DNA from: Chiloscyllium plagiosum | Taxonomy: Eukaryota | DNA: 64,000 nt | Direction of reading: 5' to 3' | Assembly: GCF_004010195.1 (NCBI RefSeq) | Contig: NC_057758.1 | Span: forward strand, 747,029-811,028 | Part shown: positions 1 through 64,000 of the stretch, piece by piece | How positions within the stretch are numbered: position 1 is the stretch's first letter | How the letters are laid out: each line of letters opens with the position of its first letter | Notes under the pieces: model-generated | Databases searched by the model: none | Seen by the model: the letters and a program-made list of their open reading frames with translations, nothing else | What the model was told of the DNA's origin: nothing | Made by a program: the position numbers and the translations under genes

Positions 1-240
1 GTCCTGCTTGTATAGGTCCCACCTTCCCCAGAATGCAGTCCAATTGTCCAAATATCTGAAGCCCTCCCTCCTACACCATCCTTGCAGCCACGTGTTCAAC
101 TGCACTCTCTCCCTATTCCTTGCCTCACTGTCACGTGGCACCGGCAACAACCCAGAGATGACGACTCTGTCCGTCCTACCTTTTAGCTTCCAGCCTAACT
201 CCCTGAGCTCCTGAATGACCTCCCCACCCCTCTTCTGCCT
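1..240 (-). mobile_element. CR1/HER1 LINE ORF1 (esterase/SGNH-like) fragment
   Basis: Reverse complement matches the ORF1 copy at 39380-39600 (RVVISGLLPVPR...QLNTWLQGWCRREGFRYLDNW). Confidence 0.8.
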
Positions 241-489
241 AATTTGTCTATGGACAGATTAATTTCCAACTGGCAATTCTTCACACACATCTTGAACTGA
301 TTTATTTCCCATTGTATACTTTCACAAACGTATGCACGATTCACAAATGTACAGATGTCTGAACCATCTGCTAACTTACTACCCGAAACATTTACATTTC
401 CATCTTAGTCATCACAAACAGCAGGGATCGCAGCACAGATCACGGCGCCAGATAAAATCTCTTCTATCATTACTCTGTCATGTGGGCAA

Positions 490-990
490 GCCAATTATGA
501 ATCCATGCGTCTTAATATGCTGGATGAGGTTCCAATGAGAGGTTGTGTCGATAACCTTAGTAAAATCTATGTAGACAACATCTCCTGCTATGATCTCATC
601 GATGACCACGTCCTCACGACCTCGAGAAATTCAATCAAGTTAGTAAGAGATTACCTGACCCACACAGAGCCACGTTGAATATCCCTAATTAAGTCATGCT
701 TTTCCAAATGCATTTAAATCCAACCCATAAAAGTTCACTCGAACCGGGTCACAACCACTGATATGGGGCTCACTGGTCTATAGATTTTCTGGGTTTTTTT
801 TCCAATTCGGGAACAGCACAACGACTCCAGCTACCTCGTAAGTCCTCTGGGATCGCTCCATTGGCTGCTGTGGAGACAAATACCTTGGTCAACCTCCTGC
901 TTTGCGTTTCTCATAAATTGGGATGGATAGTATTCAGGCATGGGCACTAATCCAAGTTGATGCTCTTCAAGAGACCAAAGCTACTTCTTT
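490..990 (-). mobile_element. Degenerate CR1 LINE RT fragment
   Basis: Diverged similarity to the RT region of the neighbouring LINE (2100-2600). Confidence 0.6.
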
Positions 991-994
991 AAAA

Positions 995-3900
995 TAGAAC
1001 ATAGAACAGAGAATTGTACAGCACAGTACAGGCCCTTCGGCCCTCGATCTAATGCCGACCTGTGTAATTAATCTGATTCCCATCTAACCTACACCATTCT
1101 ATTATTAGCCATACGTATTTCCAATGCCCATATAAATGCCCTTAACGTCGGCGAGTCTACTAGTGTTTCAGGAAGTCCGTTCCTCACCTCTACTCCTCTC
1201 TGAGTACAGAAACTACCCAGGATATCTGTCCTAAATCTCCCACCACCCAATTTAAACATATTTCTCCTCGTGTTAGCTTTCATCATTCAAGGAAGAAGAC
1301 GCTTACTGCTCACCCTATCTAACCCTCAGATTATCTTATATGACTCGATTAAGTCCCCTTTCAACCTTCTTAGTTCCAATGAAAAGAACCTCAATTCCAA
1401 CAGCCTTGCCTCGTAAGACATTCCTTCCACACCGGGCAACATCCGAGTAAATCTCAGAACCCTTTCTAAAACTTCCACATACTTTCTGCAATGCAGAGAC
1501 CAGAACTGTATGCAATATGCCAGGTGCGACCTTACCAGTGTTTTGAAAAACTGAAGCATGACCTCGTGGCTATGAAACTCAATCCCCTTACCATTCAACG
1601 CCTACACACCATATCCCCTCTTAACCACCCTATCAACCTGAGTAGCAACATGCAGGGATTTATGCATCTGGACACCGAGATCCCTCTGTTCATTGACACT
1701 ATCAAGAACTGTGCCATTCGCACAGGACTCTGCATTCCTGTCACTTCATCAGAAATGAAATACCTCACACTACCTCCGCATTAAACACCATTTAGCATTT
1801 CTCAGCCCAACTCTGCATCTCATCTACGTCTCTCTGTAACCAACAAAGTCCTCCAGCACTATCAACAGTTCTGCGTATCTTCGTGCCCTCCACAAATTTA
1901 CTTACCCATTCTTCTACGCCCACCTCAGATCATTTATTAAAATGACAAACAGCAGAGCCCCAAAACCGATCCTTGCGGCACACCACCGGTAAGTGAGCTC
2001 CAGGATGAACATTTCGCAACAACCACCACACTCTGTCTTCTCTCATCTGGCCAATTTCTGATCCAAACCGCTAAATCACCTTCAATCCCGAAACTCCGTA
2101 TTTTATGCAACAGCCTTCCGTGTGGAACCTTATCAAAGGCCTTACTGAAGTCCATATATACCACATCAACTGCATTACCTTCATCCACCTGTTTTGTCAC
2201 CTGCTCGAAGAACTCAATAAGGTAGGTTAGGCACAACCTATCCTTCACAAAACCGTGTTGACTATCCCTAATCAAGTTATTCCTTTCCAGATTATTATAA
2301 ATCCGTTCTCTTATAACATTTTCCAACACTTTACCCACAACCGAAGTAAAGCTCACTGGCCTATAATTTGCAAGGTTATCCTGACTCACCTTCTTAAACA
2401 AGGAAACAACTTTTGCTATCCTCCAGTCTTCTGGTACTGATCCTGTCATCAATGATGACATAAAGCTCAAAACCAAAGGCTCTGCAATCACTGCCTTGGC
2501 TTCCCAGAGAATCCGGGGGTGAATCCCATACGGCCAAGGGGACTTATCCATTTTCAGATCTTCCAGAACGTCGAAAATCCCCTCTTTGTCAACCACAATC
2601 CCATCTGATCTAGTACCCGGTGTCTCCGTAATCTTACTAACGTTGCCCTTCATCAATGTGAATAGTGACAGAAAGTATTCAATAAACACTTCCCCTATGT
2701 CCTCGAATTCCACACACAACATCCTACGACTGTCTTTGATTGTCCCTAATCTTACTCCAGTCATTCTTTTATTCCTGATATACCTATATAAGGTCTTAGG
2801 GTTTTCCTTGATCCTGTCCACCAACAACGTCTCTTGTCCCTTCCTGGAACTTCTTTGTACAATCTTAAACTCTTTTCTTGCTAACTTATAACTCACAAGC
2901 TCCCTAACTGAGCCTTCACGCCTCATCCTCATATAAGATTTCTTATTTCTCTTGACAAGAAGTTCAACTTCTTCAGTAAACCTCTCTCGACAACTGCCGT
3001 CCTGCCTGATACATATATAGTTATCAAGGTCTCGCAGTAGCTCGTTCTTGAATAAGCTCCACATTTCTAGTGTGTCCATGCCCTGCAGTTTCCTTTCCCA
3101 TGCTATGCTTCCAAAATCGTATCATAATTTCCCCCATTTATACGTCTTTCCTTGTGTGAAATACATATCCCTGCACAATGTTACTGTAAATGAACCGAAT
3201 TGTGGTCACTATCGCCAAAGTGCTCACCTCCTTCTAAATCTAACACCTGACCAGGTACATTCCCCAGTACCAAATCCAAAATGACATCGCCGGTTGATGG
3301 CCTTTCTACATACTGTGACAGAAACCCTCCAGCACGTATTGAACAAACACTGACCCATCTAAACTACTTGAGCTATATTATTCCCAGTCAATATTGGGTG
3401 AGTTAAACTCCCCCATAACATCTTTCCTGTCACTATCGCTCCTGTCATCAATCATCTTTGCTATCCTTTCCTCTGCATTCCTGGAACAATTCGAAGGCCG
3501 ATAGAAAATTCGCAAAAGGGTGACCTCTCCTTTCCTGTTTCTAACCTCGGCTCAAATTACCTCAGTTGATAAGTCCTCAAATGTTATCTCAGCTGCTGTA
3601 ATACTACCTATTAATTAACAATGCCACTACCCGCCTCCGACCTTTTTCCACCTTCTGTGTTCTTACTGAAGCATCTAAAACCTGGAATCTGCAAAAACCA
3701 TTGCAGTTCCTTCACTTGTCGTGTCTCTGAAATGGCCACAACATCGAAATCCCACATACCAACCCATGCTGCAAGTTCACTCGCCTTTTTCCACATGCTC
3801 CTGGTATTGAAATATACACTATTCAAAATAACATCCTGTGCCCTCTCGCGAGCTTGTAAACTTATCCCTGACCTCACTACCCTCAACCTCCTATACACTG

Positions 3901-4350
3901 CAACTATAATTCATGTTTCCATCCCCTTGATGCTTTTGTTTCAACCGTCCAGAACAGCATTAGCAAATTCGCATCAGCCCGTCCAGGATAGCGATAACCC
4001 TCTGGTTCAGTTGAAGACAATCCTGTTTGCAGGTGCTCCAATTATCCAACATCCAAAACTCTCTCTCCTACACCATCCTTGAACGACGTGTTCAGCTCCA
4101 CTCTCTCCCTGTTCCTCGCCTTAGTAGCAAGTGGCACGGACAACAAACCAAAGATAACAACTCTGTTTGTTCTAGCTCCAGGCTTCCACTATAGCTCCCT
4201 GAATTTCTGCCTGAGATCCACATTTCTTTTCCTATCTATGTCGTTGGTGCCTATGTGGACCACGATTTGAGGCTGCTCTCCCTCCATCTCAAGCATCCCA
4301 AAAAAAAAAAAAATCCGCAGACGTCACGAACCCTGGCACCTGGGAGGCAA
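995..4350 (-). mobile_element. Near full-length degenerate CR1/HER1 LINE (ORF1 fragment, APE endonuclease, RT, 3' tail)
   Basis: ORF 1937-3079 has RT motifs (NYRPVS, SQHGFV, YMDFSKAFDKVPH, GVPQGSVLG). ORF 3611-3898 has the APE start (YFNTRSM..DVVAISET). The 3' tail with ATAGAAC repeats is at ~995-1050. Frameshifts and stops are present. Confidence 0.92.
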
Positions 4351-4429
4351 CACAGCCAAACTGTGGTGCTGAAAAAACCACGCAGGTCATGCAGCACCCA
4401 TGGATCAGGAGAGTCCACGTTATGACAAC

Positions 4430-5440
4430 CGTGTTAGTATTGCATTTTTTTCCCAAGACCAGCCTACGTATTTTTTCTTCAATGTCTCAATGACCGTTTG
4501 GAGGCCTACTGTATAATCCGATCAGATCGATTGCATCCATTTTATTTCTGAGCTCGATCCGTACTCTCTCAGTGGATGTGCGAGTAGATGTGGCTTTCGC
4601 CCTGATTGGCAATCTAACTCGTTTAACTCTCGCTCTAATTCGTCTAAACAAGGAAACACTGGAAAGTGAATTCCACCCCGACCTCGCTTAAGTCTCTGCC
4701 ATGTCCATAAAATCATAGTCCCTTGTATTGATTCAGTATCAAAGCTCTTCCGCCTTACTTTTAATGCTCTTTGCTATGAAATAAACAAACTTCAATTCAT
4801 CAGCACCACCGTATTCATTTACCTGACATGTAATCCTTTCTTTCTGGCTTTCTGGTCTTAACATCTACCTTCCCCTCAATCCCTTCCACAATCTAACCCT
4901 AACCCCAACCCTAACTCGGCAAAAGGGAGGCAACACATTAATTTGGAGTCTTGAATGCGGCCACGGAAGCATCTGTCTTTTTCCCGAACTAGCGGGTTTT
5001 CTACCACTGTTGGTTGCTTGGAACTAGCCTGCTCCTGTTCTCCAACAGAGCCACTGTCGTGCCACAGGCCTGGTTGCTGCTGTTAGCCTCTCCCAAGAGG
5101 CTAACACCCCAAAAGTATCCAAAACGGAATACCTGTTAGAGAAGGGATTAACAATTGAAGATTCCTGCACTACCTGCCTGCCTCTCCTGGCAGTCGCCGA
5201 TCTATCTGACTAAACGTGTGTTGTGACCAAACCCTTGTAACTGATTTCTAGCACTCTGTCTCCCCCTTTATGCCCGTCAGTTTAGCCAACTCCCTCTGCA
5301 AACGAATGACATCGTATGTGAGGAGCTGCAGCCGGTTAGACTTCCTGCAGGCATACTTGACTGGGACACTAGACTGCTCCATGATCTTCCACTTCTGGTA
5401 ACAGGACCACAACACTGCCCGAACTGCCACCTTGACCCTT
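4430..5440 (-). mobile_element. Older CR1 LINE fragments (APE and ORF1 region)
   Basis: Diverged similarity to the APE/ORF1 segments of other CR1 copies in the window. Confidence 0.55.
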
Positions 5441-5445
5441 TACGC

Positions 5446-6013
5446 TGTGATGAGGCTATTCATTTTATAAGGTTGGGTTGGCCCTGGTTTTGCTTTTCAA
5501 GTGTGTTTTACGACTAAGACTCCGAAACGTGGGGTGATCTATGTTAAGGCAAGCTGAAGAAAACACTTGGAGTGGCCAGTTTTCACAGCTCAGCTTGTCT
5601 CTAGTTTAGTTGTTTTGTTTAGCAGTCTGGCTGTTCAGAAAAAGCAATCAGTCAGCTTTAAGCAGCGGTTCAAAGAAACAACTACATGGAGCAATGTTCC
5701 CCTTGCTGAATCTCTCTGCCATCTCTCTCACTGACATTTCCCCTATTAGACAATGTTATTGATTTTACCTTTTTGTGCCAATTAGTTCGGATAGTGTGTT
5801 CAGTTTTTGGATAGGTTAAGTTATTGCATATTCTATTCTCTTTTGTTTGTATTAATGCGTTAATCTTGCAAATTAATTCTGTGTTTTTCAAACTAAGTGG
5901 TTACACCAGCTGCGTCACTCCTGGAATGTCCACGAGACACCTGCTTAAAACAACTAGAAAAATTAGGGTCCGAGCCACTTTCATAAATTTTTTGAGGGAG
6001 TCTGAACATAACA
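5446..6013 (+). mobile_element. Solo LTR of a Gypsy-type retrotransposon
   Basis: TGTGATG...CATAACA termini with 4-bp flanks ACGC/ACCC (one mismatch). Homologous to 21105-21505 and, in reverse, to the LTR at 46220-46808 that precedes a gag-like sequence. Confidence 0.75.
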
Positions 6014-6194
6014 ACCCCGATAAAAGTTAAAAAGAAAACTTGCCTTGCCTGTACCTTTCTCGACCTAATCACTGAAGCCCAGTATTCACATAAGCCCACA
6101 CCGTTATCAGCCAGGAGCACTGGCTAACAGCCTAACCACTGCACAGCTGCTCCATTCAATTTATTTTGTTAGCAAATTCCAATTAAAAGGTTCC

Positions 6195-6760
6195 TTAAAT
6201 TGCAGTGCAAGTTTTACAAACAGACCAAGTATCTTCTACCTTACCAAATAATTCCCAACAGCCTTTTTCAATCCTTCTTTCCTCCTCCGTTTTGATTCGA
6301 GTAAAAGGAAAGAATGGAAACACTACGGTAATGTAAGACTTGGGTGATTTACCGTTACCTGATTTTGGATTTTTGGTCGGTCCGCTTTCAGTTCTGTCGA
6401 ATATGCCGTCGTCTCCAAGAATGCTCCTCAGAAAGGTCTCTCTGCTGCCTTCTATTGGATGTTCTTCCTGCCTGTTCGGCGGTGAGAAGGGAGTTGGGGG
6501 AGTGCTTTCTTTCAGGGTCTGCTCTTCACTCGTAGTAACTGAGCCCACTTCTCTCACAATGCTCGTCAATGAAGTCTCTTTTCCATTTAGTGAATGCTCT
6601 TCCTCTTGCCTAGCGTGTTGGTGGTGATGGTGATTTGAAGGCGTGGGGAGACTGTTTATTCTTCACTCCGCTGATCAGCAGTGGTGATTGAGCTGAATTC
6701 TCCAAGGATGCTCCTCTCTCTACCAACTTGTATTGGATTGCCACATTCTTTATATCTGGA
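6195..6760 (-). other. Unique exon-like ORF with an internal repeat, family unknown, possibly frameshifted
   Basis: Open frame ~6195-6660 contains two similar blocks (RQEEEHSLNGKETSLTSIV / RQEEHPIEGSRETFLRSIL). A second frame is open at 6610-6810. AATAAA lies at 6160-6165 just after the stop, and there is an alternative donor G|GTAAG at ~6245. Confidence 0.3.
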
Positions 6761-7229
6761 CTACATTGTATCTGCCACTGACCCGTCCATCTGACCAGTC
6801 TCATGTGCAATATATATCATCCTCGTCTAAGAATATGCCACTCACTATTTATCGGTTCACTAAATTTTGTATTGCATGCAAGCCTGTTGACCTACTCGCC
6901 TACTTTACATTCTAAATCATTTTCGAAACCCCAGCGTATCAGTCCCCAAAACCGACCCCTGATGGACCACAGTGGACATGGGCCCAATTGGAAAAAACAT
7001 CCCGTTCACTATCACACTCTGCCTCCTGCACTCAACCAGTGCTGCAGCAAATTTATGTTCTTTTCTTGGATCACATGGACCCGTTCCTTTGCTAACTTTG
7101 TCCCTTGCAAAACCTTGCTGAAGTTAAAGTAGACTTCATCAAACACATTGCCCTCAATCGTGCACCTTGGTACCTCTTCGATAAGTTGAGGAATGACCCC
7201 GAATTAAAGAACTTAGGTTGAGCGGTATT

Positions 7230-8240
7230 GAATAATTCCGAGTTGATAAAGTTTGGCAGTGGAAAAAGACACAGCAGGTCAGACAGCATCTGAGGAACAA
7301 TAGAGTTGACAATTCGAACATAACCCTTCCTCGTGACGTGGGACGGGACCGTGGGCATGGAAATAAATAGCGGGGTGGGCTGGAGAACAGTAGATGGGAT
7401 TATGAAAGCTCAGTGAAGGAAGGAAGTTATGGTAATAGGACAATAGGAAATGTGGAGCAGAGAGGTGGAAAGGAAGATAAACGGGTTGCCTCAGGTCAAG
7501 AGGGCAGAGCTGAGTCGGAGAGTTGGATGGGGTGGGAAGATTTGGAAACTGGTGAATTCAGTGTCCATTGTCATGTGGTTATAGGTTAATGAGGGGAATT
7601 GAGGTGTTGCTCCTCCAGTTTGTGGTTGGCCTTGCGAAAGCGGTGGTTGAGGCCCAGAATAGACATGTCATTGGCGAATTGAAATGGGGAGTTCAAGTGG
7701 ATGGCCATTGGAAGGTCGCGTTGGTTGGTGCATATGGACAAGAGATGTTACCAGAACAATTCTGGGAGCTTGCATGCAGTCTGTCTGATGTATAGGAGAC
7801 CATATCGACAGCAACAGATGCAGTACATGAGGTTCAAGCATCTAGAAGAATTTCTCAGTCGGATTTGGAATGATCATATGGGGCCTTGTAATGAATTGAA
7901 GGGGAGGTATGGGCGCAGACTTCCGCTTCCACCATCTCTTATGGTGGAAGCGGAATGTGCCAGGTGTGTAGAGAGGTGTTGGTTGGGAATGTGAACCTAA
8001 CGAGGGAATTGCAGAGGAATTTATCACCAAGGAATGTAGATGGCGTGGAGAGGGAAATGTATTTTTAGTGATGGGGTCTGTCTACCTGTGATGGAAAATG
8101 GCGAAGGCTGATATTCTTGAATTGCAGTGTGGTGCAGCACAATGCGAAAAACAGGGGGATTTTATCCCTTCTGGATTTGGGGGTGTGAGGTTCAAGGGCA
8201 GAAGTGCAGAAAATGGAGGAGAAGCGATTGAGGGCACTGT
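7230..8240 (-). mobile_element. Penelope-like element fragment (GIY-YIG endonuclease region and 3' end)
   Basis: Minus strand ~7760-7826 reads YCICCCRYGLLYIRQT, a degenerate GIY-YIG motif. A decayed terminal hammerhead-like motif lies near 7300-7335. Confidence 0.65.
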
Positions 8241-8740
8241 TGATCAGATTAATTTGATTGTTCAGAATTGTTTCCAATTGTTTCACAAACACGGGCATTG
8301 GACAGATTGGCCCGTATTTTCACGCTTTGTTCCTTACTTCCTTTTTCAATAACGGTAGCACATTGACTGGCCAGAGAGGACTTGAATGTTTGTGCAAGTG
8401 ACCTTGCTATTGTCTCCCTTGCCTCACTTAAACAACAAGGATACATTTCATCTGTCTCTTGTGATTTATCTACACACTGTTCAGACGTTACTTCCTCCCT
8501 ATGCTAATTTTTAAATGCATATACTACCCCAGACCTTCATCTGTTTCCAAACATTGTTTTTGCCTCCGACACTAACACATTTAGCACTCTACCAACATCC
8601 ATTGGTTCCATGCACGAACTGCCATTGTCGTGTCAAAGCCTCATTCTTTCCCTTTTATCGGTTTTGCTTTAATGAGTCTGTAAAGAAAGTTAGGATGTTC
8701 CTTTAATTGACCTAGCAACATCGTAAAAGAAAATATTTCA
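8240..8740 (-). mobile_element. Degenerate CR1 LINE fragment
   Basis: Similarity to the RT N-terminal region (MYPCCLSEARETIARSLAQTFKSSL). Confidence 0.55.
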
Positions 8741-8778
8741 GTCACCACCTCTCCGTTTTGTATTCCATTTTGCACATC

Positions 8779-9430
8779 CTAAACTTGTTGAGCTGTTCTT
8801 CTGTTTTGTGTGAAAACTGAGCTGTGACGATCACACGTTTCTTCCACATTTGAGCTTGCGTGCATTTCTTTGAAAGAGATGCACCAGGGTGGACCCTCAT
8901 CCCCGAGGTGTGTCTGCTGCTGCTCCTGACATCGCTTCCTGTACTTTTCATTGTTCCAAGTTTTTTTTTCCAGATTGACGTTCATGGGAGATTGAGGGAT
9001 GTACGGGTACAAGAGGGCACAGATTGTGTCGAAGTGCAATTCTATTGGCCCGCAGCGCCTCACAGAGGCGCAGATGTGAACTGCCCTCTTCTGAAACCAC
9101 ACCATGTGGGAAAATGGCATTACCACAGTATATGCTGGACAGACATCTTCGCTTGAAGACAGCAGTTACCTTCACAATTCCCTTTTGGAGTTCATTGGCG
9201 CTGATACTGTCTGAATGACGTAGATTTTGAAGAGGGATGTAAATTAGGTTTGTCACTTCTGTTGGCTTCCACGATTAGCCTCTACCCTGGCGGCTACACT
9301 CATGTTCTCTGTCAGTCGTCCAGCTATTGACACTCTCCTGTCGATTTGCAGTCACCTTTACTGATCAGAGGGAGTTCAGAAGGATGGTGGCAATGAACAA
9401 AGAAGGTTCCCCTTCATGGAATTTCCTCAT
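8779..9430 (-). pseudogene. Candidate three-exon gene Y of unknown family (exons 9430-9286, 9210-9170, 9090-8779) with one in-frame TGA
   Basis: GT-AG introns of 75 and 79 nt with compatible phases (1, 0). Spliced product: MRKFHEGEPSLFIATILLNSL*SVK...CSRQ|DSISANELQKGIVK|KRAVHIC...RKRCQEQQQTHL...QQV*. GATAAAA lies upstream (~9487-9493) and ATTAAA downstream (8702-8707). Similar to candidate X at 14753-19851. Confidence 0.35.
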
Positions 9431-9904
9431 TGTTGCAGGAGATCAGAGTTCTTTCCTGTCATTCCACTCGTCCACGTCACCACCTATTTTATCCAAGTTC
9501 ACCCTATCGCACAGACCAACTCCCTCTCTGGAGCCTGCATATTCCAAATACACACAACACACTCTGAAGGAGAGGGAAGGTGTATGATGATTATTAATGT
9601 ACCCCATCAATTCCCGTACTGACCATCTACCTATCCATCCTCACTATCCTTACGTAAAGGACGTCGCTCCATAGAGGCACTGTCTTGGTTACGGACAGGG
9701 AAAGTGACATTGTTTCTTCTTCGAGATGGTGCTGACCATCATCGGCTGAGGGCTGGTCTTAAAGGGGTTGGGGTCAGATATTGTTCCAGAAGTATGAAGA
9801 TGGTGGAGGTGCCTCGATCTGATCCTTTCCTGTGTCCCACCTTTGTCCCTTGCGAATACAGCACACTGTCACATACAGGACTCAAAAGCACACAGGCAAT
9901 CTCA

Positions 9905-10010
9905 CTCATGCGTGCATGCACACGCACACGCGCATAAACACACACACACACACATGCATACACTCACAACATCTTCCCCGCCCCTCCCCCCCGCCACACA
10001 CACACAAATC
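9905..10010. repeat. (CA)n-rich microsatellite
   Basis: Visible CA runs; GT-rich on the minus strand just downstream of the defensin-like polyA signal. Confidence 0.8.
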
Positions 10011-10057
10011 AGTGCGATATGACACAAGGACAACAAGTGATGATCAATGCAGCGAAT

Positions 10058-10063
10058 TTTATT
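10058..10063 (-). terminator. Polyadenylation signal AATAAA of the beta-defensin-like gene
   Basis: AATAAA 100 nt after the TGA, followed by a GT-rich tract (TTGTTGTCCTTGTGTC). Confidence 0.6.
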
Positions 10064-10163
10064 TGACTCATTCAGAAAACAGGGTGTCAGGAGTGCAGAA
10101 ACTGGGATGTCAGTAATTGGGCAGTGGGTAGTGGGAGGACACCACAGAGAGCATGTGTCAAGA

Positions 10164-10324
10164 TCAAAGACCCGTCTCGTCGAGGGTCACATCATACTTT
10201 TGGTAACGCCTTTTGCTGCAGCACTTCACTGATTTGATGCAGTTTGTAGAGCGCAACTCCGCGTTTTTCTGGAACAAGGTTATTCTGCAGGTGCCTCCAA
10301 GATCCCAGCAATCCTTGTGTTTAG
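10164..10324 (-). CDS. Beta-defensin-like mature-peptide exon (exon 2) with five of six cysteines
   Basis: Acceptor TTTGATGTTGTACAG|, phase 1. Translates (A)KHKDCWDLGGTCRITLFQKNAELRSTNCIKSVKCCSKRRYQKYDVTLDETGL*, giving C-x6-C-x3-[L]-x11-C-x5-CC with a GxC motif, a loop Glu and basic residues around the CC. Confidence 0.75.
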
Positions 10325-10489
10325 CTGTACAACATCAAATGCGAGTTCGTTCATGGCACTGTTACGGATTTGTGAGATTCAAAACGTGTTCCAATGACGT
10401 TTATTGAAGGGTTGGGGTTAGGAGATAGGAGATAGATAAGGTCGGGAGAATTAACATGAAGAATAGAACTGCATGCAGTGTTCTTGTGT

Positions 10490-10650
10490 GGAGCACTGTG
10501 AGGGATATGGAGAACATAATCATGGAAAGTATACCTAATATTATCTAACTCAGGGATATGGAGTTAGCAGCTGTGGACAGTAGCACTGGTGTGGTCAAAC
10601 TGAGGGAATCGGGACCGGAAATATACACGTTGTTCCAAGTTCTGTCTAAT
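10490..10650 (-). repeat. Short array of the ~50-bp CR1-derived tandem unit
   Basis: Reverse complement CAGTTTGACCACACCAGTGCTACTGTCCACAGCTGCTAACTCCATATCCCT resembles the unit at 18300-19295. Confidence 0.45.
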
Positions 10651-10994
10651 GGTGTATAGTTGGAAACAAAAATCGAATATATGCCAATACAAGTAATGAA
10701 GACTTTTATTGACAGAATTTAATTTAAGGAACGAATGGGAGAATGTGGATATCTCGCAGTGGAAATAGACTGGGGGTGATCAAAGACCAGAGAAGGGGAC
10801 AGCAGTGAGAGGACGGTTGTAAACGTGAAATAAGAATACTGGGATACGACCAGGAGATGCAGTTTGTAGATGCGAAATACGAGGGGACTAAACATAGATA
10901 GTTATAAGAAACACATTGTGTCTGCTCCATTGAAAAGTAAAACGTCGTTGCATTTTCGAACTAGTCAAGAATCAGGTCGAAAGCATTCTGTTTA

Positions 10995-13915
10995 CATAGA
11001 ACATAGAACACAGAACAGTACAGCACAGAACAGGCCCTTCAGCCTACGATGTTGTGCCGACCATTGATCCTCATGTATGCACCCTCAAATTTCTGTAACT
11101 AAACGCATGTCCAGTAGTCTCTTAAATATCCCCAATGACCTTGCTTCCACAACTGCTGCTGGCAACGCATTCCGTGCTCTCACAACTCTCTGTGTAAAGA
11201 ACCCGCCTCTGACATCCCCTCTATACTTTCCTCCAACCAGCTTAAAACTATGACCCCTCGTGTTAGCCATTTCTGCCTTGGGAAATAGTCTCTGGCAATC
11301 GACTCTATCTGTGCCTCTCATTTTCTTGTATACATCAATTAGGTCCCCTCTCCTCCTCCTTTTCTCCAATGAAAAAAGTCCGAGCTCAGTCAACCTCTCT
11401 TCATAAAATAAGCCCTCCAGTCCAGGCAGCATCCTGGTAAACATCCTCTGAACCTTCTCCAAATCATCCACATCTTTCCTATAATATGGCGACCAGAACT
11501 GGACGCAGTATTCCTAGTGCGGTCTAACCAAAGTTTTATAGAGCTGCAACAAGATCTCACGACTCTTAAAATCAAAGCCCCTGTTAATGAAAGCCAAAAC
11601 ACCATATGCTTTGTTAACAACCCTGTCCACTTGGGTGGCCATTTTAAGGAATTTATGTACCTGCACACCAAGATCCCTCTGTTCCTCCACGCTGCGAAGA
11701 ATACTATCCTTAATCCTGTAATCAGCTTTCAAATTCGACCTTCCAAAATGCATCACCTCGCATTTATCCCGGTTGAAATCCATCTGCCACCTCTCAGCCC
11801 ATCTCTGCATCCTGTCAATGTCCCGCTGCAGCCAACAACCGCCCTCTATGCTATCAACGACACCTTTGTGTCGTCTGCAATCCTGCTGACCCATCCTTCA
11901 ATCCCCTCATCCAATAAAAATTACAAACAGTAGAGGATCAAGGGCAGAGCCATATGGAACACCACTCATTACTGACTTCAGGCAGAATATGTTCCTTCTA
12001 CTACCACTCGCTGTCTTCTGTTGGCCAGCCAATTCTGTATCCAGGCAGCTAAGTTCCCCTGCATCCCATTCCTCATGAACTTTTGAATGAGCTTACCATG
12101 GGAAACCATTCTGAAGTAGGACTTATGCCCGAAACGTCGATTCTCCTTCTACTGTGATGCTGCCTGACGTGCTGCGCTTTTCCAGCAACACATTTTTAAG
12201 TTAAAACCTTGTCAAATGCCTTACTGAAGTTCAATATACACCACATCCACAGCTCGACCCTCATCAACATTTCTAGTCACATCCTCAAAGAACTAGATAA
12301 GGTTTGTGAGGCATGACCTGCCCCTCACAAAGCCGTATTGACTGCATTTAATCAAGCCATGCTCTTCCAGATGGTCATAAATCCTATCCCTCAGAATCCT
12401 TTCTTACACCTCGCAGATGACAGACGTGAGACTGAGTGGTCTGCAATTGCCTTGGATTTCCCTATTTCCTTTTTTGAAGAGAGGAATTGCATTTGCCTCT
12501 CTCCAGACCTCAGGTACGACTCCAGTGGAGAATGAGGATGCAAAGATCTTCGCAAGTGGGGAAGAAATTGCATTTCTCTTTTCCCAAAGCAGCCGAGGAC
12601 AAATCTAGTCCGGGCTTGGCGACTTGTCAATCGTAATGTTTGACAAAATTTTCAGCACATCAGCTTCCTCTATCTCTATCCATTCCAGCATGCACTTCTT
12701 CAAAGGTTTCATTCACTACAAAATTCGTTTCTTTCCGAACGACAGAAGCAAACTCCTCTTTTAGGGCTTCCCCTAACTCCTCAGACTGACAAACAAGTTC
12801 CCTATGCTATCGCTGATCGGCCCTACTCTTTCTTTGACCATTCTCTTATTCCTCACATAAGTGTAAATTACCTTTGTGTTCTCCCTCATCCGTTCTGCCA
12901 AGCCTTTCTCGTGCCCCCTCCTGGCTCTCCTCAGACCATTTTTGAGTTCCTTTCTCGCCTGCCTCTAATCCTCTAGAGCTGAGCTTGACCCTAGCTTCCT
13001 CCACCTTATGTAAGCTACCTTCTTCCTTTTGACGAGGAGATCCATCGCTCTCGTCATCCAAGGTTCCTTTACCTTACCCCTTCTTGCCTGTCTCAGAGGG
13101 ACATATTTATTCATCACTCGCAACGACTGTTCCTTAAACAGTCTCCACATGTCTATAGTGCATTTACCATGGAACAGTTGCTCCCATTCTATGTTTCCTA
13201 ACTCATGTCTAATCGCATCATACTTTTCTCTTCCCCAATTAGATATCCTCCGATTTTGCCAAATCCTCGCCCTTTCCAAAGCTATGTAGAATGTGAGGCA
13301 GTTGTAGCCACTATCACCAAAATGCTCTCCCACCACAAGATCTGATACCTGCCCCGGCTCGTTTCCGAGCACCAAGTCGAGAATGGCCTGTCCCCTCGTC
13401 GGCCTGTCAATGTACTGAGTTAGGAAACTCACCTGAACACACCTTACAAAAACAGCTCCATTCAAATCTTCTGCTCGAAGGAGGTTCCCATCAACATTGG
13501 GAAAGTTAACGTCATCCATTACAACAACCCTACTACGTTCACACTTTTCCAAATCTGCCGAGCTATGCTTTCTTCCATCTCCCTGCTGCTGTTGGGGGCC
13601 TGTAGTAAACCCCTAACGAGGTGACTGCTCCCTTGCTATTCCTAATTTCCACCCATACTGACTTGGTAGGCAAATCTTCCACGAAAATGGAAGCTTCTGT
13701 AGCTGTGATACCCTCTGTGATTAGTAGTGTTACCCCCTTTTAAATGCTCTAAACCCTGGAACATCCAGCAACTATTCCTGGCCCTGAGAAACCTATGTCT
13801 CTGTTATGGCCACATCATAGCACTAGGTACTGATCCATTTTGCAAGTTCATCGCTTTCATTCCTGATACTCCTTGTGTTAAAGCAAACACACTTTAACTG
13901 ATCCCTCGGTTCCTT
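10995..13915 (-). mobile_element. CR1/HER1 LINE (APE, RT, 3' tail) inside the defensin-like intron
   Basis: ORFs 12965-13552 (APE: LDLVLGNEPGQVSDLVVGEHFGDS), 11514-11894 and 11085-11471 (ORF2 C-terminus). The ACATAGA tail is at ~10995. Confidence 0.92.
12108..12200 (+). mobile_element. Short Penelope-derived insertion with a decayed hammerhead motif, nested in the LINE
   Basis: CTGAAGTAGGACTTATGCCCGAAACGTCGATT interrupts the CR1 RT between AAACC repeats. Confidence 0.65.
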
Positions 13916-14017
13916 CCGAACAGCTATTTCGATTATGGAAACAAGATTCACTTGAAGACATTGAACAGATTCTCTGTCGATGTCCGTACTGACCTCTGAT
14001 AAACATGTACTTTCATT

Positions 14018-14081
14018 CGTCGGTATTAAATGATTCCACCAGCACCAAGGATGCAAGGGTCAAGACCCGTGTTTTACCCAT
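14018..14081 (-). CDS. Signal-peptide exon (exon 1) of the beta-defensin-like gene; donor non-canonical
   Basis: 64 nt (21 codons + 1), MGKTRVLTLASLVLVESFNTD+G. It joins exon 2 in frame to give ...TDA|KHKDC and lies ~50 nt downstream of a TATA box. The expected GT is absent (G|AATGAAAGT). Confidence 0.55.
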
Positions 14082-14130
14082 TTCCCACTGAGATCCTCGG
14101 AGGAGCAGTGAGGTGACTGCAGCACACTCA

Positions 14131-14157
14131 TTATATATGACCTTTGATGATTCATCA
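14131..14157 (-). promoter_or_regulatory. TATA box (TATATAA, 14131-14137) and adjacent palindrome TGATGATTCATCA (AP-1-like core)
   Basis: Position ~50 nt upstream of the ATG of the signal exon. Confidence 0.5.
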
Positions 14158-14887
14158 CACGCACAGGCACGATGTTGATTCGGCTTAGTCATGTGAATTG
14201 AACGGTTCACTGAATTAGACGAATGGAAACTGGAACAAAAAAAGGATCTTAAACCTATGATTTGTAAACATATCAATAAAGAATCTGACCTCTGAAATTA
14301 GTGAATTCACGAAGGTTTAATGCCGAGTCTTCACTGTGTTTGAGCTAAGAACCATTCGGCCCATCATGCCTCTGCTGTTCTCACAGGGTTTTAAGGACAT
14401 AGACGGCATAAATTATTCTATTTTACCCATTGCTACCCATAACCATTCTTTTCTTTCAGATTATTAATGCAATCGTCATGTTGAAAGTCACTGGCCTGTC
14501 AGGAAATGCATTCCAGATCACAATAACTCCCTGTGCGAAGAGAAATTATCCTCATGCCATATCGCGTTCTAATGGGAATTATCTTCATTCTGCTTTTATT
14601 GCAAACAAATTTTCATCATCTCTCTCACCGAATAATGGAAGAAGAGCTGTAAGGTTTCCCTGCTGCCTGGGAGCCAATATACATCAACTGTCCCGTATCA
14701 TCAAATACATGCTGACAACATTTTAACAGGGGGTCATTTTGTGCGCAGGACACTAAGACACCCTAAGGCTGGGAACAGTAGACTCTGAATCTTTCTTTTT
14801 TTTTGTTTCCTTCTCTGTTTGTCTCTCGCTCTGCATTACTTTCGCTCTTGCCTACTTTCTATCCATCTACATTTTTTTCCTCTGCAA

Positions 14888-15522
14888 GGTTTGTGAAGGT
14901 TTGTAGCTCAGGTTGAGGTTTAGGGTGTAGTTTTGCTCGCTGAGTTGTAGGTTTGATATCCAGACGTTTCATTACCTGGCTAGATAACATCATCAGTGGC
15001 GACCTCCAAGTGAAGCGAAGCTGTTGTCTCCTGCTTTCTATTTATATCTTTCTCCTGGATGGGGTTCCTGGGGTTTGTGGTGATGTCATTTCCTGTTCGT
15101 TTTCTGAGGGGTTGATAGATGGCATCGAGATCTATGTGCTTGTTTATGGCATTGTGGTTGGAGTGCCAGGCCTCCAGGAATTCTCTGGCATGTCTTTGCT
15201 TCGCCTGTCCCAGGACAAATGTGTTGTTCCAGTCGAAATGGTGTTTTTTTCCATCCGTCTGCAGGGCTATGAGGGAGAGGAGGTCGTGACTTTTTTGTGG
15301 CCAGCTGGTGTTCGTGTATCCTGGTGGCTAACTTTCTTCTTGTTTGTCCTACGTAGTGTTTGTATCAATATCCCAGTAGCTCTAGTAGTACTAGTAGTAC
15401 TAGTGTCCCAGTAGCACACAAACCCAGCAACACTCTCAAACAAAAAACTAACAAATTTAAAAGACCCAGTACAACCCATGGACAAAACCAACGTCAACTA
15501 TAAAATTCCATGCAAGGACTGC
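14888..15522 (-). mobile_element. 5'-truncated Penelope-like element with a 5' inversion
   Basis: Minus strand 15365-14890 encodes KHYVGQTRRKLATRIHEH...REFLEAWHS (GIY-YIG C-half) plus the 3' end. Plus strand 15411-15522 encodes VAHKP...KDPVQPMDKTNVNYKIPCKDC (N-half). Confidence 0.85.
14958..15000 (-). ncRNA. Minimal type I hammerhead ribozyme motif (Penelope-associated)
   Basis: GCCA-CUGAUGA-U-GUUAUCU-agcc-AGGUAAU-GAAA-CGUC-UGG: intact core, paired stem II, CCA/UGG stem I. Confidence 0.65.
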
Positions 15523-15899
15523 CAAATTTGTTTGGATTTCTTAAGGTGTGTCTGCTGGTACTCCTGACACCCCTCTCTTCATTGGACCATGATGGTTAAG
15601 TTGGCTTGAAGCTTATTCTTGAGACACTGATCCTCGAGGTATACATATCTCTAACAAATGTCTTGAATAAGTTCGTCATCACCTCTTTTCTCTTGTACTC
15701 TATGGACCTTGTATTAAAGGCGAGAATACAGTGTTGTTGAATACATTTCTTTGCGTCTTTTTTTTTATTCGTTTACGGGATTAAGCTATTAATGGTTGGA
15801 CCAACATCTACTATTCAGCCAGACATGCCCTTGACAACGTAGTGGTGGTGGCGGACTGCCTTCTTGTAGCACTGCTGCCCAGTCAACTCCTGCGCCCCC

Positions 15900-16370
15900 C
15901 TCCCCCCGTAAACCATTAGAATCCAAATAATCATTCAAAGTGCGTCTGGAAGTCTCAATTGTACATGCGTTTACCCACATCTCTGGAGGAGCATTCCACA
16001 TCCGATATATGCCATGGGTGAATAAGACTTTCCCTAATATCATCCTTGCTACTATTGTGTTTCACTTCAATTACAAATCGCTTTAAACTTATTGCCCTCT
16101 AGTTCATGTTCCTTTTACGACGGGTGAGCAGCTTCTCTCTATCTGCCTGTGATTGTGAAAGACGTATCAGGTTCCCTCTCAGTATTCCTCTCTCCAGGGA
16201 GAGTACTCCCAACTTCTTCAATTTATCTTTAAGACAGAAGTTTATCATCCTTAGGACCATTCTGATCAATCATATCTGCTTTCTCTCTCCAGTTCGTCCA
16301 ATTGTTTCTGAAAATTTGTCATCCACAATTGTACACGGCTCTATAACAGATGTCTTGTATAAGTTCTGTA
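15900..16370 (-). mobile_element. Old CR1 3' fragment
   Basis: GKVLFTHGIYRMWNAPPE motif of the CR1 ORF2 end. Confidence 0.6.
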
Positions 16371-16379
16371 TCACCAAGA

Positions 16380-16882
16380 AAGGCGAGAATGCATTATATT
16401 AGCGTTCATTAGCAGAGGGATTGAATTCAAGAGTCGTGAAATGATGTTGCAGCTGTACAGGACCTTGGTTAGGCCACACTTGGAGTACAGTGTGTAGTTC
16501 TGGTCGTCTCACTTTAGGAAATATGTGGAAGCTGTGGAAGCTTTGGAGAGGGTGCAGAGAAGATTTACCAGGATGTTGCCTGGAATGGAGAATAGGTCGT
16601 ACGAGGATAGGTTGAGAGTGCTAGGCCTTTTCTCGTTGGAACGGCGAAGGATGAGGGGTGACTTGATAGAGGTTTATAAGATGATCAGAGGAATAGATAG
16701 ACAGTCAGAAACCTTTTCCCCAGGTACAACAGAATGTTACAAGTGGACATAAACTTAAGGTGAAGGATGGAAGGTATAGGGGAGATGTCAGGGGTGGGTT
16801 CTTTACCCAGAGAGTGGTGGGGGCATGGAATGCGCTGCCTGTGGGAGTGGCAGAGTCAGAATCATTGACGACCTTTAAGAAA
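16380..16882 (+). mobile_element. CR1/HER1 LINE 3' fragment
   Basis: ORFs 16525-16752 and 16760-16880 (ALERVQRRFTRMLPGM, FFTQRVVGAWNALP). Confidence 0.85.
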
Positions 16883-17019
16883 CGTCTTAAAACTACTGGA
16901 AAGTTTCGACAGGTCGAACGGCTTCCTTCTTTGATATCTTATTCAGGAAAGAGTTCCAAAAAGGTCCACCAGTGCAATTCTCACGCACCTCTGCCTCTCC
17001 ATTTGATTCCATTCTATAT

Positions 17020-17470
17020 ATATGAGTGTGTGTGTTTATATGTCTGGGTGAGTTTGTGTTTGTGTTTGAGTTTGTGTTTTCTTACGTCTTCCTGTGGGGT
17101 TGTGTGTGTGCATGTGTGCTTATGCTAGTGTGCGAGTTTTTGTGCGCATCCGTATGTGTGTGACTTTGTGAGTGAGTCTATTTCTGTGCGAATATGTGTC
17201 TGTATGCCTCTGTGCAAGAGTGTGTGTGTTTTGGTACATGTGTGTATTTGCTTGAGTGTGTAAAAGTGTGTGCTAGCGAGTGAATGTGTGTGACTTTGTG
17301 AGTATTTGCGTATGTGTGAGTTAGTGTCTCCCTCTGTGCGTGTGTGTGCGTGCTACTGTGTGCGTTTTGTGTGTCTGTGTGTCTATACGCTAGTGTGTGA
17401 GTGTGTGCACCTGTGCATGTGTCTGTGTGAATGTGTGAGTCTGTGTGAATGTTTGTGTGTGTACCAGTGC
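17020..17470. repeat. Degenerate (GT)n microsatellite
   Basis: GT-dinucleotide-rich tract. Confidence 0.85.
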
Positions 17471-18299
17471 CCATGTCTGATCATTCAAAACTGAATACTC
17501 AGCATTCACATAAAGAGCCCAAACGTTCTCTCCGTACTCCTGAGTAATTCAGCACAGAATACGGAGAGCATTCCTTCTGATCCTCGTGTCCATGTGTGGC
17601 TCGGGAAGAGTGGAGACTGAGCCTTGAATTTGCAGGTGAGTACATCTCTCACGAAAAAAATTGCTGATGACACAAAGATAAGTGGAAGGCTGGATTGCGA
17701 GGAGGAGGCAGAAATGTGATTTTGACAAGGCGGAGTGAGTGCACAAATGCATGACAGATGTAGTGTGATACGGATTAATGTGAGGTTATACAGTTTAGCA
17801 GGAAAAACGCAAAGACAGGTTTTTAGTAAACGGCTCTAAATTGAGCGACTGCAATTCTCAGTAAGTCCGAAGTGTGTGAAGAATGCATGCGATATTTTCC
17901 CCTTCAGAGTAGAGGATTCGATTACAGGAACAGTGATGTCAGAACGGGCTCGAGGAATTCCTATCTTCCATGCTTCTATGTCACAAATAGAACTCTAATG
18001 CAGTGAAGAGGAGGTAATCACTCCTTGTGGAGGTCTGTGTTGTTAATTTGTAGCGTGGCGAACATTTTGTCGACTCTAAGTTATGTTGGTTTCAGAATGC
18101 CAACCCTTCACATTGTGTGTTGTCTGTTTCAGCCTTGAGTCTTTTTTTCCCCGAAAATAATTGATGATTTATTTTATTTTACTATCCAGCTTTTACTCTC
18201 TGTTAAGGTAGGGCTTAGGAGCACTAACGTTTTCCTTGCATTGGATCATTTGTACTTAATATCTGCACATATTTTTCAGTGTCAAAACATAATTTATTT

Positions 18300-19295
18300 A
18301 TCAGAACAACTTCATTCCTGTGCACAGTTTCCGTTTGTATAGACCTCGGATAAGCAACTCTGTGCACAGTTCCGGCATCCATTTCCCTCAGTTGATACCC
18401 TCATGGAGTATGGTGCATTTTTCTGATCTCCATATCACTCAGTTGGATTACAGTTGAGAAATTGTGCACAGCTTCCATTTCCATATTACTTTGTTTGATC
18501 ACACGTGATGTACTACACATACTCTGAATTGGTCTGTCTCAGTTGACAACACTTGAAACACAATGCACCGTCTCCAACTCCATGTCCTTCAGTTCCTCCA
18601 CAACAGAGAAATCTGCATGGATCCATTCTTTGTATTCCTTAGTTAAGTGTAAATTGGGAGCACTATGTATAGTTACCACCTCCAAAAATCTAATTTAAAA
18701 CAAATTGGGAGCACAATGTGCAGGTCCCCTCTTGGCATCTCTCTCTTCAATTAAAGGGAATGAGGAGAACAGGGCATTGGTCCTTATCATAAAATCACTA
18801 TAGCTTGCAGAAGGCAATCCTTGAACTGGGGGAGGAAACCAGAGCAAGCAGAGGAACGCACGCAGACACAAGGTGAATGCGCAATCATCCGAGGCTGGAA
18901 TCGAAACCTGGCTCCTGGCACTGTGAGGTAGCAGTACTAAACACTGAACCACTATGCCACCCAGCATTTACTCATGCAGGGTATACTGTGCACAATTCTG
19001 GTCTCCATATCGCTCTAAAAATAAACTGACAGCAGGGAGTGCATTTTCTGTCTGAACATCCCTTGGTAGATCACACGTGAGCTATTATGCTCAGTTCTCA
19101 CTCTTTCTCGCTCCGCTAGACCACATGTAAAAATGTATGCATGGTTCCCACCTCCAAACCCCTCAGTTATGTGACATTTGGAGCACTGTGCATAATTCTT
19201 GGTTCTTTATCACTCAGTTAGCTACCATGTGGAACACGATATACAGTTCTTATCTCATACATCCGGGTCAGACCACACGAGGAGCACTGTGGAAC
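18300..19295 (+). repeat. Diverged ~50-bp tandem repeat derived from a CR1 ORF2 segment
   Basis: Recurring CAGTTAGACCACACGTGGAGCACTGTGCACAGTTCTGGTCTCCATATCACT-like unit, compared with the LINE at 16465-16510 (TTGGTTAGGCCACACTTGGAGTACAGTGTGTAGTTCTGGTCGTC). Confidence 0.65.
18800..18965 (-). mobile_element. HE1-type SINE fragment
   Basis: Reverse complement GGTGGCATAGTGGTTCAGTGTTTAGTACTGCTACCTCACAGTGCCAGG...GGTTTCGATTCC has a tRNA-derived head with A/B boxes. Confidence 0.75.
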
Positions 19296-19984
19296 CTTAA
19301 GTTATAAACCTTGGTTATAACATGCATCGTAAATGGGAAGTCTCGAACTGGTCTCTTCTCATGAGAGGTGGACATTCCAGAATCTTGTCTGGTGATGTTA
19401 AGACGTTTTTCATCTCTTTTTTGAAAATATCATCTTCGGATGTTGTGACAATAACGCAACCTGCAGAAGAGGGGTGAGGTGAGATGCAGCTGTCTTGGAA
19501 ATGCGTCTTTTTCCTCAAATGCTATTGAGCTGAACAGAGGGAATGTGTCCCAGCGTGGCCTACGTTCCGAATGATACCAATTCTCGTTTCTGTGGATCAA
19601 ACTGCATTCATGTTTTCCGATGAGCCGTGTCCCACAGATTTTGAGTTATGTCAAAGGAACTCATCAAATTGTTTACCGCCTCTTGTCTATTAAATTTCAA
19701 TGTTTTTTAGTTATTTGGGTTAGTGTACGTCATCATATTTACCAAGAGGGAGAGAAGATCAGATGGAAGAGGACGACATCGAAATTATGAAGAAAAACCC
19801 ACAAGCAGTTAACGAATTGAACAGAGGAGGAAGTGCCACAAATTTTCTCATCGCAATTGATTAAGGAGTCTAGCCTATCAGTGGAAAATACAGGCATAGG
19901 CATTCCTGAATACCTTCTCATACTGGAAGGTTGACTGGATGATCCATTTTATTCAATTAACAAAACAAAATGACATGTCTGCCC

Positions 19985-19991
19985 TTTTATA
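19985..19991 (-). promoter_or_regulatory. TATA box upstream of candidate gene X
   Basis: GCGTATAAAAGGG consensus context; TGACGT half-site ~35 nt upstream. Confidence 0.4.
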
Positions 19992-20214
19992 CGCAGACTG
20001 GGAATGGATATATTTGTGCATTGACGTTTATGCTAATCAAACAAAGTCTGCTAAAATGACTTAACTCTGTCAAACGAATTAAACTGACAGGCATTTGGCA
20101 GTCGTGAGTGCATTGTTTACACAGATAGGTAGCAAGCTACTGGCTGATATTCGGGGATAGTTAATTCCTTTCAACTTCAGTGACTCATGCAAAACAGGAT
20201 ATGAAAACACGTTT

Positions 20215-20850
20215 TGAAAGAGGCAGAGAGAGAGAGAAAGACAGGGAGGGACAGAGAGATACAGAGAGAGAGAGAGAGAGAAAAAAAGCAATGGTGTCAG
20301 ATAAATACAGAGCGAGAGTGGTAAGTAGGATTTAATAGAGGGTACAACAAGATAAAACAAAATACAGTAACAGATGAAAAACCATGGAAGGTTCATGAAA
20401 GGCCGAGTGAGAGGTATTGATAGAGCGATACAGAGACAGAGGAGAAAATAAAAGAAAGGAAAAACACAGTGATCGAGTGAGACAAAAGAGTAAGAGATAT
20501 AAAGAAGGCATTTTATAGAGAGCAGAATGACAGGGAGAAGGAGAAAAAGATGGAGAGAAAGAGAAAAGCAGTGAGAGAAGAAGTAAGCAGGAGAGTGTTT
20601 CAGGAAGAGGAAAAATGAGATAGAGATTAACTCAGAGAGAGAGGGAGAGACAAAGGAGAGAGAGGGTTGCTGAAGGAGGGAGAGAGACAGAAGGAAGTGA
20701 AAAGAAATAGAATAGATGAAAAGGAGAATTGCAAAGACAGAACAAAGAACGACGTGTGGGAATTGGATGCGCGAGTGTGTTCGCGTGTGTGTCTGTGTGT
20801 GCACGCACGCACACACACACTATTTATCTATCGTCACAGATAGATAGGGA
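20215..20850. repeat. GA-rich low-complexity tract followed by GT/CA repeats
   Basis: Purine-rich simple sequence; explains the spurious 245-aa ORF 20079-20816. Confidence 0.85.
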
Positions 20851-21104
20851 GATCATAGTAAGCGTTAGAGTTGCAGAACACAGAAACAGTCTCTTCAATC
20901 CAATTCGTCCATACCAACCACGTGCTCGCAATTAATCAAGTCCCATTTTTCAGCATTTGTTGCATATTCCTCTAAACACTTTCCAATCATGTACACAGTC
21001 CTGATGCCTTTTAATATGGCAATTGAACTGGCCTCCACTACTTTCTGTGGCAGCTAATTCCATATACGCATCAGCCTCTTCATGAAAATATTGTCCCTTA
21101 GGTT

Positions 21105-21505
21105 CATGTTAGGTCAGTTTTGAAGCTGCTGGACCCAAAGAAACAGGTTCACGTTGATGCTCCCTCTTTCTGACGTCTCTCCTTTAAGAATCTGTGATGG
21201 ATATTTCCTTTAGATTTGCCAATGGAATGTTTATGGGGATGTTGCAAATATTTGGAACAGCATCATTACATTCCAATAGAGTTGATAGGATTATTAAATA
21301 TTCAAGTTATATTCTGCTCCTTTTTGTTTGTGTTTTATTTGGTAGTATTGCAATTAAATTCTGTTTTGTTCAAAACTAAATGTTTGAGCCAGCTGCATCA
21401 CTCCTGGAATATCTATTTTACCCCTGCTTAAAACAACTAGAAAAGCCACAGTCCGGACCACTTTCTTGAAATATTTTGGGATGTTCTGGCCTGACCCATT
21501 GCAAT
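21105..21505 (+). mobile_element. Partial Gypsy-type LTR
   Basis: Shares CAGCTGCATCACTCCTGGAAT...CTGCTTAAAACAACTAGAAAA with 5446-6013. Confidence 0.7.
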
Positions 21506-21539
21506 AATAAGATTGAGAAGATGCTGGAAGTCGTGAAAT

Positions 21540-22030
21540 TGTTATGGTATGTAGATCCACAGGCATTGAAGGGATCTATGCCAGGATGCTGCAGACGAAA
21601 TAGAAGAGATTGCTAGGATCTTGACAGAGAGCTTTGTATCTTAGTTTGCTGCATATATGATCACAGAAGACTGGAGTAGAGCTAATGTCGCTCCTTTGTT
21701 TAAGTAGGATAAAAGGGATTTCCAGGAAATTATATACTGGCGGCATCATTCAGAGGATATCTACTCGAGAATATTCTTATAGACAGGATTTATGCGCATT
21801 TGAAAAAGCATAGACATATTCGGAATTTTCATCATGTTTTTATGCAGGGGAGGTCTTGTCTCAAAAACATGTTTTTTTTGAGGAAATGAGGAAGATGATT
21901 GACGAGGTAAGGCAGTGGATGTTACCTTCACCGCTTTCAATGAAGCATGCGATAAGATCCCTCACGGATATGGTGGTCCAAATTATTAAGTCACAGAGGA
22001 TCCACGGTGAATCAGGAAGGTGAATTCAAA
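21540..22030 (+). mobile_element. Degenerate CR1 RT fragment
   Basis: GIYARML..EDWSRANVAPLFK motifs. Confidence 0.65.
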
Positions 22031-22254
22031 ATCGAGTATTTTCTGCAAAAAAAAGTGACGAAGGTGAAACATTAGCGTTAGAAAGGGACAATGAGAAGTA
22101 AACGTGTGTTCGTTGTATTTTGTGTCACTGAGTGAGTGAGTATGCGTGGGCAAGTCTCAGGGTATCTCTACTTGTCTTCTCCCCTTCTCCGGCTGGTGTT
22201 TGGGGGGTGGACTGTGATTGTAAAACATCTGCTGTTCTTGGTGCCTCCACTCAG

Positions 22255-24720
22255 AATATGGAACATAGAACAGGCCTGTACAGGTTCTTCGGCCCACGAT
22301 GTTGTAACTAACATTTACCTTAGTCAGAGACCAACCTAATCTACACACCTCTCAATGTACTGCTGTCCATTTGCTTGTCAAACAGTCTCTTAAATGTGAA
22401 TAATGTCTCTGACGTCACTACCATTGCTTGCCGTCCATTCCACATATCGACCAGACTCTACATAAAGGACCTACCTTTGACATCTCCCCTAAACCTTCCT
22501 CCAAACACTTTAAAATTATGACCCCTCATGACAGACATTTCAGCCCTGGGGAAATGTTTCTGGCTTTCTACTCTACATAGGCCTCGCATTACCTTGTTCA
22601 TCTCTATCAAATCACCTCCCTTCCTTCTTCTCTCCATTGTGAACAGCATGAGCTCACTCTCCCACTCTTCAGAAGACAGTCATCCAATCCAGGCAGCATT
22701 CTGTGACATCTCCTATGCACCCACTCTAAAGCATCTACATACTTTCTATAATGAGTTATCCATAACTGGAAACAATATTCCAAATGTGTTCGAACCAGGG
22801 ACTTTCAGAACTTTAACAAAACTTCATAGAATATAAAATAACGAACATTACAGCACAGTGCACGTTATTTGGCCCTTGATGATGCCCCAACCTGTGAAAC
22901 CAATTCGAAGACCATGTAACCCACATCCATTCCACTTTCATCCAAAAGTCTGTCCAATGACCATTGAAATGCACTTAAAGTTGATGAGTCTACTACTGTT
23001 GCAGGTAATTCGTTCCACGCCCCTAATATTCTCTGAGTAAATAGGTACTTAATCTATCACACCTCCATTGAAAGCTACGACCCTTGTGCTAACCATCACC
23101 ATTCGAAGAAAATAGCTCTGACTGTCCACCTTCTGATTATCTCATATGTCTTCATTAAGTAACTTCTCAACCGCCTTCGCTCTGATGCAAACAGCCTCAA
23201 TTCCATCTGCATTTCCACATCAGACCTTCCAACTTTCCCAGGCAACATCCTAGAAAATCTTCTCTGAATTCTTTGCAATGCTTCCACATGCTTCCTGTCA
23301 TGCCATGACCAGAACTCAATGCAATACGCCAAGCATGACAGTACCATAATTTTGTTAAGCTGCGCTATGACGTCATGGTTCCAAAACCCAATCTCTCTAC
23401 TAATACAAAGAGAATACGCCATATGCCATCATAACAACCCTCTCAACCTGGATGGCAACGTTCAAGGATCGATATATCTGGACACTGAAATATCTATCGC
23501 CCTCTGTAACCGATAACATAATTCGGAACAACCCACAACTGTACCAACCTCAGTGTCATCCACAACTTTACTAACCCATCCTTCTACGCCCTTACTCAGA
23601 TCACTTATAAACATGACAAACAGCAGTGGACCCAAAACAAATCTTTGCTGTTCGTCACTAATAATGAAACTCCAGGACGAACACTTCCTGTCAACAATCA
23701 CTCTTTGTCCGCTTACAGCGAGCCAATTTCTGATCCAAACAGCTAAATCACCCTCAATCCCATGACTCCATATTTTGTGCAATCGCCTACCGCAGGGAAC
23801 CTTATCAAACGTCTTACTGAAATTCAAAAACATCATACCAGCCGCTTTACCGTAATCCACCTCTTTGGACAACTTCTCGAAAAACTCGATAAGATTTGTG
23901 AGGCACGAACTTCACCTCAGAAAATCGTGTTCATTATTCCTCATCAACTCATTCATTTCTAGATGATTACAAATCATATAATCTTGTCCAACACTTTAGC
24001 CACAATTGAAGTAAGGCTCGCTGGCCAATAATTACTTGGATTGTCTCTACTCTCCTTCTTGAAGAAGGGAACAGCATTTGTTACTCTCGAGTCTTCTGGC
24101 ACTATTCCTGTAAACAATGATGACATAAAGATCAAAGCTCGACAATCTTGTCCCTGTCTTCGCAGAGAATCCGAACATTAGTCCCATTCGGTCAAGTGGA
24201 CTTCAGCATTTTCATACTTTACAGAATTGCTGGCAACTCCTCATTGTGTATGTCTATCCCATCTGCTGTAGGAGCCTGTGCATCAGCATTGCCCTCGACA
24301 ATTTTGTGTTTCTCTAGTGTGAATACTGACAAAAATATTCATTCAGCGCTTCCCCTATCTCCTCTAACACCGCACACAACTTCCCACTACCATCCTTGAT
24401 TAGATCTAAACTTACACTAGTCATTCTTTTCTTCATGATATACTTATGAGAAGCCTCATGGTCATCCTTGATCCTATCCACCATTGAATTCTAAAGTCTG
24501 GTCCTGGCTCTTCTTAGCTCTCTTTTTCGGTTTTTCCTGGCTAACTTGTCACTCTCAAGCGAACTAACTTAACCATCACATTTCATCCTAACATAACTCT
24601 TCTTCTTCCTCTTGACAAGAGATTCAGTTTCTTCAGTAAATAAGTGTTCCTGCACTCGACAGCTTCTTCACTCCCTGAGAGGTACATCCTTAACAATGAT
24701 CCGCAGTAGCTTTTCCTTGA
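22255..24720 (-). mobile_element. Two adjacent CR1/HER1 LINE fragments
   Basis: 3' tails at ~22260 and ~22830; ORF 23462-23872 has the RT core (FSKTFDKVP, VLGPLLFVMFISDL, VVDDTE). Confidence 0.85.
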
Positions 24721-25049
24721 ATATGCGGTGCAGGAACTCCTCTCAGTGTCAAGGATCTCCTTCACTGTGCTGAGTGACCCCCCCCACTCTGCTCAGTGGT
24801 GAGAATTTCAAACAGTTCCAGCAGCACTAAACTCGGCATTCCCTTGCTGCTTTTCAAAAATGGGGACTGCTACGTGTTTTGAAGTGACCTGCTGACAGTC
24901 TCTCGCATGGGGCAGTCTTCTTGTAAAAAAGCACAAATGATGAATTAATTGCATGATACGAACAAGCTCAGAGAAAAAAAAGGTTCCCAGGTTCACATGT
25001 ACAAATATCACTGACCACTTTGATAGAACAGTTAAATGCAAATCTTGCC

Positions 25050-25650
25050 TAATACAGCCATGGTCTTGATTATAATAGCAAGAAGCGAGGTTGTATCTGT
25101 TTCGGACTGATTAGGCCATAGCTTGAGTACTCCATGCAGTTCCGATCACTGCACTGCAGGAAGGATGAGAATGCACTGCAGGGGAAACATACCAAGATAG
25201 AGCCTGGGATGGAGAGGTTAGGCTATGATGAGAAGCGGGATAAGATCTAATAGATTTCTTTGGAGCAGCAAAAAAAAAGTGGAAACCGAATGCAGGTATT
25301 TAAGATTATGAGGAACATGGACATTGTGCATATAAAGCTAGCTTTCTCTTTATTCAAAACGTCAATAGGAATAAAAGGGGGATAATTCTGAAGTGATAGG
25401 TCTGAAGTTTAGAGGGGATTTAAAGAAAAAACATTTTCACGCAGAGGGAAGGGTGTCTGGAATGGACTGCCTGGAAGAGTGGTTGATATGGGAAACCTCA
25501 CAAACGTTAAAAAGTACTTGGATGAGCCACCTGAAGTATCATCGCATTGTAGTCAAATGGCATAGTGTGTAAAAATGGGACTAGTGCAGGTAGCGGTGTA
25601 TTTTTGTGGTACAGTCTCAATGGGCAGAAATTCCTCTTCTGTACTCTGTG
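25050..25650 (+). mobile_element. Old CR1 3' fragment
   Basis: LIRP.LEYSMQF and WNGLPGRVV motifs. Confidence 0.6.
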
Positions 25651-25776
25651 GGTCAAACAAACCTGTCACGAGGCAGTCATGCGCGCACACTTATGCACGG
25701 AGACATAGACGTGCACGCACGCTACTCAGATAAGAAAAAGCTGTATGGCCCAAGTCAGTCAAGCATACACACATAC

Positions 25777-26026
25777 CTGTTCCTGGGCACAGCACTCACT
25801 GTCCGATTCAATTGCTACTCCTCTGGGGGATTGGACAGGAATAGACTCTGTGGTCTGTTTACAGATTGCTTCATAACATTTTAATGTACCGCACAGCCGG
25901 CTGGTCTTCAGGACAAGATATGTTTCTGAGGACATGGAGCGGAAAGAAACTTGTTGCAGGTCATTACCATTGGAAAGGATAGCGCCTCGGGAGTGGCCGG
26001 GCAATTGGGGAGGGAGCAGGCGAAAT
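25777..26026 (-). other. Isolated exon-like segment, Cys-containing, unknown
   Basis: Acceptor TTGCTTTTACGATGCAG| and strong donor CAG|GTATGT; one frame open throughout (...RLCGTLKCYEAICKQ...SECCAQEQ). Confidence 0.3.
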
Positions 26027-26319
26027 CTGCATCGTAAAAGCAAAGACCCGAACATCAGGGAAGCACCGTCAGTGACGGTTTCTGTCTAACAGCCACTTGG
26101 AAAGAGTGTTCATAATGTTGCATTGTATATTTTTTGAGGAGAGATAGCTGGAATCTGAAACAAAACTATTGTGTTGGATAAGGGTTAATTGTCAAATATG
26201 AAGGTCTCAATTAGGTTCCAGTTTTCACCTCACTCTTGAGAATGTGCTATTTAGTATGAACGAACACTGAGCCTTCAGTTAGATTGTAATCTGTCACACA
26301 CCTAGTAAATATTTAGGAA

Positions 26320-27610
26320 ACAGAACATAGAAGCATACACCACAGCAACAGACTCTCCTGCCCACCATGTTTGCTCCAATCGTGACTCCACGCTCAACTA
26401 CCCCCGTCTGCCTGCACGTGGTTCCTATTCCTCTATTCTCTGCTTGTTGACAAGTCTGTGGAAATCCCTCTTAAATATTGCTATTTTATTTGCTTCTCCC
26501 ACTTCCCCAGTTGCAGGTTTAATTCTTATCACTCTCTATGCATAAAGAATGACGTTCTGCTCTTATCGTTTTTAAACTTAACCTCTCTCACCTTAAACCT
26601 GTGCCAAGGAGTGTTTGGCGTTTCCATCTCGGGGAAAAGCCGCCGACTATTTACCTTCTCCATGCATCTCATAATTTTATGCAGAATTCTCAGGTTGCCC
26701 TCAGCCTCCAATGCTCTCCCGAAATCAATCCAAATCCGGAAATCTCTGCTGATATCTAATCCACTCCAATTTAAGTTGCATCCTGATAAACCTGTTTTGC
26801 ACACTGGCGAAAGCCCTCAAGACCTCTTAAAGTGCGAGGATTAGAACTGCACATGATACTCTAAATGTGGCCTCACTAAAAGTTTATACATCTGCAAAAT
26901 GACTTGACACCTTTTATACTGCCTGATGAAGGCAAGCATGCTATCAGTCACCTTTATCACCTTTGCAATTGTGTTACCAAATTCAGAGAGCTTTGGACAG
27001 TTTAAAAATAATGGATAGACCATTTAGAACAGATTTGCGTAGAAACCTCTTCACCCAGAGAGTAGAGGTTATGTGGAATGCTCTGTCCCAGATAGCAGTG
27101 GAGGCCAAGTCTTTGGATACTGTCAAGAAAGATGTGGATACAGCTCTTATGGATAGTGGAATCAAGAGCTCTTAGAGAGAGTGGAAGTGGGGATAAGGCA
27201 GGAACAGGATGCTGATTGTGCGTGATCAGCCATGATCATAATGAATAGTGGTGCTAGCTCAAAGGCCGAATGCTCAACTCCTGCACCTATTGTCTATTGT
27301 CTAATGCACCACAATGTCCTTCTGTGTAGCCTTGCATCCCAGGGTCCTGATATTTACTGTATACTTTCCTGTTGCATTTTTATCTGCCAAAATGCATCAG
27401 TACATACTTGTTCAGATTAAACTTCGTCTTCCATTTACCTGCCTAAGTCAGCGTGGAGATCTCTGCACTGACCTTCGTGGAACACCACTGGCCACAAACC
27501 TTCGTCAAAATAACACCTCTCCGGAGCTGTCCTCTCTTTGTTAACCAAATCAGTTTGGATCCCAACTGCTGAACACCCTGCAGAGTTCATGCAACTTCAA
27601 CTTTTAGATC
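26320..27610. mobile_element. Nested CR1 LINE 3' fragments in both orientations
   Basis: LVRPHLEYHVQF (minus) and FTQRVEVMWNAL (plus) motifs. Confidence 0.7.
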
Positions 27611-27619
27611 AGTCTTTAG

Positions 27620-28480
27620 ATTAGTCTTTCTATGTCATTCTGTCTGTCGTTCTCCCTCTATCTGTCAATCTGCCTCGCTCTCTCATTGTCTTCCTATCAC
27701 TCTCCCCCATCTGTTTGCCACGCTGTCCCTCTCAATCTGTCACTCTGTCTGCCTCGGTCACTCTTGCTCTACCTGGGTAGTCATACAGTCATAGAGTTGT
27801 ACAACACAAAACATCTGGTCCATGCCGACCAGGTATCCCAACCTAATCTCGTCCCATTTGACAGCACTTCACCATATCCGTCTGAACCCTTCCTGTACAT
27901 ATACCATCCAGATGCCTTTTAAATATTGCAATTGGACCAGTCTCCACCACTTCATCTGGCAGCTCACTTCATGTACGCACCACGCTCTGTGTGAACACGT
28001 TGCCCCTTACGTTCCTTCAATATCTTTCCCCTCTCACCCTTAACCTATGTCCTCTACTTCTTGTCTCCCTCACTCCAGGGAAAAAGTCCTTGTCTCTTTA
28101 CCCTATCCATGCCACTCATTATTTTATAAACCTCTATATGGTCACCTCTCAATCTGTCTGTTAGTCTGTCTGTTTGTCTGTATCTCTCTATCTGCCACTC
28201 TGCCTGCTTTTTCATTTACTTCCCTGCCTATCAGTTTGTCTCTCTCTGTCAATCTGCCTGTCTGTCTCTCTTTGTCAGGCAGTCTCTCTCTGGCACTGCC
28301 TCTCTGTTTGTTTTTCTGTTTCTCTATCTGTCTCTCTCAGTCCCTTTCTGTATACTTATTTCTCACCCTGCCTCTTCCATTTCTCCATTGCACTTTCTCT
28401 GTCTTTCCTTTCCTCTTTTTCAGTTTCTTTCCGTCTAACTCTCTCTCTCTTTCTGTCTCTCTGTTCTTCTCTACCAATTG
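27620..28480. repeat. CT-rich low-complexity tract interrupted by a CR1 3' end (27780-28150, minus)
   Basis: Pyrimidine-rich simple repeats; AGTCATAC/AGTCATAG LINE tail at 27780. Confidence 0.75.
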
Positions 28481-28676
28481 GTGAGATCTCATCAATGCCT
28501 TGTACAACCGCAACGTGGTGCCCCCAATGCATTTGACCAATGAAGGTAAGATGCCAAATGCCTTCTGGACCAATCTGTCCATCTCTGACTCCACTTTCAA
28601 GGAAAAATGTGCATGCACCGGACCATTAACTGGATACATCCTGATTTGTAGGAGCTGTTCTTGGACTGTGGTGGAC

Positions 28677-29945
28677 ACAGTTAGAAAATCACACAATACC
28701 ATATTATAGTCCAACAGGTTTATTTCAAAGAACTAGCTTTCAAAGCGCTGCTCCGTCGTCAGGTAGCTGTGGAGCAGGACCGTAAGACATAAAATGTATA
28801 ACAAAATATGGCACTGACATGCAACTGAAATGATAACAAAATATGGCACTGACATGCAACTGAAATGATATATTAAACAACCCTAAATTGCTGTTAAGAC
28901 TTTCATCTTTTAGAATAGGTTGCAGGTTTCGGTTCATTAATATATAATTCCCAGAACTTCCTATAAATTACATCCACCAGATAACTTAAGATTGAATTTG
29001 AAACAATGTGACATCTCAGCTCAGACAATGCATGAAATGAGTGAGGTTAAAATCTATCTGCATCCCAATCTTGACAGACTGGTTCTGTTTCCAAAGTGAA
29101 ATTCATAAAATATTGCATGGTTTGAATGCCTACATTTACTGCCTACGGATTGCATACTTTTTGATCAAAATAGAATGTATCCGCAAATATAATTCTGCAA
29201 ATGCAAATTCACTCCATAGACGTATATGCATTTGTACGTGCATGAGAGATGGAGTACGAGTGTGCGCATTTGAGTGTGCACGTGTGAATGTGAGTGCGTG
29301 TGAGACTCTGTTTGGTAGAGCGTGTGTGTGATTGCAATGGATTATAAGCCTGTGAGAGGGTGTGTATGTAAGTGTGTATGTATGGAGGCTGTATGTGTGC
29401 GTGGGAAAGACAGTGTATGGTGTAATGGGGTCACCTGTAGTGTGACATGAACCAAGAGCCCGGTTAGGCCATCCGCATGGGTACCTATCAGTCTCTGCTC
29501 AGCTACCCTCCATTGTTGTGTATCCCAATATCTGCGTTGTTGGATGTTCACCCGATGATCCAAGGCCGAATATTCCTGATGCTGAAGTGTTCCCTGACCA
29601 TGTATGCGGCAGCTACTCAGGTGACTCAGACAATGTTTTCCATCTCATTCACTGCAGGCAAGGATTCACGAGGCATGGCATATTGGTGATCCCAAGCAGC
29701 CACTATAGCAATGGATGAATAGATACTACGCAGACAGGGGTGTTCCCTCCCGATCGAGGAGACTTCAGCGGTCATTCGGCCTCGGATCTTCATGTGACCA
29801 TCCTCCAAGGTGCACTTCAGGATACACAACAGTGCAGAATGACTGAGCAGAGGCTGATAGCAATGATCGGTACCCAGGAGGATTCTGTCAACAGGGACTA
29901 TGGATTCATGTCACACTACAGGTGACCCCAGTGCACAGTACACAC

Positions 29946-29987
<42 letters not shown>

Positions 29988-30762
29988 GCACACACACACA
30001 CAACAAGCACACGCACACACATTCTCACGCACATACACATTCAGACCCTCTTACATCCACACTTTGTCGCTCATTCACACACGCATGCACCACCCACGCT
30101 CACACCCATGTACACAATCCTCTCACAAGTTTATATTCCATCACATTCGCGCACACACACTTTACAAAGCATGCACACCTACACGCGCACACTCTCATGC
30201 GCACTCTCACTCCATGCACATACTCATACACTCTATCTCTCTCATGCATGCATACACATATATAGGTCAATGGAGTAAACTTGCATTTGCAGACTTATAT
30301 TTGCAGATACATTCTACTTTGCACAGAAAAGCATACAATCTACAGACAGTCAATGCAGGCAGTTAATCCATATAATATTTTGTAAATTCCCCTTTGGAAA
30401 TAGAAACTGTCTGACTCAAGATTCGGATACAGACAGTCAACTCACACCTTTGAAGCAATATCTGAGCTGAAATGTTTCTTCCATTATATAATAACTTAAA
30501 TTATCTGGAGGATATGACTTAACAAAAGTTCTGGGATTTGCATATCAATGAACTGAAAAATGGGACCAATTCTAAGAGATGAAAGACCTAACACCAATGT
30601 AGGCTTGTTCATTATATCATTGCAGTTCCATGAGGATGTAGTATTTTGCTATCAATTTTGTGTCTTGCTCCACACCTACCTGATGAAGGAGCAGCGCTAT
30701 TAAAGTTAGTACTTCGAAACAAAGCATTTGGACGACAACCTGCTGTTGTGCGATTTTCAACT
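28677..30762. mobile_element. Head-to-head inverted pair of Penelope-like fragments
   Basis: Plus copy 29612-30762 encodes DSDNVFHLIHCRQG..EAWHIG..TEQRLIA...GFMSHYR* (GIY-YIG). Minus copy 28677-29600 mirrors it. Both end in CTGANGA..GGAGCAGCGCT..AAAG motifs. Confidence 0.8.
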
Positions 30763-30765
30763 GTA

Positions 30766-31065
30766 TGGTGGCTCAGTGATTTGCACCGTTGTCTCACAGT
30801 ACTCGAGATGTGGGTTCGATTTCGGCCTTAGGCAACTGTCTGTGTTGAGTTTGCAAATTCTGCCCGTGTCTGCGTGAGTTTCCTCCAGGTGCTGTGGTTT
30901 CCTCCCACAGTCCATAGATTTTCAGGACAGGTGAATTACCCATGCTAAATTGTCCACCGTGTTAGGTATCTTAGTCAGGGGTACATGTAGGGTAAGGACC
31001 TGGGTTGCTGTTCATAGGGTCAGTGTGGACTTGTTGGGCCAAATGACCTTTTTCCATACTGTAAG
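30766..31065 (+). mobile_element. HE1-type SINE
   Basis: TGGTGGCTCAGTG...GGTTCGATT head, GTGTCTGCGTG..TTTCCTCC core and LINE-like tail. Confidence 0.8.
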
Positions 31066-31149
31066 TAAAGTAATCTTATCTAAAGTCCTCTCATATTCAT
31101 TTTAACCAAAGGCGGAGTGGAAGGCGCGTCACTCTCTCTGTCAACAGTG

Positions 31150-31760
31150 CTGAGGTGGCGATGGTCAAGAGTGTTAATTCGTTAGAGTGATGATTAGAAG
31201 CAACCTGTCCTGGTCTCCTACGTCGACGCACCGGTTAATAAAGCACTCAGACGTCTCTTATTCCTCAGGAGGCTGAGGGAATTCCACATATTCAGAAAGA
31301 CCCTTGCCAATATTCATTGATGGACCGCAGAAATCATCAGACCTGGACACTGACAGCATGGTGTGGAAATTTCTCTTCCCAAGAAAACAAGGAAGAACAG
31401 AAAGGTGTGAATACAGTTCAGTCCGTCACACAAACCAGTCTTCCATCCAATGTGTACTTCCACGAACCTTGGAAAGCAATATAAATTATTCAAAGACACC
31501 TCCTAAATAATTATACCCTCTTCCACTATCTTTAATCTGGCAGAAGTATTCAAAAGTTTGAAACATGCTCGAACAGATTGAAGACCACGTGCTTCCGGCT
31601 GTTATCACACTTTTGAACGGACCTCTCAAATGTTAAAGTTGATCTCTCTGTCTGTACCTTCCCTGCAGATGTAACATTGTATTCTGCACTCTGATCTGCT
31701 ATCCTGATACATTTCTTTTTTACGGTAATATTTGCCTGTAAGTCCACAAAAAAAAACTTG
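31150..31760 (+). mobile_element. Rex1/Babar-like LINE 3' fragment
   Basis: NLSWS..VDA.VNKALRRLLFLRRLREF motif. Confidence 0.55.
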
Positions 31761-31859
31761 TCACTTTATCCTGGTGCCAGTGGTAACAGAACATCAAATG
31801 AAATCAAAATTCAACACTGGCACACTGACCCAAATGATCAAGAGTCAATTGGATTCTTA

Positions 31860-32900
31860 GATAAGCTTTGCCCTTTTTTGTCTACGCCACGAATTTGGTG
31901 ACATTTGCACACTTATGAACTGTACAACCTGTATTCTCATCCAATCCTATGTACAAGTGACAACCAAGAGTAGGCATAAAACGCGTCCGCGTGACACATC
32001 GCTGGTCATAGCCCTCCTGTTTGAACAGCACACTCGATCACCATCTCTGTCTCCTTATTTGAAACTATGCTTTAATTCAATTGGCTAACTCTAACTGATG
32101 CAACCTTGCAAAACAGTCTACAATAGGGAGCCTTTTAAAAGGCCTTCTTGGAGACCAATTTGACAATGTCTTCTGCTGTGCCTTCATATATCCTCTTGGT
32201 CAGCTCTTCAAACAAACTCAATCACATTTGTCAAACAAGAGTTCACATGCGCACAGCCATGCTGATGACTTCTACTCAGTCCTTCCATTTTAAAATCATA
32301 TGGATCCTGTCTCTCGAATCTCATCCAAACATTTACTCACCCATGACTTAATGCTCGCTGGTATGTCGTTCTCCGAACCTTCCTTGCAGCCTTTCTTAAA
32401 TAATGGCACAGCATTCCAATCCCTCCAGGCTACCAGCACTTCATCCGTGCCTGCAAACAATACAAATATCTCTGCTGGGGCGCTTCAATTCCTTGCTTCG
32501 CATCCTATAAAGTCCTGGAATGCACCTAATCAGGTTGGACGGTCATACTTTTTATGACCCCACACAACTCCTGTTCCATAACACGGTCTCTTTTCAAGAC
32601 ATTACTATTTATTTTCCAAGCTCCCTAAGCTTCCATGCCTTTATCCACAATAAGTTATGATGTAAAATATTCGTTCAGGATCGAACCAGTGTCTTGGCAT
32701 GGAAAGACAGCGTCGTTAACCTTCAACGGATTTGTTCTCTAACCAGTTACTCTTTCTCACTGAATTTGCTTGTTGAAACTCTTTGGATTGTCGTCACCTG
32801 TGTTTGCTAAAGCAACCTCAAGTTCCCATTTTGTTCTTCTGCTTTCTCTCTTATGTATATGTTGCACCACCTTTACTCCACAATGAATTCGCTTGATCTC
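31860..32900 (-). mobile_element. Old CR1 RT fragment
   Basis: Diverged similarity to RT segments elsewhere in the window. Confidence 0.55.
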
Positions 32901-33214
32901 ACCTGTTTAGTCATCATTGTTCCTGGCCTGAGCCATGTGATATCCAGTTGAAATGTTCTGAAATACTATGAAAAATCGAATCCCAGCTTATTAGAAGTCG
33001 TACAATATTTCTTGGAGCCTGCTGCAAAATATTTTAAGTGACTCTTGATTTCAACTTCAGGAATATTTCAACTTTTGTGTTGCACAATATTTTCAAATAT
33101 TCTAAAAAATCCTGATTCTATTCATTAATACAGTTCGTGGATTGGCACATTACAACTTTTTCATTTACTTATTTAGTTCATCACGTCAAAGTGTCTATCT
33201 GTGTGTTTCTGCGA

Positions 33215-33714
33215 NNNNNNNNNNNNNNNNNNNNNNNNNNNNNNNNNNNNNNNNNNNNNNNNNNNNNNNNNNNNNNNNNNNNNNNNNNNNNNNNNNNNNN
33301 NNNNNNNNNNNNNNNNNNNNNNNNNNNNNNNNNNNNNNNNNNNNNNNNNNNNNNNNNNNNNNNNNNNNNNNNNNNNNNNNNNNNNNNNNNNNNNNNNNNN
33401 NNNNNNNNNNNNNNNNNNNNNNNNNNNNNNNNNNNNNNNNNNNNNNNNNNNNNNNNNNNNNNNNNNNNNNNNNNNNNNNNNNNNNNNNNNNNNNNNNNNN
33501 NNNNNNNNNNNNNNNNNNNNNNNNNNNNNNNNNNNNNNNNNNNNNNNNNNNNNNNNNNNNNNNNNNNNNNNNNNNNNNNNNNNNNNNNNNNNNNNNNNNN
33601 NNNNNNNNNNNNNNNNNNNNNNNNNNNNNNNNNNNNNNNNNNNNNNNNNNNNNNNNNNNNNNNNNNNNNNNNNNNNNNNNNNNNNNNNNNNNNNNNNNNN
33701 NNNNNNNNNNNNNN
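33215..33714. other. Assembly gap (500 N)
   Basis: Run of N. Confidence 1.
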
Positions 33715-36700
33715 GTAATGTAAGTTTAGTGAGAATCTTAATTGAATGTCAACAAAATTCACACTTCATTCCAACATGAGCTGAACATATGAAGGTCAAA
33801 AAATTTTTGTATTGCCTTTGTCACAAACCAGGCAATGGAATCCTGGCCTCAGTGACACACTATCGCTATATAATTACTGCATAGAAGGTGAGGGGATTAC
33901 CATGTGGTCGAAATATTTTCCAAATGCGTCTGGGATTTGAATCTGATGCATAAATTCATGTACAGCTTTCTGTCACTGCCTTTGAATTTTGCTGACAAAG
34001 AAACATGAGTGCATTAATCTGAAGTGCTATCTCATTTCAAATACACATGTGTAGCGTGCAGCTGCGTCGGGTCCTCCCCTTCTTTGTCAATAAGTTAGCA
34101 AATGCGCACCTGATGTCTGTTTCAATACAACATGAGGATCATTCTGTGGTTCATCAGAGGTTAATGATTTGTCTAATCACGTTTACAGCAAACAGAAAAC
34201 GCTCCCAGCCCATGGTATCCATGCCAGTCAAAGACCACCATTTAATACTTTCAATCCATTGCTCCAGCACTTTCCAGTAAACTTCGTTTCCTTTGACATC
34301 ACAAGTGAACATCAAAAGTCGTCTACAATTTTATGAGGGCTTACTCCTCCAACACCGTTGCAGGCAGAGAGTTCCAGATTCCCATGCGACATTTTCCCGC
34401 CTCGCCTCCCTGAAACACACTTCCTAACAAGACAGCCCCCTCGCCTTGTGCTATCTCACCGTGAAACTCTCAAATTATGAAACAGATCCCCGTGCTCTTT
34501 GCCACCACCCTGAAACACACATGTGATGAAACACAGACACCCACACCTTTTCCTGCAGCACTGAAACACCATCTGACGGCCCATCCTGCGCCATCACCTG
34601 CCATTCTGCTTTCCCAAAACACCCCGACCAAAAACTCACCCACCCACAAATACACTGCTTTGTGCTCTCTCGCCCAACCAACCGCACTAAAAGACACACT
34701 CCTGACGAAACACTCCGCCCTTGCTTCACCTTCCAATATCCAAAAACCCACGTCCCCAGATGATACAACGTGCGCTTGCACCATCTCCTAGCGCCCTGAT
34801 TTACACACCCTGGCGAAGCACTGCTGCCATTTTGGAATCTCAGCTTCCTCAAAATACCCCCGCCGACCAAACACACCCCTTGCGCGACTTCCCGCCACCC
34901 TCAAACCAGTCCTGATAAAATACAACCCTAGCAACATTTTCCCCTGCTTCAACAACCACCCAATGAACCACACCCTCATGCATCGTGTCCTGCCGCATTG
35001 AAACATGCTCTTGACGAAGTATTCCCCTGTGCCATTTCCAGACGCACCAAAGCAACAAACCTCCACCTTGCACCATAATCAACATCCTGCCACCCAGGAA
35101 CACCGTCCCCACAAAACACCCTCTCCTTTCGCCATCTCTACCTGTCTGCTGACCCAAAATACACACCGATGAAACACACACCCTTTGCACAATTTCCCCC
35201 ACACGGCCGCCTGCCAGCCGAAATTCCCACTTGCACCATCTCCACCTACCCCACCGTCCCTCCAATGAAATATCCCACCCTCCCACCCGAAATCCCCCAC
35301 CCCAATGAAAAACATAGCCCTTGCACCATATTGCCGCACCATTGGCCCCGACAAAACTTGACCCCCGCCATTTGCTATTGCTGTGTATCACCACCCCGGC
35401 GAAACACCCATCAATTTTGCCATCTTACCCATTCCATAGAAGACCTTGGCAAAATACTCCTGTTGCACTATAACCACTACACCAAATACTCCTGCAGCCA
35501 AACAACATCCCTTTGCACTATTTCCCCTATTCTGACAACAAACCTGAGGAACCAACTCAGTGCACCAACTCCCAACGCGAAAACATCCACCACAATGAAA
35601 TACCTTCGCTTGGGCAAGTACCCGCTGCTCCAAAGGTAGTGTCCAATCGAATCACCTTCTGCACCATCTCCCGCGGCCCCAAAACAACGCCCGAGGAAGC
35701 ACACCTCCACTGAGCCATCATCCGCAGCTCCGACAGACTCCCGTTGACGAAAGAATAGCCGGTCCACCAACTCACGCAGCCCAGAAACTCGCTTCCAATG
35801 AAATGACCACACTTTGCGCCATGTCCTGCAGCCCGGAAAAGCCCCATGCAATGAAACGCCTCATGTTGCATCACCACCCGCCACCTCAATTGCACCACCT
35901 TCCTCCAGCTCGTGGGGCCAGCCCCACCGATGAATCATCCCCTTTGTGCCTTCTCCCTCCACGCCACTGTCCCCAATGATGAAACAGATCCCACTTGCAC
36001 AATATCTTGCCGCTATGATATACTACTCCCCCAATGAAGCACACATCCTTGCACTATCTCCCAGCCCCACTGCCCCAAAAATTGCCTCCTAATGAAATAC
36101 TCGCCCTTGCACCAGATCCACCTCTCTACCGACCCCGAAAAACGTCACCCCGCATGAGATTCCTGCTGCCCTCCAACACCCCACCCATAAAACACCTGCA
36201 AATTCCGTCATCTCACCCACTCCAAAACACCCCCAAAGAAGCACACCGCACCTCGCAATGAAACACGCCTCCAATGAGCCATCTCACACTACGGCAAACT
36301 ACCCCACATGATGAACGATCCACCCCTTCAACCATAACCCGCACACTGAAACAAACCCTGAATGAAACAATCCCACCATTGCTCCATCAGACAAACCACA
36401 CCAAAACGACACACTTAAAAAAAACCTCCCCCCAGCTTGTGCCATCTACACCATCCACCAGCTACACACATTCTTGCAACATCACCAGTGACTTGAACTA
36501 CAACCCCGGTGCAACACCCCTAGATTGCCCCATGTTCAGCTGCCCAAAACCACCCCGCCCAATGGAACACTCCCGCATTTGCTATCTCTCGCGGCCCCAA
36601 AAAACACCCGGTCCAATGAAACAATCCTTCCTTACGCCTCCCTGGCACCTCCAAATGAAACCATCCCTTTACACCGCTCCAGACGTCCCACTTTCCCCGA

Positions 36701-38739
36701 ACAACCACCTGATGAAACAATCCCGATAGTATATCACCCGCTTGCCCTTTCTCCCTCCGCCCTGAAACGTGCACCACAATGTTACCCACCCCTTGCACTT
36801 TCTCTGACATTCCACCTCCCCAAATCACTGCACCCAACGAAACATCCACTGCTTAAACTATCTCCTGCCGCCCCGAAACACCTACCACAATGATACATAC
36901 CCGCCTTCAAATTTCTTCCATGTCCCGTCTCACCTGATGAAACACCGATGCCTTGTACCACCTGCTGCCGTTCCAAAACACACCCTGGATGAAAGACCCA
37001 CCCTTGCGCCATCTCCATCACCCCACAGCCTCAAAATACATGTCGTGATTAAACACTGCATCCTGCATCACCTCACGCTGCTGCAAATCACATCCCCCTA
37101 ATGGGACAGCCTCCCTTGCGCTACCTCCTACTGTGCCAAAAAACTTCTGCTGGATGGAACACTCCCATTTACGCCATGCCACCCAGCCCGCTTACTTGAA
37201 ACAAATGCCCAGATGCAACATTTCTGCCCGAAAACAAATCCCCTGATGACACACGCCTCATTTGCACCGTGTCCCGCCGTCCTGCTGCCTGAAATCACTC
37301 CCCAATTAAACATCCCCCTTTGAGCGATGTCCTGCTGCTTCGAATCACACACCACGATGCTACACTCCACCTTGCACAATCACCTCTGCCCCGCCGCCTC
37401 AAAACACACCCCAACACACATACTACTCTTTTCGTCATCTGCAAGACTCCTCCCACGAAACACACCATGTTTTGCCCAATCTTTCGTCACCCCAAAGCAC
37501 CTCCAAGATGAAACACCCACTGCTTTGCTCCATTTCCTGCAGCCCTGAAATGACCGTCCTGACAAAACAGGCTCAATTTCGCCATCTGCCGACCTCAAAA
37601 AATGCAGCACCTACGAAACCCTCCCTTGAGCCATTTCCCCTTCGCGCCACCTCAAAACACCCACAACGACAAAATATCCCGACTGTTCGCCATCTCCCAC
37701 CGCTACGAAATAACCACGATGAAACGCCTCACTTCTGCCATCTCCTCCCACCCTGAAATACGCACCCGTTGCAACACACTCCCCTTACACTATCTCCCGA
37801 AACTCGAAAACACTCACTGATGAAGCATGCCCCCTTGCGCCATCTCACATGCCCAGACATCATCTTTGACGAAACACCCCTAAAGTGCCATCTCACCGTT
37901 CCCCAAAAGACACCCATTGACGCAACACAAATCCGTTACACGACCTCCGACCGTCTCAAAACACAGCCCCTGAATGAAACACCACACTTGCACCATTTCT
38001 CCTGCACCGCCATCTTGAAACAAGCGCCCGAATTAAACAGCACCCCCTTTCACCATCTCCCAATGCCCCGAAACATAACTCCAATGAAACATCCACGCGC
38101 ACCCGTCCCATTACCCTAAAACACCTCATGACAAAACACCCCGCTTTGTGCCATCCCTCGCCACCATGAAACACACAAATTGACAAATAACACTCCAATT
38201 GCTCCATCTCGAGCTGGCCTGAATCAAACATGATGATGCAAAACTGCTCCCTTTTTCCATCTGCGGCCCGGACCTGCTACATAATCCAAAAAAAACACAA
38301 CGCTTGCAACATGTCCTGCCGCCCTGAAGCAACCAACTGACGAAAGTCACCACCTTATGACATCACCTCTGACCCCCCACTCTGAAACAACCCCTTGTTG
38401 CTCCCTTTTTCCATCTGCGGCCCGGACCTGCTACATAATCCAAAAAAAAACACAACCCTTGCAACATGTCCTGCCGCCCTGAAGCAACCAACTGACGAAA
38501 GTCACCACCTTATGACATCACCTCTGACCCGCCACCCTGAAACAACCCCTTGCAAAACACACCGTACTTGAGTAATGATCCGCTGGCCCAAAACAACTCT
38601 CTGACAGAACCCACCCCCTTTACGGCATCTCCTGCCAACGCAAAGCAACCGTCTTGATGAAACGCCATCTTTCACCAGCCCGAAATAACACACCAATGAA
38701 ACTCCACCACGTTGTACCAACTTCCGTCACTCCAAAACG

Positions 38740-40065
38740 TTCAGATAAATGGGGTATGGATGCTAAGGCAGTTGCTTTCTCCTCTTGAAGAATGTGGCAG
38801 GTGAGAGACATGACACATGTCTCCGCTGGCTACATCTGCAGGAAGTGCACCCAACTCCAGCTCCTTGAAAACCGTGTTAGAGAATTGGAGCTGGAGATGG
38901 GGTAATTGAGAGGAGTTACCGGCAGTTGGTCACTCCTGAGGCTCAGGATAAGGATGGATGGGTTACAGTCAGGGGGAGGAAAGGGGACAGACAGACAGTG
39001 CAGGGATCCCCTGTGGACATTCCCCTCAGCAATAAGTATGTCGTTTTGGATACTGCTGGGGAGGATGACCTACCATAGGAAAGCCATAGTCGTCAGTTCT
39101 CTGGCACTGAGCATGACACTGTGGCACAGAAGTGAAGGAGGCCAAACAGAAAAGTGCTGGTGGCAGGAAACTCGATAGTTAGGAAAAGTGACAGGAGATT
39201 TTGTGGTCAGGATCGGGATTCCCAGAAGGTTTGTTGCCTCCCTGGTGCCAGGGTCCGGGACGTCTCCGATCGGGTGCATCGGATTCTGAAAGGGGAGGGC
39301 GAACAGCCAGAAATTGTGTTACATATTGGCACCAATGATATAGCCAGGAAAAGGATCGAGGGTATAAAAAGTGATTTCAGGGAGTTAGGGTGGAAGCTGC
39401 AGAGCAGGACGAACAGAGTAGTGTTCTCGGGTTTACTACCGGTGCCACGAGATAGGGAGGTGAGGAACAGGGAGCGGGCGCATCTTAACACGTGGCTGCG
39501 CATCTGCTATAGGAGGGAGGGATTCAAATATGTAGATAATTAGGATGTCTTCTGGGGAAGGTGGGACCTGTACATGAAGGACGGGCTGCACCTGAACTGG
39601 AAAGGGACCAAGGTCCTGGGTGGAAGTTTTGCTCGAGTTGTTCAGGAGGGGGGGGGGGGGTTGGGAACCTAAGCTAAATACCGGAGGGGAGAGTTGATGG
39701 AGATGAGGCAATAGCAAGAGGTAACGCAACCAGTGGGAAGGAAGTTCCTGGAAAAGAACCAAGGGATCAGTTAAAGTGTGTTTGCTTTAATGCACGAAGT
39801 AGGAGAAAGTGAGGACTGCAGATGCTGGAGATCAGAGCTGAAAAATGTGTTGCTGGAAAAGCGCAGCATTTCAGGCAGCATCCAAGGAGCCGGAGAATCG
39901 ACGTTTCGCGCATAAGGCCTTCTTCAGGAATGCAAGAAGTATCAGGAATAAAAGTGATGAGCTGAGAGCATGGATCAGTACCTGGTGCTATGATGTTGTG
40001 GCCATAACAGAGACTTGGGTTTCTCAGGATCCCTGTCCTGTGCTGTACTGTTCTATGTTCTATGT
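38740..40065 (+). mobile_element. Internally deleted CR1/HER1 LINE inserted in the satellite
   Basis: ORF1 (Cys motif ICRKCTQLQLL; esterase LVAGNSIVR..CCLPGARV..HIGTND), APE start to ~40030, then directly the GTTCTAT tail. Confidence 0.85.
39802..39928 (-). mobile_element. Short Penelope-derived element with hammerhead-like motif and 13-bp target-site duplication
   Basis: Flanked by AATGCACGAAGTA (39789-39801) and AATGCAAGAAGTA (39929-39941); minus strand CTGAAGAAGGCCTTATGCGCGAAACGTC. Confidence 0.75.
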
Positions 40066-43000
40066 TTTAAAACAAAACACACAGATGGAACACCTAACAC
40101 TGTACCATCTCCCTGCACTGAAACAACCCCCGACTAAACTCTTGCTCCCTTTGCTCCATATACCGTCAACCCAAAATATCCCAATGATGAAATACACCAG
40201 CCTGTGCCATCTCCTCTTCATCCAGTTTCCCCACAGATTAAACTACCGACTTTATGGTTTCTTCGCCACACTGTCACCTCCTTGAGAAAACACTCCTCCC
40301 CTTGTACTCTCGTCGGCCGCTCAAGACATCTCCCCAATAAAATACATCCCCGTTGCGCCATTATCCCGTTTAGTGCTCCAAAATAGACACAGCCGACGAA
40401 ACACACCCCCTTTTGCACAATCCCCCACGCCCTGCTGCTCTGAAATACCAGTCCCAGATGTAACACTGCCCCCTTTGGACCATCTTCCCTGCCCCATCAA
40501 CACAATATCCATGCCAGCAACATCCATCCACCTGCGCTGTAATCTACCACCGCAAAATATGAATCATTACAGCTTTCCGCCACCTCCCTAGTCAACCACA
40601 CATCCGGCCAAACACAGCCCTCTTGCACCATCAACCACAGCCCCAAAATATCCCTCCAACAAAACTGCATCTCTTGAGCAATCACCCCCACTCTGACATG
40701 CTACAAGATGTAACATTAACCCTGAGCTGCCAACCCCGATAAAAAAATGTCTCCTTGCTCCATCTATCCTCTCCCACAGCCCTATCGATAAAACAAACCG
40801 CCTTGCCCATCTATCACATCACTTATACATCCCCCAATGAAATACAACCTCCTTGTACCATCACCTGCATCCTGAAACATGCCCCTCGAAGAAACACACC
40901 CACACCTTTCGCCATCTCCTGCTGTACCAAAATACAACTCTGACAGAACACCAACCCCATGCAGCGTCTCCCGCTGCACCAAAACAAACCTCAAAGAAAC
41001 ACCCCTCCTGCGCCATTTTCAGCAATTAATTGCCCCAAAACACCACGCAACAAAACAGTCTCTTTCGCAATTTCCCCAAGCTCACGACGCTGAAACACAA
41101 ACCCCACAAATCACATCCTCCAGGCGCCATCTAAGCTAACCCACCGCCACCTCAACAAAATGACCCAGTTACACCTTCTCACAATGTCCTGGAACAGCAC
41201 TGTAGCACTTCGGTCCAGTCCACCGCCCAGAAAAAAGCTCACCCCTTGCGCCATTCCCCGCTGCCTTGAGACAACAACCACCAAGTTGAAACACACTCCC
41301 TTGCGTGATCTCCCATGCTCCTCTGCCCCAAAACACCCGCCCGACGAAACACACACCACTTGCATCACCGGCCCAGCCCACCGCCCTCCCGGACAAAGCA
41401 ACCTCATGCCATCTGCCCCCACCCTATTGTCCTGATCCGGACGAAACACGTCCCACTTGCGCCATCTTCCTCCGCCTGAAGCACACCCACCAACAAAAAA
41501 CGCCACCGATTGCACCATCCCATTTCCAAATCACTCCTTGTTGAAACAGCCCCAATTGCTTTAACACCGGCTGCACTGAAGCACTCCCCGATTAAACACG
41601 AAGCCCTTGCAACATCTCCACAGTTCAAGCAACTCCCAGAAAAAAATATACCTCTCGCCATCACCCAAAACACACCCCGACAAATCACCCCACATTGTGA
41701 GTTCTCCTGCCACCAATCAAAATATATCCATTTTAAAAAGTGCCATATTCCACCTACCTGACACAAGTCCGTGAAAAAAAACCGCAACAACTTGTGGTAT
41801 CTCCCGCTGCCCTGAAACACACCACATGACAAAATATTGATTGCTTTCGCCAGCTCTGCCACACTGAAACACCCCGCCGACAGATCCCCCACAAGTGGCT
41901 AAATCTGAAAAAGCCCAAAACCTCGCCACAAGGAAGCATTCTCACCCTTTGAGCCTTCTTCCACTGCGCCATTACACCTCCACCAAAGAAGCAACCTCCC
42001 TTTGTCAATCTCTGCCTGCTTCACTGCACCCCCTATATTGCACACTACCTTGTGTCATCTCACACCAATGAAACTTCACCACTCTTGTGCTATCAAAGAA
42101 CAACCCAAAACACCCCCATGAAACACACCAATGTCACCCTCTCTCACTACCTCCCTTCCCCCAACAAAACATCCCCACACTTGTGTCATCACTCGCCACA
42201 CCAAAACACTCCCTGGATCAATCACTCTAACCTTGGAATATCTCCCGCCAACACTCCTTCATGATACAAATCCCGACAAAACACGCATCTCCCTTGCTCG
42301 GTCCTTCTTCACCCCGGCCCAAGTCGAAACACCCGCCTTTTGCCATCTCACTTTTCCAATTCCCCTAAACACCACCCCGACGAAGCAGTCTCTCCTTGAG
42401 CAATCTCCCGCCCTCCTGCTGCCCGAAAACACCAAAAAGAAACACACCCAGCCTGATCCATCTCCAAACCCGCTCGGTGAAATGTGCACACCCTTGATTC
42501 GTCTCCCACTGCACCCACGAATAAACACTGCCCTGCGCTATCGACAGCATCCTGCCGCACCCCGAACGAAACACAGCCCGTTTAGTTACCTCCTGCCGCC
42601 ACAAAACACTCCCTGAACAAACACCCCCGTGCCATCTCGCGCCACCCTGAAACAGCAGCCGTGATGAAACATCGATTCCTTGCACCATCACCTGCCCCAT
42701 CGAACACACGCCAACAAACACTCGCACTGGCGCCATTTTCGACACACCACCTCCCTGAAACATCCCACTCTTCAGAACAACACATTTTGTGTATTCTCCC
42801 TGCCCTGCCCCCAACCAACGAAACATTCCCCTTCTGCAATCACTCACACACGTCCACCGAATCGATGGAAAACCCCTCGAGTAAGCTGCACCACCCTAAC
42901 CATCACTCTACAATGAAACACTCCCACTCTTTCACCATCTCCTGCCGCCAAGAAAGACAACCCTCGATGACAGAACAATTCATGCATCATATGTACCATC

Positions 43001-45774
43001 CTGGTTCCACTAAGTATGCCCCTGAGACGAAACACAAACTTTGTGCTATCTCCCACGGCCCTGAGATATCTGCCCCAATGAAACACGCCTCTTGCGCTAT
43101 CAGCCACCACCCCAAAACAACCCATGAGGGAACACCCACAGTTGAGCCATCTCCCTGGCCCTGCCACTCCAAACATAATCTCGACGTAACAACCACTGTT
43201 GTGCCAGCAGCCCTGTCGTTCCACCCTGCCTCTACATGAAACACCACAACTTTGTGCCATATCCCCTGTCCCCGCACACCAATTGACAGATCATTCCTTG
43301 CACAACCAACTCAGAAAACTCCCTGATGAAACACTCCCATTAAACAACCCCATCGATAAAACAATCCCCCTTGCACCATCTCTACACTGCACCGACCACG
43401 CCCCAGACGTAACAACCACACTTTGCGCTATCTCCCGCCTCCCCAAAGCAGCAACGTGGAATAAACATAACCCAATTCGCCATCTTCCACTGTCACGAAT
43501 CACACCCCAACAAAAAACACCCCGTTGTGCCAATCTTCCACTGACCTGAAACACCCTGCCTCGAAACACACTCTGATAAAACCCTCACTTATCTTCGCCG
43601 CGCCGCTGCCCTAATCAAAGTCTGTACGAAACAACAGCTGTTGGGCCATCTCCCTCACGTTGCCACCCCAAAACCGATCTCCAGATAAAACACCACAACA
43701 TTTTGACATCTCCCCTGTCCTGACACCTAACCAACGAAACCCCCAGCCACATCTCCCACAATCCTGAAACACCCCCGTAAAAAATACACGCCCTTGAGCT
43801 ATGTTCCACCTCATCAAAACACCCCCACCATCGAAACACCACCATGTGCGCTGTCACCACACCAATGAAGCAACCACTCTTGTGTCGTCTCTCTGTGACT
43901 GGCCGCTCATCCAATGCAGCGCCTTCACCCATTCCCCATTACATGCCGCTCCAAAACATTACCCCAACGAAACATATCTTCCTTGTACCATTTACTGCCG
44001 ACTGGAAACAACCCTATCAAACACTCCCAGCTTTCACCACGCTTACTGCCCCGAATCAAAACCTCAATGAAGCACTTATCAATTATGCCATCATTAACAT
44101 TCCGTGGCACAAAAACATTTCTTCGACAAAACACTGCCTTCTTGAGCTATCGACGCTAAGTCACCAACCCCGATAATACAGCACACGCTGTGGCATCTCC
44201 GGCCACGCTGGACATCCCGCAATGAAAAAAAAAACAGTTGCACTATTTACATCGCCCCGCCACATCAAAACGCATCTTGGATGAAACACCCCCTTCCGCT
44301 GTCACCCACTGCCCCAAAACAATCTCCGACGAAAGAACCACCTAGTGCTATCTTCCACTGTCACGAATCACACCCCAACAAAAAACACCCCGTTGTGCCA
44401 ATCTTCCACTGACCTGAAACATCCTGCCTCGAAACACACTCTGATAAAACCCTCACTTATCTTCGCCGCACCGCTGCCCTAATCAAATCTGTACGAAACA
44501 ACAGCTGTTGGGCCATCTCCCTCACGGTTGGTTTCCCTCTGCCCGAAAAAACCTAACCAACACCCCCTTGCCGATAGTCTTTGCCCTCCCACTGTGCAAC
44601 ACCACTCCCCTTGCGCTGTGTCACATGTCCTGCATTCAAGAAATGTGCCATCTCCCACAGACTCACCACCCAGATAAAGTCCGAATGGGAAACGCTCTCA
44701 CGCTTGCCCTATCTCCTGCTGCCTCCAATTAAACAAAGTCACCTTTGCGACAACTTTCATCACCCCAAAACAAGCCGCATGGTGAAACATTTCCCTTTGC
44801 GCCATCTCATGCCAATCCAAAACACACTCGCAAATGAAACACAGCACTTGCGCTATCTCCCCACACAGTGCTGCACTACTCCTGATCAAACACTCGCCAG
44901 TGGACGAAGCATACACTGCACCATCTCCTGCGGCCCTGAAACACTCTCTGTACGAAACAGCCCCAGCGAGAGCTTTCTCACCCTGTTCTGCAATCCACCC
45001 GATGATACAACCTCTCCTGCGCCATCTTTTACCATCCTGAAACACGCCCTCCGATGAAACACATATCTTTACTCCAACAGTTACTGCCCCGAATCACGCC
45101 GTTCTACGAATAATACTTCCCTTTTCTGATTTCCCGCTGCCCAAAATCTCTCGCAATGAAAAACCCTCCTTGCACATTCCAGTGATACATCCCACGCACT
45201 ATGTCCTGCCGCCCAAAACATCCCCCATGATGAAGCAGACTTGTTTTGCATTTTCTTCCCGTCCTTCCGCCCCCAAACATCCGTTTCCAAGAAAGTACCT
45301 TCCCACTGCCGTGAAACAACGCCCTCCAATATAACATTCATCTCCTTGTACCACTTCTCGCCGTCCTGAATCACGTCCCTCGATGAAACACAGCCCTGTG
45401 CAAACTTTCACCCGCCCCGCTATCCAAAAACACCTCCCCAATGAAATATATCCCCTTGTGATATCTCCTGCCGCCCTGCTGCCCCGAAACAGCACATCAA
45501 TGAAACAGACGCCGCTGTAGCATTTCCTGTTGCCGCAAGTTAACTCCAATTAACAGACACCGCTCGACACCCATCATCCTGACAATAGCCCTGAAACAAT
45601 CCAATGGCGAAACACCCACCTTGCGTCATCTCCCACTACCCACTAACCCCATCCAAAATGAAGCACGCCCTGCTTATGCAATCTCACGCCGCCCTCAAAC
45701 ACAACACTGACCAAACACCCCCGCTCTATCTCTCACCACCTTCAACACCCTCTGATGTAACAATCACCCACTCC

Positions 45775-46808
45775 ATCTCTTTTCTCTGCTTTTCCTCGTC
45801 ATTCAATCTTCTTCATTTTATTTGGCCTTCCTTTGTTTTGCCTCTTACTCGGGCTGCTTCATTTTCAATTGACGTTTCACCATCTCAAAAGATTCTGGTG
45901 GCATTTCAGGCAAACTTTAAAGCTGATCTAGTCATAATAATCTTTCCTTTCCCTCTGGAAGGAAATATTACACCACCAACTCGTCTGGTAATTGCAGCAG
46001 TTTGGCCTTAATCACTTCTTGCAAAACTACCAACGCCACTTATTCCACCCTCAGAAACCTCGGTGACCAAAAGAGCCATTGCCCCAAAACACTATTTAAA
46101 CCTACCGAATTGAACACCCTTCACCAAATCATATTCATACCTACCACTCGCTGTCTTCGAGTCCAACATTCCTATTCCCAATTTGGAGCGACAGAACAAA
46201 TCCTGCAAATAGGCCCAAATGTGATATGCACCAGGCCCGAGTTCCTCAATAATTTCAAGAAAGTAGCCCAGACCATAATATTTCTACTTCTTTAAGCAGA
46301 TTTAACGTGAACATTCCAGGAATAATGCAGCTTCTCGTACTAATTAGTTTCGAACAAAATGAATTGAAACACACACAAAAGAGAACATAATACCTTAAGC
46401 TGTCTGAAAACACAACAGATCTTGCTCACTCAATGATGCTGTTGCTAATCCTTGCAACAATCCCCATAAACATCCCTTGGCACAAATCAGGGTCTTACAG
46501 GACAGATATCAGAGAGAGCGGAGGATCAGCCTGGAACTACTTCTCTTGCCTCCAGCAGCTTCACAACTGCTTGACTGCCTACATTGATTAATCAGACTAA
46601 ATCAGTGGAAGACTTAGCTGAGAACTCTGGCTACTCCTCTTTCATTGTGTATTTATTTAATTTAAAAGCCTTTTAGCTGAGGCAGTATCGGTTAGCTGTA
46701 ATCAGATTGGCGCTACAATTCGGATTTTTCGGAGTCTGCGTCTTTTCGAACTCTCTGAACAACAAGGCAAGATCGGCATAACTTTCTTAAAGGCACAGCA
46801 TCATCACA
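45775..46808 (-). mobile_element. Gypsy 5' LTR (46220-46808) plus degenerate PBS and gag start
   Basis: TGTGATG...ATATCACA termini homologous to 5446-6013; decayed PBS-like TTTGGGCC...GGAT; gag-like LQEVIKAKLLQL near 46000. Confidence 0.65.
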
Positions 46809-46809
46809 G

Positions 46810-49800
46810 CTGAAACATGGAACCTCTTGTATCCCAGCAGATTCACTGGGTCCCCAGATTAAAAAGAAAACTAAGCCGGATGTGATAAAACACTGAACTG
46901 AGAGAACTGGGCACTCCCAATTCAATGTACTAGTAGCTAATCTGTTGATCATAATCAAAGTGGCCCACCTCGACAAATCAGAAAATCTGTCTTTTACAAG
47001 CCTCTTGAAAAAGATCATGGGCAACAAAACCTTTGTAAAGGAGCAGCATCGTCACAGAATATTGCCAGGAAATAAGTCCTAATATATGGAATTCACGGTG
47101 AGATGAAAAATGCCCGATTATGCAGAGTGAATGTGGAGTGGTGGAAACCATACGAGAAATGGTGATAGCGTACTGCAGAAACCCTCAGTTACAGGAATCC
47201 AATTTTTCCTTGGTAATGATGTAGCTGAGTTATAGGTAGGAGTGCTGCCTACTGTGTTTGACAAAAATCAGTGGAAAATCAGTCTTACTGGAAGTATATC
47301 TTGGGATTTTTCGTGATTGTGTGAGTAGAAGATCATAAAATCACCAGTTGAAACAGGAAGAGAAATCGAAGACTGTAAGTAACGAATTTGAAGAAGAGTT
47401 GTCAGCAACAATTTTAATCGAATGGCAGAGACAAAAAAAAGTAACAAGAGGACAAAGTGGATTTTTTAAATTCAAGAAAAATTAACTGAGTTTCAACAGA
47501 GTGGTGAAAACCTGAAGCAATTATGTCGGGAAACATACAAAGAAGAATGTTCTGAGCGTATTCCTGTATGTTACTATTTTAACAATGATGTTTTGAAGTG
47601 GAAATGGAGACCATCACATAATCACGCAGACGAGAAATCGGCTGAAGTTCATCAAATTGCATTGCCAGTGGCTTACAGAATGAAAGTGTTTCGGGCAGCC
47701 CATAAATTACCAGTAGCTGATCACTTGGGAGGTAGAAAAACTCAAGCGAAAATACAAAAATATTTTTCTTGGCCCCAAATGTATAAGGACGTGCAAGTAA
47801 TTTCCCAAAATGTCACAGATGTCACGTAATTGAAAACCTCAGGCAAGAATATAAGCAGAACGTTTCACACTCATGCTTGCATTTGAGGGATCTTCTACAG
47901 GAGAATTAATTGATTGCGTAGGACCCGTATAGAAAACAAAAATTCAGAATCGCAATGTGTTCACAGTAATGGATGTCTTCACCACATTTCCAGAGGCCAT
48001 TCAGTGACACAGTATCACAGCGAAAAGGACTGCAGCAGATCAAGTCAAGTCTTTCACCAGAGTCGGAATACACACAGAGATACAGCCAGTTTAAGGCTCA
48101 CATTTTACAAAAAAATTATTCAGGGAATTATATATAGCTTCGGAATAAGTTAATTAAGTCCACTTCATACATTCAGCAATTACAGCGGGCGTTGGAAATG
48201 TGACTTCAAACGTAAAGAGCAGGTTAAGAGCTGAAAGCCGAGAATAACCAGATGATCAGGATAAAGGAGTTGTGTTTCTACGATGCATCAAGTGAATTAA
48301 CCAAATTCAGTCTATTTGTATTAGTTTTGGCGCAGGAAGTGACATGATCACTAAAATTAATTAAGCACGCAGTTGAATTATGCTGGTCATTTCATACCTG
48401 GCAGGTATTTGTGAAAAAGCAGTAATAAATTCGCACCTTTGATAATAATTCCTGCATTTGATGAGAATTTTACAAGAGCAAAAATTGACTGACAGAGCGT
48501 GAGGTCTGCAGATGTTGGAGGTCGGAGTGGAAAGGTCTGGCGCTAAAAATGCATGGTAGGTCAGGCAGCATCCAAAGATCAGGAGAATCATTGTTTTAGG
48601 CACAAATTCGTCATAAGCTTGGATGCTGCCAGACTTATTGCGTTTTTCCAGCGTCACAGTTTTCATCTCTTAACTGAATGCATAGAACAAAAATTAGAAT
48701 CAATCTGTGCTGACCATAATGGGTATGTCGACAACATTTCCAATAAATAATAGAACAGCTAATTTTTGCATCAAAATTATTCAGAATATTTTTGTATAGT
48801 TTCGGAATAAATTAATTCCAATCTGCTGCAGTCCATCCAGAATCACATGGGTAGAGAGAAATGTAGCATCAGACATAAAGGCAACGTTCAAAGCTTATAG
48901 TCAAGACTATCTAAATGCTAAGTATAAATGAAGTCTGTCTGTACTTTTTCATAACAATCAGTACTGCAACGAATGAAATGACCACCTTCAATCCATTTGC
49001 ATTAATGTTTTTGGGCATGAAATGAGAGGACATTTCAACGTCATTAAGGAGAAATTGGTAAACCAGAATCCAGAGACCACATAATACGAAAACGTGTCAG
49101 ATTTTAGGAAGCGATTAAATATAGATGGATAATTGTTTCGGCAGCATCTAAAATACCACAGCAAACAATAAATTCGGACGCTGGGAAGAAGCCGAAAACT
49201 CGCAATTTTGCTACTGAGATAAGGTTTTCATGCTACTGGCAGTGATAGATGAATCTTTAAAATCAATGTTTAGAGGTACTTCTTAAGTCGAAATGACATT
49301 GAGTGGTAAACTATTTGACAAGAACTCTGGACAGAAAGGACTCTCATGAAATGCGTCATGTGAATATACTGATAAAGTATTTTGACTGGGAAGGAAACCA
49401 AGAGGAGACTGTGCTATTACTTGCAGCACAGAGTGAAGAACTAATTTCAAAGGATTCTGAATTGAACATTCTTCAAATTAGCTTGTACAATGAGGACGTT
49501 GTCAACAATTCGGTGCAATGATTAGGTTCCTTCTGGAGGAAAATCGAAATGGACAGAAAAAAAAAGTTCTGGCAATCTCATGGGGAGATATATGGAAATA
49601 AGCTTGGAAATACCAACCTAATTGTGCATCTTGAAGATGTAGGAAATGGTGTTTCAATAGACAGCATCCTTAAAGGCTTAACCCACTAAAGTTGGCACAA
49701 GTTCAAAAAGTGTTTCAATGCATGCTCCAAGATTACATAATTGAAGTGAGTTGCAGTCACTGGAGCACACCCAGAGTAATTGTCCCAACATCATGTGGTG

Positions 49801-49890
49801 TTCAACGGTTATGTGTGGATTATCACAAAGTTAATGCAGTCGCAGCGATTGATACAAACACCATTCCACTTTTCGAAGACTGTGTTGAAC
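46810..49890 (+). mobile_element. Degenerate Gmr1-type Gypsy pol (protease region, integrase, then RT)
   Basis: 47593-47829 integrase zinc-binding region (AHKLPVADHLGGRKTQAKIQKYFSWPQMYKDV); integrase core ~47900-49050; RT start 49692-49890 (SHWSTPRVIVP..RLCVDYHKVNAV..IP..EDC). Confidence 0.8.
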
Positions 49891-51385
49891 TGGCTCACGA
49901 TTTGGCACTCAGTCCCCCTGATGTAAAGGAGACCATATCTGCGTGCATTGCAAAGACTCTGGGCAGGGAACATACTGAACCCATATTGTGTCCGTGACTG
50001 ACCCCGGGGAATAGATAGACTGACCTCACTAGATGTGCATATTGCTGACCCCATGCACCTTCCTGTCTGTTGTAACCATATATGTAAGCTGACCCCGGGG
50101 AGAAAGTGAATTCATCCCATTGTGCACATTTCACTGATCCGAATAGAGAGTAGACGCACCCCGACTGTGTGTGCATCACTGAGCCCGAGGAGACAGCATA
50201 TTGACTCACTGTGTGCCCATCACTCACCACGGGAAGACACCAGGAAGGCGGAACTGTGTTTATCTGTTCCTGACAATGAGTAGACTGACCGAAGCTTGTA
50301 TCACTGATCCCGATGATTGATCATATTGAACAGTTTGGATGTGTGACTCACTGAACATGGGGAGCTTGTAGACTGACTCCACTCCGTGTGCATCCTTGGT
50401 GCAAGGAGAGAGCATAATGAAGCCACTGTGTGTGTATCACCGAACCTGTGGAGAGTTTCGAATGATCCCACTGTGTAGATTAGATTTAGATTACATTACA
50501 GTGTGGAAACAGGCCCTTCGGCCCAACAAGTCCACACCGACCCGCCGAAGCGCACCCACCCATATCCCTACATTTAACCCTTACCTAATACTACGGGCAA
50601 TTTAGCGTGGCCAATTCACCTGACCTGCACATGTTTGGACTGTGGGAGGAAACCGGAGCACCCGGGAATTGAACCCGGGTCTCTGGCGCTGTGAGGCAGC
50701 AGTGCTAACCACTGTGCCACTGTGCCACCGTGTACTTTTAGAATTTAAAATAGATTCCCGACACATTGGAAACAAGCCCTTCGACCCAACAAGTCCACAC
50801 CGATCCTCAGGAGAGTGGTGCACCCAGAACAATTACTGACCGAATATTTGCCCCTGACTAATTTAGCATTGCCAATTCACCTGACCTGCACAACTTTGGA
50901 CTGTGGGAGGAAACCGGAGCACCGGGAGGAAACCCACGGAGACACTGGAGAATGTGTAAATTCCTCACAGACAGTCGCCCGAGTTGGGAATCACTGATCC
51001 TGTGGAGAAAGCAAACTGTCCCAACCTGTGTGCATCACCCACCCTGGAGAGAGAGTAGAATGATTCCACTGCATCTGGAACATTAACCCAGGGGAGCGAG
51101 CAGACTGACCCCATTGCGTGTCTATCACTGACAGCTGAAATAAAGCAGATTCACTCCACTGTGTTGAGCATTGCTGACCCCGGAATAATTGCTAATTGAA
51201 GCCACGATATGTGTATCACTAACCTCAGGTAGAGAGTGAGTGTATCACGCACTTTGGGAAGATAGCAGATGGACTGCACTGTATCTGCAACACTGACACC
51301 TGCGGGAACAGACTGACACAACTCTGTGTGTGTCATTGTCCCGGGAGATAGCACACTGATCCAATTGATTGTGTATCACTGACTT
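49890..51385. repeat. Diverged ~45-bp tandem array, left part
   Basis: Unit ~ACTGACCCCACTGTGTGTGCATCACTGACCCCGGGGAGAGAGCAG. Confidence 0.8.
50476..50995 (-). mobile_element. Two tandem HE1-type SINE copies
   Basis: TAGAT-type tails at 50476 and ~50740; reverse complement has GGTGGCACAGTGGTTAGCACTGCTGCCTCACAGCGCCAGAGACCCGGGTTCAATTCC. Confidence 0.85.
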
Positions 51386-54300
51386 CGTGGAGTGCGCAGA
51401 ACATAGAAAAGTCAGGGAAGGGATCGCTGTGGTCGTTCCCCTTAAAAAAACAAGTATGCCGTTTTGGATACTGTTGAGGGGGACGACTAGCCAGGGGCAT
51501 GCATTTGGGTGCAGGTCTCTGGCACAGAGTCTGTCCCTGTTTCACAGAAGGGAAGGGGGAAGTAGGATAGTGTTAGTCACTGGGGACTCAGTCGTTCGAA
51601 GATCAGAAGGAAGGTTTGTTGGAACAAAAGAGATTCGTAGTTGATGTGTTGCCTCCCAGGAGCCAAGGTCAGTGATGTCTCGGTTCGTGTCTTTTGAGTC
51701 CTGAAGGGAGAGGGTGACCAGACCCAAGTCGTGGTTCACATCGGTGCCAACAATATAGGGAGAATCAGGGATACGGATGTAAGGCAGAATTTTAGGAAGT
51801 GAGGGTGAAACCTGAGAGCTATAACAAACAGAGTTGCTATCTCTGGTTTGTTACCCGTGCGACGTGATAGCGAGTCAAGGAACAAGGATAGGTATCAGCT
51901 GAATACGTGCCTACATGGATCGTTCAGGATGGAGAGTTTCCAGTGTATCGTTAATTGGTGCTCTTTCTGGGGAAGGTGTTTCCTCTGCAAGCAGGGCGCT
52001 CTTCACTTGAGCAGGGCAGTACTAATATCCTGGGTGGGATAATGGTTTTCGGGTGGGTTTGAACTAGCTCAGCGGGGGTTGCGATCCTGTGGTGTAGTTT
52101 CAGTACACAGGAGAATGTGAGTAGGGAGGACATGAACAGGATTTCACGCTCATATGACTGTGGTAGGAGACAGCACCCTGGTTTGAAGTGTGTGGAAATC
52201 AATACCAGAAGTATCCGGAATAATGTAAGTGAGCTTGCAGCATGGATAGGTATCTGGGACTTCGATTTTGGGACATTTTGGAAACATAGATAGAGCAGAG
52301 TCTGGAATGAATGTTGCAGGTTCCAGGGTTTAGATCTTTCACTAAGGTCGGCGAAGGTGGCAAAAGGGGAAGGGTTGTGGCTTTGTTACTCAAGGATCTT
52401 ATAACGGTGGCTGAAAGAACTTTTGACGAGGAATTGTCTACTCGGGTGGTATGGGCTGAGGTTAGAAACAAGAGAGGAGAGGCCACACTGCTGGCAATTT
52501 TTAAAATGCCTCCAAAAAGTAATGGGGATCTAGGGGAGAGGATTGGCAAAATGATTCTGGGTAAGAGTGAAAGGAACAGGGTGCTCATTATTGGGGTCTT
52601 TAGGTTCCCCAAGATGTACTGGAAATGCCATAACTCTTGTACATCGGAATGGATACGTTTTTCTCCAATGAGTGCAGGATGGTTTCCTGACACAATATGT
52701 TGAAGTGCCGACACTAGATATGGTACTTGGTTATGAATCAGTCCAGACTGACATCACCGTGTGTGCATCACTGACCCGGAAAACAGAAAAATAATTTCAC
52801 TAAGTCTGTGTCGCTGACCACGGGACGAGGGCACATATTGCGTGTCCTTGATAGGTATGCCTCTGCCATGCAGGAAGGAAGTGATATTGTAAGGGAACTG
52901 TGGTTTACCAAAGAAATTGTATTTCTTGTGAAGTAGAAGAGGGAGGCTTATGTGACGTTGAGACGAGATGATTCAGGTGTGGCAATGGAGAGTTACAGAT
53001 TAACTAGGAAATATTTAAAGAGAGAGTTAAGAAGGGCATGGAGGGGACATGAGTAATCTTCAGTAGGTAGAATGAAGGAGAACCCTAAAGCTTTCTACAT
53101 GTATGTAGTGAATAAAAAGATGACAAGGGTAGGAGTAGGGCCAGTCAAAGACAGAAGTGGTACGCTGTTTGGGGACCCTGGGAGATCAGAGAGCTGCTAA
53201 ACGAATATATCTCATCTGTTTCTACGCAGGAAAAGGAAAATATTGTCGAGGAAAAGACTGAGTTACAGGCTGTAAGGCTTGAAAGAATTGAGGTTAGTAA
53301 GGAGGAGGTGTTATCTATTCTAGAAGGAGTGGAAGTTGTTAAGTCCCTTGGGCCAGGTGGGATTTATCAGACGAATTTCTGGAATGCTAGGAAGTAGATG
53401 GTGGAGCGTTTGGATTGTTGTTTGAGTCGCCATTGTGTGCAGGTTTAGTACCAGAAGGCTGGAAGATTGCAAACGTGCCCTTGTTCGAGAAGTGCAGCCA
53501 AAATGACCCAGAGAATTATAGACTAGTAAAAATTACATTTGTTGCAGGAAAAGTTTTGGAAACAATGTCAAGAGATAGGTTTTATAATCATTTAACAAGC
53601 AATAATTTTATTGGAGGTAGTCAACACGGTTTAGTCAAGGGCAGGTCCTTCTCACGGAGTCTTTTTAGAAGGTGACCAAGAATGTAGATGAGGGTAGGGC
53701 AGCTCACGTGGTGTGCATGGACTTCACTAAAACCGTTGATAAAGTTAATAATGGTAGGCTTTTGGAGAAAATGAGGAGACATGGGATTTTAAAAAGTGGT
53801 CCTGGAGAGTAGTAATATCTGGATTACTCCCAGTTCTACAATTAGTGAGAGCAGGAGTAGGAGGATAGAGAAGCTGAATGGATGGCTGAGGAGTTGGTGT
53901 ATGGGAGAAGGATTCACATTTTTGGATCATTGGAATCACTTTTGGAGTAGAAGTGACCTGTACAAGAAGGACGGATTACACCACAATTGGAAGGAGACTA
54001 ATACACTGGCAGGGAAATTTGCTAGAACTGCTAGGGAGGATTCCAATTTGTAACGTGGTGTGATGGGACCCAGGTAGATAGTGAGGAAAGAGGTCAACAT
54101 GAGACTGGTACAATTGACAACAGAAGCGAGTCAAACAGTCAGGGCAGGCAGGGACAAGGAAGGACTAATTACTTAAATGCATTAATTTCAAAACAAGGGG
54201 CACAACAGGGACGTCAGATGAATTCAGGGCATGGTTAGGAACACGGGACTGGGATATCATAGCAATTAAAGAAACATGCCTCATGGATGGGCAGGACAGG

Positions 54301-55155
54301 CAGCTTAATATTCCAGGTTGAAAATGTTACAGAAAGGATAGAAAGGGAAGCAAGAGAGAAAGGGGAGTGGCGTTTTGGATAAGGGATACCATTACAGCTG
54401 TGCTGAGGGAGAATATTCCAAGAAGTACCTCCAGGGAATTTATTTGGGTGGAACTGAGAAATAAGAAAGTAATGATCATCTTGTTAGGATTGTATTGCCG
54501 ACCTCCTAATAGTCAGACTGAATTTGAGAAACAAACTTGTTAGGTGATCCCTGCTATCTGTAAGAATAATAGGGTGGTTGTGGTAGAGGATTTTAACTTT
54601 CTAAACATACACTGTGACTGCCATGGCGTTAAGGGTTTAGATGGAGAGGAATTTGTTAAGTGGGTACAAGAAAAGTTTCTGATTCAGCATGTGGATATAC
54701 CTACGAGAGAAGGTGTAAAACCTGATCAACTCTTGGGAAATATGGCAGGGCAGGAGACTGAGTTGTTAGTGGGGGAGAACTTTGGGGCCAGCGACCATAA
54801 TTGTATTAGATTTAAAATAGTGATGGAAAAGTAGATGGAAAGTGAGAGTCTTTTGCCTAGGATGATGACGTCGGCGCGTACGTGGGGAAATGTCTGGAAA
54901 TTGACGTTTGATAGATTTAAGACAGACGTCAGAGGCAGATTCTTTATTGAGAGAGTGGTAAAGGCGTCGAATGTCCTGCCTGCCAATGTTGTTAACTCAT
55001 CCATAGTAGGCGATTTTAAGCAGTACTTGGATAAGGATACGAATGATGATGGATTAGTGTAGAGTTATGGGCTTAGATTACTTCACACGTCAGTGCAACA
55101 TTGTGGGCCAAAGGGCTTATTCTGCGATGTATTGTTCTGCATTCAATGTTCTAGA
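51385..55155 (+). mobile_element. Two nested degenerate CR1/HER1 LINEs (51385-53770 and 53776-55155)
   Basis: ORF1 esterase (VLVTGDSVVR), APE (52311-52703, 54544-54834), RT (53415-53675) and a 3' tail at ~55140. Confidence 0.85.
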
Positions 55156-55159
55156 AATT

Positions 55160-56205
55160 GTAACATAGAATAGTAATGCACTGAACAGGCACTTCAGACC
55201 ACGATGTTGTGCCAAACACTTATCTTACTCTGAGATCATCCGAACCTACTCACCCCTCAATTTATAAGACGTCTATGTGCTTATCCAGCAGTCGTTAAAA
55301 TCGTCCTAATGTCTCTGACTCAACTTCCGTCTCTTACAGTACATACCACGCAAACACCACCCTCTGCAAAAAGAACCGACTTCTGACATCTCCCCTTTAC
55401 CTTTCTCTAAACACCGTATAAATATGACCCTTCATGACATCTACTTCTGTTTTGGGGAATGTCTCTGTCTACCTCGCCTTCTGTGCCTCTCATTATTTTG
55501 TGCATATCTATCAAATAACCTCTCTTCATGGTCTCCAACATAAAATGCCCCAGCTCAGTCAACCTTCCTTCACCAGGCGGGTCCTGCAATCCAGTCAGAA
55601 TCCTGATAAATCTCTTGTGCACCGTCTCTAAAGCATCCTCTAATAAGGCGACTAGAATGGGATACAATATTCCAAGTATGGTTGAAACAGAATCTTACAG
55701 GGTTTCAGCAAAACCTCATAGCTCATCAAGTGGATCCCTCAGTTAATGAAAGCCAAATCTCCATACACCTTCTCAACAACCCTCTGAATTTGAATGGCAA
55801 GTTTGAGGGATCGATGTTCGCGGAGTCCAAGATCCCATTGTTCCTACGCACTGCAAGGAATGTTATCTTTAACCTGTTTTCATCATTCAAATTCGACGTT
55901 CCAAAATGAACCCCTCGCATTCATCCGGTTGAACTCTGTGTGCCACCGTTCAGCCGAGCTCTGCATCCTGCCAATATGCTGTTGTAGCCTGAAAATCCCT
56001 CGACAGTATCTGCAGTTCCACCGACATTTGTGTCTTAACCTAGTAACTACACTGCCCTTCCAACTCTTCATCCAAGTCATTTGTCATACCTACAAAGAAC
56101 AGAGCCCCAAGGACAGATGCCTGCAGGACACCACTGGTCTCCGCACTCCTGAATATTTTCCACCCACTACCACTCACTGTCTTCTTTCAGCCAGCCAGTT
56201 TAGTA
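55160..56205 (-). mobile_element. CR1 LINE 3' portion
   Basis: DALETVHKRFIRILTGL and ERWHTEFN motifs; ACATAGAA tail. Confidence 0.8.
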
Positions 56206-57049
56206 TCCAAAGCAGAATGACCCCACTGTGTGTATATCACTGACCCTGAGAAGAGATCTTATTGATACCACTGTGTGTGCATCACTGACACTGGGGAGAG
56301 AGCAGAAACACACAACTCTGCGCATCGCAGTGTGTAGCCCGAGAGCAGACTTAACTCCACTGTATATGTATCTCAGAGATCAAAAGTAAAAAATCCTGTT
56401 TGTGCCTGTTTTTCTGGGCCTGAGGAGACAACAAACTGATTCCTCTGTGCATGTGTGCCACTGACCACGGAGAGAGAATAGGCTGACCAAAATGTATGTG
56501 TCGCTCATCCCGTGAAGACAGCAAACTTACCTCACTGCCAATATGTCTCTGAAGCTGGGGTGAGAGCAGACTGCTCACTCAGTGTTTGTCATTAAGTCAG
56601 GGACAGAGGGGTCTGACCCAACAGTGTGTGCATGAACGGTCCAGGGGCGAGAGCAGACCCACTACTCTATTTGTGCATCACTGATCACGAGGAGATATCA
56701 TGTTGACCCTGTTATACGTTTATCATTAACCCTGGGGAGAAAACAGGCTGGCCTCTTTGTGTGTATGTGTCACTGACTCTGGCGACAGAACAGACTGACC
56801 CGACAGCATGGATATCACTGAATCTGCGGAACAAGCACGCTGACACCTCTGTCTGTTTCTAAATGTGACCCCAGAAGAGACCAGCCTGACCACACCATGC
56901 TTTTTGAATCACTGATACCATGGACAGACTAGAATGACCCCTCTGTGTGTGCGTCAGATTGACAACTATATATGTAACACTGTCTCCTATGAGACATTAA
57001 ACTGACACCACTCTGTCAGTATCACTGCCTATGGGGATAGAGAATGTCG

Positions 57050-57385
57050 AGAGTGTAAAGTACAAAAAGTCTGGATGCATCTGCGGAGAAGAAGAATCGA
57101 CGTTTCGAGCATAAGCCCCTCATCAGGACTGACTTGTTCACGTCCAAATTGTGATGGTTTGGATGTCGTCTGGAGTTCATCTGGGATCAGTCTATTCCAT
57201 CTGTAGGCATCGAGAAAGGAGGTTCGGTTGTGGTAGCGAGTGTCAGGACGTTGCTGAAAAGTTTCAGGGCAGACAAAATGACTTTGCTGCCCTGAAACAA
57301 AGTGAGAAAGGGATTCACTGACATCCTTCTCGAGAGAGGAGGAGAATTTCGTCAATGTAGGCATCCTTGGAAGAGGCTTCGCAGG
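57050..57385 (-). mobile_element. Penelope-like fragment with hammerhead motif, inserted in the array
   Basis: Non-array sequence ending in the same terminal motif as 12108-12200 and 39802-39928. Confidence 0.6.
57093..57130 (-). ncRNA. Minimal type I hammerhead ribozyme motif
   Basis: AGUC-CUGAUGA-G-GGGC-uuau-GCUC-GAAA-CGUC-GAUU: intact core, stems I and II pair, GUC cleavage triplet. Confidence 0.7.
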
Positions 57386-59264
57386 GGCAGAGCAGTTTGA
57401 CTCCACTATATCTTTGCCAGAGGCCACAGGCAGTGGGCAGTTGACGCCATTGTGCATTTTGCACTGACCTGGGAAGGAGAAGGCACTCCCCATTGACCGG
57501 AGGTGTCTGTCGACAGATCCCACTGAGTCTGTATCAGTGACCACCGGGAGAGAGCAGACTGACCCGTCTATATTTGCTTCATTGAGCCCACGGAGAAATC
57601 AGAAAGAACCCATTGTGTGTGCATCATTGATCCCTGGATAACAGCAGACTGACCACGACTTCAGCAACATCAGTGATAACAGGGGAGACAGCAGATTGAT
57701 CCCAATCTATGTGCATTAATGACCCCGGATGGAAAAGACTTACGCCAGTATCTGCATATCACTGATCCCAGAGAGACAGTCCAATTACTCCATTTTCCGT
57801 GTTTCACTGACCCGGGCGAGAGACAGCAGAACATCACCAATCTGTGCGTCCCATTGACCACGGGACATACAGACTGACACCACCGTGTGTGCATCACTAA
57901 CCGGGAAAACAGAAAAATAATTTCACGAAGTCTGTGTCGCTGACCACGGGATGAGGGCAGAGTGACCAATTTGTGTTTGTCTCATGACCCTGGGCAGAGA
58001 ACAGACTGAGAGCACTGAGTCTGTATTACTGATCCATGGGAGAGAGCAGCCTGACCTATTGTGTGTGTGTGTGCGTGTCATTGGCTTTGTGGAGAATGCA
58101 GACTGAACTCACTGTGTGTTGGTCACTGAGCCCGGGGAGAGAACAGGTTGATTCCAATATCTGTGTATCATTGACACTGTGGCGAAAGCAGACTGGCCTC
58201 ACTCTGTGAATATTGCTGTCCCCGAGGAGAGAAAAAGTTGATTCTTCTGTCTGTACATCACTGACCGCGGGGAGAGGGAGACCGACCCTACTTTGTGTTT
58301 ACAACTGCCCCTGGGAATAGAGCCGACTGAAAGTACTTTGTCTACATCTCTGATCCCGGCGTGCGTGCAGCACCGACCACGGGAGAGAACAACTGATCCC
58401 AGTGTGGATATAACCCTGGTCATGGTAAGAGAACAGACTGACCCCACTGTGTGTATTACTGATTAAAGTAGAGAGCTGAATGAACCCATTGTGTGTTTAA
58501 CTGACTACGACGAGTCGCAGACCAACCTGAGTGTGAATGTATCACAGATCCTGGGGCGGTACAGAATGACACCACTGAGTCCGTATCACTGACCCTGATG
58601 AGAGAGCAGACTAACGCTTTGTGTGTTTAGCACTGCTCACGGGGAGACTGCTGACTGGACATCAACCGCCACTGTCCCTACCATACTGTTTCCAAATCAC
58701 CGAGTCCAGAAAAAAGGCAGATTTACTCCAGTGTGTGAGTTTCATGACGCTGGGGAGAAAGTAGTTTGAACCCATTGTATATGCATCAATGAACACACCA
58801 TGTGTATTTCACTGACCTCGGAGAGAGTACAGACCGACTCCACAGTGTGTGCATCACTGACACCACTGTCTTTGTATCACTGACCCCAAGGTGTTTGCAG
58901 ACTCACCCAACTGATCTGTATGATGTAAACTACTGAGACAACAGATTGATGATTTTGTATGTGTGTCACTGAACTCAGTGAAGAAGCAGAAAGACCCCAC
59001 TGAGTGTGTCACTGATCCCAGGACACATCTGTCTGACTGCTGTCCCCATTTGCGTATCACTTATCCCGGGTGGAGGGCAGGCTGAGTCAAATGGATGTCC
59101 ATCACTGACATCGATGAGAGAATAAACTGAACCTACTATGTGTGTTCATCACCTGCCAGTGCGCGTTCATTGGCTTGCTCTGGCCTATCTTTTGGCCACT
59201 ATGGAAAAGTGAATTGCAGTGATCATGATTTGGAACTGATTTCTCTATTAAAAGCTGGTTTTCA

Positions 59265-60163
59265 TTAATTTAACATTTTTGTCAATAGAGTAATTGCATA
59301 TTTGAACACATCCTTCACCTGATTCCTGAACTTAGTCAGTGTCACAACATAAATACATATATTTGTGCAGTGACTTGTGAGCTGGCAGATGTATCCAATT
59401 TCCCGGACAAAATAATGTAGAAACATAATCTTCTGTCCCAATAGCCATGTCCGGTTCCATATTAAATACAACATAATGATTGCCCATGATAGTACAAAGT
59501 TGGCTGAAATGAGAAACAGCAAGATTATGGATTTTCTTCGACTCTCCATTTTTGAGTCTGTGACGTTGTTCTCCTTACTGAATGACTTTAGACGTCTGCG
59601 GGCTCTGTTGGCCATTAGGATATGCCTGACACATAAAGCATTGAACTACACAGTCAGAAGAATTGCCAAGCATGGTGTGAGAAGATGATGACTGATTTCG
59701 AGTTTTCCCCAGAACTTAGATGTTTTAAAACTCCATCTTATCTCACAAAACCAAGGAACATTCTTTAGCCGATACTGACCTGTCAACATAAAATAGCACA
59801 AGATATTCTTTAAACAGCTCAGTATTGCTATTATTCCCAATACGACAGATGCAATTTTCTCGTTGCAATATTTATGTTTCAGTTCTTGGCAACAGATAGC
59901 CACAAATCGATCAAAGGTGAAAGCAACAGTGAACCATACAGAACAGTCTGTCGCTGCATGAACAAAGATGGCATGGATGTTGCATACTGGGAGGGACTTC
60001 ACAAACTGAAATTCTTTCTTATAAACAATTGGAATATGTCTCAGTATCAGGTCAAGAATGTTGACCAGTAGATCCATCACAGCCATGTCCACCAGATATC
60101 GGATAACACATTTGGATAGACCGCACTGACAACGAGAGAGGATTGCAATCGCCAGTGTGTTAA
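59265..60163 (-). pseudogene. GPR139/GPR142-like class A GPCR, main coding exon, with an in-frame TAG
   Basis: Acceptor TTGCTCTTTCTCACAG| phase 1. Motifs VNTLAIAILSRCQCGLSKC, DCSVWFTVAFTFDRFVAICCQ, ESRRKSIILLFLIS and CTNICIYVVT. ORFs 59646-60200 and 59265-59615 are in the same frame, separated only by TAG at 59646-59648. The first exon was not found in the window. Confidence 0.85.
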
Positions 60164-60209
60164 CTGTGAGAAAGAGCAATAAAACCTGGAAATTATACAT
60201 TAGTTACAG

Positions 60210-61100
60210 CACACACATGCCATTTGACATCACATAGAGGGGCAAAGTCTCAAAATTAAGAAGCATTCATTTAAGACGAACATGGTCAGCGATTGGGGGA
60301 CTGAAGTACTAGGGTCACGAGTTCAAGGTGAGAGGGAAACATTTTAGGGGATTTATGCGTGGAAAGTCCTTTATGCAGAGCCTGGTGAGTGCCTGGAATG
60401 CGTTGCCCATGGGAGTTGGTCGAGGTGGTAACAAAAGCATCGTTTAAGATGCTTCTAGGTTGATACATGAATGGGCAGGGAGCAGAGGGATACAGAACCT
60501 TCGAAAATAGGCGACAGAACTAGATGGAGAACTTGGATCGGTGCAGGCTTGGAGGGGTTGAGGGCCTATTCTTGTGCTCTAATTTTCTTTGTTCGTTTTT
60601 CTTTGTACGATGATGCATTGTTTCTCTCACGATTTCTTTACTTTAAAAATCATTGTTTCAGAGATACAGTCGTCAGAGCACATGTGCACATTTAAATCAT
60701 ACCGGCATTAAAATGCTAATCTCATTCAATATCCAAGCATGCTTCGTTAAGAAGAGACTTACTGGACTCAAAATCATACGAGACAGATAAACAAGAAGGC
60801 ATTTAATGGAACAGAGGGATGTTGGAGGTTAGGTTCACGATTTTCTGAAATTGAAATCAAAGGGAGAGAGGACAATGAAGAAGGATACTGTCACGAAGGG
60901 AATTGAGTATAGTATTTGGGTAGTCCAACCGCAATTGTAAAGGACTTTGGTGGGGTTGCTCTTAGCATATTGAATTCGTTTTCATCACATCGCGAACAGA
61001 AGGATGTCATTAAAATGGAAACAGTGCAGATGAAATTTACGAAGTTTCCAGAACGCAACAGTCAGAGTTATCGGGAGAGATTGGACAATGTAGAACATTT
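60210..61100 (+). mobile_element. CR1 LINE 3' fragments
   Basis: TRGHEFKVRG..FRG..WNALP and DVIKMETVQMKFTK motifs. Confidence 0.7.
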
Positions 61101-61119
61101 TTCTTAATTGTGTATGAGA

Positions 61120-64000
61120 CTGAGAGAAGTGGGAGCTCACGGACAAAGCTATATCCTTGCTTCTTTCACGTGCAGCATATGTGTTCAGATGCAGCATTTG
61201 TCAGGCTGCATGACTGCTCTGGAGCTGCAGATGAACTCACCCTGAGGCATCCGCAATACTGAGGGGGTCGTAGATTACACGTTTCATAAATTGGTCACCC
61301 CACAGATTAGGATTGCTGAAGGACAGTATAATGAATGACCAAAAGCCATTAGAAAGGCAACACAAGTGTCCCCTGCGTTCATCTCCTTCCAAAATATGTG
61401 TACGGCTTTGCACATTGTCGGGGATGATGGCTCACCAGGGGAAGTTCGCAGAAGCTCGGTTCCCGTAGCTTTAGATAGTTCTGCTGTTCAGAGGAATGGG
61501 AAAAAACAGTAGAAGGGCCATTATCATAGGGGATTCAATTGTTAGTGAAGTAGATACGCGGTTCTGCTTTTGACACAGAGGCTCCTGAATGTTATGTTGC
61601 ATCCGAGGTGCACAGGCCAGAACTGTCTCAGATCGGCTGCAGAACGTTCTCAAGATCAGCCAGTTGTCATGGTGCATATTAGCATCAAAGATAAAGGTTA
61701 AAAAAGCAAAACAAAACAGGACGAAGTCCTACAAGCAGATTTTAGGGCGTTAGAAACAAATTAAAAGGTAGGAGCTCAGTGGCAGTATTCTCAGGACGCT
61801 TCCAGTGCCCCGTGCAAGTCAGAGAAGGATTGAAAGAATAGCCAGGATCTATGGGTGGCTTGACAGAAGGTGCAGGTATTAGGGTTTCAGATGTTTGGTA
61901 GAAGGGTTCTAGTTCAGGAGGAGGTGGAGCTATTACGCATTGGACGTTTGGACCTGTGTCATACAGGCATCAATGTCCTTGGGGTACCTTTGATAATACT
62001 TTTGGGGAGGATTTAAGCTGATGTGGTAGGGGGGATGGGAACCAGCTGAGGAGATTAGTGGACAGTAAGGAGGGAGTAAATAAAGCCTCTAAGCAATTAG
62101 ATCATGAAGTCTGCGTGACTAAACGGAATAGTAGGCAGAGAGCACATGATAAACGCAAAGGGACTGGTTGGCAGAGGTGCATTTATTATAATGCAAGAAG
62201 TTTAGCTGGTAAGACCGATGAACCTATGGCCTGGATGAGTACTTGGATGTTTGATGTTTTAGCTATTAGTGCAATTTGGTTGAGGGAGGGGCATGACTGG
62301 TAGCTAAATATCCCAGAATCTCAAGATATTGGTGCCTCAGGTGGGATCTAGAGGTAGGTAAAAGGGGTGGAGAAGATTCATTACTGGTCAAAGAGGATAT
62401 CATAGCTGTGCTGAAGGAGGGCATGATGGAAGACTCAAGCAAAGAGGCAAAATTGGCAGAGCTCAGAGAGATCAAGGGTGTGCTAAAAATTTTGAGGCTG
62501 TCCTACAGTCCTCCCAACATTGACAGAGGTACAGAAATGTAAACAGGCTATGGAAAGATGTGATCGTGATAGGAGATTTTAATATTCCCAACACTGACTG
62601 GGGTTCACTTCGTGGAATCTGGATCCAGATGGAACAGAATTGGTAGGAGCATCCAGGAAGCGTTTTCTCGAGCAACATGTAAATAGTCCAACTCGGCAAT
62701 GGTCTGTAACTGGACCTAAAGTTGGGGAATGAGCCCGGCCAGTTGGTTGAGGTTTCAGTCGTGGATTACATTGGAAATAGTGATTACAGTTCCGTATGTT
62801 TTAGAAACTTTTTGACAAAAACGTGTGTTGCTGAACAAAGAGACCTTGGAGTGCAGGTTCATAGCTCCTTGAAAGTGGAGTCGCAGTAGATAGGATAGTG
62901 AAGAAGGCGTTTGGATGCTTTCCTTTATTGGTCAGAGGATTGAGTACAGCACTTGGGAGGTCATGTTGGGGCTGTACAGGACATTGCTTAGGTCACTGTT
63001 GGAATATTGCGTGCAATTCTAGTCTCCTTCCTATCCGAAAGATGTTGTGAAACTTGGAAGGGTTCAGAAAAGATTTACAAAGATGCTGCCAGGGTTGGAG
63101 CATCTGAGCTACAGGAAGTGGCTGAACATTTTGGGGCAGGTTTCCCTGGAGCGTCGGAGGCTGAGGAGCGACCTTATAGATGTTTACAAAATTATGACGG
63201 GCATGGATAGGGTAAATAGACAAAGTCTTTTCCCTGTGGTCGGGGAGTCTCGAACTGGAGGGCATAGGTTTAGGGTGAGAGGGAAAAGATATAAAAAAGA
63301 CCTAAGGGGCAACATTTTCACACAAAGGATGGTACGTGTATGGAATGAGCTGCCAGAGGATGTGGTGGAGGCTGGAACAATTGCAACATTTAGGAGGCAT
63401 TTGGAAGGCTGTATGAATAAAAAGGGTTTGAAGGGATATGGGCCGTGTGCTGGCAGCTGGGACTAGATTGGGTTAGGATATCTGGTCGGCATTGGACGGG
63501 TTGGACCGAAGGGTCTGTATCCATGCTGTACGTCTCTATGACTCTGACTTTAAGAGTGCTAAATTGAGGGAAGGCCAACTATGCCAAAATTCAGCAGCAG
63601 CTGGGAGATGTAGATTGATCAGAAAGTTGGCAGGTCATGTTGCTGGCGTACAAGACTTTGGTTTGGTCACATTTGGAATACTGCATAGATTTCTGATCGC
63701 AACAGTAACAACTGGATGTGGATGAATTAGAGATGGTGAAAAAGACGTTTAAAAGGATGTGTCTTGGTATGAATGTTGCGAGCTATGAAATCAGGTTGAG
63801 CAGATTTGGATTATTATCGTCAGAAAGATTCATGTTGGGGGGGATCCTGATTAAGGTCTAGAAACTTACGAGAAGTATGGACAGAGCCAATAACAAGTAG
63901 TCATTTTTTCAAAGCTTCGGGGACGCAATTACGCGGAGTCACGGTTTCAACATGAGGGGAGAGGGGGAAACCTAGGGGAGATATGCGTGAAAAACTCTTT
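61120..64000 (+). mobile_element. CR1/HER1 LINE fragments (ORF1 and APE 61120-62810; 3' end 62830-63548; older copy to the window end)
   Basis: CIYYNARSL..FDVLAIS (APE), ORF 63047-63466 (ORF2 C-terminus) and CTATGACT tail. Confidence 0.82.

Follow-up and report, generated by a model that had tools for sequence, protein, structure and literature searches.

The locus described here, on the minus strand of a 64-kb stretch of Chiloscyllium plagiosum DNA (the whole stretch analysed, referred to below as the window), is very probably an unprocessed beta-defensin pseudogene of a shark gene family. It has kept its intron and TATA box, has an intact homolog elsewhere in the genome, and carries lesions in its coding frame, namely a TGA at codon 23 and the loss of Cys3. 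Judged by its paralogy with genes of the same genome it is a member of the beta-defensin family, and in itself it is ordinary, the kind of copy that immune peptide genes evolving by birth and death routinely leave behind. An initial annotation had joined two exons into a 74-aa product, which canonical splicing cannot yield, since the proposed donor reads AA; the true donor comes only after an in-frame stop.

Structure of the locus and its lesions

The TATA box and start codon were found on the minus strand where they had been proposed (TATATAA at 14137-14131, ATG at 14081). Three promoter motifs, TGACTAAGCC, GTGTGATGA and the TATA box itself, are common to this locus and the intact paralog L019. 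In the paralog genes the TATA box reads CATATAA or TTATAAA and stands about as far from the ATG as it does at the window locus. The signal exon was likewise confirmed as a signal-peptide-like ORF, MGKTRVLTLASLVLVESFNTD; translated over all 88 nt, exon 1 reads MGKTRVLTLASLVLVESFNTDE*KYMFIR. The length of 64 nt previously assigned to this exon did not hold, the boundary between 14018 and 14017 preceding AA and not GT. Phase-1 GT donors in exon 1 occur only at lengths of 4 nt, which leaves no signal peptide, and 88 nt, which lies past the stop; no donor in the first 130 nt scores higher than the latter, GAG/GTCAGT. Exon 1 lengths in the window and its paralogs (88, 91 and 94 nt) are all 3n+1.

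Table 1. Features of the pseudogene locus, in window coordinates, from promoter to 3′ end.
Feature	Position	Strand	Remarks
Upstream motif TGACTAAGCC	14182..14191	-	common to promoter of intact paralog L019; putative factor-binding site
Upstream motif GTGTGATGA	14152..14160	-	common to promoter of intact paralog L019
TATA box TATATAA	14131..14137	-	56 nt upstream of ATG
Exon 1 coding part, signal peptide and short propiece	13994..14081	-	88 nt, phase 1
In-frame TGA, codon 23, disabling lesion	14013..14015	-	upstream of sole usable donor
Donor GT, GAG/GTCAGT	13992..13993	-	matches position of paralogs' donors
Intron, 3,669 nt, phase 1	10325..13993	-	from donor table and acceptor
Degenerate LINE-like retroelement, gene-sense orientation	11003..13878	-	from depth, ORFs and tail; boundaries approximate
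Acceptor AG, tgttgtacAG/CT	10325..10326	-	weak pyrimidine tract
Exon 2 coding part, beta-defensin-like domain, five Cys	10164..10324	-	stop 10166-10164; DNA paralog L027
TTC (Phe) in Cys3 column	10272..10274	-	Cys in 5/5 aligned six-Cys exons
3′UTR	10040..10163	-	AATAAA at 10063-10058

The phase-matched 161-nt exon predicted downstream was also present, an acceptor AG being followed by a frame in phase 1 that runs from 10324 to 10164 and ends in TGA. With its acceptor four codons ahead of Cys1, the locus has a signal exon and then a phase-1 intron just 5′ of the cysteine domain, as in the intact paralogs, though the exon 1 frame has a TGA. Six cysteines had been counted in this exon; five are present (C-x6-C-x15-C-x5-CC), and the reported x6/x3/x11/x5 spacing came from a Leu taken for Cys. 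The exon does not fit the six-cysteine spacing C-x(4-8)-C-x(3-5)-C-x(9-13)-C-x(4-7)-CC. The relaxed five-cysteine pattern has a single match when the window is translated in six frames, and one of 60 mononucleotide shuffles also shows it. The Cys3 column was defined by an ungapped alignment with five six-cysteine exons; in the broken paralog L027 the codon there is TGC. Beyond the CC pair the exon encodes a tail of 17 residues. An AATAAA (10063-10058) followed by a GT-rich stretch (~10030-9990) was found as first reported; the poly(A) block of the 3′UTR agrees with that of L027 at 23 of 24 positions and has 86% identity to that of L028.

That the intron is mostly repeat, another part of the initial annotation, agrees with the depth of the DNA runs, which marks a sequence of very high copy number, which is 1e4-1e5 in bins 10828 to 14019 versus ~5-20 in the unique flanks. 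Unique DNA-run contigs stop at ~11020 and restart at ~13878. The retroelement contains frameshifted endonuclease-like and RT-like ORFs, and its 3′ tail (TRF) consists of a hairpin and (GTTCTAT)n, a CR1-like ending. When seven ORF pieces of the intron repeat were searched against Pfam, the sole trace was a sub-threshold RVT_1 tail (E 0.019), so that the CR1 class named in the initial annotation is no more than a candidate. Pyrimidines make up 55% of the 20 nt upstream of the acceptor, versus 65-90% in three paralogs.

Both lesions were compared with runs X1, X2 and X4, which are DNA, few in number and from one study, and whose contigs are colinear through the intron and flanks. Contigs of all three runs span the TGA (14015-14013) with no difference listed, and the TTC (10274-10272) has the same letters in the X1 and X2 contigs. 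The runs differ from the assembly at SNPs 13975, 14170, 14221 and 10172. An assembly error at the TGA or TTC is unlikely, because the lesion letters are the same in runs that carry nearby SNPs relative to the assembly. Taken together, the three DNA runs, which carry nearby SNPs, show the TGA and the TTC of the assembly.

Paralogs and kinship with beta-defensins

The relation to accepted beta-defensins was established indirectly, exon 1 and the promoter of the locus matching the L019 gene, whose exon 2 passes PF00711. This gene (L004/L019, on C101976) is an intact two-exon gene with a frame open from ATG to stop. Its exon 2 scored 25.8 bits over profile positions 2-36 of 36, against a curated cut-off of 21 bits; the scores of the paralogs L004, L007 and L011 were 25.8, 24.0 and 23.4 bits, and all four PDB sequence matches of the intact gene's exon 2 were beta-defensins. 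The exon 1 peptides of the window and L019 are identical at 11 of 21 positions, a count that none of 200,000 shuffles reached (maximum 10), and they are reciprocal best tblastn hits (E 0.006) when the subject sequence was the 64-kb window for one peptide and the 10-kb locus for the other. Exon 2 together with the 3′UTR has a DNA paralog on C39 (L027; 67% identity over 355 nt, E 1.3e-19), itself a second dead copy with an in-frame TAG and Cys5 changed to Tyr; no exon 1 was found within 10 kb upstream of it. L028, on C60097, has an intact six-cysteine exon with the x6/x4/x10/x5 spacing of L019 and a poly(A) block as in the window locus. The proposal of beta-defensin membership thus stands, the locus being a paralog of an intact gene whose cysteine exon passes PF00711, and so does the proposed family layout of signal exon, phase-1 intron and cysteine exon.

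At least three intact exon-2 types occur in the genome, on C101976 (L004/L019), on C49 at 5.71 Mb (L006/L018), which has near-copies on small contigs, and on C60097 (L028). The dead members comprise the window locus, its C39 counterpart and several relics of exon 1. Two coding exons with one phase-1 intron were found in L019, L018 and the window pseudogene, L028 showing the phase-1 acceptor only; in four loci this acceptor lies four or five codons before Cys1. L004/L019 resembles the window locus in its TATA promoter with two upstream motifs, its exon 1 of signal and short propiece (94 versus 88 nt, phase 1), its kilobase-scale intron (5,058 versus 3,669 nt), and an exon 2 that begins four or five codons before Cys1, with 15 residues from C2 to C4 and x5 before CC. 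It differs in having six cysteines (x6/x4/x10/x5), an open frame, a 90% pyrimidine acceptor tract and its PF00711 score of 25.8 bits, whereas the window locus has the TGA, Phe at Cys3, a weak acceptor, the 17-residue tail after CC and no Pfam match.

Other searches of the genome returned little. A local profile search covering the window and 92 kb of paralog loci detected no further defensin-like exon, either within the 64 kb of the window or over the 10 kb next to its start. The exon 2 peptide, searched against the genome through a filter that misses divergent paralogs, recovered itself and one chance-level match (E 5.8), and the L019 exon 1 peptide recovered itself only, again behind a first-look filter that misses divergent paralogs. 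PF13841 gave five matches on the genome, none above cut-off and none with the six-cysteine pattern.

At the protein level, a Pfam scan of the window exon 1 and exon 2 peptides returned no families at E<=10, a weak negative, the intact six-cysteine L028 also being without a match. Word-indexed protein searches with the window peptide and the L004 and L007 ORFs yielded no candidate with a length of 0.55-1.75 times the query, nothing close to the intact paralog ORFs turned up among 5.8 billion protein clusters, and phmmer found no significant homolog of the window peptide among 1.84 billion representatives. The sole phmmer match, which ran over 5 repeats of a 568-aa Sel1-repeat protein, was judged spurious. 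Among PDB sequences the window peptide matched human beta-defensin 106 only (E 0.83), a weak direct link to the family.

In the beta-defensin fold three strands form a sheet, an N-terminal helix is often present, and the disulfides are C1-C5, C2-C4 and C3-C6, the last of which cannot form in the window peptide. A single-sequence AF2 model of this peptide was unusable (pLDDT 41). With five aligned sequences, of which the defensin-like rows may steer the model, AF2 gave a helix and three strands at a mean pLDDT of 59. Foldseek with this five-row model placed beta-defensins at all of ranks 1-12 (best E 0.26, target-normalised TM 0.77, rmsd 2.1 Å over 36 columns).

History of the locus and alternative readings

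The ancestral locus would have been a two-exon gene with a transcript driven from the TATA promoter. Its exon 1 would have encoded a signal peptide and short propiece ahead of the phase-1 intron, and its exon 2 a six-cysteine defensin domain, secreted and with three disulfides. In its present form the locus can give no secreted defensin by canonical splicing and translation, because the TGA at codon 23 precedes the donor. A read-through product would still have Cys6 unpaired, Cys3 being Phe; the pyrimidine tract of the acceptor is degraded, and the LINE-like element fills most of the intron. The simplest history would be a point nonsense change and not a frameshift, because exon 1 keeps a length of 88 nt, which is 3n+1, as are the lengths of 91 and 94 nt in the intact paralogs. 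Function is presumably borne by intact relatives elsewhere in the genome.

Three other readings were weighed against an unprocessed pseudogene. Had 14018 been joined to 10324, the locus would be a working five-cysteine gene with a 74-aa secreted precursor, and some features suit such a gene: the joined frame is open, the N-terminus is signal-like, a TATA box, an AG acceptor and an AATAAA are in place, and there is a precedent in mouse Defr1, one of the five-cysteine defensin relatives that work as covalent dimers. The splice itself makes this very improbable, however, as the 14018 boundary offers AA, neither GT nor GC, while the best-scoring, paralog-equivalent donor lies 24 nt further on, past the TGA, and the donors of intact paralogs are at 91 and 94 nt. 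Another view, that a hydrophobic ATG-ORF and a cysteine-rich ORF stand side by side by chance in repeat-rich DNA with no defensin kinship, would account for the missing Pfam match, for the lack of a homolog in two large protein searches and for an uninformative single-sequence model (pLDDT 41). It deserves almost no credence, since the paralog alignments refute it: separate paralogs exist in the genome for exon 1, for the promoter and for exon 2 plus the 3′UTR, with order and intron phase preserved, and only 1 of 60 shuffles reproduced the cysteine pattern. Chance is ruled out because of this homology.

Rather unlikely, though less so, is a locus transcribed with a residual or new role, as a non-secreted peptide from the codon-26 Met, as a regulatory RNA, or as a segregating null allele. 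The intact promoter motifs, donor, acceptor and poly(A) signal and the open exon 2 are consistent with such a role, as is a phase-compatible ATG at codon 26, and a null allele would be compatible with DNA runs that are few and from one study. Against this, the codon-26 product is without a signal peptide and so would be no secreted disulfide-bonded defensin, the TGA is present in all three DNA runs that span the site, Cys3 is lost too, and the acceptor tract is weak.

Against the pseudogene reading, exon 2 is still open over 53 codons with five of its six cysteines and shows no indel over 161 nt when set beside the C39 paralog. Decay is therefore slight, and the inactivation may be recent or polymorphic as well as old. 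The locus may also be transcribed, because promoter, donor, acceptor and poly(A) signal all remain; a single-cell RNA run, X6, had 0 reads across the whole 8-kb stretch, a result that says nothing either way.

Comparison with other beta-defensins and a shark gene family

Vertebrate defensin clusters undergo birth-and-death evolution, which leaves behind beta-defensin copies that have gained nonsense changes and lost cysteines. The window and C39 copies resemble the beta-defensin pseudogenes of such clusters in both respects; unlike them, the window locus stands alone, as far as the 64-kb window and the 10 kb adjoining its start extend.

In one published account, mammalian beta-defensin genes (hBD-1, hBD-2, DEFB106) have two coding exons, with the cysteine domain wholly in the last and a phase-1 intron just 5′ of it (PMC7203481), and the window locus shares the two coding exons and the position and phase of the intron. 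It also shares the GxC before Cys2 and the CC pair at the end, its sole PDB sequence match is DEFB106 (PDB 2lwl), and its best fold matches are beta-defensins. It differs in the missing Cys3 and the interrupted frame, and the similarity is not statistically significant (sequence E 0.83; fold E 0.26 on a low-confidence model).

Teleost beta-defensin genes have three exons and two short introns, the mature peptide being split over exons 2 and 3 (PMC8231796). Teleosts are fishes too, and their beta-defensins are like those of the shark in being small secreted precursors with a six-cysteine domain, but the shark genes found here differ in that a single intron interrupts them and one exon encodes the entire cysteine domain. 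The teleost match drawn by the initial annotation therefore failed, both on this three-exon structure and on a spacing that rested on the miscounted cysteine.

The suggestion that the locus marks an under-described shark family fared better in one part: the literature search agrees with it, but it rests on the intact paralogs elsewhere and not on this locus. No close annotated protein was found for these paralogs and no paper describing such genes in sharks, in a search that was poor in subscription fish-immunology journals, and a 2019 review names, in its section 14, only transferrin, squalamine and kenojeninin as cartilaginous-fish antimicrobial peptides (PMC6795676). A prior description of shark beta-defensins may exist, and we lean, by a little, towards the view that cartilaginous fishes carry a beta-defensin family neither annotated nor described.

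The window locus is unfit for antimicrobial-peptide mining, because the 74-aa product cannot be made. For comparisons of gene structure and promoter within the family, the intact paralogs supply a reference from the cartilaginous fishes. If their two-exon layout holds across sharks, rays and chimaeras, this outgroup to the bony vertebrates would support the published idea of an ancestral two-exon gene and a derived three-exon layout in teleosts and birds.

Lesions in the window locus

The window locus (minus strand, about 10058-14191) is very probably an unprocessed beta-defensin pseudogene, which retains its promoter, its splice signals and most of its frame and is damaged by a stop at codon 23, the loss of Cys3 and a weak acceptor tract. 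The initial annotation had read it as a spliced two-exon gene with a 74-aa product; the family placement is borne out by paralogs, but the gene model, cysteine count and functional status are contradicted by AA at the proposed donor, only five cysteines and the TGA at codon 23.

The TATA box was present as described. The frame from the ATG reads MGKTRVLTLASLVLVESFNTDE and then meets the in-frame TGA (14015-14013). The 64-nt exon 1 originally proposed ends at 14018 and is followed directly by AA. When all GT and GC dinucleotides within the first 130 nt of the exon 1 region were listed and scored, only two usable phase-1 donors were found: one 4 nt past the ATG, use of which would remove the signal peptide, and the top-scoring GAG/GTCAGT at 88 nt, which would make 13994 the final base of exon 1 and lies downstream of the TGA. 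An additional phase-1 GT at 115 nt scored -11.1. With exon 1 still 3n+1 in length, the simplest history would be a nonsense change at one point.

Exon 2 with its acceptor, the AATAAA and the GT-rich element were all found as first reported, but exon 2 encodes five cysteines (C-x6-C-x15-C-x5-CC) rather than six. In the proposed x6/x3/x11/x5 spacing one Leu had been taken for Cys; the true family spacing is x6/x4/x10/x5. Ungapped MAFFT alignments with five six-Cys exons place window Phe17 in the column where each of the five has Cys3, and at the position of the window TTC a broken paralog on contig C39 carries TGC. The acceptor tract is 55% pyrimidine, compared with 65-90% in paralogs. Of the 3,669-nt intron, about 2.9 kb (roughly 11003-13878) belongs to a very high-copy repeat, with a depth in the DNA runs of 1e4-1e5 versus about 5-20 in the flanks. 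Within the repeat lie frameshifted LINE-like ORFs, oriented like the gene, with an RVT_1 tail that is sub-threshold only; the 3′ tail of the repeat, a hairpin plus (GTTCTAT)n, is presumably CR1-like.

Whether the lesions could be assembly errors was judged from contigs of three DNA sequencing runs, which spanned exon 1 and the donor (X1, 13921-14200; X2, 13878-14696; X4, 13878-14229) and exon 2 (X1, 10167-10562; X2, 10030-10668). Variants against the assembly occur in these contigs at 13975, 14170, 14221 and 10172 (the last, in X2, is C>G on the plus strand and replaces Gly with Arg in the tail at the C-terminal end of the exon 2 frame) and nowhere at the TGA or TTC. Because the lesions are kept in contigs bearing nearby variants, neither is an assembly error; the three runs belong to a single study, and their agreement is no proof of fixation in the species.

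Features of the window locus and of related loci in the same genome
Feature	Location	Strand	Remarks
Promoter motifs TGACTAAGCC and GTGTGATGA(A/T)T	window 14152-14191	-	conserved in L019 upstream region
TATA box TATATAA	window 14137-14131	-	
ATG start codon	window 14081	-	
Acceptor tgttgtacAG/CT	window 10326-10325	-	
Exon 2, coding part	window 10324-10164	-	
AATAAA	window 10063-10058	-	GT-rich stretch next
Exon 1/5′UTR relics	L023:635-731, L024:809-905, L025:1195-1272		mutually near-identical
C39 paralog	L027:1573-1730 (C39, about 23.9996 Mb)	+	pseudogene, window subfamily
C60097 relative	L028:1157-1275	+	intact six-Cys exon FFSDCMSLGATCKQRPCDNSETTLNGICAGNKYCCWKS
C101976 gene, about 16.7-22.0 kb	exon 1 L019:5875-5968; exon 2 L004:1495-1614	-	exon 1 94 nt; intron 5,058 nt
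C49 gene, about 5.712-5.714 Mb	exon 1 L018:8216-8306; exon 2 from L018:9637	+	phase 1
Open six-Cys exon loci	L004 (C101976); L006 (C49, 5.71 Mb); L007, L009, L011 (small contigs)		

Family membership

The family assignment made initially is supported by paralogs of exon 1, the promoter and exon 2/3′UTR, and by the passing of PF00711 by exon 2 of the C101976 gene (L004). The window exon 1 peptide shares 11 of its first 21 residues with that of the same gene (L019), a number reached in none of 200,000 shuffles (maximum 10), and the two are each other's best non-self tblastn match (E 0.006). TGACTAAGCC, GTGTGATGA and the TATA box occur in the same order in both promoters. TGACTAAGCC and GTGTGATGA(A/T)T resemble ARE/AP-1-like and C/EBP-ATF composite sites, and these putative elements may mark inducible regulation common to the beta-defensin-like family. 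Exon 1 lengths (88 nt in the window, 91 in the C49 gene, 94 in L019) are all 3n+1, and the acceptors are all phase 1, four or five codons 5′ of Cys1.

A DNA search with window exon 1 and promoter identified three decayed relics (76-78% identity) with CTG at the ATG position and a deletion in the hydrophobic core. With exon 2 and 3′UTR, the C39 paralog was found (67% identity over 355 nt, E 1.3e-19), together with a poly(A)-block match (86% identity) on C60097, whose exon seems to be the nearest relative of the window pseudogene that is still intact. The C39 paralog aligns with window exon 2 without an indel and has the same long tail past the CC position; its lesions are an in-frame TAG after Cys2 and Cys5 to Tyr. 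Its identity to the window rises from 60% in the cysteine core through 66% in the intron to 71% in the 3′UTR, figures that permit no inference on selection.

A Pfam scan of the window exon 2 peptide gave no family at E≤10; the intact C60097 exon is likewise without a Pfam match, so this negative carries little weight. No word-sharing protein was found in a collection of 5.8 billion clusters, and the single match among 1.84 billion representatives, a Sel1-repeat protein, was judged spurious. The PDB sequence search (E≤10) returned only human beta-defensin 106 (E 0.83), a match that is suggestive and not significant. AF2 gave pLDDT 41 from the single sequence and 59, with a helix and three strands, from the paralog alignment; Foldseek ranked beta-defensins 1-12 for the latter model (best E 0.26, target-normalised TM 0.77). 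This outcome is consistent with a beta-defensin fold, if weakly, and the alignment rows possibly steered the model.

A local profile search met no further defensin-like exon, either in the 64-kb window or in the 10 kb next to its start. Retroelement debris makes up most of the remaining window, with an OSK/GDSL-esterase-like ORF, an integrase zinc-binding domain and two RVT_1 ORFs (39136-39540 and 47470-47826, plus strand; 1940-3121 and 23465-23911, minus strand), an assembly gap (500 N, 33215-33714) and one GPCR-like ORF. The latter, a 185-aa open frame (59649-60203, minus strand), matches PF00001, the 7TM receptor profile of the rhodopsin family (E 1.2e-10, over positions 2-162 of the 260 in the profile), and is either a single exon of a GPCR gene or a truncated copy of one.

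Apparently intact paralogs elsewhere in the genome

A six-frame PF00711 search of the 3.56-Gb assembly (E≤10) gave 28 matches, and open six-Cys exons were present in five of ten loci among the matches listed. Peptides of L004, L007 and L011 scored 25.8, 24.0 and 23.4 bits (cut-off 21), and all four PDB sequence matches of L004 are beta-defensins. Scanning 10 kb upstream of L004 for an ATG-ORF that combines a hydrophobic core with a GT donor in phase 1 yielded exactly one exon 1 candidate, MVKALILLLASLMLTEAFGPDFEKELWVSVG, with donor GAG/GTGAGA, 5,058 nt from the acceptor. Exon 2 has six cysteines spaced x6/x4/x10/x5. This predicted two-exon, beta-defensin-like gene is apparently intact, and no close protein was found for it in the large protein collection. 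The C49 gene, whose 91-nt exon 1 (MKSLLLLLIVLVLVEPITADGESRPRFFLL, donor G/GTTAGT) lies about 1.3 kb upstream of an exon 2 with core CLVQGGICRRSLCLPHEIPSSGFCEHGGFCC, is a second predicted type of intact beta-defensin-like gene. Three exon 2 copies near-identical or similar to it (L007, L009, L011), on small unplaced contigs, could be haplotigs or tandem copies.

The novelty initially hinted at agrees with a literature search that, subscription journals mostly aside, met no paper on a cartilaginous-fish beta-defensin. Section 14 of PMC6795676 names no beta-defensin for sharks, and PMC10707392 refers to defensin only for carp. Big defensins and beta-defensins have in common a phase-1 intron 5′ in the cysteine domain, at its end, according to PMC7203481; PMC8231796 gives three exons for teleost and two for mammalian beta-defensins and refers to a hypothesis in which the ancestor had two exons. 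The shark genes found here are compatible with that hypothesis. The window locus itself is ordinary; the modest interest lies in a by-product, the predicted intact and unannotated beta-defensin-like paralogs elsewhere in the genome.
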